Shown here: piece after piece, positions 1 through 64,000 of the stretch
Position numbering within the stretch: position 1 is the first letter of the stretch
Layout: each line of letters starts with the position of its first letter
From: Thecamonas trahens ATCC 50062
Lineage: Eukaryota > Protista > Apusomonadida
Assembly (NCBI RefSeq): GCF_000142905.1
Contig: NW_013657632.1
Coordinates: 124,001-188,000 of the forward strand
Length of the DNA stretch: 64,000 nucleotides
Reading direction: 5' to 3'
Notes under the pieces: model-generated
What the model was told of the DNA's origin: nothing
Seen by the model: only the letters and a program-made list of their open reading frames with translations
Databases searched by the model: none
Translations under genes and position numbers: made by a program

Positions 1-414
1 ATGCGCACGAAGATGAGCCCCGATGGTCCCGTAGCCACCGGCATACACCGGGAGCGTTCCCCCTGCAGGACCAGCACCAGCAGGCGCCTCTCCAGGCAGC
101 AGCGCGCCGCCCGAGTGCAGCCCTGTGCCCGAGTGCAGCGTACCCGGGGTGGATGCCTCCGAGTTGAGCGAGAGCGATGACGGCGGGGTCCTCAAGAGCG
201 AGGGGCGCGACGGGGCGGCGTAGGGCGAAGGGACTGGAGCATAGGGTGCGGGAGCATATGGGTTGTTTGACGTCGCCGAGCCTGCCACTCCTCCCGTGTG
301 CGCCAGCGGAGGCGAGTCCGACACAGCAGGCTCACCGCCAAAGGTCTTGCGCTTGATGGGCGAGGTGGGGTTGATTGACGGCGGGGTGTGCAGGGCACGC
401 CGCGGGGAGGACAT
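1..414 (-). CDS. Hypothetical protein, N-terminal part (runs off the left edge)
   Basis: Manual translation from gccATG at 414: MSSPRRALHTPPSINPTSPIKRKTFGG...; open for 138 codons to the window edge; Pro/Ser-rich; absent from the ORF track because no stop lies in the window. Confidence 0.6.
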   Translation of the reverse strand, partial: MSSPRRALHTPPSINPTSPIKRKTFGGEPAVSDSPPLAHTGGVAGSATSNNPYAPAPYAPVPSPYAAPSRPSLLRTPPSSLSLNSEASTPGTLHSGTGLHSGGALLPGEAPAGAGPAGGTLPVYAGGYGTIGAHLRAH

Positions 415-492
415 GGCGAGAGGGGAGGGAGGGGTACAGGGCGATGGGTGGTGGTGGTAGTGGTGGTGGTGGTAGTAATGGGAGTGGGAGTG

Positions 493-748
493 GTGTGTGT
501 GTGTGTGTGTGTGTGAGGAAGGGGGGTGGAGGGGAGAGGCAGGCAGTGGGTGGGGGTAGGCGGGGAAGGGGAGTTGCTGGCGTGGCACGAGGCAACGGCA
601 GCATGACTGGCACTTTGGGTGGGGCGGGAGGGGGGGGTGGGAGGAGGGGGGGGGAGATGGTGTCTGGTGATACGTAGGGATCGGAAACGGAGAGACAGGG
701 TAGAATTCCTTGTATGATGGGGGTATGTGTGAGTATATGATGTGTATG

Positions 749-792
<44 letters not shown>

Positions 793-830
793 TGTGTGTG
801 ATGTGTGTGATATTTGATGTGTGTGTGAGT
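493..830. repeat. (GT)n microsatellites and G-rich low-complexity tract
   Basis: Long GT runs near 493-514 and 750-790, with G runs between them. Confidence 0.9.
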
Positions 831-1284
831 GTGGTCATGATCAGCATGTGTGTCCCTTGTGTCGGGGGGGAAGGGAGGGCGGGGAGGGAGGGTGGAGAGG
901 AAAGCAGACATAGCTGGTGTCAGACGTGGTGGTGGTGGTGGTGATGGTGGTTGCACACTCGACTCTGGTGGGCAAGTGCGAGTCTGTCTGGGCTTGGGCT
1001 GTGCTCTGCTTGTCTGTGGTCTACCGTCTAAGTCTGTTGGCTCTGGTTGTCGTCACCTAGTCCGTGGTTGTCGCCGCCTGTGGCGCCTGTGGTCGTCGCC
1101 TCCTTTGGTCATTGTCGCCACCTTGCAATCATTGTCGCCGCCACCTGTGGTCGTTACTATCTTACTGTGACCGCGTTGCAGGCAGGATTGATCTGATCGT
1201 GTGGCTCACTTGCTGCGACGGCACTGTGATTGCACGCGTCGTCATCACGGAGAGCGTGTCGGTTGCCTGTGCCGAGTCGGAGCT

Positions 1285-2163
1285 ATGTCGCGGGAGACGG
1301 GGTTCGCGCAGGAATCAGAGTCGTCGGCTCGGTTGACGTATCCAGCATCGGACGGCACTATTCGAGTCTCGTTCTCCGAGTATCTGCGTGCATGGGCGTC
1401 GATGGCTACGGCAGGTCCGGGGTCAGACGTGCTAGGTCCGGGGTCGGACGTGCTGGCTGCGGGACCTCGGCCCGAGTTGGCAAGCAGTGCTCCAGTGCAG
1501 TTCCAGACTAGAGCTGAAGCTGCTCATCCGTACGTCCGCCAGCTGGTGCGTGGCCGCTTTGCTCCGCCGCCACCACAACGAGTGGACCCTGTCAAGTTTC
1601 GCAAGAAACGCATGGCGCAGATGCGGTCTATGTACCGCACTGGCGCGGCAGCATCGCGGAACTGGGGCGACGCTGGCTCGGCATCGCCGGGCTCCGCCTC
1701 TCCATCGTCGCTGCTATCGCCGTCGCTCTCGCCATCGCTCTCACCGACGTATTCTCCGTCGCACTTGCCTTCGCACATGCTGTTCATCTCGACCTCTGTC
1801 TCTGACAACGACGAGGACTCGTGCTCGGACAGCTGCCCCGAGTCGTCGAGTGGAGTGCTGCCGGTGCCAAGCCTGCCGATGCCGATTCACGCCGGAGTGC
1901 CTCCTGAAGACGATGAGCGCCAGGTGTTTATCACCTCGCTGGAGGAGCGCCGGAGGCGGCTGGGCAAGCCGGAGCGAACCATGTCGTCGCCGCTCATGGC
2001 CATCCCGTGGGACGAAAACCGGACCGGAGCGTACTACCGACTCAACCACCGGACGGGCTCGCCGGCGTCGTCTATCGTCTCCGAGTCGCTCATGACGGAG
2101 GACATGGACGAGCTGGCCGATGAGCTAGTCGAGTGGACCCAGGCTCTGCCCCACTTACAGTGA
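1285..2163 (+). CDS. Hypothetical Ser-rich protein
   Basis: First ATG of ORF 1201..2163; GC3-rich codon usage; no recognisable domain. Confidence 0.6.
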   Translation: MSRETGFAQESESSARLTYPASDGTIRVSFSEYLRAWASMATAGPGSDVLGPGSDVLAAGPRPELASSAPVQFQTRAEAAHPYVRQLVRGRFAPPPPQRVDPVKFRKKRMAQMRSMYRTGAAASRNWGDAGSASPGSASPSSLLSPSLSPSLSPTYSPSHLPSHMLFISTSVSDNDEDSCSDSCPESSSGVLPVPSLPMPIHAGVPPEDDERQVFITSLEERRRRLGKPERTMSSPLMAIPWDENRTGAYYRLNHRTGSPASSIVSESLMTEDMDELADELVEWTQALPHLQ

Positions 2164-2185
2164 GTAAACGATGAACGTGGTGGAG

Positions 2186-2959
2186 CTAAAACATGAGGTT
2201 GCTCGCTGCCATCTCGATTGAATAGTCAGCCGAGATGTACTCCTGGCGGACGACTGCCTCGTCCATCCCGGTCATGCTGGCCAGTGAAGCAATGGCATCG
2301 ATATCGGTTTCGGTCAGCTCACGCGGCTCAACCGGGACTAGCCGCTGCCGCGGCATTCTCAGCCCGCGGCGAGGTGCCTCGCCGCTTTCAAAGACAACGG
2401 CATTGAGCTCGTTGACCGCCCCGTCACTGGACACAATAGAGTTCGGGGCAATGCCCATAGTCGCGGGAGGCTGATCGTGCGACTCTGAGGCCAGGGAAGC
2501 GGGCTCAGACGGCGCAGTAGCCGCTCCGGCGGCAGACGTGCTGCTTGAAGCCACAGCAGCGACTTCAGCACCAGATAGCGCCGCCGCCAATGATGCAGCC
2601 GCGGTCACCGCCTCTTCACGGACCTCGCTTCGCGGCCTGCGTGACGGCTGTGGCGGCGGCGGCGGCGCGCCATGGAAGGCCAGAGCGTCGAGCATGGCCA
2701 CGCGATGAAGGCCAAGAACAAGACCGGCGTCAGGCTCTGCCTTGTCGAGTGCCTCAAGCACCTGGTCCAGAAACGCAGCAGGCTCCGGTGAGGCCTGCAC
2801 AGCCTCCCAAGTCGCCGCCCCCGCGGGTCCGCCAAAGACGGTGCGGACCCAGGCCAGGCCTTGGGCGCCAGCACCGCCCGTCGCCAGACTCGGCGGCCGG
2901 TTCCCCGCCACAGCCTCCACCAGCATCGCCACTACAGCCTGTCCAGCCTCGTCGCCCAT
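2186..2959 (-). CDS. Protein with a C-terminal UBA domain (RAD23 UBA2-like)
   Basis: Start MGDEAGQ; C-terminus LTETDIDAIASLASMTGMDEAVVRQEYISADYSIEMAASNLMF fits the RAD23-type UBA pattern; no UBL domain seen. Confidence 0.65.
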   Translation of the reverse strand: MGDEAGQAVVAMLVEAVAGNRPPSLATGGAGAQGLAWVRTVFGGPAGAATWEAVQASPEPAAFLDQVLEALDKAEPDAGLVLGLHRVAMLDALAFHGAPPPPPQPSRRPRSEVREEAVTAAASLAAALSGAEVAAVASSSTSAAGAATAPSEPASLASESHDQPPATMGIAPNSIVSSDGAVNELNAVVFESGEAPRRGLRMPRQRLVPVEPRELTETDIDAIASLASMTGMDEAVVRQEYISADYSIEMAASNLMF

Positions 2960-3129
2960 GGTTGCAGAAGGTCGGGCGTTTTGGAGTGGGCTGTCGTTGG
3001 CCTGGGCCCTGCCCTGGACCTGCGGTGCTGGTTGGCCATGTTGCCTGCCCTGGCCCGCCTGGCTTCTGTTGCCTTCGTTCCAATCGCCTGCGTTTGGTCG
3101 GCTATGTTTGGTGGGCGGCTGCGTTTGAT

Positions 3130-6120
3130 CTAGATGAAACCTTCTTCTTCGGACCACTCGCCGTCGTCGCCGTCAAAGGCTGCGGCGTCAAGTCCTCCGT
3201 GGAGGCCAACCGAAGCCGATGATCCAGCTGGCTGGCGTGGGTTGCCAGAAGCGTCGGTGGCTGGCGGGTGCAGCGGCGTGCGCGGCACCTTGGCTCGCTC
3301 GCCAAACGCTGCTACATACTCGTCGTAGTCGCCAGTGAGATTCGCCGGCTTGGGTGGTGGCTTGGTGACCGAGACTACAGCCTTGCCCACAATCGGAATG
3401 ACAGGATCGTCTTCTGGCGCTGGCGGCGGGAGCGCGTCAGCAAGCTCGGTCCGCTCTGGACTGGTCATCATCGTCAGCGAAGTGTCGGCAGCGTGAGGGC
3501 CTGGCGGCGTCCGCGGGATCTTGGGCCGCGAAAGTAGTGGATCCGGTGCAATACCGCCGTCTGCGTTGCTTGCGGCAGCCACTGGCTCGGAGTTGGACGC
3601 GGTCTTGTCATCGTCACCGGTTCCAGACTCGATCTCTTCGGCGAGCAGCGAGTCATCGGTTTCGATATCAACGTCGTCGTCGTCGTCATCGTTGTTGTCG
3701 TCATCGTCGTTGCTGGCGTGAGAGTCATCACTGAGTCCATCATTGCCACTGCGATCGTAGCCGCTTGCACCACGGAGCGAGTCGGATGACATCGGGCGCG
3801 AGGATGCGCGCGACGACGACCGGCGTGACGACGGGCGAGATGAGTGGCGCGATGCGGGGCGCGACGAGTGAGCCGGGGTCCGCGGGCGGGCCGGAATGGC
3901 GTCATCGTCGCTAGCGGCTTCAGTGGCAGCAGCACGGGCGGCTCGGGCCTCGTCATGCTGGGCGAGCGAGGCTTCGACGCGCTGCGACTCGTGGAGCGCC
4001 TCCTCCAGGTCGGCTAGGTATCGGGAGCAGAGGAGCTGCTCGCCTTGCAGCGTGTGCGGCGGGGGACGGAGCGACTCGGGATCCTGCTCGACAAGGTAGT
4101 CATCGGCCTGCTCCTGCTCGTCGTGGTCAACTTCGTCCTCCTCATCGTCGGAGATCATGCCGTCGGTGTCGTCAGCGTGGAGCTGGTACATGACGTGGTT
4201 GATCTGAGTGGCCAGCATTTCGTCTGCATTGTCCTTAAGGTTGAGTAGAAAGTCTTCAAGGCCGAGCTCAAAGGCAGCATCCTTGATAGCCGAGAGCGAG
4301 AGGATCGAGTAGAGCGTGCCGTTGGCGTAGGTGCGGATTTCTTCGTGGTCAAACTGGAGGAGGACCATGAGGACGGCAATAACATCGGACGCAACAGCTT
4401 CGCACTTGTTGCGGCCGGCGGAGCGGAGAGAGAGGTTCATCAGCAGGGCCGCACCGTACTCGATGGTGTACTCGGAGAGCACGTCGGGGTTGCGGAGAAT
4501 TGAGGTGAGCCAGGCAATGATGTTGAGCTCGATCATGCGCGACTGCGGCGTGCGACGGATGGAGATCTTTTGCAGTGCACCGAGCGCGTGCTGGCGGGTG
4601 AGGTTGTCGTCGGGCTCGGCAAACATGACCTGGGCAAGGACCTCGACGCACTCGGCAGTCGAGAGCAGGTACTCGCGACCGGCGGCTTCGGACGCCACAA
4701 AGTCGACCAGTCGCGCGGCGTACTCTTGCAGGTATCCATCCGAATGAAGAAGGAGATGTGCAAGGAGCGACATGCGAGTCCCGTCTGTTGCCCGAGTCTG
4801 CTCGTGGAGCGAGAACAGATCTGACTCGATGTACGACTGCATGACCCGCTTGCGAAGCGCTGCCGGCCGCGACTGGGTCAATCGCCACCGCAGCGCCTGC
4901 AGAATGAGCGTTCGCTCCTGCGCCGAGAGCGCCGACTCCGGGCCGAGGTCAGTGCGGACCTTTGTGTATGCCAGCGGTGCAAAGGTGGTGATGATAGCCA
5001 TGCCAGGGTCAGGAGCATCGTTGTCAGGGCCGACGGCGTCGTCCGAGGTGGCATCGGCGGCGGCTACCGGCGGCGCCGGACCGGGTGAGACGGGGCCACC
5101 CTGTAGCTCGGGGTCAAATGAGACCGGCGGGCGGCGCGATGAGAGTGCGTCTGGGCGAGGTCCAAGCAGCACGTCCTCGCCGCCAAGCGGAATGACGTCT
5201 GCCGAGACGAGGCGGGCAGCGAGCGCGCCCATGTACTCGGGCGAGAGTTGCGAGCCCTTGAGAAGCGCGGAGACGACATCGGTCAGCTCGCGTGAGAGCG
5301 CCAGCGTCTGCTGGTACTGCAGCGAGGCGACTTGGGCGCGGTCGTTGGCGGCGGCGACGGCAGCGGACGACGCCCCGCCGGCCTTGGCGCTCTTGCCATC
5401 GCTTGCCCCACCCACGAGCTGGGCAGACGAGTTGTGAAGAACCGCAAGCTGGGGAAGCGAAGTGGTGCGGAGGACGGCGGCGAGGAAGCGGTCGAGGCGG
5501 AGGAGCAGGCCGCCGGCCCACTCGTCGAGGAACAGCTCTCGAAACGAGGGATGCTCGGTCGGGTTGGGCACGTACGGCAGAGCGTAGTAGGCCACAAACT
5601 CGGAGGTCTTGCACAGCGCGGCGCCCTTTTTGGCCAGAAAGGCCTTGAACATGCTCATGGCTCGCGGGAGGTCGGCATCGTCGCGCGGGGTCGTGTTCCA
5701 CGAGTGCAGCGGATAGATGGCAAAGAAGATGTGGACGTAGAACTCGAGCTTGCGTGCGGTGAGGTCCTTGGCAAGCAGCGATGCCGGAAGATGCTTGCCC
5801 CACAGGCCAAAGAACTTCTTAGCATCGCCGCGCTTGAACGCCGAGAGCAGCGCGGCCTGCAGCTTGGCGTTGCGTCGCGCATTCCGGATGGCTTCCGACT
5901 GCCGGCGGCGCTTGGGCGAGAGCGGCTGGCCCTTGCGCTTGAGCTCGGCTTCGAACGCTGTCAGCGTCTCTTCAAACTCACCGTATACCAGATACTCGCG
6001 AACAATGCCATTGACGGCATCGGTATCAAACCTGGCGCCTCCTCCATCCTTGGTGCCATCTCCCTCGCTTCCCGAGCCATCGGCCCGCCGCCTGCGTCCA
6101 CGGGCGCCGGATGTACTCAT
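3130..6120 (-). CDS. ARMC9: LisH domain and armadillo repeat protein ARMC9 (ciliary)
   Basis: LisH (VNGIVREYLVYGEFEETLTAFEAE); family motifs KLEFYVHIFFAIYP, YYALPYVPNPTEHPSF, LQALRWRLT, ALGALQKISIRR, EYGAALLMNLSLRSAGR, YANGTLYSIL. Confidence 0.92.
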   Translation of the reverse strand: MSTSGARGRRRRADGSGSEGDGTKDGGGARFDTDAVNGIVREYLVYGEFEETLTAFEAELKRKGQPLSPKRRRQSEAIRNARRNAKLQAALLSAFKRGDAKKFFGLWGKHLPASLLAKDLTARKLEFYVHIFFAIYPLHSWNTTPRDDADLPRAMSMFKAFLAKKGAALCKTSEFVAYYALPYVPNPTEHPSFRELFLDEWAGGLLLRLDRFLAAVLRTTSLPQLAVLHNSSAQLVGGASDGKSAKAGGASSAAVAAANDRAQVASLQYQQTLALSRELTDVVSALLKGSQLSPEYMGALAARLVSADVIPLGGEDVLLGPRPDALSSRRPPVSFDPELQGGPVSPGPAPPVAAADATSDDAVGPDNDAPDPGMAIITTFAPLAYTKVRTDLGPESALSAQERTLILQALRWRLTQSRPAALRKRVMQSYIESDLFSLHEQTRATDGTRMSLLAHLLLHSDGYLQEYAARLVDFVASEAAGREYLLSTAECVEVLAQVMFAEPDDNLTRQHALGALQKISIRRTPQSRMIELNIIAWLTSILRNPDVLSEYTIEYGAALLMNLSLRSAGRNKCEAVASDVIAVLMVLLQFDHEEIRTYANGTLYSILSLSAIKDAAFELGLEDFLLNLKDNADEMLATQINHVMYQLHADDTDGMISDDEEDEVDHDEQEQADDYLVEQDPESLRPPPHTLQGEQLLCSRYLADLEEALHESQRVEASLAQHDEARAARAAATEAASDDDAIPARPRTPAHSSRPASRHSSRPSSRRSSSRASSRPMSSDSLRGASGYDRSGNDGLSDDSHASNDDDDNNDDDDDDVDIETDDSLLAEEIESGTGDDDKTASNSEPVAAASNADGGIAPDPLLSRPKIPRTPPGPHAADTSLTMMTSPERTELADALPPPAPEDDPVIPIVGKAVVSVTKPPPKPANLTGDYDEYVAAFGERAKVPRTPLHPPATDASGNPRQPAGSSASVGLHGGLDAAAFDGDDGEWSEEEGFI

Positions 6121-6642
6121 GTGCGAGGCGTGTACAAAGTGCAACAAACAGTAGCTCTACCGTTGCGTGTATGCACCAGAGTAGACGGTGTGGATTGAGG
6201 TGGTGTCCGTGAGTGAGGTGGTTGTCTGTGGCTATGACTATGGGTAGCCGCACGCCTCTCCTGTCCCGCGGTTGTTGGTCGGCTGTCGGCGCCAAAACAG
6301 TTCGTTGGCCATTGGCCAATCCTCGCCTGGCCACGGCCAGCTGAGCTCCTGATCGGATGTCTGCACCAAAGCCTCCTATGTCGCGTTGACGTCACAAATA
6401 CAACTTCGATACTGGCCAAACACGGGGCCTCGCCCGCATTGTCAGGCAAGGCTTGGCGTGCGTAGTGTGCCTCGATCTGTGGACGGCGCAGCGCATGATG
6501 TTACTCTCGGCCTGCCTCGACCGGCCACCGGCCACCAGCCGTCGTTCGCCGGCCACTAAGCCATCCGGCCACAGCTTGCCAACGAGCGACAAGCAACCCG
6601 TCGTCTCCCCACCCAACTCGCACACACGACCAGCGCGTCAAC

Positions 6643-8631
<1,989 letters not shown>

Positions 8632-8801
8632 GCAGAGGGAGTGTGTTAAACGCCTGCGTTGGAGTCAGAGCCAAAGTCCAGGGCAGTGCCGTGGGAGGAG
8701 AGGGGAATTGGACTCGCAACCGGCTGGCGGCCGAATCTTCACCAACCGCCCGTTTGCGGGCGTCAACTGATGACTAGCGAACACACTCCACATCAGCAAA
8801 C

Positions 8802-11056
8802 ATGGCGGACGTGACGACAGCGCTGGCGCTGGACCGCTCGTTTGGGTTTGCAGGTATGTCCTGGTCTCTCTCTCTTCCTCTCTCTCTCTCTGTGTGTGTG
8901 TGTGGCTCTGGCTGTGGCTGTGGCTATGGCTGAGCCCTTCCTTGGCGGTCAAATTTTGAAGGGAGCGGCCGTCGCGAGCCGTTGGTTGGTGGTGAGGGGG
9001 TGATGCTGTGGGGCACGGGGAGTGCGGGAGTTTGCGGGGCAAGGCAGAAGGGTGTGTGTGTGTGTGTGTGTGGAGATGAGTGCGTAAGGAAGGATACTCA
9101 TGTAAAGGTGGTTCTGTGGCTGTGCTGGACGCGCGTGTGTACGTGTGACATGGCGGGGTGGCTGGGTGCACCTACCCACTGGGCTGTGGTGGGTCACCCG
9201 GCGGGTGTACAGGAGCTGTGCCTGCGGGGCTCGTGCTGCACCCGAACCAGGAGCACATTGTGTACCCGCTCGGCTCGTCGGTAGTGGTGCGGACAATGGG
9301 GCAGGCGTCTGGTGAGCAGTTCCTTGCGGGCCACACGTCGCCAATCACCACGCTTGTGGTATCGCCGTCGGGACGGTATCTTGCGTCGGGGCAGGAGCGA
9401 TTCATGGGTCTCAAGGCCGACGTGCTTGTTTGGGACTTTGAGAGCCTCCAGCTTGTTCATCGGTTTGTTCTGCACAAGGCGGGAATCAAGGCGCTCGCGT
9501 TCTCGCCCAATGACAAGTATCTGGCGTCGCTCGGCGACGAGGACGACAACTCTGTGGTGGTGTGGGACCTGGAGGCCGGGGCGGCCATTTGCGGGGCGCC
9601 GGCGTCGATGGGCTCGTCGGGCGTGGCGCACACGCTTGCGTGGCTTCATGGATCCGAGACCTCGTTTGTGTCTGGAGGTGAGTACACGCTCCGCAAGTGG
9701 GAGCTCGACCTGAGCATTCGCAAGCTGCGGGCCGAGGAGGGCCGGCTTGGGCAGCTCAAGCGGATCATCGACACGCTTGTGGTTGCGCCAGGTGACGCTG
9801 GTGTGTACTGCGGCACGTCGACCGGCGACGTGCTGTACGTCTCGCTTGATACGATGCTCTTTCGGGTGTCGGGCCCGAAGAAGCCGTTCCCCAAGGGCGT
9901 CACGGCGCTGGCGCTCACACGGCACGCCGGAGTCATTGCTGGCTCTGGCGATGGCGTTCTGGCCTCGCTCTCGCCGTCGTCGCTCAAGGTGACCAAGGTG
10001 GCGCGGCTGGCGGGCGCAGTGACGTCGATTGCGCTCGACGCGTCGCACACTGCCATGTTTGTCGGCACCGCGTCGGCCAACATTTACACTGCAGTGACCG
10101 AGACGCTTGCGACTGAGCTGCGGACGACGTGCCATCCGGGCAAGGTCAACGACGTGGTGTATCCGTGCGACTACTCGGAGGTCTTTGCCACCGCAGGCCC
10201 CGAGGATGTGCGCGTGTGGAACTCTCGCACCTCTGAGGAGCTTGTCCGCATCAGCGTGCCCAACATCGAGTGCCATTGCGTCGCCTTTGCCGCCGACGGC
10301 TCGGCTATCTTCTCGGGCTGGTCTGACGGCAAGGTCCGTGCCTTTGGCCCCGAGTCGGGCACACTCCTCTTTGTCATCAACGACGCCCATCACGGCCCGG
10401 TCACCGCCATTGCGCCGTGCGCCGACGGTGAGCGCCTCATCTCGGGCGGAAAGGACGGGGAAGTCCGCGTCTGGCGGCTCATGGCCTCGTCGCAGGTCAT
10501 GGAGGCCACCATGATGGAGCATAAGGGCCCGATCTCGTCCATTCAGGTTGCTTCGAACGACATGGAGGCCATCACCGCTTCTGGCGACGGCTCGTGTATC
10601 ATCTGGGACCTGGGCTCGTTCATCCGCGTCCAAGTCATGTTCGCCCCATCGTACTTTATGGCTGCGGCGTACCACCCTGAAGAGGCGCAAGTTCTCTCGT
10701 GCGGTACAGACCGTAAGATCTGCTTCTGGGATGCCTACGACGGCTCAGCCATCCGCGAGATCGAGCTCCTCGACAACTGTGCCGCGAACTCGATCGCCAT
10801 TTTCGCCGACGGTGAGGCCTTTGTCTCGGGTGGCAACGATAAGCTGGTCAAGCTCTGGTCCTACGACGGCGGAGAGGTTATCGCCACAGGCTCGGGCCAC
10901 TCGTCCAACATTGTCAAGGTCGTCATTTCGCCCGACCAGTCAGAGATCGTTTCTATCTCCGAGGATGGCGCCGTCTTTGTCTGGGCCGTCCCCGCAGAGC
11001 TCATCGGTCCTGTCGGCGTCGGCTCACTGCGTGCTCTCGACCCTACCGCACGCTGA
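8802..11056 (+). CDS. CFAP52: Cilia- and flagella-associated WD40 protein CFAP52/WDR16; exons 8802-8853, 9213-11056; 631 aa
   Basis: Joined N-terminus LALDRSFGFAGAVPAGLVLHP; YPLGSSVV, SGRYLASGQ, GQLKRII, SEVFAT, SGWSDGKVRAFGPESG; WD repeats; GTATGT...CAG intron. Confidence 0.93.
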
Positions 11057-11935
11057 TGAATAGCCACTAGCTCGTGCCTGTCCCAAGCAAACAACACTTG
11101 CCCACAGTGGGGCTGGGCTGTCAGAGGAGTGTGTATTCACGCTCTCTGCCGAGCTCCTTGTCCGTATTCATACCACAAGCAGCTCTGCGGGAGGAACTGC
11201 GGCATCGGCGACGACGTCGGCGCTGCAGATGTCGAACAAGTCGAGCTTGTTGCTGCTCTGGAGAGCTGATCCGAGCTGGTTCCGAGGACGACGACGTGAG
11301 TGCGCAGGGCAGCTGGCTCGAACGATTGCGGTGGCGTCTCTCCAGTCGAGCCATTATAGGACCGGTAAAGGAGCCAATAATGATTCCAAGGATGAGTTTG
11401 CCACCTTTACAACTCTGTGTCCGCACGTGCCAATGTGTTGGTGGTGGAGCAAGTACGCGTGGGTGGTGGACGATCGCTAGTTGATTGTTTCTTTTGGGAT
11501 AGGGTGTTTTTCTGGACACCTTTTTTGGTGACGAGGTGTCAAGCCGCGGATGGACAGACACGGCATTGGCTCGGCGTCGACAGACTGTGGGGGAATCTTG
11601 ACGACAGACCCTGTAAGCATGATGATGAAGCACAGTTGGCAAGTACCATGCTCCCCCCCCCCCCCCCCCCTTGTGAAAGAAGAGCTGTATAGCCTGGGTG
11701 GTGGTGGGCTGTTTCAAGTGTACTCTCAAGCAGAATCCGAGAACAATTGCGGGTCAGGATCGGCACGTGCGGAGGGCATAGCTGAGACTGTGATAGCAGA
11801 TGGCAGTGGCAAAGAGGAGGAGTGGAGTCATTGGGTGGCAATGGGACACAGCACTCTCACCGCAACAGCCGACACAGCGAAGGTCTGCTTTTTTGGGACA
11901 GGTTTGCAACTTGCGCTTGTGCTCAGAGACTAGCC

Positions 11936-14900
11936 ATGTCTCACGCCTGCATAATGGCCGTCTTTGTGACAGCTTGTCTTGTCCATCTGGTGGCAGCCCA
12001 CCTCGAGTGGGGACCAGCCGTGGAACTCACCGATGTGTTCGGTAGCAACTCGCCAGCCGGCATGGGTCTCCGTGACCATGAGTCGGGGCACTCGTATGTC
12101 GTTGTGGGCCAGAGCGGGAAGATTGCGTCGTCGCTGAAGGCCGTCTCAGGCATGCACAATGCTGAGTTGGCCAAGGCTGAGTTTGTGCCCTTGGCTAGCA
12201 GTGTCGAGTCCATCGTCCGCGTTGCTGCCGGGTCGGCCAACGTCGCTGCGGTTGCAAATATTTTGCCACTCCATGTGGCCGGCTCGCTCGACCACATTTG
12301 CGGGCCCGGGTGCACGGGCAGGCTTCAACTGTTTCCCTTTTCCAAGGACGCCATGGTGCCGTCGCTTCGCCTTCCGGTGGCATCTGCGCCGGCTCAGATC
12401 ACGCTCTCCGCCGAGCTCCTCGTCCAGATTCATTCCGGCAACGTGTCGCACTGGGACGATGACCGGCTGGTGGAGCTCAATGGTGGCGCCGGATCGGCGT
12501 ATGCCACTGCTATCGCCTCGCTCTCTGACGGCACCATTGCAGTCCACTGCACCAGCGCGGCATCGACGGCAATGGAGATCCTCCGCCAGCTTGCTGTTGA
12601 GCTTGGCATCGACTGGAACGACGGCGGCGGATGTACTCGGGTCCACGCCACCTGCCTCCAGGCTGCACAGGCGGTGTTTGTGACGACGGGACGCGGAGCG
12701 ATCGCGCTCGTCTCGCAATCTGAGACGCGGATGCTTCCGCTTTCGAGTGGTGTGGCGCTCATGCCGCACCTCCATGACAACCTCGGATCGGCGGTGGTGT
12801 TCACCGAGGAGGCAGCGACTATGGCGGATCTCGAGAGAATTTCTGTGGTGGCCCCGGAGTCGATGGTATGGGACGGGACGCGGTGGCCGCTGATTGTAGT
12901 GGAGTGGATGGTCATGCTCAAGTCATCGGCGGGCGCGGGAGTGAGCGGAAGTCTTGCAGCGACGGACTGCGCGGCATGGGAGGGCCTTGTGGAGGATCTC
13001 TTCTACGTCACCGACAACCACGGGGTACAGGAACTGCTTCAGGCGACACAGGGACTCGAGTTCGCGTCGTTGACGCAACTGGGCCTGCTGCGGGAGGCGT
13101 CAGTGAGCGCCGAGTGCGGCGGCAAGCGGGCGCTGCAGTCGAACGGCATTGTGTTTGGAGCCGGAGCATCGTTCCCCAAGGCGCTGTATGCGGTGTGGAT
13201 GCTTGCTTTTGGTCTCCAGCATCCTTCGGCGCCCCGGCTCGAGTACTCCGCGGTGGGATCTGGGTCGGGTAAGCGGGCGATTGTGGCAGAGCAGATTGTG
13301 TTTGCCGGTTCTGACTCTGCATTGTCCGATGAGCAGCTACAGGCGCGGGGCGACCTTGTGATGCTCCCATCCGGAGTGGGTGCTGTGGTGACGCCTGTGC
13401 ACATCGAGCTGCTACCCGGGGCTCCGACTGTTCCGCTTGTGCTGTCGCGTGCGGCAGTGGCGGACATATTTATGGGGCGGATCTCGCGGTGGGACGATAG
13501 TGTCATTGCAGGACTCAATCCTGCGCTGGCGGACTACCTGCCGAGCGCGGCAATCACTGTTGTGGTGCGGTCGGACAAGTCTGGGACGACGTCGATTTTC
13601 ACGGCGGCACTAAGCTCGTTCTCACCAACGTGGGCGAGTGACGGCCCGGGCGAGACATCGTACACAGATGCATGGGCGCCGGGGAGCATGGCGCAGGAGG
13701 GCAACACCGGGGTGGCGCTGGCGGTGCTCAACACGGCCAACTCCATCGGGTACGTAGTGCTCGACGTTGCGATCCAGTACGAGATGGACATGCCTCTGCT
13801 GGTGAACAAGGCCGGCAACTTGGTGGCGCCGACGCTCGAGTCGCTGTCCGCGGCTGCGGGCGAGGCAGCATCGGCGAGTGCCAGCAAGCCGGCGCTGCCG
13901 TTTGTCAAATCCGTGGTGGACTCGAAGATTAGCAACGCGTGGCCGATTGCGGGCTTCACATACCTTTTGGTGCCGACGCGGAGCTCGCAGTCGTGCGAGC
14001 AGCTCAAGGCTGTGCTGGAGTACTACAAGTGGACACTGAGCTCTGTGACTGCGGCTATGCTTGCCGAGTCGATTGGGTTTGCGCCGATTTCAGATGCAGG
14101 GCTTCGAAGCGCGATCGAGAAGGTTGTGGACGGCGTGACGTGCGGCGGGATGCGGCTGTTGTCGCCGTGTGGTGTGGGCAAGTACCTTGACGCGAGCAGT
14201 GGTGAGTGCATGTTGTGTGCGAACGGGACATACTCGTCTGCGATGACCGACTTTATGTGTGTGGGATGCGACGCCGGATGGGTTGCGTCGGCGGGCTCTG
14301 GATCGTGCGACATCTGTCCGGTGGACACGTACACGTCTGCGGACGGCGGGCAGTGTCTCGAGTGCCCGGCATTCTCACGTGCTCTCCAGGCCGGATCACA
14401 CTCGATCGCGTCTTGCGCATGTGTGAGCGGGCGGTGGCGATCGCCGGTCGCAGATGCGATGATCGACGAGCTTGGCGAGATTGGAGTAGGGAGGAGCTCG
14501 ATCGAGCTGTGCCTGGCGTGCCCGGCCAACTCGGAGTGTTCTGGCGGCGATGCGCCGCCATCGACGCGGCCCGGCTACTGGGCGAGCGACGATGACGCAT
14601 ACACGGTGCTGCGATGCGAGCCGGCGGAGGTGTGCACGGGTGGCTCGCAGTGTCGGGCGGGTCACACGGGAACGATGTGTGCGACATGCCTAGAGGGATA
14701 CTACACGGTGGACGGTCTGTGTGTCAAGTGTCCACGGCATGTAACTCGGCGGCTTGTTGTGATGGTGATGCTGATGGTAATGATCATGCTGATGCCTGTG
14801 CTCACACCGCAGCACCGGCTGATGACGATGCAGGTTGCGCCGATCACGGCCAACTTTGCACAGGTTCTTGCGGCACTGACGACGCTTCAGCTGCGGTGGC

Positions 14901-17321
14901 ACCCCGGGCTGGCGTTTATGATGCGGATGCTTTCACCTGTGCACTGGATCAACATTGCGGCACCGCCCGAGTGTGCGCTGGAGCAGTCGTTCTATCTGTC
15001 ATGGGGCATTCGTGTGCTGCTCCCGCTCGCGATGTTTGGGCTTGTGCTGCTCGCGCTTTTTGTTGTGCTGGCTGTGCGGTTTGTGGCGCACGTGATGTAT
15101 GTGTGCTCTGCAAGTGTAGTTGCCGGCGGACGGCTGGAGCGTGTACTGCACTGGACATCGTACCGATCACTGCGGCGGAGCTTTTCTGTGATCAGCACTG
15201 CGTCGGCGTGCTCGTTCTTTGTGTTTTCTCGCAGACGCCACTCGAGTACTTTAACTGCTTCAAGGGAGCGGGCGGGCTGTGGTACCTGCAAGCGGACCCA
15301 TCGGAAGTGTGCTATGAGGGTCAGTGGATGCGGTACCTACCGCTTGCAGTGTTTGTTGTCCTGACGCACCTTGTGATGTTCCCTGTGATCATGGGCGTTG
15401 CGCTGTTCCTCGCGCGGAAGGAGCGGCGGCGGGATTCTATCGGGTTCCAGTCGTTCTTTGGATTCCTGTATCTGCGGTACACGCCGCGGTACTGGTGGTG
15501 GGAGTTTGTGGTGCTGATGCGCAAGCTGTCGACGTTTTGTCTGGCGATGTTCCTGTTTACCTCGCCTGTGCTTGCCGCGGCCCTGATCAGCATCGTGCAG
15601 GTTGTGTATCTTGTGGCGCACGTGTCGTACGTGCCGTACATCATGCCTGGGACGAACATGATCGAGGTGTGGCTGTGCGTGACCGTGGTTGTGTTTGCGG
15701 TCTTTGGGGTGTTCTTTGCGCCCGTGTTCGATAGCGAAGGCGCTGTGAAGCGGCGGACGCTGTCTGGGTGTCTCGGGCTTGTGCTTGTCGCGGCGTACCT
15801 GTTCCTGGGAATGATGTTTGTGGTGGAGTCGCTGCGGGCATGGAGCGTGGTGCGGAAGCGGGCGTACCATATTCTCACACGGCCGTGGCGATGGATGCGT
15901 GCCCCAACGGCGCATACGCGGCTGGTGTACCACCGCCACCCGGACCCGCTGATCAACTCGCGCGTTGTGCATGCACGCGAGCTGGCACCGTCGCTGGCGA
16001 CGTATCTAGAGATCCGTGACCCCGAAGCAGTGGCAGACTTTGTCACACCGGGAGATGATATGGATGCGGAGCTGACGGCCAACCTACTGCACGTGAACAA
16101 CTCGCTGCTCAACCTCTTTGACGTCCATGGCTCACTGCCAAGGCCACCTGCTGGGTCAAGCGTGGTGATGACGGATGCCGAGTCGCAGAGGACGCGCATC
16201 ACGACCCGAAGCCCATCGGTCAAGTCGTATCAGACCACATATCGCGGGGCATCAGATGGAGCCTCGGGTGTGGAGATGGACGATGTGATGTCCGATGCCC
16301 AGGCTACCGAGTTGCAAATGTCTGGTCCGTCTTTCGTGGCAGTGTCGACGTCTGACGTGCCCAAGTCGAGCCTAACTCGCTCGCTGCCTGCACCCGAGCG
16401 GCCGCACAACATGCCATCACTTCTGCGACTCATTGATGCTGTAAGTACGTCTGATGCCCGCGGAACGTCAGGAGGCTCATCCACAGACACGGACCTTGTT
16501 TCGCGCCAGATTCAGCGTGTCCACTCGGCTGGCATGACTGCGAGTTATGGCATGGGAGTCGTGACCGATGAGTCGCGCCCGCAGACACCGTTGGCACGTG
16601 GATCACCGACCCGGATTGGTTCAACTGGCGGCGTTCGGGTGTGGTGCAGCGCGGGCGATCGAACATCATGTCGTCTGACAGCCATGCGCAAATTGCGGTG
16701 GCGAGGGTCATCTCGATCGAATACTCGGAGCAGCTGTCATCGTCGACGTCTTCCAGCGGCGAAGTCTCGCCGGGATCTGACATCGCTTTGGTCGAGCGAC
16801 CAAACAAGCCTATCTCGGCGCAAGCCAGGCGTCGGATCTCGTCGGGCGACTTTTCGATGGTCATGACCAATGCCGAGCTGCTGCGGATGAAGGCGCCCAA
16901 GTCGCCTCCGATGACTCCGGGCACTGAGGCTAGGTCCGACATTGGGGCGACCGAGGTGAGATCAGCATCGGGGCGTACTCGTTCGCTCGGCAAGCCGCCA
17001 TCGGGACTGGCAAGTCGGCGGAATACTAGCATTTCAAACATTCTGAAGGCACAGCAGCGGCTTGTCCCCAAGGCCTCGTCTGGAAACTCGACATCATCGG
17101 CCACCGACTCGGGCTCGGACTTGGCCGGCAACGGTGCCGATTCTGTCTCGGTCCCTCGATCGGCGACAGAGTCACAAACACCCGATGCCACACACTCGGA
17201 GCTGCCGCCACAGTCCCGGGTGCAGGAGCCCTCGCAGACACGGACGTCATCATCATCATCATCGTCGTCGTCTTCACTTCTTCTCTCGTCATCGACCTCG
17301 ACCTCGACCTCGTCATTGTAG
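11936..17321 (+). CDS. Putative receptor: signal peptide, two PstS-like phosphate-binding domains, Cys-rich repeats, ~9 TM segments, Ser-rich tail (two frame breaks near 15225 and 16638)
   Basis: PstS motifs GAGASFP, YSAVGSGSG, FAGSD, RSDKSGTTSIFT, GNTGV, SIGYV, NKAG, WPIAGFTY; CxxC repeats; TM-block motif FGFLYLRY...YWWWEFVVLMRK; joins ORFs 11822, 14614 and 16641. Confidence 0.8.
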
Positions 17322-17633
17322 AACAAGATCAAACGCCCCCCCCCCCCCCCCCTCCTTGCCATCTCTTGGCCCGTGTACAACTGGCTCGTGTTAGTGAACC
17401 TTATCTGCAGACTGCGTCGTGGTGCGTGGCTCCCATCATGAAAGCGGATGGCTCGGTTGCGCTGCTGCCAACCGCCAGCGATGTTTGGCAGTCACCGGGA
17501 AGCAGCAGGTAGCAACTCGCCCCACGCCACCTCGCTCACTCTATTCAGCCCACGCCAAGCACACAAACAGGAGCAACAGCGCGTGCAAGGCATAGTAGAG
17601 AGAACGAGAGAGAGAGAGAAAGAGAGGGAGGAC

Positions 17634-20110
17634 ATGGCTGACCTCAGCGCGTACTCGCTCGGGGCGTCGGGGAGTGAGGGCGGAGCAGGGCAAGACGGTG
17701 GCAGAGCAGGTGGAGGTAGAGGTGGGGACAGTGATGGGGAAAGCCAACAGAGCAGCAGCCCAGTGTCTCCAACCAACAGCGGAGTGCTTATGCTGCCACA
17801 TATGCAGTCTGGTCGGAGTGGACGTGTCCGACGTAAGGTCTCGCTCTCCATTCCGGATGTCATCAACATTCTGCTTGCCGACGACGACGGCGACAACGCG
17901 GCCGAGGTGGAGGGCCACATGGCCCGGTGTGGCCACAAGGGCAAGCGGGTGACGGATACCGACGCGACATGGGCGGCTCTCACCGAAGAGAAGAACCGTG
18001 GCTATGTTCGACATGACGTCTTGCTCCTCTCGGCTACCCTCCCGGGCTCGCTTGCCCTCACTGAGCTCCTGGGCATGGTCCGGGCCGAGGCGACGCTTAA
18101 GAACATGCCGGTCATTGTCATGTCGGCCACAGAGGATGCCGACGTGGCGTATCGCTGCCTGCGGGCTGGTGCTGACGACTACTTCCTCAAGCCCATCCGC
18201 GAGTCGATGGTGCGGGGCATCTGGCAAAAGGTGTGGAAGAAGCGCCAGGAGCACACGTTCCTGCAAAAGCTGGAGGAGGAGCAGACGAGGAGGCTTGCCA
18301 TCGAGCAGCAGATGAACTCGCTCAAGGAGCGGGTCGACGAGGCCATCGACACGCCTATCTCTATCATCTCGCGCACCATTTCGGGCCTCATCCAGCAGGA
18401 CAACCTGACCGACGATGTCCGCGCCGCGCTCCGCGACATCCTCTCCAACCTGCGGTCATCCAACCTCTACGAGCCAGCGTTTGAGAAGCTGCTGGACCAG
18501 GGCCAGGTCGACGCCGAGACCAAAAGTGGTTTGCCACCACGTTGCTGCAGCGGAAAGACTCGGACCCATCGCTCTGCACGGCCTCGGTCCGCGACATCAC
18601 CGCACCCAAGGCAGCGGTCTCAAACGAGGATCTCGACTCGGGCTCGGACTTTTCGGGCTCGGTCGAGTTTGTTACCACCGACGACGAGGACAGCAGCAAG
18701 GACAAAGCCTCATACTCGTACTCGGGCGACTCTGGCTCCGGGTCGTCCGCCTCGGGATCGGGCGGCGGCGGCTCGGGCGGCTCGGGTGGCACAAGCGGCG
18801 GCTCGGGCTCAGACTCGGATTCGACGGGCGTTGTCGGCGACTCGGCCGATGGCAAGTTGCCGGCGACCAAGAAAGTGAGTGAGTCGAGTATGGCATCGGT
18901 GGAGGTCTCGTCGCGGCCACGGCGACAGCGCTCGGGTGCGTCGTCCAAGCTCAACCCCAAGTTTGCCAAGAGCGGCAAGTTCAAGGGCGAGACGACACAG
19001 ACAGGTCTTCCGTCATTCCTTTACCAGCCGCATGTTGTCCAGTCGCTGCGGGACTTTACCTTTGACGTGTGGGCTTACAAGGAGGACGAGCTCTGCGATC
19101 TGCTCATCCAAATGTTCTACGACCTCGGCCTCACCGAGCGGTTTGCCATCGACTCGGACCAGCTGGCGGCGTTCATCCACTACGTGGAAGCCAACTACCA
19201 TCACAACCCATACCACAACTTTCGGCATGCGTTTGACGTGACCCAGATGGTGTACTGGTTCCTGGCGTCAGGCGGTGCCGAGCTGTTGACGTACCTGGAC
19301 GTGCTCGCGCTGATGGTGGCGTCGATTTGCCACGATGTCGACCACCCGGGCGTCAACAACAACTTTCACACAAACGTGTCGTCGCCAATGGCGCTCCGCT
19401 ACAACGATGCGTCTGTGCTGGAGAACCATCACGCGTACTTTACGTTTGTCACCCTCTCTCAGCCCGAGTACAACATCGTGAGCGCGCTCTCGCCCGACGA
19501 GTACCGCGACTTTCGGAGAACAGTCATTGACGCCGTCCTGGCCACAGACCTCAAGCTCCATGTCGACATCTTCTCGCGCTTCTCAGCGCTCATCGCCGAC
19601 TACTCGGTAGAGAAGAAGGACCATCGGAGGACGCTCTGCCAGATTCTGCTCAAGTCGGCCGACATCTCTAACCCGGTTCGGCCGTTCCCCATCGCCAAGT
19701 ACTGGTCCGACATGATTGTGGAGGAGTTTTACGACCAGGGCGACCTCGAGAAGCGCATTGGCATTCCTGTTTCTGCCTTTATGGACCGCGAAGTCGGTGG
19801 CCAGGTTCAAATGACGCTCAACTTTACCGACTTTCTTGTCAAGCCGCTCTACTCGGCGCTCTCCTCGCTCCTGCCGAAGGTCTCGCTCTGTCTCGACTCA
19901 CTAGCCTACAACCGCGCACGGTGGGTCGAGATCGGCGACCACGAGTCGGCTGCAGCCGCAGCCGCCGCAGCCGCAGCCGCCGCGGTCGAATCTGACACTA
20001 CCACGCTCGACCGTCAGGCCACGTCGGTGCTCAGCTCGTTATCGAGCGCATCCGGGCTCGACGCAACGAGCTCGACCTCGATGCCCGACCTCTCGCCGGC
20101 ATCGTCATGA
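17634..20110 (+). CDS. Receiver-domain class I cyclic-nucleotide phosphodiesterase (PDE8/RegA-like); frame break near 18523
   Basis: REC fold (ILLADDD...PVIVMS...GADDYFLKP); PDE8-like linker TPISII...ALRDILSNLRSSNLYEP; catalytic motifs YHNFRHAFDV, HDVDHPG, LENHH, ATDL, KSADISNP, EFYDQGD. Confidence 0.9.
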
Positions 20111-20415
20111 CCACTCCCACCCCCACAAAGCAAGCGTGAGCAAGTAGATCGAGCAGCCAACGCCAACAGCTGATCAAAAGCACCATAGCTTCTGGAGGTG
20201 ATGTGACTAGTGGCATGGCCAGCGGTCGCCGTGGCCGGTGGCTTGTCGGAAGGGGCAAACTCACTCGAGTTGACGGAGAGCGGAGGCAATCCATCCTCCA
20301 CCCCCCCCACCCTCAGGCACTCCACTCGGCTTGACCAGAACATATAGGTCGGGCACGGACGGAGAGCAGAGAAAGAGAAAGATAGAGAAAGAGAGAGTAG
20401 CAAGGCAAGAGACGA

Positions 20416-23400
20416 ATGAACCGGGTCTCAACGTCAACGCAACGGGCGACGCCCATGGTACCGGCCATGACTGCGGCGGTGGCGGCGGCGGTGGCGGTGG
20501 CGGCGGCGGCTGGTGACGATTCCACGGCAGCGACAGAGTGGCGGGCGGTGGCGAGAGAGGTTGGCGGGTATGCACAAGTCCAGACGTACAAGGAGAGTAT
20601 CAAGTGGGCCAAGAAGGTGGCAAGCCTTCTTCGCAAGGCTGCGGCTGCCGGGGATGCTCCTGATGGCTGGCCGCAGATGCTCTGTGCGGCGCTTGCGTCG
20701 GCGCAGATGCTGGCCACCTCGTCGACGACCCACGTCGCGGTGTGGCGCGGCATGCTGGCGGTGTTCCCGAGCGACATGGTGGTTGATGCAGTGGCTGCAG
20801 CGGCGCTGCCCATGCTGGCTGATCCGGCACCCAGTGCAGAGATTGCGCCGTCGCCCGGCGCGGCGTCGTGGGCCGTCTCCACCATGATGCGCTCGCTCGC
20901 TCCGCTACCGAAGTGGGAGGCTGAGTTTGGAGAGCTGATGACCAGGCTGAGCGGCAAGGGATCAGGAAGCCTGGGCGTTGTTGCTGCCCGTGGTCGCGCG
21001 GCGCTGGAGGCGGCCTTGGCCGCAGGAAGCGGAGGCGATGCAGTTGCCGCGGCCGATGCGACGAACGATGTCCTGGCCGCACTCGGGCTGGCCGACACTC
21101 TGCGGAGTGCCGGATGTGAGGAGGAAGAAGAGAAGGACATCACGCGGCTTGCACTCGATGTTCTAGCGGCAAGCGACAACTGCCCGGTCCACGCGCTCTT
21201 GGTTGCAGGCAAGCTCTGTCTCACCTCGGTGCTTGCCGAGATCGACGTCTGCGATGCACAGGCCACGGTGTTGGCCCTGCTGGGCACGTTCTGGCCGTCG
21301 GCGGAGAACGAGACGCCTGTGTCGATCCTCCCAGCCGTGGCGCCCGGCGCTGCGCTCTCGGAAAAACCGTTCAGCGTGTGGCCGATCCCGGCGCGCGTTG
21401 CGATGGTCCGGGTGCTCACAACCGACGTTGCACCCGGCGTGCTTGGCGCCGAGCTTGATGACGGGGCGACAAAGACGAATCTGGCCTTTGGCTACCTGCT
21501 CCCCGAAGTTCTAGCTGCTCTAGACGCCGCATACCGCGAGTCGATGCAAGCGACGACGGTGGCAGCGCTGGGCGGTCTTCTTGCGGTGGTGAGCCTCGGG
21601 CGCGAGGCGCGCGAGACGCTTGGCGGACTCAACGTGGCAGCGGTGCGCCAGGTGGTGGAGACTGTGTTTGGTTTATGGTCGTCGGTGGTGCCGGGCGTGT
21701 ACGGACAGGCGCGCGAGACGCTGACGACTGTGCTCGAAGTGGCGGCCATCAAGGCGACGGCCATGCCCGAGTGGGCATGCGAGCACGAGAGCCTTATGGA
21801 CGAGCTCCTTGCTGTAACGAGTGCGCTGCCGTGGATTGGACGTGGCAAGCCCGAGGCGCTGAGTGCGGTGGTGCCGCATGTCGGCATCGACGCAGTGCTT
21901 GCGGCCGAGCCCGAGGCGATGAAGCGGCTGTTTGCGCTGGCGTGCGAGGCCAATGCGCCGTGCGGACCATCGAACGCGTTTGTGGCGCTGGCCAAGGCGC
22001 GTGGAACGAGCGAGGGATGCGAGGCGGCGTGGATGCTCCCGCTTGTGGAAGGGCTGGCCACGACGCCTGCGGCCCGGCGCGACAATGTCATCATGCGCAT
22101 CGTCCGCCCGCTTGTTAACAAGCAACCGCAGGTCCTCGCCCGCATGCTGGCGCTCGCCCAACAGCACGACCGGTACGCCGAAGATTGGGCGGCGGCCGAG
22201 GTTGTGCTCATGTTGGCGTCTGTCGGCCGCAAGCTCAACATGTTCTCGGTGGCCGAGCTCATCGAGCTGGGGCATTTTCCGCGCGAGCTTCTCTTTGACT
22301 TTCTCACCCATGCCGACTCGAGCCAGATCGTGGAGGCACTCTCGCTGGTGTGTGCAACGAGCAAAGTGACGGCGGAGCCGAGCGCGTTTGAGTACGAGGC
22401 TGTGCTTGCGACGCTCCCGGCTGTGGTCAATACACCCGGCGCCAAGTTTGTGGCCGACTACTCGGCAGCGCTGGCTATTTTCGTCAAGCGGAGTCTAAGC
22501 TCTCTACTGAGCGCGACGCGCGAGCTGGCGTCGCTGCTGGCGTTTGCTGGCTCAGCGGAGGCCCCGCCGGGCGTCGGTGTCGAGCAGGCGAGCGCGCTGG
22601 TAGCGCGGGCCCAGGCGGCGATTAGCTTTCTTTGCGGTCTCCTGAAGATGGTGCAGAGCTGCTTCTTCCCGGGCTCATCGCACCACCGCCGCGGACTGGC
22701 AATCAACATTGTCCACGCCCTTCTCGGGCAGTGGTTCACGCGGGACAAGGGTTCGCGGACTCGGGCATTTGACCTGTTTGTTGCATCGTCGGGCAAGCTT
22801 ACCGACGCGGTGGCGAATGGAGGCTCCGCAGCAGCGGTGGCGGTGGTCACAAACTCGGGACTGCTGACCGCGCTGGAGAGCCAGCCGCTGAGCCCGCAAG
22901 CAGTGGTCGACCTCGTGGGTGGACTTGACGACCAGTACGACCGTAACCGCGAGGACATGGCAAGCGTGCTGGAGGCGATCGAGCCCGAGCTGTTTGCGCA
23001 AAGGCGCGAGGTGTACGCACCGCTCTTTACAAAGCTGTATGCTGACGGGTGGCGACGGGTCCTCCTCGCTTCACACCGTGAGACGTCGGCTGGGGCACTC
23101 ACCCTCGGCTTTGTGCTCCGCATTGGAGCGGCGGCGCTGGGGTGGAACGTCCACGCCAATGGCGAGTCGAGCCAGCCGGCCGCGGCGGTCTTTGGCTTTG
23201 TGGAGGCGAGCGTGCTCGTGCTAGAGGAGCATCTCACCCGTGTGGAGGCAAGCTCATGGGAGGCGACGCTTGGTGGCGCGGCACTGCAGGGCCCGCTCTG
23301 CGTGCTCTCTGAGATCATTCGGGTTCTCAGTTCTGGTCCTGGCCGCGGAGGAGGGAGCAGCGCCAGCTTCATGGCCCAGATCGGCCGCGATGACAACTTG

Positions 23401-26064
23401 CGCGCGAGATGGATTCCGCTGCTGGGACGGGTGCAAGATGCAGCATCGACGCTTGTCCGGTTGGTCATGCCGATTGTGGCGACCAACGCGCCCGAGGGGA
23501 CTGGAATTGACATGGGCGCAGCCGTGGCGGATGCTGCATTGGAGACTCACGAGGTGGAGGTGGCGACGGTGGCGTCGCAGACAACGCAGCACGTGATGGT
23601 CATGGTGTGGCGGGCGATGAAGGCGGCGACGGGGTTGCTCGGACAGATCGGCGCGGTTGGCGCGGTCCACAGCGTGGTGCCGGGCGAGCGGGTTGCGGCA
23701 CTTGGCGAGCTCTTTCAAGAAGTGCTTGTGCGTGTGCGGCACCGTGGTGCGACGGAGTTTGCGATGGAAGGCCTGGAGGTCATGGCGCACGCGCTTCTCT
23801 CGAACAAGTGCATTGCCAGCCTCCGTAGCCTGCCAAGCGAGTGGCTGGAGCGAGCACTGGAGGTCGTGGCATCACCTGCGACGGGGGCGTCGGTGACGCG
23901 GCGGTCGGCCGGTCTACCGTTCCTCTTCTTGGCGCTGCTGCGATCGGAGAATGGACGGAAGCGGCCACTGCTGTGCCGGGCGTTCGAAGGCCTGCTGGAC
24001 GTGGTCGAGGCGCCGCTGCCTCTCCACAAGCAAAGTGCAGACGCGGCGTTTGACGACGCGGGTGTACAGCCGCAGGTCCATGCATGGAACACGCTGCGGG
24101 CGCTTTTCCGCGAGTCGCAGTTTGGAATGGTTGCGGCTCGCTACCTCACGCGGGCTCTGCAGAACGTGATCGAGGGCTTCTCGTCGCCACGATGGGCCAT
24201 TCGCAACGTGTGCACACTCACGTTTTCTGCGCTGCTCGCGCGGTCTGTCGGCGCGAACAAGTGCCGTGATCAGACCGCGCGGGCCAACGCGATCGACGCG
24301 GGCGAGTTCTTTGCCCGGCACCCGCGGCTGGACGCCTACCTGCTGGAGCAGGTCGAGTCTGGCACGACTGCTCTGGAGAGCGGCGGCGGAATTGTCCTTG
24401 ACCCACGGCTGTATCCGGCGCTTGTGCTGCTCTCGCACCTGTTGCCGCCGCTGATGGAGCGTGCCGCGGCGAGCTCGATGGCGGCGTTCCGGCCGTTGCT
24501 TCAGCGGTGTGCGCGACTGCCCATCTACTCGGCGCGGGCGATGGCGGCGCGGGCCCTAGTCTCGACGGTGTCGACTGCCGAAGCGGCGGGTGTGGTGGCG
24601 CAGCTCTGGAGCGAAGCCGCGACGGCAACGTCGGGCAACACGCTCCATGGGCTTGTCCTCCAGATCCGAAGCGTGGCCGAGTTTGTGGCGAGCGGGCCGA
24701 GCGCAGCCGAGGCGAGCGCAGCGTTTGAAGCTGGCTTTGCGCAGTTCGGCCTGGCGCTGGCCAAGATGTCCGCGGTCGCACCGCTGGTCCGGGCAGAGGT
24801 GTTCCGGGCAGGTGAGGCACTGCTCGATCGATCGAGCGCGAGCTGGTGCCAGCTGGTGGAAGCCGGGACGGTGGAGCTGGAGGCCTGCGTGAGCGTGGCC
24901 ACACGGAGTGTGCCTGGATGGGCCACGACAATGGCTGCAGTGTCGCGAGTGGTCGCGCTCGGCACCGCGACGAGCGCCAAGGCCTGGTCGACGATCTTGG
25001 TGGGTCACGCGTGCTACGAGGTCCAGGGCGCGGCGTTGGACGTGCTACTGGAGGCTGGCAAGCACGGCATGCTTGAGAAGGCGAGCGTGGCAAACGCGCT
25101 CCTTGCTGCGGTCGGGCGCGATGGGGCATACCACGAGGTGCAGGCCAAGGCGCTGGAGGCTCTGAGCCGGGTTCCAGCCTCCGTGCTTGGCAGCATGCCG
25201 GACGCACTGGCGGTTGTGACCAGCGTGGCGGAGGACTCGCTCTTTACAGCTGTGCGGTCACAGTCATTTGTAGCGCTGTCGGCCGTGATTCGGGCGCGGG
25301 CCGAGGCCGGGCCGAGCGGAGTGGAGAGCGAGTCATGGGCGACATTTGTTCAACTCGGGCTGGAGCTCTCGTCACCCGACGCGGTCCCAGAGCAGCGGCT
25401 TGCTGTTTTGGTTGCCATCGAGGCGCTTGGCGAGCACGGGCGACCCTTGATTGCGGGCGCGCTCGGCAAAAGTGGCGGATGGGAGATTGCACTCACACTT
25501 GTGCACGATGACGCCGATGAGGTCCGGCCGCGTGCCGCCAGCGCTGTGTCGCAGCTTGTGTCACCAGGCGGAGCACCGACAAACCCACAGGTGGCTGCGA
25601 AGCGGTTCCTGGCGCAGGTTGCAGCAACGGCTGCAGAGAGCGGCGGCGAGGTGCTTGCGGCGTGGGCGGCTCTGGCGCGGAAGCTGATTGCGGCACCGGG
25701 CGAGGCTGTTTCCGACAGTCTCGGCGAGACGGTGTTTGTGGACGAGTCGGCAAACGAGTTCCGCGAGGCATGGACGGTTGCGGTGTCGACAGCTGAAGCG
25801 GTGCGTGCGAGTGGAACAAGCGCGGCGGTGTCGAGCGGGCTGCCTGGGCTGGACGCGATGGTTGCGGCAGCGCCGACAGCAGAGGCAAGCGCGGCAGCGG
25901 TGCTCTCATGGATGCTCCAGGGCGAAGTGGTGGCAATGACCGCTAGTGACGATGACGCGGCGTGGAAGGCAGCCGTGGCTGCGGTGCTGGCTGTGCCGCG
26001 TTACGGCGCGGCGGCACTAGACGCGGCGCGAGAGGGCGTTGATAGTGGAGAGGACCTGGAATGA
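20416..26064 (+). CDS. THADA: THADA/Trm732-like HEAT-repeat tRNA methylation cofactor
   Basis: DUF2428 motifs RHRGA, TRRSAGLPFLFLALL, QVHAWNTLRALFRES, WAIRN; 1882 aa; exact start uncertain. Confidence 0.88.
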   Translation: MNRVSTSTQRATPMVPAMTAAVAAAVAVAAAAGDDSTAATEWRAVAREVGGYAQVQTYKESIKWAKKVASLLRKAAAAGDAPDGWPQMLCAALASAQMLATSSTTHVAVWRGMLAVFPSDMVVDAVAAAALPMLADPAPSAEIAPSPGAASWAVSTMMRSLAPLPKWEAEFGELMTRLSGKGSGSLGVVAARGRAALEAALAAGSGGDAVAAADATNDVLAALGLADTLRSAGCEEEEEKDITRLALDVLAASDNCPVHALLVAGKLCLTSVLAEIDVCDAQATVLALLGTFWPSAENETPVSILPAVAPGAALSEKPFSVWPIPARVAMVRVLTTDVAPGVLGAELDDGATKTNLAFGYLLPEVLAALDAAYRESMQATTVAALGGLLAVVSLGREARETLGGLNVAAVRQVVETVFGLWSSVVPGVYGQARETLTTVLEVAAIKATAMPEWACEHESLMDELLAVTSALPWIGRGKPEALSAVVPHVGIDAVLAAEPEAMKRLFALACEANAPCGPSNAFVALAKARGTSEGCEAAWMLPLVEGLATTPAARRDNVIMRIVRPLVNKQPQVLARMLALAQQHDRYAEDWAAAEVVLMLASVGRKLNMFSVAELIELGHFPRELLFDFLTHADSSQIVEALSLVCATSKVTAEPSAFEYEAVLATLPAVVNTPGAKFVADYSAALAIFVKRSLSSLLSATRELASLLAFAGSAEAPPGVGVEQASALVARAQAAISFLCGLLKMVQSCFFPGSSHHRRGLAINIVHALLGQWFTRDKGSRTRAFDLFVASSGKLTDAVANGGSAAAVAVVTNSGLLTALESQPLSPQAVVDLVGGLDDQYDRNREDMASVLEAIEPELFAQRREVYAPLFTKLYADGWRRVLLASHRETSAGALTLGFVLRIGAAALGWNVHANGESSQPAAAVFGFVEASVLVLEEHLTRVEASSWEATLGGAALQGPLCVLSEIIRVLSSGPGRGGGSSASFMAQIGRDDNLRARWIPLLGRVQDAASTLVRLVMPIVATNAPEGTGIDMGAAVADAALETHEVEVATVASQTTQHVMVMVWRAMKAATGLLGQIGAVGAVHSVVPGERVAALGELFQEVLVRVRHRGATEFAMEGLEVMAHALLSNKCIASLRSLPSEWLERALEVVASPATGASVTRRSAGLPFLFLALLRSENGRKRPLLCRAFEGLLDVVEAPLPLHKQSADAAFDDAGVQPQVHAWNTLRALFRESQFGMVAARYLTRALQNVIEGFSSPRWAIRNVCTLTFSALLARSVGANKCRDQTARANAIDAGEFFARHPRLDAYLLEQVESGTTALESGGGIVLDPRLYPALVLLSHLLPPLMERAAASSMAAFRPLLQRCARLPIYSARAMAARALVSTVSTAEAAGVVAQLWSEAATATSGNTLHGLVLQIRSVAEFVASGPSAAEASAAFEAGFAQFGLALAKMSAVAPLVRAEVFRAGEALLDRSSASWCQLVEAGTVELEACVSVATRSVPGWATTMAAVSRVVALGTATSAKAWSTILVGHACYEVQGAALDVLLEAGKHGMLEKASVANALLAAVGRDGAYHEVQAKALEALSRVPASVLGSMPDALAVVTSVAEDSLFTAVRSQSFVALSAVIRARAEAGPSGVESESWATFVQLGLELSSPDAVPEQRLAVLVAIEALGEHGRPLIAGALGKSGGWEIALTLVHDDADEVRPRAASAVSQLVSPGGAPTNPQVAAKRFLAQVAATAAESGGEVLAAWAALARKLIAAPGEAVSDSLGETVFVDESANEFREAWTVAVSTAEAVRASGTSAAVSSGLPGLDAMVAAAPTAEASAAAVLSWMLQGEVVAMTASDDDAAWKAAVAAVLAVPRYGAAALDAAREGVDSGEDLE

Positions 26065-27081
26065 AAAGACGAGGTGTGGAGTGTCGGGCTTGGGAAGATC
26101 GTCGGTGCCGTAGAGGAACTGGTGGATGCGCTTGGAGGAGAGGCGCGTGCGTACTTTGAGGTCGCCCTTGGTGACGGGGCCGGCATCGCCGAGCTCGGGG
26201 ATGGCGTCGTAGAGCGAGGGCGTGTAGTTGAGCCAGGCTGTGAGCGACTTGAGCAGCGAGGCACGGTCATCGTCGACAGAGGCGTCGATGGCGCGCTCGT
26301 CACACGTTGTGCGGAGGTCATGAAGAGTGAGCGGCGGGATATCGTCCGAGTCGTCCATCATGGTGTCTGCGAGCAGGACGTCCTCCAGCTCGAGCTGGGC
26401 GTACTTTGCAGCGAGAGCAGCCTCCAGCCGCGGGCGCGAGAGGAAACGGGTGCGGAGCGAAGAGATACCAGCGTACTGGGCGGCTAGTGGGAGTAGCGAG
26501 TCCGGAAGGGTATCAAAGGTCAGCCTCGCCTGCGATGCCTCCGGGAGCGAGGCGAGGGCGGCGGCGAGCTTGGCCGGCGAGGCAAAAGCACCGGCCTGGG
26601 CGGCGAAGACCAGGTCTGCGACGGCGCGATCCGAGGTAGCCGCGCCACGAAAGTAGGCCGCGATGGGCGAGGCACAGCGGGAACGAAGCTTGGCGTGGGC
26701 GGCGTAGACGGTGGCGGCTTGGGCCTCTGTCAGAAAGGTCGACGGGAGGAAGGAGGGCATGAGCTTGGCCAAGGCCGGGACGAGGATCAAGCCACCGGGC
26801 GCATTGAGGACAATCAGAAAGGGAAGCAGGGCCCGCAGATCGGCATTGTTCCGCTTGATGGCCTCGAGTTGGTGCCAGGAAAGACTACGCGCGCCATCGG
26901 CCGAGGCCTTGAGCGCCCGCCGAGCCGGGCGGCTTGCCTGAGTCTCGCGATACAAGCTCACCAGCCCGCGCCACATCTCGCTCAGAGCCTCCTTGGCACC
27001 GGAGAGCTGGCGCTGGATGGTAGTGCCGAGGGCACGGCTGGCAGTCGCTGTTGTGATGGTCCGCCTTCCTGCCGCGAGCAT
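26017..27081 (-). CDS. LETM1/LETMD1-like mitochondrial protein
   Basis: Presequence-like N-terminus; LSWHQLEAIKRNNADLRALLPFLIV...LMPSFLPSTF; LELEDVLL...LTLHDLRTTCDERAI. Confidence 0.8.
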   Translation of the reverse strand: MLAAGRRTITTATASRALGTTIQRQLSGAKEALSEMWRGLVSLYRETQASRPARRALKASADGARSLSWHQLEAIKRNNADLRALLPFLIVLNAPGGLILVPALAKLMPSFLPSTFLTEAQAATVYAAHAKLRSRCASPIAAYFRGAATSDRAVADLVFAAQAGAFASPAKLAAALASLPEASQARLTFDTLPDSLLPLAAQYAGISSLRTRFLSRPRLEAALAAKYAQLELEDVLLADTMMDDSDDIPPLTLHDLRTTCDERAIDASVDDDRASLLKSLTAWLNYTPSLYDAIPELGDAGPVTKGDLKVRTRLSSKRIHQFLYGTDDLPKPDTPHLVFSFQVLSTINALSRRV

Positions 27082-27225
27082 GGTGTCTGTAGGAGGCTCC
27101 GGTGGAGTGGGGTGTCACACCCGGGGGCGCGGGTGGTTGACGCGTTTGGGACATTGGCCTGCTGCCGTGCCGACCTTTGGCTAGCGTTAGAGGGTGGAGA
27201 CGAGCTTTTGACAACGTGGGGTTGG

Positions 27226-28505
27226 CTAGGTGAGGGCGGCAAGCTTCTCCTTGAGGGCGGCGACCTGCTTGAGGAGACGCATGCGGATCATCGGGTTGCC
27301 AGCAGCGCCTGCCTTGCGCTCGAGATCGGCAATGTTGGTACGAAGGGCGGTGGCCTCGGCCGATTCGACAACTGCGGGCGCAGCAGGGGCGGTGGCGGGA
27401 GCCGGCGCAGCTGGTGTAGGCGCGGGAGCGAGTGCAGGACCACCCGCAGGGCTCGGAATGACTGGCGTGGTCGACTCGGGTGTGCCGATTGTGGGCGTGG
27501 CCGACGTGGCCGCGGCAGCAAACGGGCGAGCAGGCTGTGGGGTGGCTGTGGCACTGGGTGCCGATTGCGGAAGAGGTGCGACGTCCATCGGGGCCAGATT
27601 TGTGGCCGGTATGGCGGGTGCCGCAACCGAGTGATGGCTCGGGAGGGTGGTGGGAGCGAACGGGTTGGAAGCGGGGGGCGGTGTGGGGGCAAACGGGTTG
27701 GCGGCAGCGGGAGGCGCGGCGGCGGTGCCCAAGCCCACAGCGGGCTGGTGAGCGGGCGCGGTGTGAGCCGACGGCGGCGAAAGCCCTGGCTGCACAGGAG
27801 CGGCAGCGTGCACCTGAGATGCAGCAAGAGCAGGAGCTGAGGCAGGCGGCATGGCCTGAGCCTGCGCGCGCTCGCGCTCACGCGCCATGGCAAGGGCGAT
27901 CTCGGGCGGAATATAGACAGCGCCAACGCCGTCGTAAATGATCGAGTCTTCGCCCTCGGAGAGAATAAAGGCGCTGCCGAGCTCGTTCGAACTGGGGTTC
28001 GGAAGCTTGATGCGGAGGATGATGCGCGAGGTGGTGAGCGGGGTGGCGTAGTGGGTGTGCCAGCCTACCTGGTCGTTGACGTCGTATGACTCGGTAAACT
28101 CGACACCGTACTCATCAAACTCGTCGGCATCGACAACCTCGATCTTGTAGCCCTTGATACGCTCATAGCGGATGATGTCGTCGACGCGCTCCTTGATCTG
28201 GATGGCCTTGCGCCAGGTGGTCGACCGGCCGAGGGTGTCAAACCGGGTACGGATGTCCTGCGTGGGCGGGGTGATGCCCGAGCGAAGTAACGAGCCACGG
28301 ATCTGATCGGCAGCCTTTGACGGGCGAGCGTGGACCAGCAGCGCCTGACCCACATCCGCCGTCTTGTACAGCATCCGCTTGTCGTGGGTGCGGAATGTCT
28401 CGACATTGCACGGCAAATTGACCATCGATGCATCATAAACTTCACGCGGTCCGCCTTCAGCCGATCGATCGTATACAAACCGAGCCTCCTTGGCCTCCTC
28501 GTCGA
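27226..28505 (-). CDS. TAF7: TFIID subunit TAF7-like protein (5' exon missing, probably in or near the gap)
   Basis: TAFII55_N motifs ASMVNLPCNVETFRTHDKRMLYKTADVGQALL and SGITPP; candidate acceptor TGCAG next to 28505. Confidence 0.8.
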
Positions 28506-28717
28506 CTGCACCACAGGACATGACATGATGATGAGACGGGATGTGAGTTTGGGGTGGGTCGGTGGGTGGCGTCCCGACATGGCGGCTACCGAGGGGGAAG
28601 GGGGGGGGGGGAGGGAGGGAGCGAGGGGGAAGAGAGGGAGGGAGGAGGGGCATGGGGTATGTGTGCAGGTGTGTAGGGGTGGGTGGGTGCCCCTCTGTTT
28701 CCCCCCTGAAGTGCCCC

Positions 28718-28817
28718 NNNNNNNNNNNNNNNNNNNNNNNNNNNNNNNNNNNNNNNNNNNNNNNNNNNNNNNNNNNNNNNNNNNNNNNNNNNNNNNNNNN
28801 NNNNNNNNNNNNNNNNN
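28718..28817. other. Assembly gap (100 N)
   Basis: Run of N. Confidence 1.
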
Positions 28818-28935
28818 ACCCGTACCGTACCTCCTCCCCTACCCCCCCCACCCCCCCCTCCCACCCTACCCCCACCCCCCCACCCCCTCTTTCCTACAGG
28901 GATACAGCTTACCTCGCCATTTGCTGTCCGTGTGT

Positions 28936-31900
28936 ATGGCCATGCAGGGCTCAGGGCATGATCCCTACTCGCTGTTTGACGCAGAGCGTGCTGTCCTCGT
29001 CGCCGCCCCGCCGTCGTTTGTCGTCTTTGGCCCGCCCGGTGCAGGAAAGTCAGAGCTGGCCGCTCGGCTAGCTGGTCAGTATGGCCTGGTTCACATCCAA
29101 ATGGACTCGCTCATCACAGACGCCCTGGCTGCTGCTCGAGACGCCGCTCGAAAGACAGAGCGTGACGCCCGCAAGGCTGAGAAGGCTGCTCGCAAGGCTG
29201 CTCGCAAGGCCGCTCGCCGAGCACGCAGGCGGAAGAAGCACCGCACGGCGACCGAACCGGACGGAGAGGTCGATGGAAGCGCCGAAGATGGGGGCACAGA
29301 GACTGGCGTCGAGACTGGCGCTGAGACTGGCACAGAGACTGGCACAGAGACTGGCGCCGGGACCGGCGCCGAGCCTTTCGCAGCGACCGGAGCTGAGAGC
29401 GGCGCGGATGCTCCGGAAGAGTCGCCAATGACCGGCCTCAATGCCCGGGTTATGGACGCGCTGCTCTCTGGCGGCGCAGTGACTGCCGACGACGCGCTGC
29501 TGCTGCTGCGGAGAGCGTTGGCGGCGCCGACAGTTGCGTTTCGTGGATATGTGCTCGACGGCGTGCCGTCGTCCGAGGCCGAGCTGGCTGCTCTCGACTC
29601 GTGGGGCGTCCGTCCCGAGTACGTTGTTCGGCTGGAGACGCCACTGGCCGATGTTAAGCCGCGAATCGAGGGCATCAAGGTCGACCCGGTAACCGGCCAC
29701 CGGTTCTCGGTCCTCCAGCTCAACCCGCCTAAGCCGCTGCCCAAAACTCTGGGCTCTCGGCGGAAGGACAAGCGGATGATGGAGCGGGTGGTCCGAACCA
29801 ACCCACTCCTCCACCCTCCGGTCCGCACCATGCCTGGCGCGCCCGAGCGCGACGAGTATGACGAGAGGCCAGCCAGCGGCTTTCTCTCCGAGGGTGAGAC
29901 TGGAAGCGGCGACGACGAGGAGTACGCAGACGACGACGGATACTATGACGACGAGTATGAAGAGGCCGCGTCGGCACTAGGCAGACGAGCGACGCCAGGC
30001 GCAGGCTTTGATGACGATTACGACGAGTCAATGGATACGGCGGCGGTGGCCGAGGCCGAAGCCGCAGGCAAGCTCACCGACCGCGTCCGCGAGCGACTGC
30101 TCGACGCACCCGAAGTCCTGGGCGTGGACGTGGCTGACTCGTACGAGTACTACGCATCGACCATGCTGCCTTGGATTGAGTCGTACATCGAGCCATACGC
30201 GGCTAAGAACCCCGACAAGCTGCTCAGGCTGGACGGTAGTCTGCAGCCGGCGGTCATCTTTGAGCACCTGGTCCAGGTTCTTGACCGTGTTCCGCTCGCT
30301 CCGGTTGTCACGCCTGTCAAGCTGGAGGTGCCGGACGACTTTGGCTCGTACGCTCGCCAGGACCAACTCGACATGCTGACTTCGCTCGACCTCGACGACG
30401 ACGCGCCGCTCCGCACACTCTCACGGTGGGGTACGTACTGCCCCGTTGCGCTGCGCGAGGACAAGGCCATGATCGACCGCGTCATGGAGTTTCCGGTCTC
30501 GTACCGCAACAAGCTTTACTTTACCTCGTCGCGTCGGGCCCGGCACAAGTTCCTCCTTAACCCCAACAACTACCTCGATGCCCCTCCCGAGGTCTTTGGC
30601 CTCAAGATTGCCGTTCTCGGCCCGCCGCTCTCTGGTAAGTCGACTCAGGCGGCTCGGCTTGCCGACCATTATGCGCTCAAGCACATTTCAGTCGACGAGC
30701 TTGTCACGGCCGAGCTGGCAGAGGGTACCTCCAAGATGGCGACCAAGCTCCGCGAGACGCTGGCCAACGGCGGCACCGTTGCCCCAGACGTTTACGTCGA
30801 GCTCATTGCTCGCGCGCTCGGCAGGGCCACCTCGGAGACTCCGGATGTGCCCGAAGACGCTGCCTTGCCACCTGACGCCGGCCTAGACCCCGTCATCTCT
30901 GGTGACTTTGCCACACCACGCGGCGGGGACGAGGGCGAGGACGATGCCGACGAGTACGAGTACGATCGTGTGTCGCCCGACGACGACTACGACGACTACG
31001 AGGATGAGTATGGCGACGAGTACGGCGACGAGTACGGCGACGAGTACGGCGACGAGGCCGACGGCGAACGCAGCGAGTACGAAGATTATGAGGCGTACGA
31101 GTACGAGGACGAGTTTGGCATCGCCGCTGCCACTGCTAGCGGGCCTGGGGCGGCAAGCACCCAGGTCGAGGAGTCGACTGCCGTCTCTGCCGGCTGGGTT
31201 CTCGATGGCTTCCCGCAGACCGTGGAGCAGCTGGAAGCGCTGGTCGGGCGCGGCATTCTGCCAACCAACGTAATCGTTCTCGAGGCTGCTGGGCGTGACG
31301 ACGAGTCGGACTCTGGCGAGGCTGCGCTATTTGAGCGGGCGACCCGGCTTGGAACGCACGTGGTGACCGGCGAGCTTGTGCCTCAATCACCGCGAACCAG
31401 TGCCCCCAACCGACACTAGACTCTGAGTCTGAGAGCGAGTCTGAGTTCTCGGACGCCATGCCGTTTTCGTTTGTCGCCGAGCCGATGGCGGTGCCAATCT
31501 CGCGCCGGAGTGAGGGCGGCGGACAGGACTGGGCCACCGGGCGGCTGCCCGAAGTTCTGGGGCTGGCGTCGCTCGAGGCGCAGCTCGAGTCGTTCCAGAC
31601 GCGGCTGCCGGACGTGCTGGAGGCGCTGGACGAGCTCGAGCTGGACGATGAAGCCAGCCGACCGGTGGTAGAGACGGTCAACTGCGTCGACGGGCCAGAC
31701 ACGGTCTTTGGCTCGATCCTGCAGCTGGTGGATCCGTTTGTGGAAGTCCCGCGTGACGCGGCGTTTGAGGACTTTGTGCACCTCGACGAGTTTGGTCTGC
31801 GGTCCGAGCCTGGCTCCGACGCCGACTCGGAGTTGGGCTCAGTCGCGTCGCTTGCGGCCGGCTCGGACGCCGAGCCCGTCGAGTACGTCGACTATGGCGA

Positions 31901-34888
31901 TACCGGGCGGTTCTGCCCGTGTGAGCTGGCCAAGAATGGCCAGCTTGCTCGCGGCTTTGACTCGCTGGCTCTCTCGTACCAGGACAAGCTCTACCTGTTT
32001 TCTGATGAGCGGTCGCTGGAAAACTTCCGGGCCAACCCGTCGTTGTACCTTCCGCATGTGGAGCGGCCGAAGATTCCACCGCCGCGGTTTGTGCTCGTCG
32101 GCCCCGAGGGTGCCGGCAAGACGACACTGGGGCGGGAGTTGGCGACTCAGTTTGGTCTTCCTGTCGTCTCACTTGTCGCCGTGGCGACCAAGGTCATCAA
32201 CGAGCCAACCGAAGCCGTGGCCGACCTCAACAGGCGCTGGTCGACATTGTGCGTCCGCCCAAGGACTACTCGGACGACGAGTACGAGTACGGCGAGGGCC
32301 GGCCGGCGGGCGGGTACTCGGATGACGGCCAGTCTGGCGACGGCGAGTACGACGACGGCTACGAGTACGATGACGAGAAGCCAGCTCGCGGCGCGTCGCC
32401 TGCGCTGGACACTCTGCCGCTTGGAGGCCGCGGAATTTCGCCGCTGCCGCCGGTCCTCGGCGGACCGGACGAGCTTGGTGGCAGCTCCAAGGCCGGAAAG
32501 GAGAAGGTGGAAGTGACTGAGGCCGAGGTGGTGGCCACGCTGAGCGAGCTTGGTGCCGAGGTGATGACGCTGCTTTTGCGGCATGCGCTCAACTCAGACG
32601 ATGCAGTGGGCGCAACCGGTTATGTGCTGGACGGCATGCCGCTGACGCTCGACGCGGCCGAGGCGCTGCTCAAGTGCGGGGCGCGGCCGGATGTGGTGCT
32701 GGCATGCGTGATCGAGGAGCGCGCGCTGCTCAAGCGCGCTTTCGAGCCGCCGGCGCCGCCGACGCCCAAGCCTGCGCGCGAGAGCGCCGGAGGCGATGGC
32801 TACGACGACGGCTACGGCGAGGACTACGACGACGAGTACGACGCCGAGGCGCGCCATGCTGAGGTTGTGGAAGAGGCGCGAGCGGCGTTCCTCACAAAGG
32901 CTGACGACGAGCTCAATGCCATGTTCGAGGTGCTCGACGAACTCAAGGCTGCCAACGTGCATGTGGAGGAGGTGGAGATGTCGCGCCGGGCCTCGGCACT
33001 GGTGGCGACAGCCAAACGGGTGCTGGCGCCTTTTACCGAGGCTCGCACCTCGCTGCTCGAGTCTGTACGGCCGGTGCGGCGGGCCGAGGCAAACCGGCTC
33101 CTCTCCGAGGGCCGACGTGCCCTCTCCAAGTTTGGCCTCTTTTGCCCAGTCAAGCTCATGGAGGACTCGTCGGTCCTGCTGCCCGGCCGCAAGCACCCTC
33201 TTGTCTACCGCGGGCATGTGTACTACTGCTCGTCGAGCGAGGCAGCGCGCAAGTTTATTGCGCACCCGGTCAAGTACGTCTCGCAGCCGCCTCCGCCGCT
33301 GATGCTGCCGACGACGTGGGCGCGGCCGCGGGTGGCCATCATCGGGCCGGACAAGTCGGGGCGATCGTATCTGGCAAAGCGGCTTGAGCGCGAGCTGGGC
33401 ATGGTGCGGCTGTCGATGGGCGAGGTGCTGCGGCGGGTGCTCAAGCTGCGGTCGTCGCTGGCCGATGCGGTGCGCGCCAAGCTGGAGGCCGGCGAGGCAG
33501 TGCCGGACGCGTTGTGCGTGGATGCGCTCGCTGCAGTGGTGCACCAGCACCCCGCTGACACCTACGGATGGGTTCTCGACGGATTCCCCAGCTCGCGAGT
33601 GCAGATGGAGCTGATGGAGGCGGCCGGAGTCACGCCCGGCCTGCTCTTCTCACTCCACCTCGATGAGGAGACAGTGCTCGCGCGAACGGCCGAGGCGCGC
33701 AACGACCCCGGCCGGCCGCATGCGGCGTTTGACTCGCAGGCGGTGGTGTCGTCGCGGTACCAGGCTTTTGTGGCCGAGGTGGAGGCGTTGGAGTCGCACT
33801 ACGCGCACACGTATCTCAACATGGTGGTCATGGATGGCTCGACGTCCAAGTGGGCGCTGTGGGACTCGCTGCGGTCGACGCTTGTCGCCAACGTGGCCCG
33901 GCGGCAGGCGTACTTGCAGGCGATGAAACTCGACCGGGCCGCACCCGCCGGTGGGCTCAACTTTACGGACTTTGACACTGGGACCGGGGCATGGGGCAAC
34001 TATTGCGTGGTGTGCCTTGGCGACGCTGCCGAGCTGCGCGACATGGGCCTCGGCCCGGCAGCCTCTGAGTTTATTGCGTCGTACAAGGGCGAGTACTACA
34101 AGCACTGCACGGCGGCGCATCTCGAGGCCTTCATCAGCGACCCGGAAAAGTACCTGGCACACCCGCTGCCATCGCCGCTGCCCAAGGCGCTGAGCGCAGC
34201 CGAGGGCAGCGTGCTGAGCAACCAGCAGCTCGAGCTGCACGGCTTTTGCGCGGTTACGTACGCAGGCGGGCCCAAGGGCCTGGCTTACCTCCAGGCGCGG
34301 GCCGGCAAGGCCGGGCAAGGCTACACCGAAACCATCGTGCCGGGATCGCGGGAGTTTGCGGTCAAGTACGGCGACGCGTACTACGTGTTTGTCGACGAGG
34401 AGGCACGGACCAAGTTTATGCGTAAGCCGACGCTGTATGTCGACCTTGCGCTGCCGGCCAAGCTTCCGCCCGATGGCCCGCGATTCGACGAGCTCTCACA
34501 GAAGGAGCAGGCCCAGCTGCTGGGCAAGCTGCCGATGCTTGGCTTTATGGAGCAGCACCTTGGCCCGCTGCTCAACCAGGCCCTGGAGGCTGTGGGCGAG
34601 GCGAGACCGCTGTACCCCAAGCGGAGCGCGAGAGCGTCGGCCTTGCACTACCTCGCACTCACGCTGAGGGCGAACAACCCGAATGCGACTGAGTTTGTGC
34701 GCTCCAAGTACGCTGGCATGCTTGACGAGTTTGAGCGCGGCTGCGCCCTAACCTCGTATCTGGCAGCCCACCATCCTTACGCTGACTCGCCGGTGCCAGA
34801 TGAGAGCACTGCTGATCTTGTTGGCGACGGGGTGAGCCACGCCGAACGACTTGCGGCGTATGACGCCCTTCTTGAGCAGGAGAAGTAA
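28936..34888 (+). CDS. AK9: Adenylate kinase 9-like multi-domain nucleotide kinase, ~1984 aa (frame breaks near 31405 and 32230)
   Basis: P-loops GPPGAGKS, GPPLSGKS, GPEGAGKT and degenerate GPDKSGRS; YVLDG/WVLDGFP motifs; YHS-like modules (YCPV, FCPC, FCPV, YCVV, FCAV); C-terminal LPMLGFMEQ...LRANNP. Confidence 0.9.
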
Positions 34889-34896
34889 ACTGCGTG

Positions 34897-36186
34897 TTAA
34901 CGGCGGTGACGCGAGCGGTGCGCGCGGCGCGAGCGGCGCGAGCGATGTGAGCGGTGTGAGCGGCGAGGGCGGGACGAGCGACGGGGGCGACGCGAGACGC
35001 GTGAGCGGCGTGAGGCGCGTGAGCGATCGACGACAATGACATCGACTGGCGGCGGGGACCTCGTCCGCGGTGCAGGGATGCCAGACTCGAGAGCGTCGCG
35101 AATGCCGGGCGGCGGCCCGTCGTAGACGATGCCGCAGTGGGCGCAGCGCCAGGCGTCGAGCTCGTCATCCAGCTCTTTGCGCGGCCTGGCGGTCTGATAG
35201 GCACGGCCGTGGGCGTCAACCCGGTAGGCGGCCCAAAAGCTGCAGCGCGGGCAGTGCGGCTCGTCGTGCGGACGGAGGTAGATGTGCGGCCAGGGCGGCG
35301 GGAGTGACGGATGATCACGGCGGGAGACGCTGCGAGGCCAGTCGAGGATCCAGTCCTTCCAGCCGCGCTGCCGGGCTGGCTCGGAAATGGCCCTGCTTGG
35401 CAGCGGCAAGCGGACTGAGCGCGAGTAGTGATACGAGGCGCGGTTGAGGGCTCGAGTGCGGAGGGCGCCCGAGCCGTCGTCGCGGAAGAGCGAGGCGAAG
35501 CGGTGGTAGCCGTAGCGAGGGCGGAGGCCTGCGTGGGTAACAGACCGGCGGGCGCGCGACGAGTCCGATGAGCTTGCAGACGACGCACCGGATGATGAGC
35601 CCGAAGCATAGGCGCGCGAGGGCTTGGTATGCCACAGCTCAGCGTTGTGGTACATGAGCCGAGCCTGCGCGGCAGCAAAGATGCGCTCGAGCCGGGCAGC
35701 CTCACGCAACTCTGCAGCGTCGGCATCGGCGGCGGCCATTCGGGTCTCCAAGGCGCGGGTCTTGCGGGCGAGGTCCTCGCCTGAGCTTGAGCTCGACGGA
35801 TCGACGTAGAACGGATTTGAGTCGGACGAGTCGGAGGGGACCGGGCGGTGGTGACGGGAGCGGCGGCGGCTCCAGGGACGGCGTTGCTTTGCCCAGGGCG
35901 GTTCGATGCGAAGGGAAGAGTTAAAGGCGACAAAGTCTGATCGGTAGACATCGACCTGTGCCCGTTCCGGAGACATGGCAGCGGAGCAGTCCGAGTCAGC
36001 CTCTGCAGAGGTGTAGGATGATGACGAGGAGGCAGTTGACGAGGCAGTGGGCATGCCACGGGTGTGGAGGGCATAGTCACGGTCGTATGGGTCGTAGGCC
36101 GAGTACGAGACCGAAGAGAGTGACTTGCGGGAGGATGTGCTTGGGATGGGGTAGTGGGAGCGTAGGCCCATTCGGTGGCGGGGCAT
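34897..36186 (-). CDS. Hypothetical protein with a C-terminal CxxC/CxxC zinc ribbon and Arg/Ser/His tail
   Basis: ATG at 36186 (upstream exons possible across the gap); CPRC...CAHC; tail RRSHRSHRSRRSRR. Confidence 0.55.
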   Translation of the reverse strand: MPRHRMGLRSHYPIPSTSSRKSLSSVSYSAYDPYDRDYALHTRGMPTASSTASSSSSYTSAEADSDCSAAMSPERAQVDVYRSDFVAFNSSLRIEPPWAKQRRPWSRRRSRHHRPVPSDSSDSNPFYVDPSSSSSGEDLARKTRALETRMAAADADAAELREAARLERIFAAAQARLMYHNAELWHTKPSRAYASGSSSGASSASSSDSSRARRSVTHAGLRPRYGYHRFASLFRDDGSGALRTRALNRASYHYSRSVRLPLPSRAISEPARQRGWKDWILDWPRSVSRRDHPSLPPPWPHIYLRPHDEPHCPRCSFWAAYRVDAHGRAYQTARPRKELDDELDAWRCAHCGIVYDGPPPGIRDALESGIPAPRTRSPPPVDVIVVDRSRASRRSRVSRRPRRSSRPRRSHRSHRSRRSRRAHRSRHRR

Positions 36187-36317
36187 AGTGTGCGGGGAGG
36201 GGAGGGGGGGAGGGGAGGAGTGGGAGGGGAGGGCGGTTGGGGAGAGGGGAGAGGGGAGAGGGGCGGGAGGGGGTGATGGGGGGGGGGGAGGGAGGGGTTG
36301 ATGGTGATCAATGTGGT

Positions 36318-36945
36318 NNNNNNNNNNNNNNNNNNNNNNNNNNNNNNNNNNNNNNNNNNNNNNNNNNNNNNNNNNNNNNNNNNNNNNNNNNNNNNNNNNN
36401 NNNNNNNNNNNNNNNNNNNNNNNNNNNNNNNNNNNNNNNNNNNNNNNNNNNNNNNNNNNNNNNNNNNNNNNNNNNNNNNNNNNNNNNNNNNNNNNNNNNN
36501 NNNNNNNNNNNNNNNNNNNNNNNNNNNNNNNNNNNNNNNNNNNNNNNNNNNNNNNNNNNNNNNNNNNNNNNNNNNNNNNNNNNNNNNNNNNNNNNNNNNN
36601 NNNNNNNNNNNNNNNNNNNNNNNNNNNNNNNNNNNNNNNNNNNNNNNNNNNNNNNNNNNNNNNNNNNNNNNNNNNNNNNNNNNNNNNNNNNNNNNNNNNN
36701 NNNNNNNNNNNNNNNNNNNNNNNNNNNNNNNNNNNNNNNNNNNNNNNNNNNNNNNNNNNNNNNNNNNNNNNNNNNNNNNNNNNNNNNNNNNNNNNNNNNN
36801 NNNNNNNNNNNNNNNNNNNNNNNNNNNNNNNNNNNNNNNNNNNNNNNNNNNNNNNNNNNNNNNNNNNNNNNNNNNNNNNNNNNNNNNNNNNNNNNNNNNN
36901 NNNNNNNNNNNNNNNNNNNNNNNNNNNNNNNNNNNNNNNNNNNNN
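36318..36945. other. Assembly gap
   Basis: Run of N. Confidence 1.
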
Positions 36946-37400
36946 TGCTTGCTGTGAGCATCCCAGGCGTGGATGTGAGCGCCATACGTGCAGCACGGAG
37001 CATAGAAGGTAGAGAGTGGCGTAAGGGAGGGGGGTGTTGACGTTGATCGATGTGTGTGGGTGGGTGGGATGGGGGTGTTGACGGTGATCGATGTGTGTGC
37101 GTGTGGGGGGAGGGGGAGGAGGTCGGTGGTGCTCATGGGTGATCAGTGATGTTGATAGTGCTGCCCCTCACCATGCCGTGCCATGATGCCTCACACCATG
37201 CTCCACCACCTCCTCTCATCAGGGGCTGACCATACCATCCTTCCCCCACATGCGCCCATGAGCGATGGCATCGCACCTTGTCCGCTCTGCTCTGTCCATG
37301 GGCCTCTCTCTGTCTGCCTGCAGGCATCAGGGGAGGGCCAGCACTTGTCTTCCCCCCCCCCATCCCCATCCCCATCCCCATCCTCACCCCGACTGGTGGA

Positions 37401-37922
37401 ATGACTCGGCTGCGACAGGCGGTGGTCATGTCTGTGGGTTGGGCGGTGGCTGTGGCTATGGTCTGCTTGCTGGCGGCCGGGGCGGTGGCAAGTGACCCAC
37501 CTGCCGAGTCTCCGCCGACAATGACGCTGGCTCTACCGACGGCGGCGACGATGGACGTCTATGGCGGGCCGGAGGCGTGGATCATGACACGGGCTGCCGA
37601 GTTCCCCGTTCTGATTGCTGGCTACTCGTTCTGTGGGTACACCCTGCGGGCACTGCGCCTGGTGACCGCCACCGCCGCCGCCGATTGTCTCCCGGCCTTC
37701 CTTGCCCTGGATCCGGCAAGTGGAAGCGGGACGGCGCAGGTTCTGGAGCAGGCCCTGGCGGCGGCGGATGCTGTGCAGGATGGGATCGAGCCCATGGTCC
37801 CGTTCGTCTTTATCGGTGGCAAGTACATCGGCGGCGCCCACGAGATCCTCGCCATGCACGCCCGTCGTGAGCTGGCGCCCGCGCTCGCAGCCGCCTGCAC
37901 GCCTTCCCACGACGAGCTGTGA
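37401..37922 (+). CDS. Secretory-pathway monothiol glutaredoxin with HDEL
   Basis: Hydrophobic signal peptide; active site YSFCGYT; VPFVFIGGKYIGG; ends in HDEL. Confidence 0.8.
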   Translation: MTRLRQAVVMSVGWAVAVAMVCLLAAGAVASDPPAESPPTMTLALPTAATMDVYGGPEAWIMTRAAEFPVLIAGYSFCGYTLRALRLVTATAAADCLPAFLALDPASGSGTAQVLEQALAAADAVQDGIEPMVPFVFIGGKYIGGAHEILAMHARRELAPALAAACTPSHDEL

Positions 37923-38329
37923 CTCATCGTCGCCGGCTCATTCTGCCAAGCAACAAATGGCAGCAGACGCCAAGCTTCTGCCCTGTGTCACGGACAGCAT
38001 GGCGAGGGCGACGATCGATGGCGCGATTGATGGTCACGGATGCGGCGGAGGCGCGCTGTGGACAGGGACGTGGCCCGTTGCAGATGGCAGGATAGACGGA
38101 CGCGGCGGGAGGGGAAGAACGACCTCCTCGGGGCCTGTGATGTCCGCGATGTTGCGCAGGGAGTGAGTGGCGGCGAAGGAGAAGGGTTGGGGGGAGGGAG
38201 GGGAGGGGGGAGAGGGGGGCCTGGGCTGGGCGGGCATACCAATGTTGGTGTTGTCAATAAAGGCTGGCTTTCCGTCGTCAGGAACGACTCGAAGAGGAGG
38301 GAGCTCGCCCTGGAGGCGGGGCTGTTCCA

Positions 38330-38368
<39 letters not shown>

Positions 38369-38525
38369 GAGGGCTGTTGGGGGAGTTGAGTGTGGTTGGC
38401 GCGATGGTGCGGTGGCCGAGTGGCGGGCGGCGGGCGAGGCAGCGGACGGCGGCGGGCGAGTTCTCGGGCGAGGGCTACGAGTCTGTGTGTTTGCTGAAGG
38501 GAACAGCTGGCAACCAGCAGGCCAA

Positions 38526-41500
38526 TCATTCAAAGGCAAAGGCGCCAGCAGAGCCGCCGCGCGGAGTAACCGGCGGCGGAACGTACGACGGCGCGGCGAC
38601 TACCAGGCTTGGGCGCGAGGAGCTCTTCTTGAGCGGGACGGCGGGCCGCCGCGGCTCGGGCGCAGGAGCGGTGACTTCTGCTGGAGCTGGAGCGAGAGCT
38701 GGAGATGGGACAGCGAGGGGGAGAGGCTTGCGCGAGGCCGCGCCGCCCGGGGTCCCGGCTGAGATGGTAGTCGACTTGGACGGGAGGCGGCGGCGGGCCT
38801 TGCGGCCGCCGCGACGCTTGTCCATGTGGGCATGTGCGGCGTCCTCAAACTTGGCGGCGCGCTCGAGCTCTGCGTCGGCGTCGGCGTCAAACGAGGGCGA
38901 GAACGACGAGTCGTCACCGTCGTCAAAGGCCACCTCGGGAAACGCAAACGCGGCCTTGGGCGAGTCGACATCTGCCGCACGCGGCGTTGATGGGACCGTG
39001 GCGTCCATGGCGAGAAACGGTGCGTACTCGTCAGCATCGAGCGAGACCGAGCCAAAGAGCTTGCGCTCGTAGCGAATGAGGGCCGCCATAAAGCCCGAGT
39101 TGGGACAGACCTTGGGCCGCTTCGCCTTGAGCAGGTCGTATGCGGCCTGCAGCGTCATTCCGCGGTGCTTCATGAGGTAGACAAGCGTCACCGTGGCCGA
39201 GCGCGAAATGCCCATGTAGCAGTGCACAAAGGTGGCGCGCCCGGCCGAGACAGCGGCGTGGATAAAGCCAGCGGCGTCGTCGAGGTAGCCGTCGATGACC
39301 ACGTCGGGATCATCAAAGATGTCGATTGACTTGTACTCAAAGTGCATGGGAAAGTGGTTCTTGCACTCGGAGGCCATGTTGAGAATGCACTCGACGTTGA
39401 GAAGCGTCAGCGATCGCAGATTGGATGCGTTTCGCTCAGAGCCGAGGTACAGGAGGCCGTCGATGACCTCAGACGGGTAGCACGAGTCGCGCCCGCCGCC
39501 GCCGCCGAGCACACCACCGGCGCCGGCGCCGGCGGCCGCTGCCACCATCGACGACGTCAAGTTGGTTGAGCCCGCAAAGGCAGCCGCTGCCGTCGGCGCC
39601 ACCATCCGCACCACGTATGGCGACAAGGCTGGCGACTCCTCGTCCGAGGACGTCTCCAGCCAGGTCGCCTGCTGCTTGGCGCACATGTCCGGGTGCAGCG
39701 ACTCAAAGTTGGCAAAGCCGTCAGCAAGGAGGAACACGTTGCCGACCTCACCCTCTTCGACCAGAAGTCGCACCAGCGAGTCTGCCGGCCGCTCGCCGTC
39801 GTCGCGGGTGTGCTCGTCGTAGATGACCACGGTGCGCATGGCGCGATCGCGGAACGACGACTTGCCGGCCTCGGACGTGATGAGAACCTCAACTCGGTCG
39901 AGCGTGATGTTCTTGGACGTGAGAGCGCGCGGGAGCGAGATGTTGACCGAGTCGACAATGTGGTTACGCTCGTGGATGAAGAACGACCGCATGTCAATGA
40001 GCAGCAGCCGGAACTCTTCGCCCTCGGCTTGCAGCTGTCGCATGAGTGAGACTAGCTCGGTTGGCGAGATGTGCTCGGCAGCGCGCAGCTCGCGCGGCTT
40101 GCCGTCGGCGGTACTCTCGCCACTGCACACTGCGCTTCCAGCCGCTTTTCCCTCGCCGCACCGCGCACACTCGGTCGGCCCTCCGCATGGCCCGCTCCCT
40201 GCCGCCGACGTCGCGTCAAGCGACGAGAGCGACGAAAACGACGCCCCGCCCCCCATCTCGCTCAGCATCCGCGGCTCCGACGACATCATCTTAGACGATG
40301 GCGACGCAATGCCAACAGCTCCGAGCATGAGCGCAGTCTTGGTCGAGAACGACCGCTGCCGCCGGAGCGCCGAGCTCTGAGTTGATGAAATGACAATCGA
40401 GCCCGAGCCCGAGCCCGAGCCGGCCGACGGCGAGAGCCGCTCGCTCTCCACCAGCGGCGAGACAAGGCCTGACGAGCGCATGGCCACGCTCTCGGCGTCC
40501 CACAACGCGTCGTTGTCGGGCGCAGCGGGAGCTGCTGGCGCTGGTGCTGGTGCTGTTGTTGTTGCCACTGCAGGCACACGCTGCTGTGTCTCGGCCGGCG
40601 CTGGCTCGCGGTCGGACGATGGCGACGGCGGCGATCGCGAAGGCGAGGCCGGATGTGACGACGACGACGCCGACGCCGTGATCGGCAGCGGTGACCGTGA
40701 CCGTGACGAGCTCCCCAGCGGCGGCGAGCCTGACGACGAGCCACCAGACAGTGACAGCTCGGCCGTGGGTGGCGAGGGCTGCGACGACGAGCCGCTCGGC
40801 TCGTGCGATGATGCCCTATCCGACCGCTGGCGCGTCTTCTTCTTCTTCTTGTTCCGGCTCTTGCGCGAGGCATGGACCTGCGCCAATGCATCGCCGTCGA
40901 ACCGGCCTTCCCGCGCAGCTGCCCTCGCCGCGATGGCAGCAGCAGCACCGTCGCCAATTGGCGGCGAGCCCTGCCGGCCTTGGACTGTCGACGAGAGCAG
41001 ACCAAAGTCATGGAAGGTGGTCGATGGCATGCACTTGGGCCGGCCGCCGCCGCCACCGGCCGGTGGGCCGGCAGCGGCAGCACCACCAGGGACACCAGCA
41101 GTCTCGCGTCGATAGCCCGAAAAGAGTTGCGGCGACGACGACGACTTGCGAGTGGGCGACGGGAGGACCGGCTGAGCTTGGCGAGTCGTGAGCGTTGGCA
41201 GGTTGAGGCCGCCAGCCTTGAGTCCTGCTCTCTTCCCGCCGGCCTGCCCACGAGCTCCCTTGCCGGCTCCGAGATGCTTGACCTGCAGGAGCGGAGGGCG
41301 CGGCGCGGGACCCGCACCGTTGCCACTCCGTGCCGCCACAGGCGTCGACACCATCGGAACCGGCGCAGACCGCGAGTTGGCTTTGAATGGCTGCGGTTCG
41401 GCCTCGTAGTTGGGCTCGACAGCAATGGTGGTAGGAATCTGCAGTTGTAGCTTGTTGCGCACACGATCGTTGAGCGAGCGTCCAGACTTGGACCGCGCCA

Positions 41501-41783
41501 CCGGCAGTGGGGCAGACCGGGCCTTGGTCCGCTCGCTCCGCTTCTCGGCTGGCGCCGCCTCAACGCTGCTCACGCTGCCGCCAGAGTCTGGCGGCAGAGC
41601 CACATCATGTCGTGTGACGGTCTGCGACGTGGCGAGAACATCAATGTTGCCTCTCGCTGCAAACATCGACCGAGTGCCACGGCGCGGTGTGTGCGGACGA
41701 GGACAAGAGTTGTCAACGACTAGAGATCCGGGTCGGTTAAAGAGTATAGCCCTGTCTGCATCCGCCGCATCCGGTGACCGCAT
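38526..41783 (-). CDS. Dual-specificity MAP kinase phosphatase (rhodanese plus DSPc) with a long disordered N-terminus
   Basis: Rhodanese motifs LLLIDMRS, HIVDSVNI, VVIYD, LADGFANF; DSP motifs LYLGS, VHCYMGISRSAT, RPKVCPNSGFMAAL. Confidence 0.9.
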   Translation of the reverse strand: MRSPDAADADRAILFNRPGSLVVDNSCPRPHTPRRGTRSMFAARGNIDVLATSQTVTRHDVALPPDSGGSVSSVEAAPAEKRSERTKARSAPLPVARSKSGRSLNDRVRNKLQLQIPTTIAVEPNYEAEPQPFKANSRSAPVPMVSTPVAARSGNGAGPAPRPPLLQVKHLGAGKGARGQAGGKRAGLKAGGLNLPTLTTRQAQPVLPSPTRKSSSSPQLFSGYRRETAGVPGGAAAAGPPAGGGGGRPKCMPSTTFHDFGLLSSTVQGRQGSPPIGDGAAAAIAARAAAREGRFDGDALAQVHASRKSRNKKKKKTRQRSDRASSHEPSGSSSQPSPPTAELSLSGGSSSGSPPLGSSSRSRSPLPITASASSSSHPASPSRSPPSPSSDREPAPAETQQRVPAVATTTAPAPAPAAPAAPDNDALWDAESVAMRSSGLVSPLVESERLSPSAGSGSGSGSIVISSTQSSALRRQRSFSTKTALMLGAVGIASPSSKMMSSEPRMLSEMGGGASFSSLSSLDATSAAGSGPCGGPTECARCGEGKAAGSAVCSGESTADGKPRELRAAEHISPTELVSLMRQLQAEGEEFRLLLIDMRSFFIHERNHIVDSVNISLPRALTSKNITLDRVEVLITSEAGKSSFRDRAMRTVVIYDEHTRDDGERPADSLVRLLVEEGEVGNVFLLADGFANFESLHPDMCAKQQATWLETSSDEESPALSPYVVRMVAPTAAAAFAGSTNLTSSMVAAAAGAGAGGVLGGGGGRDSCYPSEVIDGLLYLGSERNASNLRSLTLLNVECILNMASECKNHFPMHFEYKSIDIFDDPDVVIDGYLDDAAGFIHAAVSAGRATFVHCYMGISRSATVTLVYLMKHRGMTLQAAYDLLKAKRPKVCPNSGFMAALIRYERKLFGSVSLDADEYAPFLAMDATVPSTPRAADVDSPKAAFAFPEVAFDDGDDSSFSPSFDADADAELERAAKFEDAAHAHMDKRRGGRKARRRLPSKSTTISAGTPGGAASRKPLPLAVPSPALAPAPAEVTAPAPEPRRPAVPLKKSSSRPSLVVAAPSYVPPPVTPRGGSAGAFAFE

Positions 41784-43331
41784 CGCACACGTCGGTACGT
41801 AGGTCGCGTGGTCGCAGAGTGCAGTGGTGTAAGTACTCTATGGAATGCCTTCCCTCATCAAGTCGCTCAAAAACGCATCATTGTGGAACATTGGCACGTC
41901 ATACACATGCATCAAGTGCGACTTGTGCCATAGCCACCATGGGCACACTCACAGGCACACCCACAACCACACAAAGTCACACAACAACCAATATCTGCTT
42001 CCCCACCCCGCTGCTTCCCACCGTTCTGGTCCTTGCCCGTCCCGGCGATGGGGAACGCTACAGCCACGCGCAGTGTGGGTGCCGGGACCAACCAACCAAC
42101 GCACCCCCTCCCTTCCCCCCTTCCCTTGCCCGATCCTACTATCCCCCAACCATGCTCATCCACTGCACGTGTGTCCGAGGTGGCAGCCAACACGGCTGTG
42201 ACCAACAACGCATCAGCGACGTTGTTGCAGAGGAAGGTTGGAGAAGGGAGAGGGGAGGGGGTGGGTGTGTGGGGGTGCGGGCATTCACATCGACCCGGAC
42301 CTCCACCACCTTGAACATGTGCTCGCGGAGGATGCGGGAGAGTGTGCGTGTGTGGGGGGGAGGGGGTTGGGGGTGGCGGAGGGCTGGGTGGAGAGGCAAG
42401 AGCAAGGGGGGGGGAGGTGGCGGTGGAACGCGGGGAGTGCGGCCAATGTTCGGAACGGTGGCAAGAAGGCCGCGCGGCGGGAAAAAACTCCGCAGCTTAG
42501 ACGGCGGACAGACACAAAAGGCGCTATCGACCAGATGAGCGCCATACAAACCGATGGGGGAGGGGGTGCCGCATACATATGGGCTGGGCAGGGCGGCCAC
42601 GGGGGGCTTGGCTGGTGGTATGTCTGGGGTGGGTGGCTGACGGAAAAGGCCGTGGCGATCACATTCGCAATGGAAGAGAGAGCAAAAGGCGAAGGAGGGG
42701 GGGGGGGGGGGAGGGGCGGTAAAGCCGGCAAGCACAGCGCTATACGACTGAGACACATGTAGAAGGCCAGAAGCAATGGTAACAGTGATGGATAGTGCGG
42801 CAGGGCACGGAATATATGGCTTGCGCTTCGCTCTGATGGCCATGCACGAGGCAACGGCTGTGGAGCGTGTGGAAGTTGACGTACAAAGTGCATGCAACGG
42901 GAGGTGGAGGAACAGGGGCGTGCGTAAGGGGGAGAGCAACAACAAGCAGTGGTGTGTGGTGTGTGGAAGGTGCACAATGATCTACAATGGAGGGAAGGTA
43001 GATTCCAAGCTTAGATCGTACGCCACACCACCAGCCCTTCCGCGAAGTCTCACACGACGCGGGGAGGAGTTGCTTCGTCCGCCGCCCGTCGCCCCCTCCC
43101 TCCCATCGTCCACCAGCCGTCGTAGCCCCGCCCCTGCCCCTCCCCGCCACCCACAGCTGTCACGCCACCGCTGACCATCCATTCGATGGTTCGTGAGTGA
43201 CACCCACCCACAGCAGCATGAGTCACCAACAACAATGATCCTTGCTCCACTCTGGGACGTCCTCCATCCATCCACATTCCATGGCTGTGTTATACATATG
43301 TCCTAGCCGTAGCCAGTTGTTGCTTCCATCG

Positions 43332-43690
43332 ATGGCGGTGATGGACTCCTTCCCCAAGTTGGGCCTGTGGGAACGAATTGCGCTCACACTCGACGCTGCG
43401 TCAACCGCAGTCACAGCAGCAGTAGCAGCAGCAGCAGCCGAGATGCATGGCAAGCGACAGCGGTCGCCGGGGGAACTCGCCCTGATGGAGGCGCTGCCAA
43501 GCGCGGGCGAGTGCTGCCGCCGCCGGGCGCTGCCAATGCGCCGGCCTTTGGTCGTCGTGGCTACCCGCCCGGGCCGGTGCCGAGTCTACCGCCGTTCGGG
43601 GCACCGCCGCCCATGGGCTGGCTCCCGCCGGGTGGGTATGCCCGGGGCGGGCGTGGCGGAGGCTGGGGCGGTGGAGGTTGGGCTGACGGA

Positions 43691-43746
<56 letters not shown>

Positions 43747-44065
43747 AGGACGCGGGCGCGGGCGCGGACGCGGAGGTGGTGGCGGACGCGGGCGGAGCGG
43801 CGAACGCAGAGGTGGAGGCGGCGGGCGGAGGGGTGGAGGCGGAGGGGGCCGGCGGAGCGGTGGGCGTGGCGGATCATGGGTATTTAAGGACAACTTTCTG
43901 GAGGATCCGTGGGCGGCGCTTGAGGGTTCCCCGATCGGCGGCGGAGCGACCAGCGGAGCGAGAGCTGCGGCAAGCACCCGGGGGTGCGACCGCTGGGTGT
44001 GCAAGGCCAACTTTGTGGACAATAACCCGTGGGTGGCGCTGGAGCGATCAGACGTGGCCTCGTGA
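43332..44065 (+). CDS. MPLKIP/TTDN1 (SICKLE)-like RG-rich protein (frame break near 43471; alternative start 43443)
   Basis: Pro/Gly-rich region, long RG repeat, motif FKDNFLEDPWAALE resembling MPLKIP YKPSMLEDPWAGLE. Confidence 0.6.
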
Positions 44066-45985
44066 CGGCTGGGAGAACGGGAGCCAGCCGCGGAGGCGAG
44101 ACGTGAGGGCGGCGGCAGCCGACGGAGTTGCAGACGATGGTGGAGCGGCATCAGAGCCGGGCTCGGGCTCGGGCTCGGGTTCGTTGCGGGGCGGGGCGAG
44201 CGAGATGCGCTTGGGTGAGTTTTGGGCGAGCTCGAACCAGTCGTTGGCGGTGCAGACGTTAGAGTGGATCTGTTCGTCGATAGGGATGGGCGCGTCCGGG
44301 TCGACGATGGCGGCGCCGTGGCTGGCGCTGGCGTACGCGCCGGCATCGATGTAGTCGACCATCATGGTCGAGGCATGGACGAGGGTTGGCGACGACGACT
44401 CGGCGGCTGAGAGGCCTAGCTTGTCCTGCGAGCCCGCCCGCGACAGCGCGGCCATCCACTGCCACTTGACCTGCTGCGACGGTGCGGCAAAGAAGAAACG
44501 CTTTGGACCCTGGACGAGGACAAAGACGTGCATGCCAGCCAGAAGCGAGGCACCGTCGCGCGGATCCACGTCCTCGACCCGGAAACGGTTCGAGTCGAGG
44601 ACGAGCGAGGAGACTTGGGTAAACCGCGGGTCGACGTCGTAGCGCAGGAGGCGGAGGCACGGCTGGGCCCGCGACCGCTTGAGGAGGAAAAACTGCAAGA
44701 GCCATTCATCGGCCGAGACGCGGTGGTAGAGTGTGCCTTCCATCAGTCGCTGGTGGTTGTACGAGTCGGGCGCGGCGTAGCGGCCCTTGCGGACGGCCAG
44801 GGCAAGCGGGAAGAGGGTTTCAACGCCCAGCTCGGGCGGATACGACTGGAGCAGCGGAACAATGGCGTTAAACTCGAGGGCAAGGAGCTGCGAGCGCAGC
44901 ATGAGGAGCATGGCTGCGCTAAAATGGTAGAGAAACCACTTTTTGGTGAACCGGAACGGGTCGGCAAGCAGCGAGTCCCACAGCCGTAGCACCTGGTCGA
45001 GCGGAAACTCCTGCGAGAGCAGAAGCGTGAGCCAACGAAACGAGTAGAACCGGTGATCGACGCCCTTGTCCTCGAGGGCGGCCCAGAGGGTCTCGTCGTT
45101 GACCTTGAGCATGTTGTTGAGGTGGATCATGTCGTTCATGACGCCCGAGTCGGCCGAGTCCATCTCGCGGTTGAACGAGTCGCGGATGGCCGAGAACAGC
45201 TCCGTGAGGCACCAAAAGGCATCGGCCTCGGGATCATCTCCCAGCAACGGGCGGAGACGGGAGAGCTCGTCCGCCTCATGCGGCGCTGGCTCGCTCAGGT
45301 GTGGCGCCGGCTGGGAAAAGGTGTAGAACAGGACAGCGATCAGCTCGGACATGCCCTGTATGTACCCGATGCCCGGGTTGAGCCGCGCATATGTATAGAG
45401 CATGCGCTGCAGCTTGCGGTCCTGCGGGCGCACCTCGGCATCCGGCGGTCCGGCCTGGTAGAATGGCGACTCGGGACACGTCCGCTCGACATCGTTGAAC
45501 ACCCGCCGCGCAATCTCGCGCGCTGCAAAGTCGGGGTCGTCCGGGTTGATGTTGCGCGGCGGCGGCCACTCGACCGGCTCGCCCACGTATCCGCTCGACG
45601 GCGCCCATCGCGGCTGCGGCGCAAGCTCAAACTCGCGCGCAAAGCCCCAGTAAGCCTCACGCTGCTCTGCAAGCACCTCGGCCCACGCCGCGGTTTCGGG
45701 AGGCAGATAGCCGATAAAGACCTTCCACGCCAGCGCCCGATACCCGTTCGACGGCGCCCCGTAGAAGATTGTCCGCTCGAGCGCCGCCATGTCGAGTTTA
45801 GCCGGAAAGTTGCCAAAGAGGAGCGTGTCGAGCTCGTTGCGCGCTGCAGCCCTTGCGGCAGCAGCCGGATCGGCATCGGCACTAGGCGGTGCGGCCTCGT
45901 CCGTCCTTGGTGTTGATGGTGAGTCGGAGGTGGTGATGGGAGTGGTGGGGGTGGTGGGGGAGACGGCGGGCGGCACATCGGCCAT
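44048..45985 (-). CDS. TBC1D13-like Rab-GAP with a C-terminal PH-like domain
   Basis: YRALAWKVFIGYLP, DVERT (Arg finger), YIQGMSE (Gln finger), EADAFWC, FRWLTLLLSQEF, LRLWDSLLAD; PH-like MEGTLY...FFFAAPSQQVKWQWMAAL. Confidence 0.88.
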   Translation of the reverse strand: MADVPPAVSPTTPTTPITTSDSPSTPRTDEAAPPSADADPAAAARAAARNELDTLLFGNFPAKLDMAALERTIFYGAPSNGYRALAWKVFIGYLPPETAAWAEVLAEQREAYWGFAREFELAPQPRWAPSSGYVGEPVEWPPPRNINPDDPDFAAREIARRVFNDVERTCPESPFYQAGPPDAEVRPQDRKLQRMLYTYARLNPGIGYIQGMSELIAVLFYTFSQPAPHLSEPAPHEADELSRLRPLLGDDPEADAFWCLTELFSAIRDSFNREMDSADSGVMNDMIHLNNMLKVNDETLWAALEDKGVDHRFYSFRWLTLLLSQEFPLDQVLRLWDSLLADPFRFTKKWFLYHFSAAMLLMLRSQLLALEFNAIVPLLQSYPPELGVETLFPLALAVRKGRYAAPDSYNHQRLMEGTLYHRVSADEWLLQFFLLKRSRAQPCLRLLRYDVDPRFTQVSSLVLDSNRFRVEDVDPRDGASLLAGMHVFVLVQGPKRFFFAAPSQQVKWQWMAALSRAGSQDKLGLSAAESSSPTLVHASTMMVDYIDAGAYASASHGAAIVDPDAPIPIDEQIHSNVCTANDWFELAQNSPKRISLAPPRNEPEPEPEPGSDAAPPSSATPSAAAALTSRLRGWLPFSQPSRGHV

Positions 45986-46258
45986 GGAGCAGAAGAGCGC
46001 ACGAGTCTTCCGCTGTGTGTGTGTGTGGGGGGGGGGGGGGGGGGGAAGGGGGGGTGGGGAGGGGAAGGGAGGGGGGGGGGGGGAGAGGTAGTGGTGTGTG
46101 GGAGTGGTCAGTGTGCGAGAGTGTGAGGCGAGGTGGCGGAGTGGCGGTAGCGGGCCTGTAGACACGCACGTGTTCGTCGTGGGACAGGCAGAGGCCTACG
46201 CGGACAACAAAGGGAGGGAGAGGGAGCGGGGCTTGATTTTTGTTGTTTACCAGGAGGC

Positions 46259-47348
46259 TTACTCGTCGTCCTCGGCGTTGTTGGACTTCTTGGCCATGTT
46301 CTTGCGCTTGACGCGGCCGGGCTTGCCGCCGACGTACGGCGAGTTCGGGTCAAAGGCGATGTGCTTGGCCGAGTCGATGCGGACCATGAACGACGGCACG
46401 TCGACGACCTGCTTGCCAACGCGGATGTGGCGCTGCTTGATCAGGATGCGAGCGTGGTGGACCGAGCGGGCAAGACCGTAGCGGTGGACAAGGGTCTGCA
46501 GACGGCGGTCGAGGAGGTCCTCAGTGGTGAGCGACAGCACGTGGTCGAGCGAGTTGCGCTCGTCGTCAAGGACGCCGAGGAGCTTGAGGCGGCGGAGGAG
46601 GGCCTCACCCTCGAACATGCGCTTCGGGTCCTTCTCGTCAAGGGTCAGCAGGTTACGCGCGGCGGCACGGAACTTGGAAATCTGCAGCTTGGCGCGCCAG
46701 ACCTCGCGCTTGTTCTTGAGGCCGTACTTGCCGATGATCTGCATCTCGTGGTCGAGGCGCTCCTTCTCGAACGGCCGGCGCGGCGTCGCGTACGTCTTCG
46801 ACTCTATGGTTGCGTCATCGAGTGCTCCTGGTGAGTCGCATGCCGCTTGCCTATCTCGCCTCGCACCCAGTCTTCCTCTCTGCACGAGCTGGCTCTCCGT
46901 CGCCGCCCCTGCGAGGCTACGCGGCGTGTGCATGCCTGCTCGGCCGAGTCGGTGCCTCACACAAATTAAAGGCAATCATACAAAAACCGAGCTCGGAGCC
47001 TCCGCGCCGACGGCTCCCCTACCGCAGCAAGGCGGAGAGAGACAGCCCAACGCACAAGGCACCATGCCCATAGATGCTGCTTGCCTCTGAGGCCAGTGGC
47101 ATTGCTGCTGGGGAGGGCGTGGGCAAGGAAGTGGTCGCACTCTGGCGGTGGGTGATGGCAGAGGCTGATGAAAATACCGCAAGCCGAGCGGATCCCCTAC
47201 GGGCCACGCAGCCAAAGCCACAGCGACCGTAGGGCTACTGACAACGACCACCGCCACCTATATGGCATACACTGTCTTGCCCGTGCCAACCCCACACATT
47301 CTCCCTTCTCCTTCTCTTCTGGATACACGTACGGTTCGGACGGGGCAT
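46259..47348 (-). CDS. RPS9: 40S ribosomal protein S9 (uS4); exons 47348-47333 and 46803-46259; 186 aa
   Basis: Spliced [23 protein letters not shown]...[11 protein letters not shown]...RRLQT...[18 protein letters not shown]; 529-nt GTACGT...TAG intron. Confidence 0.97.
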
Positions 47349-47621
47349 GACGAATTGGGAACAAGTGTTGCCTCTGTTATCTCACTTTGTCCGCCCTCAC
47401 CCACAAACCTCCTCATTGACGACGAATTGAACGAGCGAACGAACGACCGACCGACCGACCGACTGGCTGCCAGCCGACGACAGCGAGCCAAGGCCAGCCC
47501 CTACCCGGCCGACCATGGCCCGCCGCAACTAACCCCTGCCTATTGCAGTGCTGCACCCATCGCAGATTATGGGCAGCTGTATGTCGGGTGTACCGTCGAT
47601 GGTTCAAGCGGCCATTAGACC

Positions 47622-47836
47622 TTGGCCATCGAGTACTATCGTGTGGTTATTGAGTATAATCGCGTGGTTATTGAGTATAATCGTTGGCCATCGAGTATTA
47701 TCGTTGGCCATCGAGTATTATCGTTGGCCATCGAGTATTATCGTTGGCCATCGAGTATTATCGTTGGCCATCGAGTATTATCGTTGGCCATCGAGTATTA
47801 TCGTTGGCCATCGATTATTATCGTTGGCCACCGATT
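47622..47836. repeat. 20-bp minisatellite (TCGTTGGCCATCGAGTATTA)
   Basis: Six perfect copies from 47681, one near-perfect and one partial copy, preceded by three degenerate 20-21 bp copies; no spacers. Confidence 0.95.
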
Positions 47837-47933
47837 ACCCTCTTTCCCCCCTTCATTCGATCCCACCCATACCCCCTCCTCACCGCCCCCCCCTGGCACA
47901 AGCACCACTCCGCTCCTCGGTCTACGCCTGGAC

Positions 47934-48296
47934 ATGTCGGCGAGTGTGGGGCGGAAACGAACACCTGCGCGCCCGCCAACGGCTCCGTGGGACGTGTACG
48001 TCTCCTCGCGGAGTCGGCAGGGGGCGCTGGTCAAGCGGGTCCTTGCCCTGGTCGACGACTCGCCGTACGGCTATGCCGTCGTTCGTGGCATGGGCAAGGC
48101 GCTGGGCAAGGCCGTTGACGTTGCCCTCGCTGCGCAGGCTGCTCACGGCGGGAAGACCGCCCTCGCCCTCTCGGTCACCACCGGCACTGCCGTCCTTGTC
48201 GATGACCTGCCCGACGGGACAAGCCGCGAGCGGCTCAACTCGACCATCGCCATCACTGTCTTCGCGCCGTCCGACCTCGGTGCCGCTTCCAGCTGA
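47934..48296 (+). CDS. POP7: RNase P/MRP subunit Rpp20/POP7 (Alba fold)
   Basis: RKRTPARPP, DVYVSSRS, VRGMGKALGKAVDVAL, TGTAVLVDDL, RERLNSTIAITV match the Rpp20 pattern. Confidence 0.8.
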   Translation: MSASVGRKRTPARPPTAPWDVYVSSRSRQGALVKRVLALVDDSPYGYAVVRGMGKALGKAVDVALAAQAAHGGKTALALSVTTGTAVLVDDLPDGTSRERLNSTIAITVFAPSDLGAASS

Positions 48297-48301
48297 CGTG
48301 C

Positions 48302-49303
48302 TCACTCAAACATGACGTCGACCATGGCTGCCACGTCGGGCGTGCCGACCGCCGGCGGAGGGCCGACCTTGGTCGCCCGCGCCAGCAGCTGCGTTCCGCG
48401 GACCCGCGATGCTGTCGCGCCGCCAGACGACGAGTCGCAGATCGATGACGACGAGTCGGACTCCGAGCACCCACCGCTGACCACGCTCTCTAGCGACGCC
48501 GTCGGCGTTGACTCGGATCCGCCGCCGCCCTGCAGCGCAGCGAGGCCGCGGGCAAGATCGGCGTCGAGCGCCAGGCTGGAAGTGAGGGCGTGCCATTCGC
48601 TCGAGCTCGCATGCGAGCTGTCACTGCTACTTGTTGAGCCCGTTGCTTGCTCCAGCGCAGCCCGCTTGTGGGCAATGGCGAGGAGGATGTGGTCGACGTC
48701 CGGCTCGTTCTCGTCCAGCAGGACCGACGACGACGCCGGCGACGCCGATGACGCCGACGAGCCGGCCGCACCCGCGCGGTCAAGCTGACGCGATAGCCGC
48801 GCCAGCTGGCCCTCCACCGTCGCCTCCAGGTCTGAGTCGAGCGAGGAGAATGAAGACATCGACCAGCTCCGTGCGTTGGCCGGCGACTGCAGGCTGGCAG
48901 TGCGCCTATCAGCGGCAGCAGCACTCGCCAGACCTGATGCTTTCCCGCGCGCCGTCCGGTACGCAGCGAGCCCGGCCCGGATGGCCTGGAGGGCGCGCTC
49001 GGCGGCGGCCGCGCGGGCGGTGGCTGCGGCTGCGGCGGCACGAGCTGTGCGGAGCTCGGCCTCAAGCAGCGCTACTTGATCGGCCTCTACCGCAGGACTC
49101 GAGTCGTCAACGCCGGTAGCGGGATCGGGAGCAAAGCGATCCGATGGGCGGGCAGCGAGCTGGGAGCGGAGCGCAGCGTTGTCGGCGTGGGCGGCGCGGA
49201 GCGCGGCCCGCAGCTGCTCATTGCGGGCGGCGACGCCCTTGAGTGCGCCCAGAGTCGACGCCCATGACGCTGGTGAGTTGTCTGTCCGAAGTGGCGAGTA
49301 CAT
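48302..49303 (-). CDS. Hypothetical coiled-coil, Ser-rich protein
   Basis: 333-aa ATG ORF with Ala/Leu/Glu heptad-like segments; no known domain recognised. Confidence 0.6.
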   Translation of the reverse strand: MYSPLRTDNSPASWASTLGALKGVAARNEQLRAALRAAHADNAALRSQLAARPSDRFAPDPATGVDDSSPAVEADQVALLEAELRTARAAAAAATARAAAAERALQAIRAGLAAYRTARGKASGLASAAAADRRTASLQSPANARSWSMSSFSSLDSDLEATVEGQLARLSRQLDRAGAAGSSASSASPASSSVLLDENEPDVDHILLAIAHKRAALEQATGSTSSSDSSHASSSEWHALTSSLALDADLARGLAALQGGGGSESTPTASLESVVSGGCSESDSSSSICDSSSGGATASRVRGTQLLARATKVGPPPAVGTPDVAAMVDVMFE

Positions 49304-49668
49304 GTACCCTGTCCTTGCTGCCGACAGTTGGCTGAAAGCAGGCAGGTGTGGCGACTAGCGGTGTGCAGCCGGTGTTGTTTCACCCGAGTCGGCTCGACTC
49401 GCCTGGCACACAGCACACAGGTGAACCATGGCGAGTGGTTTGGGGGGGGAGGGGGGAGGGGAACCGTGTGATTGGAATTGTTCTTTATGGAGAGAGAGAA
49501 AGAGAGAGAGAGAAAGTGTGGAAGGTAGGGAGACTTGATGATGATGAGGAGAGGTTGCAGTGATGATGTTCGGTCCAAGGGGACCTAGGGAGATCTGGGT
49601 GAGGGAGGGGAAAGGGGGGATGATGCTTGGTCGTCACGCAAGAAGCGACAAGGCGACATGCCAACAGC

Positions 49669-52233
49669 TCATTGCTGCATAAAGGCTGCCTTGAGGAGAG
49701 CGACAGGATTGCGCGAGGCCGAGACTTCATCCATGGGCGCCGGGTGCGAGTCGAGCCCAAGAGCCTGGATAAAGTAGTCCGGGTCGTTGTTGGGCTCGTT
49801 GACGTCGAGGACGGCGATGACCCTCTCGAGGAGAGTCGGGAGGGCGAGCCAGCCTGAAGTGATGTGGGCGTTAGCGGTGGCGACGGTCCAGTGGTAGACG
49901 GCGCGGCCAAAGGGGTAGAGGCCACGGGCAAAGCGGATCGAGGGCACGACGCGCGAGCCACGGAAGACGACACCGACGAGGGCGGCGGCCATACGCTTGA
50001 GCAGCGGCAGGTGCGGCTGGATCGAGGCCGGAAGGTCGCGAGAGGGCGGGAAGGGCGAGTTGGGCGACTCGTCGGCGAGGATGTTGGCGGCGGCCAGGAG
50101 CATGTCACGATTGAACCAGCCGGCAAGGAGAACGTCCGAGCCTGCAACCTCGGGCGCGCGCTGCGAGAGCGACCACTGGCGCCGGCCATCGGCGCGGGTG
50201 GTTGCGGCTCCGGGCGTGGCCACCAGCGGCTCGCCGTTAATCGTCAGGTTGACGAGCGCAGCCTGGATCTCGGCAACCTCGACATCCGACGCGTCGTCAA
50301 TGTCCGAGCTGGCCTCAGACGCCGGCACGGGCGGCGCGAGCTCGACCGACGGCGATGGCGGCGCAGACTCGAGCTCAGACGAGACGACAGCACGGGTAGC
50401 GACAATGACCGGCGAGTCGGCCGGCGAGTCTGTCGGCGGCGAGGAGAGGCTCGGCGCAACGGCCTTTGTCGCCGGCTTGTCAGCGGCAGCCTTGACGAGG
50501 TCGAGCAGCTGGCCTGGGTGGTACCAGCCCTGGAAAAAGAGCGCGTCGCGGAGGTAGACCCGGAAGTAGTAGGTGTGGCGCTTGAGCGGGTGCACGCCGC
50601 GGGCAACGTCGAGCTGAGCGGTAAAACCAGCCGAGGCAACCGAGTGCGCGGCGAGCGCGGCGTTGACCTGCGACTCGACGTACTCGGCCGTCGAGCGCGG
50701 GTCGACCGACGTCGCCGTCGACGGCTTGAGGGCGGCCCAGAACTGCGACTTCATCAGCTCGCGCTCGTGCGAGGGCAGGACGTCGTAGAGCTCGCCGGTG
50801 GCAGCGACAGCAGACGACGCCGGGTCGAACACCTCGGCCTCGACGTACTCGTACTCGGACGAGTACGGCGACTGGTCGGCCTCCTCCTCGACCTGGACTA
50901 CCGTCGGGTCGGCAATGTACGCCCAGTAGTAGCGGTTGGCGTAGGCAAGCGCGTCGACGGGAGGATCAGCAGCGCTCGGCCGCGAGCGCGAGGTGCGGAT
51001 GCGGCGGCGAACCGGCTGGCGCGCGCGCGAGGGCTGCTCCTGCGGATGCGGTGCGGTGGGCGCCGACAGCCGCGACCGCTGCGACGCGACGTGACCCTGC
51101 AGCCGCGACGCAGCGTCGCGGAGACGAGCGGCGTCGTGCGGTGAGTAGGTAGCGAGGCCCGACGGCGGCGGCGAGGAGCGCGGCGAGACGGCCGGCGAGA
51201 CCAACGGCGAGTAGAGCGAGCCGAGATGCCGTGGCTTGACCGGGCGGCCCTCCTTGTACGAGCCAGGGCCCTGGCGGCAAGCCAGCCGCATGCGCTTGAC
51301 AATCGTTCGCGCCGAGTACCATCCGTGGAGCAGGCGGGTGTTGCCGGCCACGATTGTCCAGAAGTACACCGACTTGCGCTTCTTGTGCTCGCCCTTTTCG
51401 TTGTGGATGTAGACCACAAGCGGCTCGCCGCCAAACCGCAGCGGCATGAGGTACGGCTCGATGATAGGCACGCCGGCCTCGTCGTAGTCAAAGGTCAGCG
51501 AGTGGAACGGCCGCGACGCCGGCGGCAGATTGCTCGACGGCGACGGAAAGGCCATGCCGGAAGCCGAGGCTCGCGGCGAGCCGCCAGGCGTCGGCTGCTT
51601 GGACGGCGCCCGCGTTGCCGGTCCCGAAGGCCGCGAGAACGGTGAGCCGGCCCGTGACGATGCCGCCGACGACCGCCCCGACCGCGGAGTCTGCGTTCCG
51701 CCATTGGCCTCGTGGTCGGCAACCACAGACCGAACCCGCGCCACCACCTCGTCCGGCGAGTGCCAGCCCGAGAACACGTGGCGCCGATTGGCCTGCACCT
51801 GCCAGTAGAACACGTTCTCGCGGAGAAGGTGCTTTCCGGTGTTGCCGCGCCGCTTGTCGACCCAGCACGTCACCTGCGAGCCGTTGATGCGAAGGCCCTT
51901 GAGCTCGCGCACCACAGACGGCACAATGGTGTTGGCCACCAGGTCGGCGACGGCCTGGTCGGTCACCACCGGCTTCTTGGCCCGCGACCGCGACTTGGGC
52001 TGCGCCGTAGACGTTTTCGACCGCTTGCGCGGCCGCTGCGAGCCGCGCGTCGACGGCACCGGCATGTCGGATCCGCTCGACGGCGCGCTCTTTCCCTCGA
52101 CGGCCTCCCACCGCCGCTTCTTGGAGGCTGCAGCAGCAGGCATGCCCTCAGCGGCCTTGCCCTTGCTCGCAGCGCCCAGGTTCATCTCGCTCACCTCAGT
52201 CTGGCGCACAGCGCTCAGCGCACGGGTGGCCAT
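49669..52233 (-). CDS. Hypothetical protein with NLS-like basic patches and five copies of an unrecognised ~60-aa domain
   Basis: 854-aa ORF with coding-like GC3; recurring G-H/Y-x-x-R/K...aromatic strand...GW-aromatic motif. Confidence 0.8.
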   Translation of the reverse strand: MATRALSAVRQTEVSEMNLGAASKGKAAEGMPAAAASKKRRWEAVEGKSAPSSGSDMPVPSTRGSQRPRKRSKTSTAQPKSRSRAKKPVVTDQAVADLVANTIVPSVVRELKGLRINGSQVTCWVDKRRGNTGKHLLRENVFYWQVQANRRHVFSGWHSPDEVVARVRSVVADHEANGGTQTPRSGRSSAASSRAGSPFSRPSGPATRAPSKQPTPGGSPRASASGMAFPSPSSNLPPASRPFHSLTFDYDEAGVPIIEPYLMPLRFGGEPLVVYIHNEKGEHKKRKSVYFWTIVAGNTRLLHGWYSARTIVKRMRLACRQGPGSYKEGRPVKPRHLGSLYSPLVSPAVSPRSSPPPSGLATYSPHDAARLRDAASRLQGHVASQRSRLSAPTAPHPQEQPSRARQPVRRRIRTSRSRPSAADPPVDALAYANRYYWAYIADPTVVQVEEEADQSPYSSEYEYVEAEVFDPASSAVAATGELYDVLPSHERELMKSQFWAALKPSTATSVDPRSTAEYVESQVNAALAAHSVASAGFTAQLDVARGVHPLKRHTYYFRVYLRDALFFQGWYHPGQLLDLVKAAADKPATKAVAPSLSSPPTDSPADSPVIVATRAVVSSELESAPPSPSVELAPPVPASEASSDIDDASDVEVAEIQAALVNLTINGEPLVATPGAATTRADGRRQWSLSQRAPEVAGSDVLLAGWFNRDMLLAAANILADESPNSPFPPSRDLPASIQPHLPLLKRMAAALVGVVFRGSRVVPSIRFARGLYPFGRAVYHWTVATANAHITSGWLALPTLLERVIAVLDVNEPNNDPDYFIQALGLDSHPAPMDEVSASRNPVALLKAAFMQQ

Positions 52234-53637
52234 GAAGATACGGTTGATAAAGTGGTGCTTGTGGCGGGGGGGTGTGGGGCTCCCAAAAAAAAATGAATCC
52301 GAGTGTCAGCTTCTTGTGGCCTCGTCAGGTGCTTCTTGCTATCGAGCCTTTCTCACCGCCTAATCTGTTGGAAGGAGCCAAAGAGCAAACTGGACAGCTG
52401 CTGGGTGGTGGAGGAGGTGGAGGAGGTGGTGGAGGTGAGTGGTGGAGGAATGGGCCCGGCGGTGGAGCGCACGTGGTTGCAAAATATGAGTCTAACCCAC
52501 GTGGCAAAATCCTGCCTGTCCAATATCGGCTAGCCAGTGCATGGCTTCGTGAGCGGCATGTGCACCTGCGGAGCAGGTGGGCCACGTGGCCACCGGGGCG
52601 GTCGGGCATAGCGCTAAAACAAGGGGGGGGGCAACAGTGGTAGGTGAAAGGGCCACTCTCGGCCGTTGACAAGCTTGGCCATCGCCACTTTGCCGCCTTC
52701 CCGCCTTGAGCATGGCCTGGTTGAGCGACCCAATTTGTCTGCAGTGGGATGCGGATTGATTGAAGCGCGCCTGACGACGGCCCCTGAGGTCAGGTGGCTA
52801 GCAGCATACGAGCCAGAGCTCTGAACATAAATGGCTCCCGCCTCCCGCCACCCCGTGGGCAACGTTGCTAGCGGGGTAGACTCGCCTTGGGGAGGAGCTA
52901 CCGCTGGATAGACACTCGAGGGACATACATGTGTTGCGCGCGTAGATTCGAATTGAGCCAAGTTTGGCCAGTTGCAACCTTCGAAACGAACACACGCAGT
53001 AACGGGTATGCGGCGATTCATGAATTTTCGCCCGCTCCTGGCCAATAACCCGCTATGGCGCGCATTACCCGCAGCCGAACAAACCATCTCCCGGTACACA
53101 TGTAGCCATGTACAGCTGCGCAGGAATGGGAAAATACGCTAGCATGGTACCCCGGAACTCAAGGACGTACGATGTGGTGCAATCGCCTCTTGATGGGCTC
53201 TTTATGTCCTTCACCGGTTGTGGATGAGTGTGGTGTGTGCGCGGGTGGATGGCGTGCACTCGGAAAGTCAGGTGGAAAGCCGTGCGGTCAGCCCGCAACG
53301 TGTATTACTCGCTCTCTCCCGTTGCTGGCCCTGCTGGCCCAGAGTCAGCCAAACCGCAGATGCTGTTGGTTTGTGGCCGGGCCCTACCCTACACGTGGCA
53401 CACGCATCCACGCCTTTGCTATGCAGCGCCTCGTACGTAACCGAGTTTTAGCTTGCCGGGCGTGGATGATCGCAAAGGTGCGTGACAAGCTGGTCTGGCC
53501 GACGATGCCGGCAGACGGAACATGTGACCTCGCTTTTAGTTTCGCCGCGCCAACTGACACTGGTTGTGGCTGTTGATTGGAGAACATGGCGGATAAGAGA
53601 AGGGTGTGATTGAGTGAACCCTCATCGAGGCCCATGT

Positions 53638-55196
53638 TTACTCGCGCACAAGGCGATCGCAGTTGTTGGAGAGGACGGAGGAGCGGAGCGAGAGGCCCTT
53701 GGTCTTCTCGATGATCTGCGAGTAGATGGACGGGTGCTGCTGGTTGCCCATGACGACCTGGTCGGCAGCCGAGTCGATCTTGGCGTCGATGTTGGCGTTC
53801 CGGACGAGGTTGACGATCCACTTCTCGGCCTGGTCGCGGTCCATGTCGAGCTTGTCGGCCAGCATGGAGAGATCGATGTTCTGGTGGATGCGGCAGTAGG
53901 TCTCAAAGATGAACAGCCGGGCGTTGGCCAGAAAGTCGTCAAAGCATGCGACGAGGAAAAAGTCGGAGCGGAGGACGTCCTCGCAGGCGTGGAGCTTGGC
54001 GCGGGCCAGATCAAAGTCAAAGTCGACGTAGAGCGAGCAGACAAACTCAGTGATGGGGTCCGAGTACGAGTACGACTCCTGCTGGATGACGGTGACGAGA
54101 GTCTTGAGCACGTTGCGGCGGCGCTTGTTGGTCACCACCGCGGTGGTGAGGTAGCGCAGGATGTGCGGGCACGAGGTCTGGATGGTGTTGAGGTACGCGT
54201 CCTCGAGCAGAAAGTCGATGATTCCGTTGCGGCCCTCCGGGTGGTTGAAAAAGACAAAGAGCGACCAGTGAATGAGCCACGTCCGCTGCTGCAGCTTGAG
54301 CGACGCGGCCTCGTTGGTCACCGCGTCGCCGCGCCGGCGCCGCCCGCGCTCGCCCGTCGGCGGGTCGATCACGTCCTTGAGCGCAAGAAGGTCGTCGTAT
54401 GCAGCCTCCCAGTCGGCAGCGGCCAGAATCTCCGACGCCAGCTTGCCCCACATGGCCGCCGTCGTCTTGGCCTCGTCGCCGGCGAGCTTGATGTAGTGCG
54501 CCAGGTACGACGCCGCAGCCTCGTACTTGCCGCACTCGTACAGACACTTGGCGTAGTCGTTGAGTGCGTCAATCGTCTCCGCGCTCACGCCCTCCACCTC
54601 GAGCATGCCCTCGCGCGAGTACCGCCCGTTCTCCTCCATAGCCTTGAGCGCCTCCTCGTCACCGAGCACCTCCAACAACGGGCCTGCTGCCTCCTTGAGC
54701 GCCTTCAGCTCCGCAACAACCTTCTCCCGCGACGCCACAAGCTCCTCCGGCGCAGCCGCACCTGGGTGCAGCGCCTCATGCACAGAGACTGCGTAATCGA
54801 CCATGTTGGTCTTGGCGATGATCTCCAGCCGGACCTCGTCGAGCTCCTGCTGGTTCTCCTACACCCGCCGCACACACGCTCCGTAAGCCCAAGCATGTAC
54901 CCCCTCCTCCCCCCCCCTCTTTTTCCCTGTCTATGCATGTTGTCCTCCTTCATTCTCCCCCTCGTCCTCCCTCCCCCTCCCCCACCCCCTTCCCCCCTCC
55001 CCCCCGACGGGTGTGGGATGGGAGCCGAGCTCGCCTCTCATCAAAAAATGGAACGCAGCGGTAGGCATACACAACCCCGTGTGCTCCCTCCCTACACCTC
55101 GACACCACCTACCTCCTGCTTGGCCAGAAAGTCAAGCAGAACAAGCACCAGATGCTTGTCCAGGTACGGTGCCATCACCGTGGTAAGATGCGACAT
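53638..55196 (-). CDS. EIF3E: Translation initiation factor eIF3 subunit E; exons 55196-55113 and 54858-53638; 434 aa
   Basis: YLDKHLV..LLDFL, TNMVDY, WGKLASEIL, LQQRTWLIHWSLFVFFNH, YLNTIQTSCPHILRYL, ARLFIFETYCRIH; PCI domain. Confidence 0.97.
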
Positions 55197-55435
55197 GGTG
55201 AGATGGCGATGAGTGGTGCCGCGAGTGGCCAGAGGCCAGCGAGAGGCCAAGCGGGTCGACGCAGGGCAGGGCGGGCGGGCGGCGGACGGCGGGCGGCGGG
55301 CGGCGTGCGGCGGACGGCGGGCGGCGGGCGGTGGGCGGAGCGACATGACCGACACAGTCCGTGTCGTGGTACGAGTGCCAGTGGGTATGCGTGGGCGTGG
55401 GCGGGTGAGGTTGCTACCTCACTCGCACTCACTCC

Positions 55436-57346
55436 ATGGCTTCACTCTGGCTGACAGAGACTGTCCATGCGCTTCGTGATGGTACGGCCGTGCCTTTGGT
55501 CGGGGTTGGTGACGCCCGTCCGCCCGTGCTTGACCTGGCTACTGCCGCCTTGTATGCCGTCCGTTCTGCTGCATCGTCCGAGAAGACGGTAGCTTTGGTG
55601 GTAGAGCTGGTGGCGGATGGCTGCTTGCCGTGGCTGGCTCTGCCGAGCGGGTGTGAGGCGGCGTTGGCGGCCGTGACCGGCGCCCCGCTCCCGCCGCGCG
55701 AGGTCCTCCGCTCGCTCATCGAGGAGGCTGTCCTCCTCCCAGCGGGCGATGTGGTGGCGGCGCTGCTCGCGGTGCCGGCTGAAGTGCCTCCGGCTCCGGA
55801 AGATCTTGCCCAGGCCATGCTCTACGCCTGCCGTTACCGCAAGCCTGTAGCAGTGGTCGAGGCTCTGCTCGCTGCGGGCGCCCCGCTTGATGTCGAGGAT
55901 GCGTCCGGTAACACGCCACTGCTCATGGCGGCGCTTCATGGCCACGCCCCGCTCATCAGGTACTTTATGGAGCACGGTGCCGAACTGGGCGCAACCAATA
56001 CGCTCGGAAACTCGCTGCTGCTCAAGCTCGCTGCCGTCACAGGCCGCCGGCGCGCCGCCAAGGCGCTCGCTGCGCTGAAGCTCGTCCTCGCCGCCGCTGA
56101 CTCGCCAGCCGCGCTCGCACCGCTCCTTGCTGTGGTCAACAAGGTTGGCGACAACGTGTTCCACAAGCTTGCCCGCCAGGGCTCGTCGGACATGGCTGAC
56201 ATGCTGCTCGCCGCCGCGGATCCTTCGCTCGCCGCCGACCTGCTCGCCACCGTCAACGCCGCCGGCGAGACGCCACTCCACGCTGCAGCGCGGCTCGGGC
56301 ACGACAGTGTGCTCTCGCGCTACCTCGCCCACGCCTCGCCCAACATCCGGGACGCCAACGGCGCGACTCCGCTGATGGTGGTCGGAATCGAACGCGCGCT
56401 CGGTCTCTACCTCGGCACTGCCGCCTGTCTGGGCGACGCCGGCGCCGACGTCAACGCCGTTGACGCTGCCGGCCGCACCGCGCTCCACAACGCCACCGCT
56501 ACCATCGAGCTCGCCCAATGGCTGCTCGACCGTGGCGCCGCGCTGGAAGTGCGCGACGCCGCCGGCGAGACCCCGCTCGCCGCCGCCCTGCGCGCCGGTG
56601 CGCTCCCGCGTTTCCACTTTCTGCTCAACGCCGGCGCCCAGCTCGCACCGCTTTGGCCACTCTTCCCACCGTGTGACGTCTTTGGCGCACTCGCCTCGTA
56701 CTCGGCAAGCTCGCCCTCCGCTTTTACTGCTGTTCGCGACCAGCTCGTCGCTGCCATCGACGGTGTTGCTGTCGATCGCGTCGCCGTCGACGCCGCGCTA
56801 GACTCCGCGCTCGCAGGCTTCCACCTTGACGGCTGCTCGCTCGCCCTCGCCTCTCTTGACGCGCTCGGAGTCGAGTCTGCCGAGCTGGAGGCGGCCATGA
56901 CGGCACGCCGCGATGCCGTCTTTGGGACTCTCGACGACGACGGTGCGAACCTTGTCCACTGTGCGGCATCAGCCGATGCCGACACGCTCCTCACAAAGCT
57001 TCTCAGCTACTTTCCAGCCGCCCGCGACGCGCTCTCGACTCCGGCGCCGGGGCAGGCCGAGTTTTCCGATGGCGGGCGTCCACTGCACTTTGCGGCGCAA
57101 GCCAACGCGCTCGATGCCATCACTGTGCTCCTTGCCGCAGGCGCTGACGTCGACGCCGTCGAGCCGACCTTTGGCTTTACTCCGCTCATGGCTGCCGCCC
57201 GTTCCGGCGCCACCGCTGCAGCCACCGCGCTCCTTGCCGCCGGCGCCTCGCCAGCCATCACCAACATTCATGACGAGACCGCTGCCGACATTGCCGATCT
57301 GGCCGGCCACATCGATCTGGCCGACCTTGTCCGGCCGCCGCGTTGA
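55436..57346 (+). CDS. Ankyrin repeat protein
   Basis: Repeated GxTPL/H motifs: GNTPLLMAA, GETPLHAAA, GRTALH, GFTPLMAAA. Confidence 0.88.
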   Translation: MASLWLTETVHALRDGTAVPLVGVGDARPPVLDLATAALYAVRSAASSEKTVALVVELVADGCLPWLALPSGCEAALAAVTGAPLPPREVLRSLIEEAVLLPAGDVVAALLAVPAEVPPAPEDLAQAMLYACRYRKPVAVVEALLAAGAPLDVEDASGNTPLLMAALHGHAPLIRYFMEHGAELGATNTLGNSLLLKLAAVTGRRRAAKALAALKLVLAAADSPAALAPLLAVVNKVGDNVFHKLARQGSSDMADMLLAAADPSLAADLLATVNAAGETPLHAAARLGHDSVLSRYLAHASPNIRDANGATPLMVVGIERALGLYLGTAACLGDAGADVNAVDAAGRTALHNATATIELAQWLLDRGAALEVRDAAGETPLAAALRAGALPRFHFLLNAGAQLAPLWPLFPPCDVFGALASYSASSPSAFTAVRDQLVAAIDGVAVDRVAVDAALDSALAGFHLDGCSLALASLDALGVESAELEAAMTARRDAVFGTLDDDGANLVHCAASADADTLLTKLLSYFPAARDALSTPAPGQAEFSDGGRPLHFAAQANALDAITVLLAAGADVDAVEPTFGFTPLMAAARSGATAAATALLAAGASPAITNIHDETAADIADLAGHIDLADLVRPPR

Positions 57347-57374
57347 TTCTCGATCCGCCCCCCCCCCCCCCCCC

Positions 57375-57588
57375 NNNNNNNNNNNNNNNNNNNNNNNNNN
57401 NNNNNNNNNNNNNNNNNNNNNNNNNNNNNNNNNNNNNNNNNNNNNNNNNNNNNNNNNNNNNNNNNNNNNNNNNNNNNNNNNNNNNNNNNNNNNNNNNNNN
57501 NNNNNNNNNNNNNNNNNNNNNNNNNNNNNNNNNNNNNNNNNNNNNNNNNNNNNNNNNNNNNNNNNNNNNNNNNNNNNNNNNNNNNNNN
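57375..57588. other. Assembly gap
   Basis: Run of N. Confidence 1.
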
Positions 57589-57708
57589 TTTCTTCTCTCT
57601 CCACCCTTCCTCCACCTCCCCCCCCCCTCCCCCCCCCCCCCCCTTCCCGTATGATGTCGAAGCACGAGAATGGCTCATTGCCGCATGATCATACTCACGT
57701 TCTCGGGC

Positions 57709-57746
<38 letters not shown>

Positions 57747-57833
57747 CACACACACACTCTCTCTCTCTCATACATGAACATCGGCCGTCACACCCCACAT
57801 ATATATTTATGTATATTATATCTCGCTTTCTAG

Positions 57834-59935
57834 CTGTGGAGCATGCGATGAACGAGGTCTCGGCACTCCTCGCGTTGTCGCATCCATACATCATTGCGCT
57901 GGAAGAGTCGTTTGTCGATAAGCGGACATTGTGCATTGTGATGGAGTTTGCAGAGGGTGGTGAGCTGGGTGCGGCTGTCGTGGCCCGGAGGCGGGCGGGC
58001 ATGGACTACTACTCGGAGGATGAGGTGCTGAATCTGTTCACTCAGCTTGCCCTTGCGCTCAAGCACGTCCACGACAAGAAGATCATCCACCGCGACCTTA
58101 AGTCCGAGAACGTGTTTCTGGCCAAGGACGGCACGATTCGGCTCGGCGACTTTGGTCTCACTGGGCTCATGACTGCGCAGGTGGCGTCGATGGATCTGGC
58201 ATGTGGAACGCCGTTCTACATGGCACCCGAGGTCTTTACGTCCGAGTACAACTCCAAGGCCGACGTCTGGTCGCTCGGATGCATCCTCTACGAGCTATGC
58301 TCGCTCTACCGCCCGTTCTCGGGCGAGGGCGATTCGGATTCCGAGTCGGACGACGATGATTACGACTCAGAGGCGAGCTGGCAGTCGTCGTATGACGACG
58401 AAGAGGTCGACGGTGGTGTTTACGGCCCCGCCTTTCGCTCGGTTGTCAGGCGGGTGCTTTCGGGCAAGGTGCCGCGGCTGCCGCGCGGGCAGTACTCGCC
58501 CCAGCTCGAGGCGTTCTACGACTCGATCATGAAGCATGCGCCGGACCAGCGACCGTCGGTCACGACCCTCCTCAACCATCCGATTATCAAGCCGCGGGTC
58601 AAGAGCCTGCTGACCCGGACGCAGTACCTGGAGGAGTTTTCTCGGAACAGCGCGCGACGAAAGCTTCGCGACTCGTGGCTCCAGATTGACGACCTCCCCG
58701 ATACCTTTGAGGTGCCACCAGAGCCGGCGTCGGTGCTCCGAGACGTCTCGTCCGACAATTTGGTTGTTGCCTCGCCACGTGAGGTCCATCCGTACGCCGC
58801 CGCGCTTTCCGAGTCGCTGGCGTCGTCGGGCTCTGGCTCACTGGCGCTGATGCTCGAGGAGGCGCGCGCGGCGTCGGTGGATACGCCGGCTTTGGCCCAG
58901 GCCGGCGGCAGCGTTGGTAGCAATGACGGTGGTGGTAGTGGCCGGCCACAGGGCAAGCCCACGCGATCGTTGCTCTCTGATGCACTCAAAGCCGAGGCCG
59001 AGGTGGCGCAAGCCGAAGCGTGCTCGCCGCCGACAGCGGATGCGCTCTGCGGCAGCAGTGCGCAGGCCGACACGCGACCGGGTACCTCGCTCTCGTCCGA
59101 GTCGTCGATGGCCGAGTCGCCATGCAAGACGCAGGCGGACGGGCGCATTCCCAAGCTGCGCGTGGCTGTCACGGTGCTGGACAAAGTGCTCTCTGGCTGG
59201 CTGCACAAGTTCAACGGAGTGTCGTGGAAAAAGCTCTTCTACGAGCTACACGAGGCGCACGCGCGACTGTACTGGTGGCGATCGCAGGAAGCGTGGCGGC
59301 GTGGCCCCGAGGCCGCGTTTGGGTCGATGAGGCTGAGTGGAAGCGTCCGGGTGTACCGGTTGCGGCCCGACGATGTGCCGCCTGCAGCGAGCGCGGCTGC
59401 CAGCGGCGCGGGGCTCGACGATGCCGCGCTCGATGCGGCGCTCGAGATCCATGTCGAGACTGCGCGCTCGTCGAGCTCGGCGCTGTTGGTGGCCGAGTCT
59501 GGCGACGTCGCCGACGCCTGGGTCGACGGCATCACCAAGTTTCACAACGCTTTTCGCTCACAGATTGCCAGGCCTGGCCAGGATGGCATGCTCTCGGGCA
59601 CGCCGGGTTCGGGTACGGCGGGCTCGGGCTCGGCGTCGGGCGTCTCGCCGCGGCTGAAGGAGCGCGCCTTTGACGTCCTCGCCGAGCGATATGCGCGGAT
59701 GGTCCGCTCCAGCTCGGATGTCGGTGTCTTCTCTCCAAGCAGCGCATCGGCCGGTGTAGTGCCAGAGTTGCGGTCCATTGGCGAGCGCCGAACCGGCAGT
59801 CGCCGCGGAAGGGCCAAAACCGAGCTCACCGATGAGGACCGCGCGTTTGTCCTCGCCCAAGCGCCGCCGGTGGTCATGCGGCGGATGCGGACAGCCTCGT
59901 TCCAGAAGCTGCTCATCGAGGGCTCGGACGAGTAA
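57834..59935 (+). CDS. NEK/NIMA-family Ser/Thr kinase with a PH domain (first exon missing, probably in the gap)
   Basis: Acceptor TTTCTAG ending 57833; HPYII, CIVMEFAEGG, HRDLKSENVFL, DFG, GTPFYMAPE, KADVWSLGCILYE; PH-like LSGWLHKF...ADAWVDGI; Gly loop and VAIK lysine absent from this exon. Confidence 0.88.
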
Positions 59936-59972
59936 ACTTTACTCCACGTGGCATGCCCGTGCCGCTGAACAC

Positions 59973-60218
59973 CTACAACGCGTCGAGCGCGGCGTCGATG
60001 TCGTTGGCAGCGGCGAGGAGGGCCAGGAACTGCTCCTCCGAGAGAGCGACGCCCTTGCGCGAAGGCTTGAGCTCGCCGCCTGCATCGGTGTAGTACTCGC
60101 GGATGTGGAGCAGTGACTTGCCGTTGAACTTGGACAGGTACACCCGTCTGTTGGCCGAGAGCGCATAGTACTCTTCGCCTGTTGCTGCATCCTTCTGCAG
60201 CGGGGGGAGCTCGGCCAT
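59973..60218 (-). CDS. SUB1: Transcriptional coactivator PC4/SUB1 (ssDNA-binding)
   Basis: LSANRRVYLSKFNGKSLLHIREYY...KPSRKGVALSEEQF. Confidence 0.92.
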   Translation of the reverse strand: MAELPPLQKDAATGEEYYALSANRRVYLSKFNGKSLLHIREYYTDAGGELKPSRKGVALSEEQFLALLAAANDIDAALDAL

Positions 60219-60606
60219 GGTTGTCAAACTACGACCTTTTTGTTGGGAGTGTTGGGGGAGGGATTAGGGGATGCGGTGGGGAGGGAGGGACGAGGAGCAA
60301 GTTGTGTTGGTATGGTGTAGTGCGGTGAGGTACTGTCTTGTGCGTATGGTGTTGTAGTGTTGTGTGGTGGTGTGCGGTGGTGGGTGGCGGTGGGTGTGGT
60401 GGTGTCGCTGTCGTCGGTGTTCGGAACTGCTGCCGAGCAAGGGGAGACGCACACAGCGTGTTGTACTCGCGTGCGATTGTGGTTCAACAGCCTCCCGTCA
60501 CTGCCCGGGATGCCGTCGGAAGAGAAGGTCATTGACCACCTGGGCGAGTCGAGCTGAGCTTGGATATGTTCATTCATCGGCGAGAACAGGGGAGGTCGGG
60601 CCTTGA

Positions 60607-62178
60607 TCACGATATGGTGCACATGCCAGCGGACGAGGCGGGCGCGTCGGGGCAGAGCTGGACCGGCGCGGTGGTGCGGAGATACCACGGCAGAGTCGCG
60701 GGATCGCATCCGATGAGGTGAAAGACGGCCTTGGCGACAAAGAGCAGGCGGAAGGAGAGCGCCGATGCCCGCTTGGTCTTGGACGCCGCGCGCAACCACG
60801 GCGGCGGCGTCCACAGCTGCAGCTGGCCGGTGCGGGTCGAGAGGGCGGCGAGGGCGAGCTCGATGTCAGACATACGTGGGCGGGCGGTGCAGCGGCGCGA
60901 GAGCGGAGCCACAAAGCCAAATGCGGCGTCTGCCGGTGATGCCAGATGCGGCAGAATGTATGCGATCCAGACGTCGGCGCTGAGGCCGGTGGCGGCCTGC
61001 AGCGCACATAGAGGCGCCGAGCACAGTGCGCCCAGCGCGGCCACATCACGGGTGACGACCGCGAGAGCACTCCGCGCCCGTGGGAACTCGTGCAGAGCCC
61101 GGTGGAGCGGGCCGGTGCCTGGATGCCGCAAGTAGTCGAGAGTGGCGCGCGCACCGGCGTGTCGCGAGTCTGACGCGATACGTCGGATCGAGCGAAAGAC
61201 CTTGAGCGGGACAACCGGGCCGGTCTCAAACTGGCGCTCCTCGAGTGTGAGTAGAATAAGCTCGAGCATGCCGGTGTCGCCGAATCGGGCAGCGGCGTCC
61301 ATGGCCGTCATCCCGTGGGTGGCGTGCAGGGTGGCACCGGCGGCCAGCAGCAGCCGCAGCGCATGAACCCGACCGGCAGCCGCCGCCACATACACTCCAG
61401 TGGCGTTCCGGAGGCCGGCAAAGCTGGGATAAACAAGATCCGGTGCTACGCCAGCATCCAATAGCAGCTCGATAGACCGCAGCTCCCCGCGCTGGCATGC
61501 GGCGAGCAGCGGCGTTGAGCCGTGGCGCCCGATCCGCGGCGAGTCGTCAAAACCGCCGTCAGTGCGGGGCACCCGGCCGTGTGGATCAGCCCCGGCAGCG
61601 AGAAGAACTGCGACAGCGGCTGCGCCGCACGGGTGCGCGGCAGCGGCGTGGAGCGGACAGACCGGCGGCGCGCCGCGGGCGCCCGCGGGCGCGCCGTGGA
61701 CCGAGAGTCCGAACAGCGCCATGACCGCCACTATCCAGCCATCGCCGGCCGCCGCGGCGCGATGCAGCGGCCAGACCCTCTCCTGTGTGTGGGCCTCCAG
61801 CGCGCCACCGAGTGCGCCTAGAACCACAGCGGCACACCGCGGGGCGTGGGCCTCGACGCAGGCGCCGAGCAACGCGCCGGCGGCTGCCGCAGCCTCGGGC
61901 CCGGTTGTCGGCACCATGACCAGCAGCGCCGCGAGACGAGCCACATCGTGGCGGGAAATGGCCTTTCCAGCCTGGCGCAGCGCGGTCTGGCCGGCGGCCC
62001 CGGCCCGGCGCGAGTCTGCAGTCAGGCTAGCAGGCCCAGCCCGACCGGTGCATGCCCAGCAGGCGTCGGAGCCGAGCATGGCGCAGACGCAGCGGCAGCC
62101 ACCATCGACGGCAAGGGAGGCATCTGGCAGGTCGCTTTCTCCCGTTGCGGCTTCAAACCACGCCACTGCTGTCGCCAT
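60607..62178 (-). CDS. Ankyrin repeat protein with a possible C-terminal F-box-like motif
   Basis: PLHRAAA, PLHAAAA, GSTPLLAAC, GMTAMDAAA; LSADVWIAYILPHL. Confidence 0.75.
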   Translation of the reverse strand: MATAVAWFEAATGESDLPDASLAVDGGCRCVCAMLGSDACWACTGRAGPASLTADSRRAGAAGQTALRQAGKAISRHDVARLAALLVMVPTTGPEAAAAAGALLGACVEAHAPRCAAVVLGALGGALEAHTQERVWPLHRAAAAGDGWIVAVMALFGLSVHGAPAGARGAPPVCPLHAAAAHPCGAAAVAVLLAAGADPHGRVPRTDGGFDDSPRIGRHGSTPLLAACQRGELRSIELLLDAGVAPDLVYPSFAGLRNATGVYVAAAAGRVHALRLLLAAGATLHATHGMTAMDAAARFGDTGMLELILLTLEERQFETGPVVPLKVFRSIRRIASDSRHAGARATLDYLRHPGTGPLHRALHEFPRARSALAVVTRDVAALGALCSAPLCALQAATGLSADVWIAYILPHLASPADAAFGFVAPLSRRCTARPRMSDIELALAALSTRTGQLQLWTPPPWLRAASKTKRASALSFRLLFVAKAVFHLIGCDPATLPWYLRTTAPVQLCPDAPASSAGMCTIS

Positions 62179-62329
62179 GATCCTGCCACTCGGCCTTTTG
62201 CCAGGGGAGAGCGTGAAGTGCGTGGCGCCAACTGGTCGTCATCCGCCACGTGACCCGTGGAACACGGTGGTTGGTTTGTGTCCATGAATTTGAACCATTG
62301 GGAAGCAAATAATAGCAAGGGGACTGGAC

Positions 62330-62568
62330 GGTCTTGATGGGGAACACACAATGGTGGCAATGGTCATGATTGGGAGCAATGGTCGCAATGGTTGCAATGG
62401 TCACAATGGGCATAATCAAGAACAATGGTCACAATGGTCACAATGGGCATAATCAAGACAATGGTGGCAATGGTCACAATGGGCATAATCAAGAACAATG
62501 GTGGCAATGGTCTTGATGGGGAACAGTAGTCACAAAGGTCTTGACCAGGCAGGAACAATGGTTACAAT
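62330..62568. repeat. Compound minisatellite with a 9-bp core (CAATGGTCA) and a ~37-bp higher-order unit
   Basis: Many CAATGG copies; three CAATGGTCACAATGGGCATAATCAAGA units. Confidence 0.9.
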
Positions 62569-63255
62569 CGCCGGTTCGGCTGCTCGACATATCATCGGGA
62601 TATAGACCTTGGCTGTGGCAAGGTGGTCAAGTAGAGGGAGGTCCGTCAAGTCATGCACTGCCGATGGATGTGTGCGGTGGTCAGATCAACCACCGCCGAC
62701 TGCTCACGCCAAGCCGGTTGAAGATGGCAACGTACGTAATCAACCAGTCAATCTGTCTTCGATCACTATCATCTACAACCATCAGCGGCTGCGCAGAGAC
62801 GACATGGCATGGCCATGGTGTTAGTCACGAACAACGGCGACAGTGGTCACATTCGCGAACAATGGTGACAACCGTGACAATCGGGAACGAAACCCACAAA
62901 TGCCAACTCGCACGCCTTCATCCCCTCTCCGTCCATCATCTCTTCGCCCCTCGCACCATACATACATACGTACACTCCTTATGTAAACACCAGTAATGGC
63001 GGGGATCGGCCTGATAGGGGGGAGGGAGGGTGGGAGTCATGATTGTCGCGGATGCCTCAGCTTGGATAATATCGGGACCGCCACCAGATGAGCAGAGTGA
63101 TGCAGTCAAAGCTTCACGAAAGATTCCGACGACTCTCATCAAAAGGGCGAGGATACGATCAGCGCCGATCGAGATCGGGGCGCCAAAGCCTTGTCCCTTC
63201 CATGTACACAGTTGATCCACTCGCTTCGTTCTTTGCTCCGAGTCACCGCTCACAC

Positions 63256-64000
63256 ATGTCGCCTGAGAGGTACACCCACCGTCGCAGCTCCGGGCCTCGG
63301 CCCAAGACGGTGTTCAGCTCCCGTGGCAGGCGGCCTCCGGACTGGCGCTCGGCATCGCGCTGGGAGGAGCGCCGCCACCCGCTGACCGGTGATCCATACT
63401 ACGTTGATACCTTTACCGGCGAGTCGTCGTGGGAACCGCCGCGGCACGAGGTTCGCCGCACGTCACCGGCGCACACGCGACGGCAGCAGCACGACGCCGT
63501 CCACGCTCGCGCCCATCGCCGTGCCCAAGAGCGTCGCAAGGCCGCCGCCCGCCAGCACGAGGCCCGCCGGGTGGCCGAGGCCGAGGCCCGCCGCCGGGCT
63601 TTGCCCGAGGTCCGCCACGCCTCTGCCATCGTCATCCAGGCAGCTGTCCGCGGCTGGCTCGTCCGCCGCTCCCACATCCTCGACCACCTCCGCGCTCTTC
63701 GCGATGTCATGCACAAGGTGACGGAGCTTGTCCGCGAGTTTGAGGCCAAGCTCGCAAACAACACCGCCCGCGAGGTCGACGCCGTCGGCCTTGGCGAGAT
63801 GCTCATGCATCACGGCATGCTCAAACTCGACTCGATCCCGTCGCACGGCTCAGACTTGGTCCGGGCTCGCCGCAAATCGCTCGTGGCCCTCATCCAGCGC
63901 TGGCTCGAGTTGGTCGACTCGTGGAAAGTTCGGCTCGCCGAGAAGGAGGCTATTGAGGACGCCATGCGCGAGAGCCCCACCGAGTCGGACACAGACAACA
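63256..64000 (+). CDS. WW + IQ + BAG domain co-chaperone (runs off the right edge)
   Basis: Manual translation: WW (RWEERRHPLTGDPYYVDTFTGESSWEPP), IQ (SAIVIQAAVRGWLVRR), BAG (LGEMLMHHGMLKLDSIPSHGSDLVRARRKSLVALIQRWLELVD). Confidence 0.88.
   Translation, partial: MSPERYTHRRSSGPRPKTVFSSRGRRPPDWRSASRWEERRHPLTGDPYYVDTFTGESSWEPPRHEVRRTSPAHTRRQQHDAVHARAHRRAQERRKAAARQHEARRVAEAEARRRALPEVRHASAIVIQAAVRGWLVRRSHILDHLRALRDVMHKVTELVREFEAKLANNTAREVDAVGLGEMLMHHGMLKLDSIPSHGSDLVRARRKSLVALIQRWLELVDSWKVRLAEKEAIEDAMRESPTESDTDN

Follow-up and report, generated by a model that had tools for sequence, protein, structure and literature searches.

A tandem PstS ectodomain on a nine-helix membrane protein of Thecamonas trahens: a candidate sensor of extracellular phosphate

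The bacterial importer PstSCAB also feeds phosphate status to PhoR/PhoB, and in the class C GPCRs (CaSR and mGluR type) a flytrap and a Cys-rich domain drive the membrane domain. Soluble phosphate binders of the PstS superfamily, known as DING proteins or 'human phosphate-binding protein', have been reported from eukaryotic sources; to our knowledge they have no eukaryotic genes of record. PBP_like_2 domains on 7tm_3 receptors were noted in Spizellomyces (SPPG_06488) and Plasmodiophora (PMC3251606, PMC4815078). Receptor guanylyl cyclases and Venus kinase receptors use a flytrap ectodomain to control an output inside the cell (VKR review PMC4026697). Ca2+ homeostasis and the stretch-activated passage of Ca2+ have been linked to the fungal Flc/Pkd2/TrpR family (PMC12028594, PMC9600462); S. 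pombe Pkd2 reconstituted in vesicles passes Ca2+ upon membrane stretch (PMC12028594), and it is the only PF06011 protein for which Ca2+ permeation is known.

The gene described here occupies positions 11936-17321 on the forward strand of the window, i.e. the whole stretch of 64,000 nucleotides of the Thecamonas trahens ATCC 50062 genome that was analysed. It is a single eukaryotic gene with eukaryotic neighbours, already present in NCBI under the name 'phosphate ABC transporter'. The encoded protein consists of a signal peptide, a degenerate and an intact PstS domain, a Cys-rich stalk (Ephrin_rec_like, DUF7630), a nine-helix membrane module and a disordered Ser-rich tail, in this order (Table 1). 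The initial annotation had listed a signal peptide, PstS domains at ~12200-13100 and ~13150-14130, CxxC repeats, about nine hydrophobic segments and a long Ser-rich tail, and all these elements were found where it had placed them. The PstS domains, the stalk and helices 1-4 share a single open frame (11936-15226 in the ORF list), so the fusion of PstS to the membrane protein is independent of the two frame breaks discussed below. In the NCBI model, translation begins at a Met further downstream, in frame with the ATG at 11936.

Table 1. Features of the PstS/nine-helix gene, in positions of the window
Feature	Position	Strand	Basis or remark
Start codon and signal peptide	11936..12004	+	Residues 5-23 form a hydrophobic stretch (residue 1 is the ATG at 11936)
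Domain 1, degenerate, PstS-derived; phosphate-site residues lost	12092..13138	+	hhalign against PstS profile
Domain 2, intact PstS phosphate-binding domain	13139..14140	+	TIGR00975, E. coli PstS match, site residues, fold
Domain 2 site codons	13169-13174, 13259-13261, 13313-13315, 13568-13570, 13574-13576, 13580-13588	+	Alignment to E. coli PstS
Cys-rich stalk	14141..14740	+	Pfam: Ephrin_rec_like (best stretch 14285-14416), DUF7630 (14609-14731)
Membrane helices 1-4 (region 14741..15226)	14741-14803, 14834-14881, 14990-15085, 15161-15226	+	Ortholog AlphaFold helices mapped through alignment A1; same frame as the PstS domains
Conserved outside cysteine	14972-14974		
Frame break 1, run of four T	15224..15227	.	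Ortholog colinearity; third-position GC phase switch
Two conserved cysteines in outside loop	15256-15258, 15310-15312		
Membrane helices 5-9 (region 15235..15837)	15337-15414, 15499-15552, 15565-15630, 15646-15717, 15745-15837	+	PF06011, family alignment, ortholog model
Cytoplasmic juxtamembrane segment (end approximate)	15838..16030	+	Alignment A1, columns 501-570
Disordered cytoplasmic tail, first part, codon phase 1	16031..16571	+	Third-position GC favours phase 1 to about 16500; no Pfam family
Frame break 2 (approximate), phase 1 to phase 0	16545..16600	.	Three-frame translation; third-position GC
Ser-rich disordered tail, phase 0; stop codon 17319-17321	16572..17321	+	ORF list; third-position GC 0.66-0.76; no Pfam family

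Domain 2 is, judged by sequence, a bona fide PstS with an intact predicted phosphate site. The translated piece scores 240.8 bits against TIGR00975 (curated equivalog cut-off 205); in a six-frame search of the genome with this profile, domain 2 (227.8 bits) is the only one of 17 matches above the cut-off. E. coli PstS matches it at E 1e-43. The residues corresponding to E. coli Thr10, Phe11, Ser38, Asp56, Arg135, Asp137, Ser139, Gly140 and Thr141 are Ser, Phe, Ser, Asp, Arg, Asp, Ser, Gly and Thr, which means that all nine site positions are kept, including the Arg135-Asp137 pair and Asp56; the Ser in place of Thr10 is a variant also found in bacterial PstS. The AlphaFold model of domain 2 has the two-lobe binding-protein fold and superimposes on phosphate-bound PstS 8ods over 333 columns (E 1.7e-27, target TM-score 0.89, rmsd 3.1 A). 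Structures 2v3q and 4m1v, which we take to be DING protein or 'human phosphate-binding protein' structures, are also among the matches, but fit worse, with target TM-scores of about 0.63 versus 0.86-0.89 for true PstS. The present domain, unlike the DING proteins, is the product of a eukaryotic chromosomal gene, where it shares a frame with eukaryotic domains. Domain 1 is a decayed PstS copy: it matches the PstS profile in hhalign with a probability of 99.7% (E 2.3e-25, 248 columns), is weak in a single-sequence search (E 0.031 to PDB 8ods) and is poorly modelled by AlphaFold, and it is conserved in the ortholog and six receptor-kinase paralogs introduced below. The initial annotation's contrast between a second domain that keeps the phosphate site and a first one that has lost it was thus borne out.

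Domain 2 is homologous to bacterial PstS, with the same fold and ligand residues, but differs from the PstSCAB component in being covalently fused to a eukaryotic membrane protein in a genome that lacks PstC and PstA. Searched with profiles for the latter two (TIGR02138, TIGR00974), the 28.7-Mb assembly yielded no match, whereas the controls gave matches in all 14 bacterial and archaeal genomes; this excludes a part in ABC import. Because of this fusion and the missing PstC and PstA, the public name 'phosphate ABC transporter' is a misannotation, and the exon model attached to it is wrong as well.

The same architecture was found again in an intact ORF of 1577 amino acids (P0002) on an unrelated environmental contig. 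This ortholog is 42% identical to the Thecamonas protein over 1045 colinear residues (52% in the PstS domain), with the phosphate site fully kept. The PstS/nine-helix gene of the free-living apusomonad T. trahens is real and conserved. A tandem of a degenerate and a complete PstS domain also heads at least six receptor kinases in the Thecamonas genome, and in the tree the nine-helix-linked and kinase-linked tandems are sister clades; a ready-made tandem ectodomain has thus been shuffled between two chassis. Among the eight tandem-PstS genes compared, the Arg and Asp of the site are kept only in the present gene and its ortholog, all six receptor-kinase paralogs having lost both, and the present gene has the shortest branch. 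Such a pattern would be expected under selection for phosphate binding on this gene in particular. The closest free-standing PstS proteins are bacterial (40-42% identity; an Anaerolineales protein is among them) and the membrane family is eukaryotic, which agrees with the initial proposal that a bacterial-type flytrap was duplicated and grafted onto a protist multi-pass family, but the graft is not unique to this gene, as the receptor kinases carry it too, and the duplication may predate or postdate the arrival of PstS in eukaryotes.

The nine-helix module belongs to a very large eukaryotic family of more than 32,000 sequence clusters, with at least 134 copies in the Thecamonas genome. It is located C-terminal to varied ectodomains (FG-GAP, beta-helix, Sushi, filamin, TIG or LRR), and such a modular chassis is the pattern of a receptor family. 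Most other members carry adhesion-type ectodomains, so the general role of the family may not be signalling. DUF7630 precedes the membrane module in 22/24 and 25/35 of the family members scanned. The present gene has the DUF7630 Cys motif just before helix 1, the conserved loop cysteines and the motifs in the loops after helices 5 and 7 (alignments A1, A3), and its public model ranks fourth in a family profile search (E 1.8e-150). The AlphaFold model of the ortholog (pLDDT 84.8, pTM 0.84) has nine helices, and suggests an N-out, C-in topology with the conserved loop cysteines outside and the basic loops inside. The juxtamembrane segment following helix 9 is conserved with the ortholog and not with the paralogs, and is modelled with low confidence; a Pfam scan of the cytoplasmic tail revealed no recognisable signalling domain.

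Helices 5-9 match PF06011 'TRP' at 37.9 bits (E 1.2e-9; gathering cut-off 28.5 bits). The ortholog scores 16.7 bits, under the cut-off, and 11/35 and 6/24 nine-helix family members match at E <= 0.001. The kinship of the module to the fungal Flc/Pkd2 proteins thus seems distant. Like Flc1-3, S. pombe Pkd2 and A. nidulans TrpR, which it matches significantly but distantly over the last ~five helices, the protein crosses the membrane several times between a large N-terminal ectodomain and a cytoplasmic tail; it differs by its DUF7630/Ephrin_rec_like stalk, and no N-terminal domain of the fungal type was found in it, while neither group has a structure. Atlas fold matches of the module have TM values of 0.65-0.75. 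Foldseek of the ortholog membrane model (best E 0.32) gave no TRP, PKD channel or GPCR fold match, none is among the 50 best VIA hits listed (highest Z 6.7, within helical-bundle noise), and a profile search of the PDB gave no homolog of the membrane part. With fold matches within noise, the structure does not tell whether the module works as a channel or as a receptor. On these listings a canonical six-helix tetrameric TRP/polycystin channel, with its voltage-sensor-like plus pore fold, was rejected, the 'TRP' label reflecting the distant fungal match, and so was a class C GPCR (7tm_3), since PF00003 has no match and the model has nine helices.

We infer, with somewhat more confidence than doubt, that the protein is a plasma-membrane receptor-like sensor of extracellular phosphate, with binding, coupling and output all presumed. 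External phosphate would close the second, Venus-flytrap-type domain, for which the decayed first domain may serve as a fixed partner or scaffold. By analogy with class C GPCRs, the movement would travel via the rigid disulfide-rich stalk to the nine-helix module, which could then change state and either open a cation (Ca2+) path, as reported for the distant fungal Flc/Pkd2 relatives, or signal via the juxtamembrane segment and the long tail. Class C GPCRs and PBP_like_2/7tm_3 proteins likewise combine a flytrap, a Cys-rich linker and a multi-helix membrane domain; the present protein differs from class C GPCRs in having nine helices of another family and a tandem flytrap with one decayed copy, and G-protein coupling cannot be inferred. 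The PstS-headed 7tm_3 proteins P0007 and P0008 keep the phosphate site, except for Leu in place of Phe11 in P0007, and, like the present protein, all PstS-headed GPCRs are uncharacterised. A literature search found no paper describing tandem PstS domains, stalk and nine-helix module together, in line with the initial annotation, which knew of no characterised example, but PstS on eukaryotic receptors does have precedent (PMC3251606, PMC4815078). Receptor guanylyl cyclases and Venus kinase receptors cross the membrane once and carry a catalytic domain as output; the present protein crosses it with nine helices, and no enzyme domain is recognisable in it. Intact PstS heads are found on the mollusc guanylyl cyclases P0005, P0006 and P0009, and together with the 7tm_3 receptors these indicate that PstS as a sensor head recurs in eukaryotes. 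The PstS-headed mollusc cyclases and the Thecamonas PstS receptor kinases are direct parallels to the present protein.

A more far-reaching version, which we consider doubtful, would make the protein a phosphate-gated Ca2+-permeable channel on a fold without a solved relative and, more broadly, PstS-headed receptors an unrecognised class of eukaryotic extracellular phosphate sensors, with nine-helix proteins in apusomonads, guanylyl cyclases in molluscs and 7tm_3 proteins in several protists and fungi. These may go back to a single old origin, as one clade is not rejected (p-AU 0.41). That the protein captures phosphate instead of sensing it is unlikely. A PstS scavenger tethered to the surface would concentrate phosphate at the membrane and pass it on to a eukaryotic transporter of conventional type, or the importer would be the nine-helix module, as a transceptor or new binding-protein-dependent carrier. 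Such a role fits the intact site, and the same genome encodes a single PstS domain on a plain membrane anchor (contig 62) that looks like a tethered binder, while a membrane fold without known relative leaves room for transport. Against this, PstC and PstA are absent, we know of no binding-protein-dependent uptake system among eukaryotic phosphate carriers, the chassis is common to more than 100 paralogs whose adhesion-type or repeat ectodomains have no solute to deliver, and the rigid Cys-rich stalk suits signal transmission better than substrate hand-over. Quite improbable, too, is that the protein serves in surface recognition or adhesion like its paralogs, with the PstS tandem as a structural or protein- or glycan-binding head that binds another anion or nothing. 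The chassis does mostly carry FG-GAP, beta-helix, Sushi and LRR heads, and the six kinase-linked tandems persist without a phosphate site, so the fold is usable without phosphate; but the present gene and its ortholog retain every site residue at the modest domain identity given above, and the domain passes the PstS equivalog cut-off, which is not expected without selection on the site.

The two frame breaks that the initial annotation reported are real in the assembly, as third-position GC leaves codon phase 2 for phase 1 near 15200 and phase 1 for phase 0 near 16550. The ortholog is colinear with phase 2 up to the four-T run and with phase 1 beyond it, and is exactly one residue longer; one added T would carry the frame onward. 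Break 1 is therefore best read as a one-base undercall in the T run and not as the micro-intron of the public gene model, which spans the breaks by gaps of 53 and 41 nt. The gap at break 2 is a 41-nt GT-AG, and the ortholog tail has diverged there and so cannot arbitrate; of the two breaks, only the first is explained. A pseudogene in decay or a chimeric assembly with genuine lesions, as two frame shifts inside 1.4 kb and the invented gaps of the public model might suggest, is very improbable, since third-position GC is 0.65-0.85 in the expected phase throughout the gene and switches exactly at the breaks, in-frame stops are absent elsewhere, the single added base at break 1 restores exact colinearity with an intact ortholog, the PstS-to-membrane junction lies in continuous frame and is reproduced on an independent contig, and similar phase changes occur in other nine-helix family genes of the Thecamonas assembly.

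From microbes to mammals, little is settled about the way in which external orthophosphate, as opposed to phosphate status inside the cell, is perceived by eukaryotes. A receptor for external phosphate has yet to be pinned down in them, and the candidate sensor described here is testable and defined by sequence. It pairs a ligand module of atomically understood chemistry with a signalling-type membrane protein, and natural controls are in hand in the six paralogs with a destroyed site and the ortholog with a kept one. In an orphan eukaryotic membrane family this would be the first protein whose small-molecule ligand can be predicted, and adding phosphate could then serve to assay the output of the nine-helix family. 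The PstS-headed guanylyl cyclases of molluscs suggest that the idea may reach animals.

The window lies on contig 48 (124001-188000) of a 28.7-Mb eukaryotic assembly of 131 contigs, and GC around the gene at 11936-17321 is about 60-63%. A protein search returned a public model of 1757 amino acids from T. trahens ATCC 50062 with 100% identity, which is named 'phosphate ABC transporter' and carries the Pfam matches PF12849, PF07699, PF24633 and PF06011. All parts listed in the initial annotation (a signal peptide, two PstS domains, Cys repeats, about nine helices and a Ser-rich tail) were found, and its observation on this gene is confirmed; the Ser-rich tail matched no recognisable family in the Pfam scan. 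Upstream on the same strand, the gene is directly adjoined by an intron-free ORF of 632 codons (9158-11056, +), which by its sequence looks like a predicted WD40-repeat flagellar protein. The window contains N runs at 28718-28817, 36318-36945 and 57375-57588, 942 bases in total, which represent either gaps in the assembly or withheld sequence.

Features of the PstS-membrane fusion gene (window positions) and loci of the receptor-kinase family in T. trahens (positions within loci L012-L018)
Feature	Position	Strand	Evidence
Start ATG and signal peptide (hydrophobic)	from 11936	+	hydrophobic N-terminus
Domain 1, PstS-like, degenerate	12092-13138	+	profile-profile comparison
Domain 2, intact PstS	13139-14140	+	TIGR00975, E. 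coli PstS alignment
Cys-rich stalk, Ephrin_rec_like and DUF7630	14141-14740	+	Pfam matches
Nine membrane helices	14741-15837	+	AlphaFold helices of ortholog, transferred via alignments
Juxtamembrane segment, conserved	after helix 9	+	
Ser-rich long tail, with stop codon	stop 17319-17321	+	ORF list; Pfam scan
Receptor-kinase family locus	L012:738-5975	+	
Receptor-kinase family locus	L013:3873-9287	-	
Receptor-kinase family locus	L014:1292-6669	+	
Receptor-kinase family locus	L015:3758-8757	-	
Receptor-kinase family locus	L016:1246-6687	+	
Receptor-kinase family locus	L017:3590-8800	-	
Receptor-kinase family locus	L018:2991-8345	-	

The second PstS domain has the intact phosphate site that had been ascribed to it. 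It scores 240.8 bits against TIGR00975 (cut-off 205) and aligns to E. coli PstS with an E-value of 1e-43, and its model matches the phosphate-bound PstS of Xanthomonas (8ods) with a target TM-score of 0.89. All nine ligand positions of the E. coli protein are kept (Ser412, Phe413, Ser442, Asp460, Arg545, Asp547, Ser549, Gly550 and Thr551), and the Thr10-to-Ser variant is found in bacterial PstS as well. Domain 1, described initially as degenerate, is hardly detectable by single-sequence search; a profile of this domain and its relatives matched the PstS profile with a probability of 99.7% (E 2.3e-25, 248 columns), and both the profile comparison and the alignment with relatives showed that the ligand positions are lost. 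Its identity rests on the profile comparison, since the AlphaFold model, built from 8 sequences, was too uncertain for fold assignment. A role of the gene in ABC import was rejected, as a profile search of the 28.7-Mb genome found neither PstC nor PstA; the same profiles match 14 of 14 control genomes.

The same architecture is found in the ortholog P0002, an uninterrupted ORF of 1577 amino acids on a 5.2-kb environmental contig (ENA ERZ27290035) with the parts in identical order. The proteins share 42% identity across 1045 colinear residues (52% in domain 2), and every residue of the phosphate site is kept in P0002. Because the ortholog has the same architecture, the fusion of PstS to the membrane module is not an assembly chimera and is not confined to a single strain. 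A metagenome scan for further orthologs gave three loci, none of which was confirmed as such: L030 resembles a bacterial pstSCAB-type operon, judged by ORF layout alone, L031 is short and L032 is fragmentary. In the latter (Ga0136560_1005225, 3206-5599) the PstS-like matches are split and weak (25%) over 2.4 kb with short ORFs only, and the locus may be an intron-rich eukaryotic gene. Synteny, tested via the neighbouring gene of P0002, gave no match.

Both frame breaks stated in the initial annotation are present, third-position GC changing at each from phase 2 (to about 15200) to phase 1 (to about 16500) and then to phase 0. P0002 follows phase 2 as far as four consecutive T (15224-15227) and phase 1 directly beyond them, and is exactly one residue longer across this first break. 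Since the intact ortholog is colinear on both sides and longer by that one residue, the break is explained by one T missing from the assembly, or by a very recent deletion. The public model spans it with a 53-nt GT-AG gap (15143-15195) and is wrong there, because the 26 residues that it drops are conserved in the ortholog. An intron, either this gap or one of the GT-AG candidates of 38, 47 and 65 nt, was rejected since the residues cut by the public model have colinear counterparts in the ortholog, which also follows phase 2 up to the T run. The second break (about 16545-16600) lies within the non-conserved tail, where the public model has a 41-nt GT-AG gap at about 16549-16589. The reading-frame pieces were searched separately, not as a joined protein; for the membrane module, the fold was predicted on the natural, uninterrupted sequence of the ortholog (locus L029).

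The AlphaFold model of the ortholog module, which is confident (pLDDT 84.8, pTM 0.84), contains nine membrane helices, in agreement with the approximate number noted before. Conserved cysteines occur in the loops that follow helices 2 and 4, and basic residues in the alternate loops, a pattern that fits an N-out, C-in topology. No similar solved structure was found by Foldseek (best E 0.32) or VIA (best Z 6.7), these values being helical-bundle noise, and in profile searches the membrane part had no homolog in the PDB; a canonical TRP channel or GPCR fold thus found no support in any of these searches. Among named families, only PF06011 (the fungal Flc/Pkd2 group) is related; it matches marginally (37.9 bits for the gene piece, 16.7 bits for the ortholog) and is found in about one third of the family members scanned. 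This group is linked to Ca2+ homeostasis; one member, S. pombe Pkd2, lets Ca2+ through under stretch when reconstituted (PMC12028594).

With at least 134 paralogous copies, the nine-helix module forms one of the largest families of the T. trahens genome. An exhaustive profile search of 1.84 billion representatives recovered 32,334 cluster representatives across eukaryotes with E ≤ 0.001, of which 3,460 reach E ≤ 1e-30; it superseded a word-based protein search that was too insensitive (3 proteins only). In nearly all matches listed, the protein is long and the module forms its C-terminal end. The ectodomain diversity of this chassis was sampled from 24 database representatives, which carry FG-GAP, beta-helix, Sushi, filamin, TIG or Ig-like heads and almost all have DUF7630 before helix 1. 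ESM Atlas fold matches include proteins with LRR heads; the source groups are green algae, cnidarians, ciliates, sponges and haptophytes. No characterised member of the family combining DUF7630 with nine helices was found.

The genome harbors 17 PstS-type matches, resolving to about nine loci. Six loci encode receptor kinases composed of a signal peptide, a tandem of a degenerate and a complete PstS, one membrane helix and two kinase domains; they are located on contig 13 (a head-to-head pair) and on contigs 75, 39, 30 and 49. A seventh locus of this type, on contig 58, is broken across several frames. The equivalents of Arg135 and Asp137 are replaced in all six kinase copies scored, as are further ligand residues in most, and because of this loss the receptor kinases probably sense something other than phosphate. 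Among the tandem genes compared, the phosphate site, as read from sequence, is kept in the nine-helix lineage only. The gene on contig 62 (L011:1885-3606, +) encodes a single PstS (TIGR00975 171.6 bits) preceded by a signal peptide and followed by one C-terminal membrane anchor; it occupies its own long branch in the tree, and its site is partly altered. Directly downstream (L011:4131-9998) is a member of the chassis family with FG-GAP. In the tree of second domains the gene pairs with P0002 (SH-aLRT 98), the six kinase copies are sister to this pair (98), and the eight sequences form one group (100). Since the nine-helix pair and the kinase copies are sister groups, the PstS tandem was shuffled between two receptor chassis. 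The interpretation in the initial annotation, that a duplicated PstS was grafted onto a membrane family, stands in outline; it needs correction in that the tandem is also found on receptor kinases and not on the nine-helix module alone.

A bacterial-type origin of the PstS part, as proposed, agrees with the closest free-standing relatives, which are bacterial (40-42% identity), with Anaerolineales as the named match among them. Tandem PstS arises in bacteria as well, since a Chloroflexota protein of 748 amino acids (P0003, Candidatus Viridilinea; 40% identity) consists of two nearly identical intact PstS domains. Other fusions in the protein search were mollusc receptor guanylyl cyclases, 7tm_3 receptors, a kinase from a JGI metagenome with a PstS head (P0010) and a Pandoravirus Ser/Thr kinase with a PstS tandem whose site is decayed (P0011). 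In the cyclases of scallop, Haliotis and Solemya (P0005, P0006, P0009) a PstS ectodomain with 9/9 site residues intact replaces the usual ANF-receptor flytrap, and in the tandems of the 7tm_3 receptors P0007 and P0008 the first domain keeps the site, save for Leu instead of Phe11 in P0007. Support for joining these groups to the apusomonad clade is weak (SH-aLRT 83). A single clade of eukaryotic PstS heads, a group named after the tree had been seen, was not rejected by the AU test (p-AU 0.41); this result gives no evidence that the heads arose only once.

The literature search gave no paper on the PstS and nine-helix architecture, matching the earlier statement that no characterised example was known, and none testing PstS-headed receptors; proteins combining PBP_like_2 and 7tm_3 are mentioned in passing for Spizellomyces and Plasmodiophora (PMC3251606, PMC4815078). 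The gene product is best read as a candidate extracellular orthophosphate sensor, a function that appears moderately probable, and its output could possibly be a phosphate-gated cation path.
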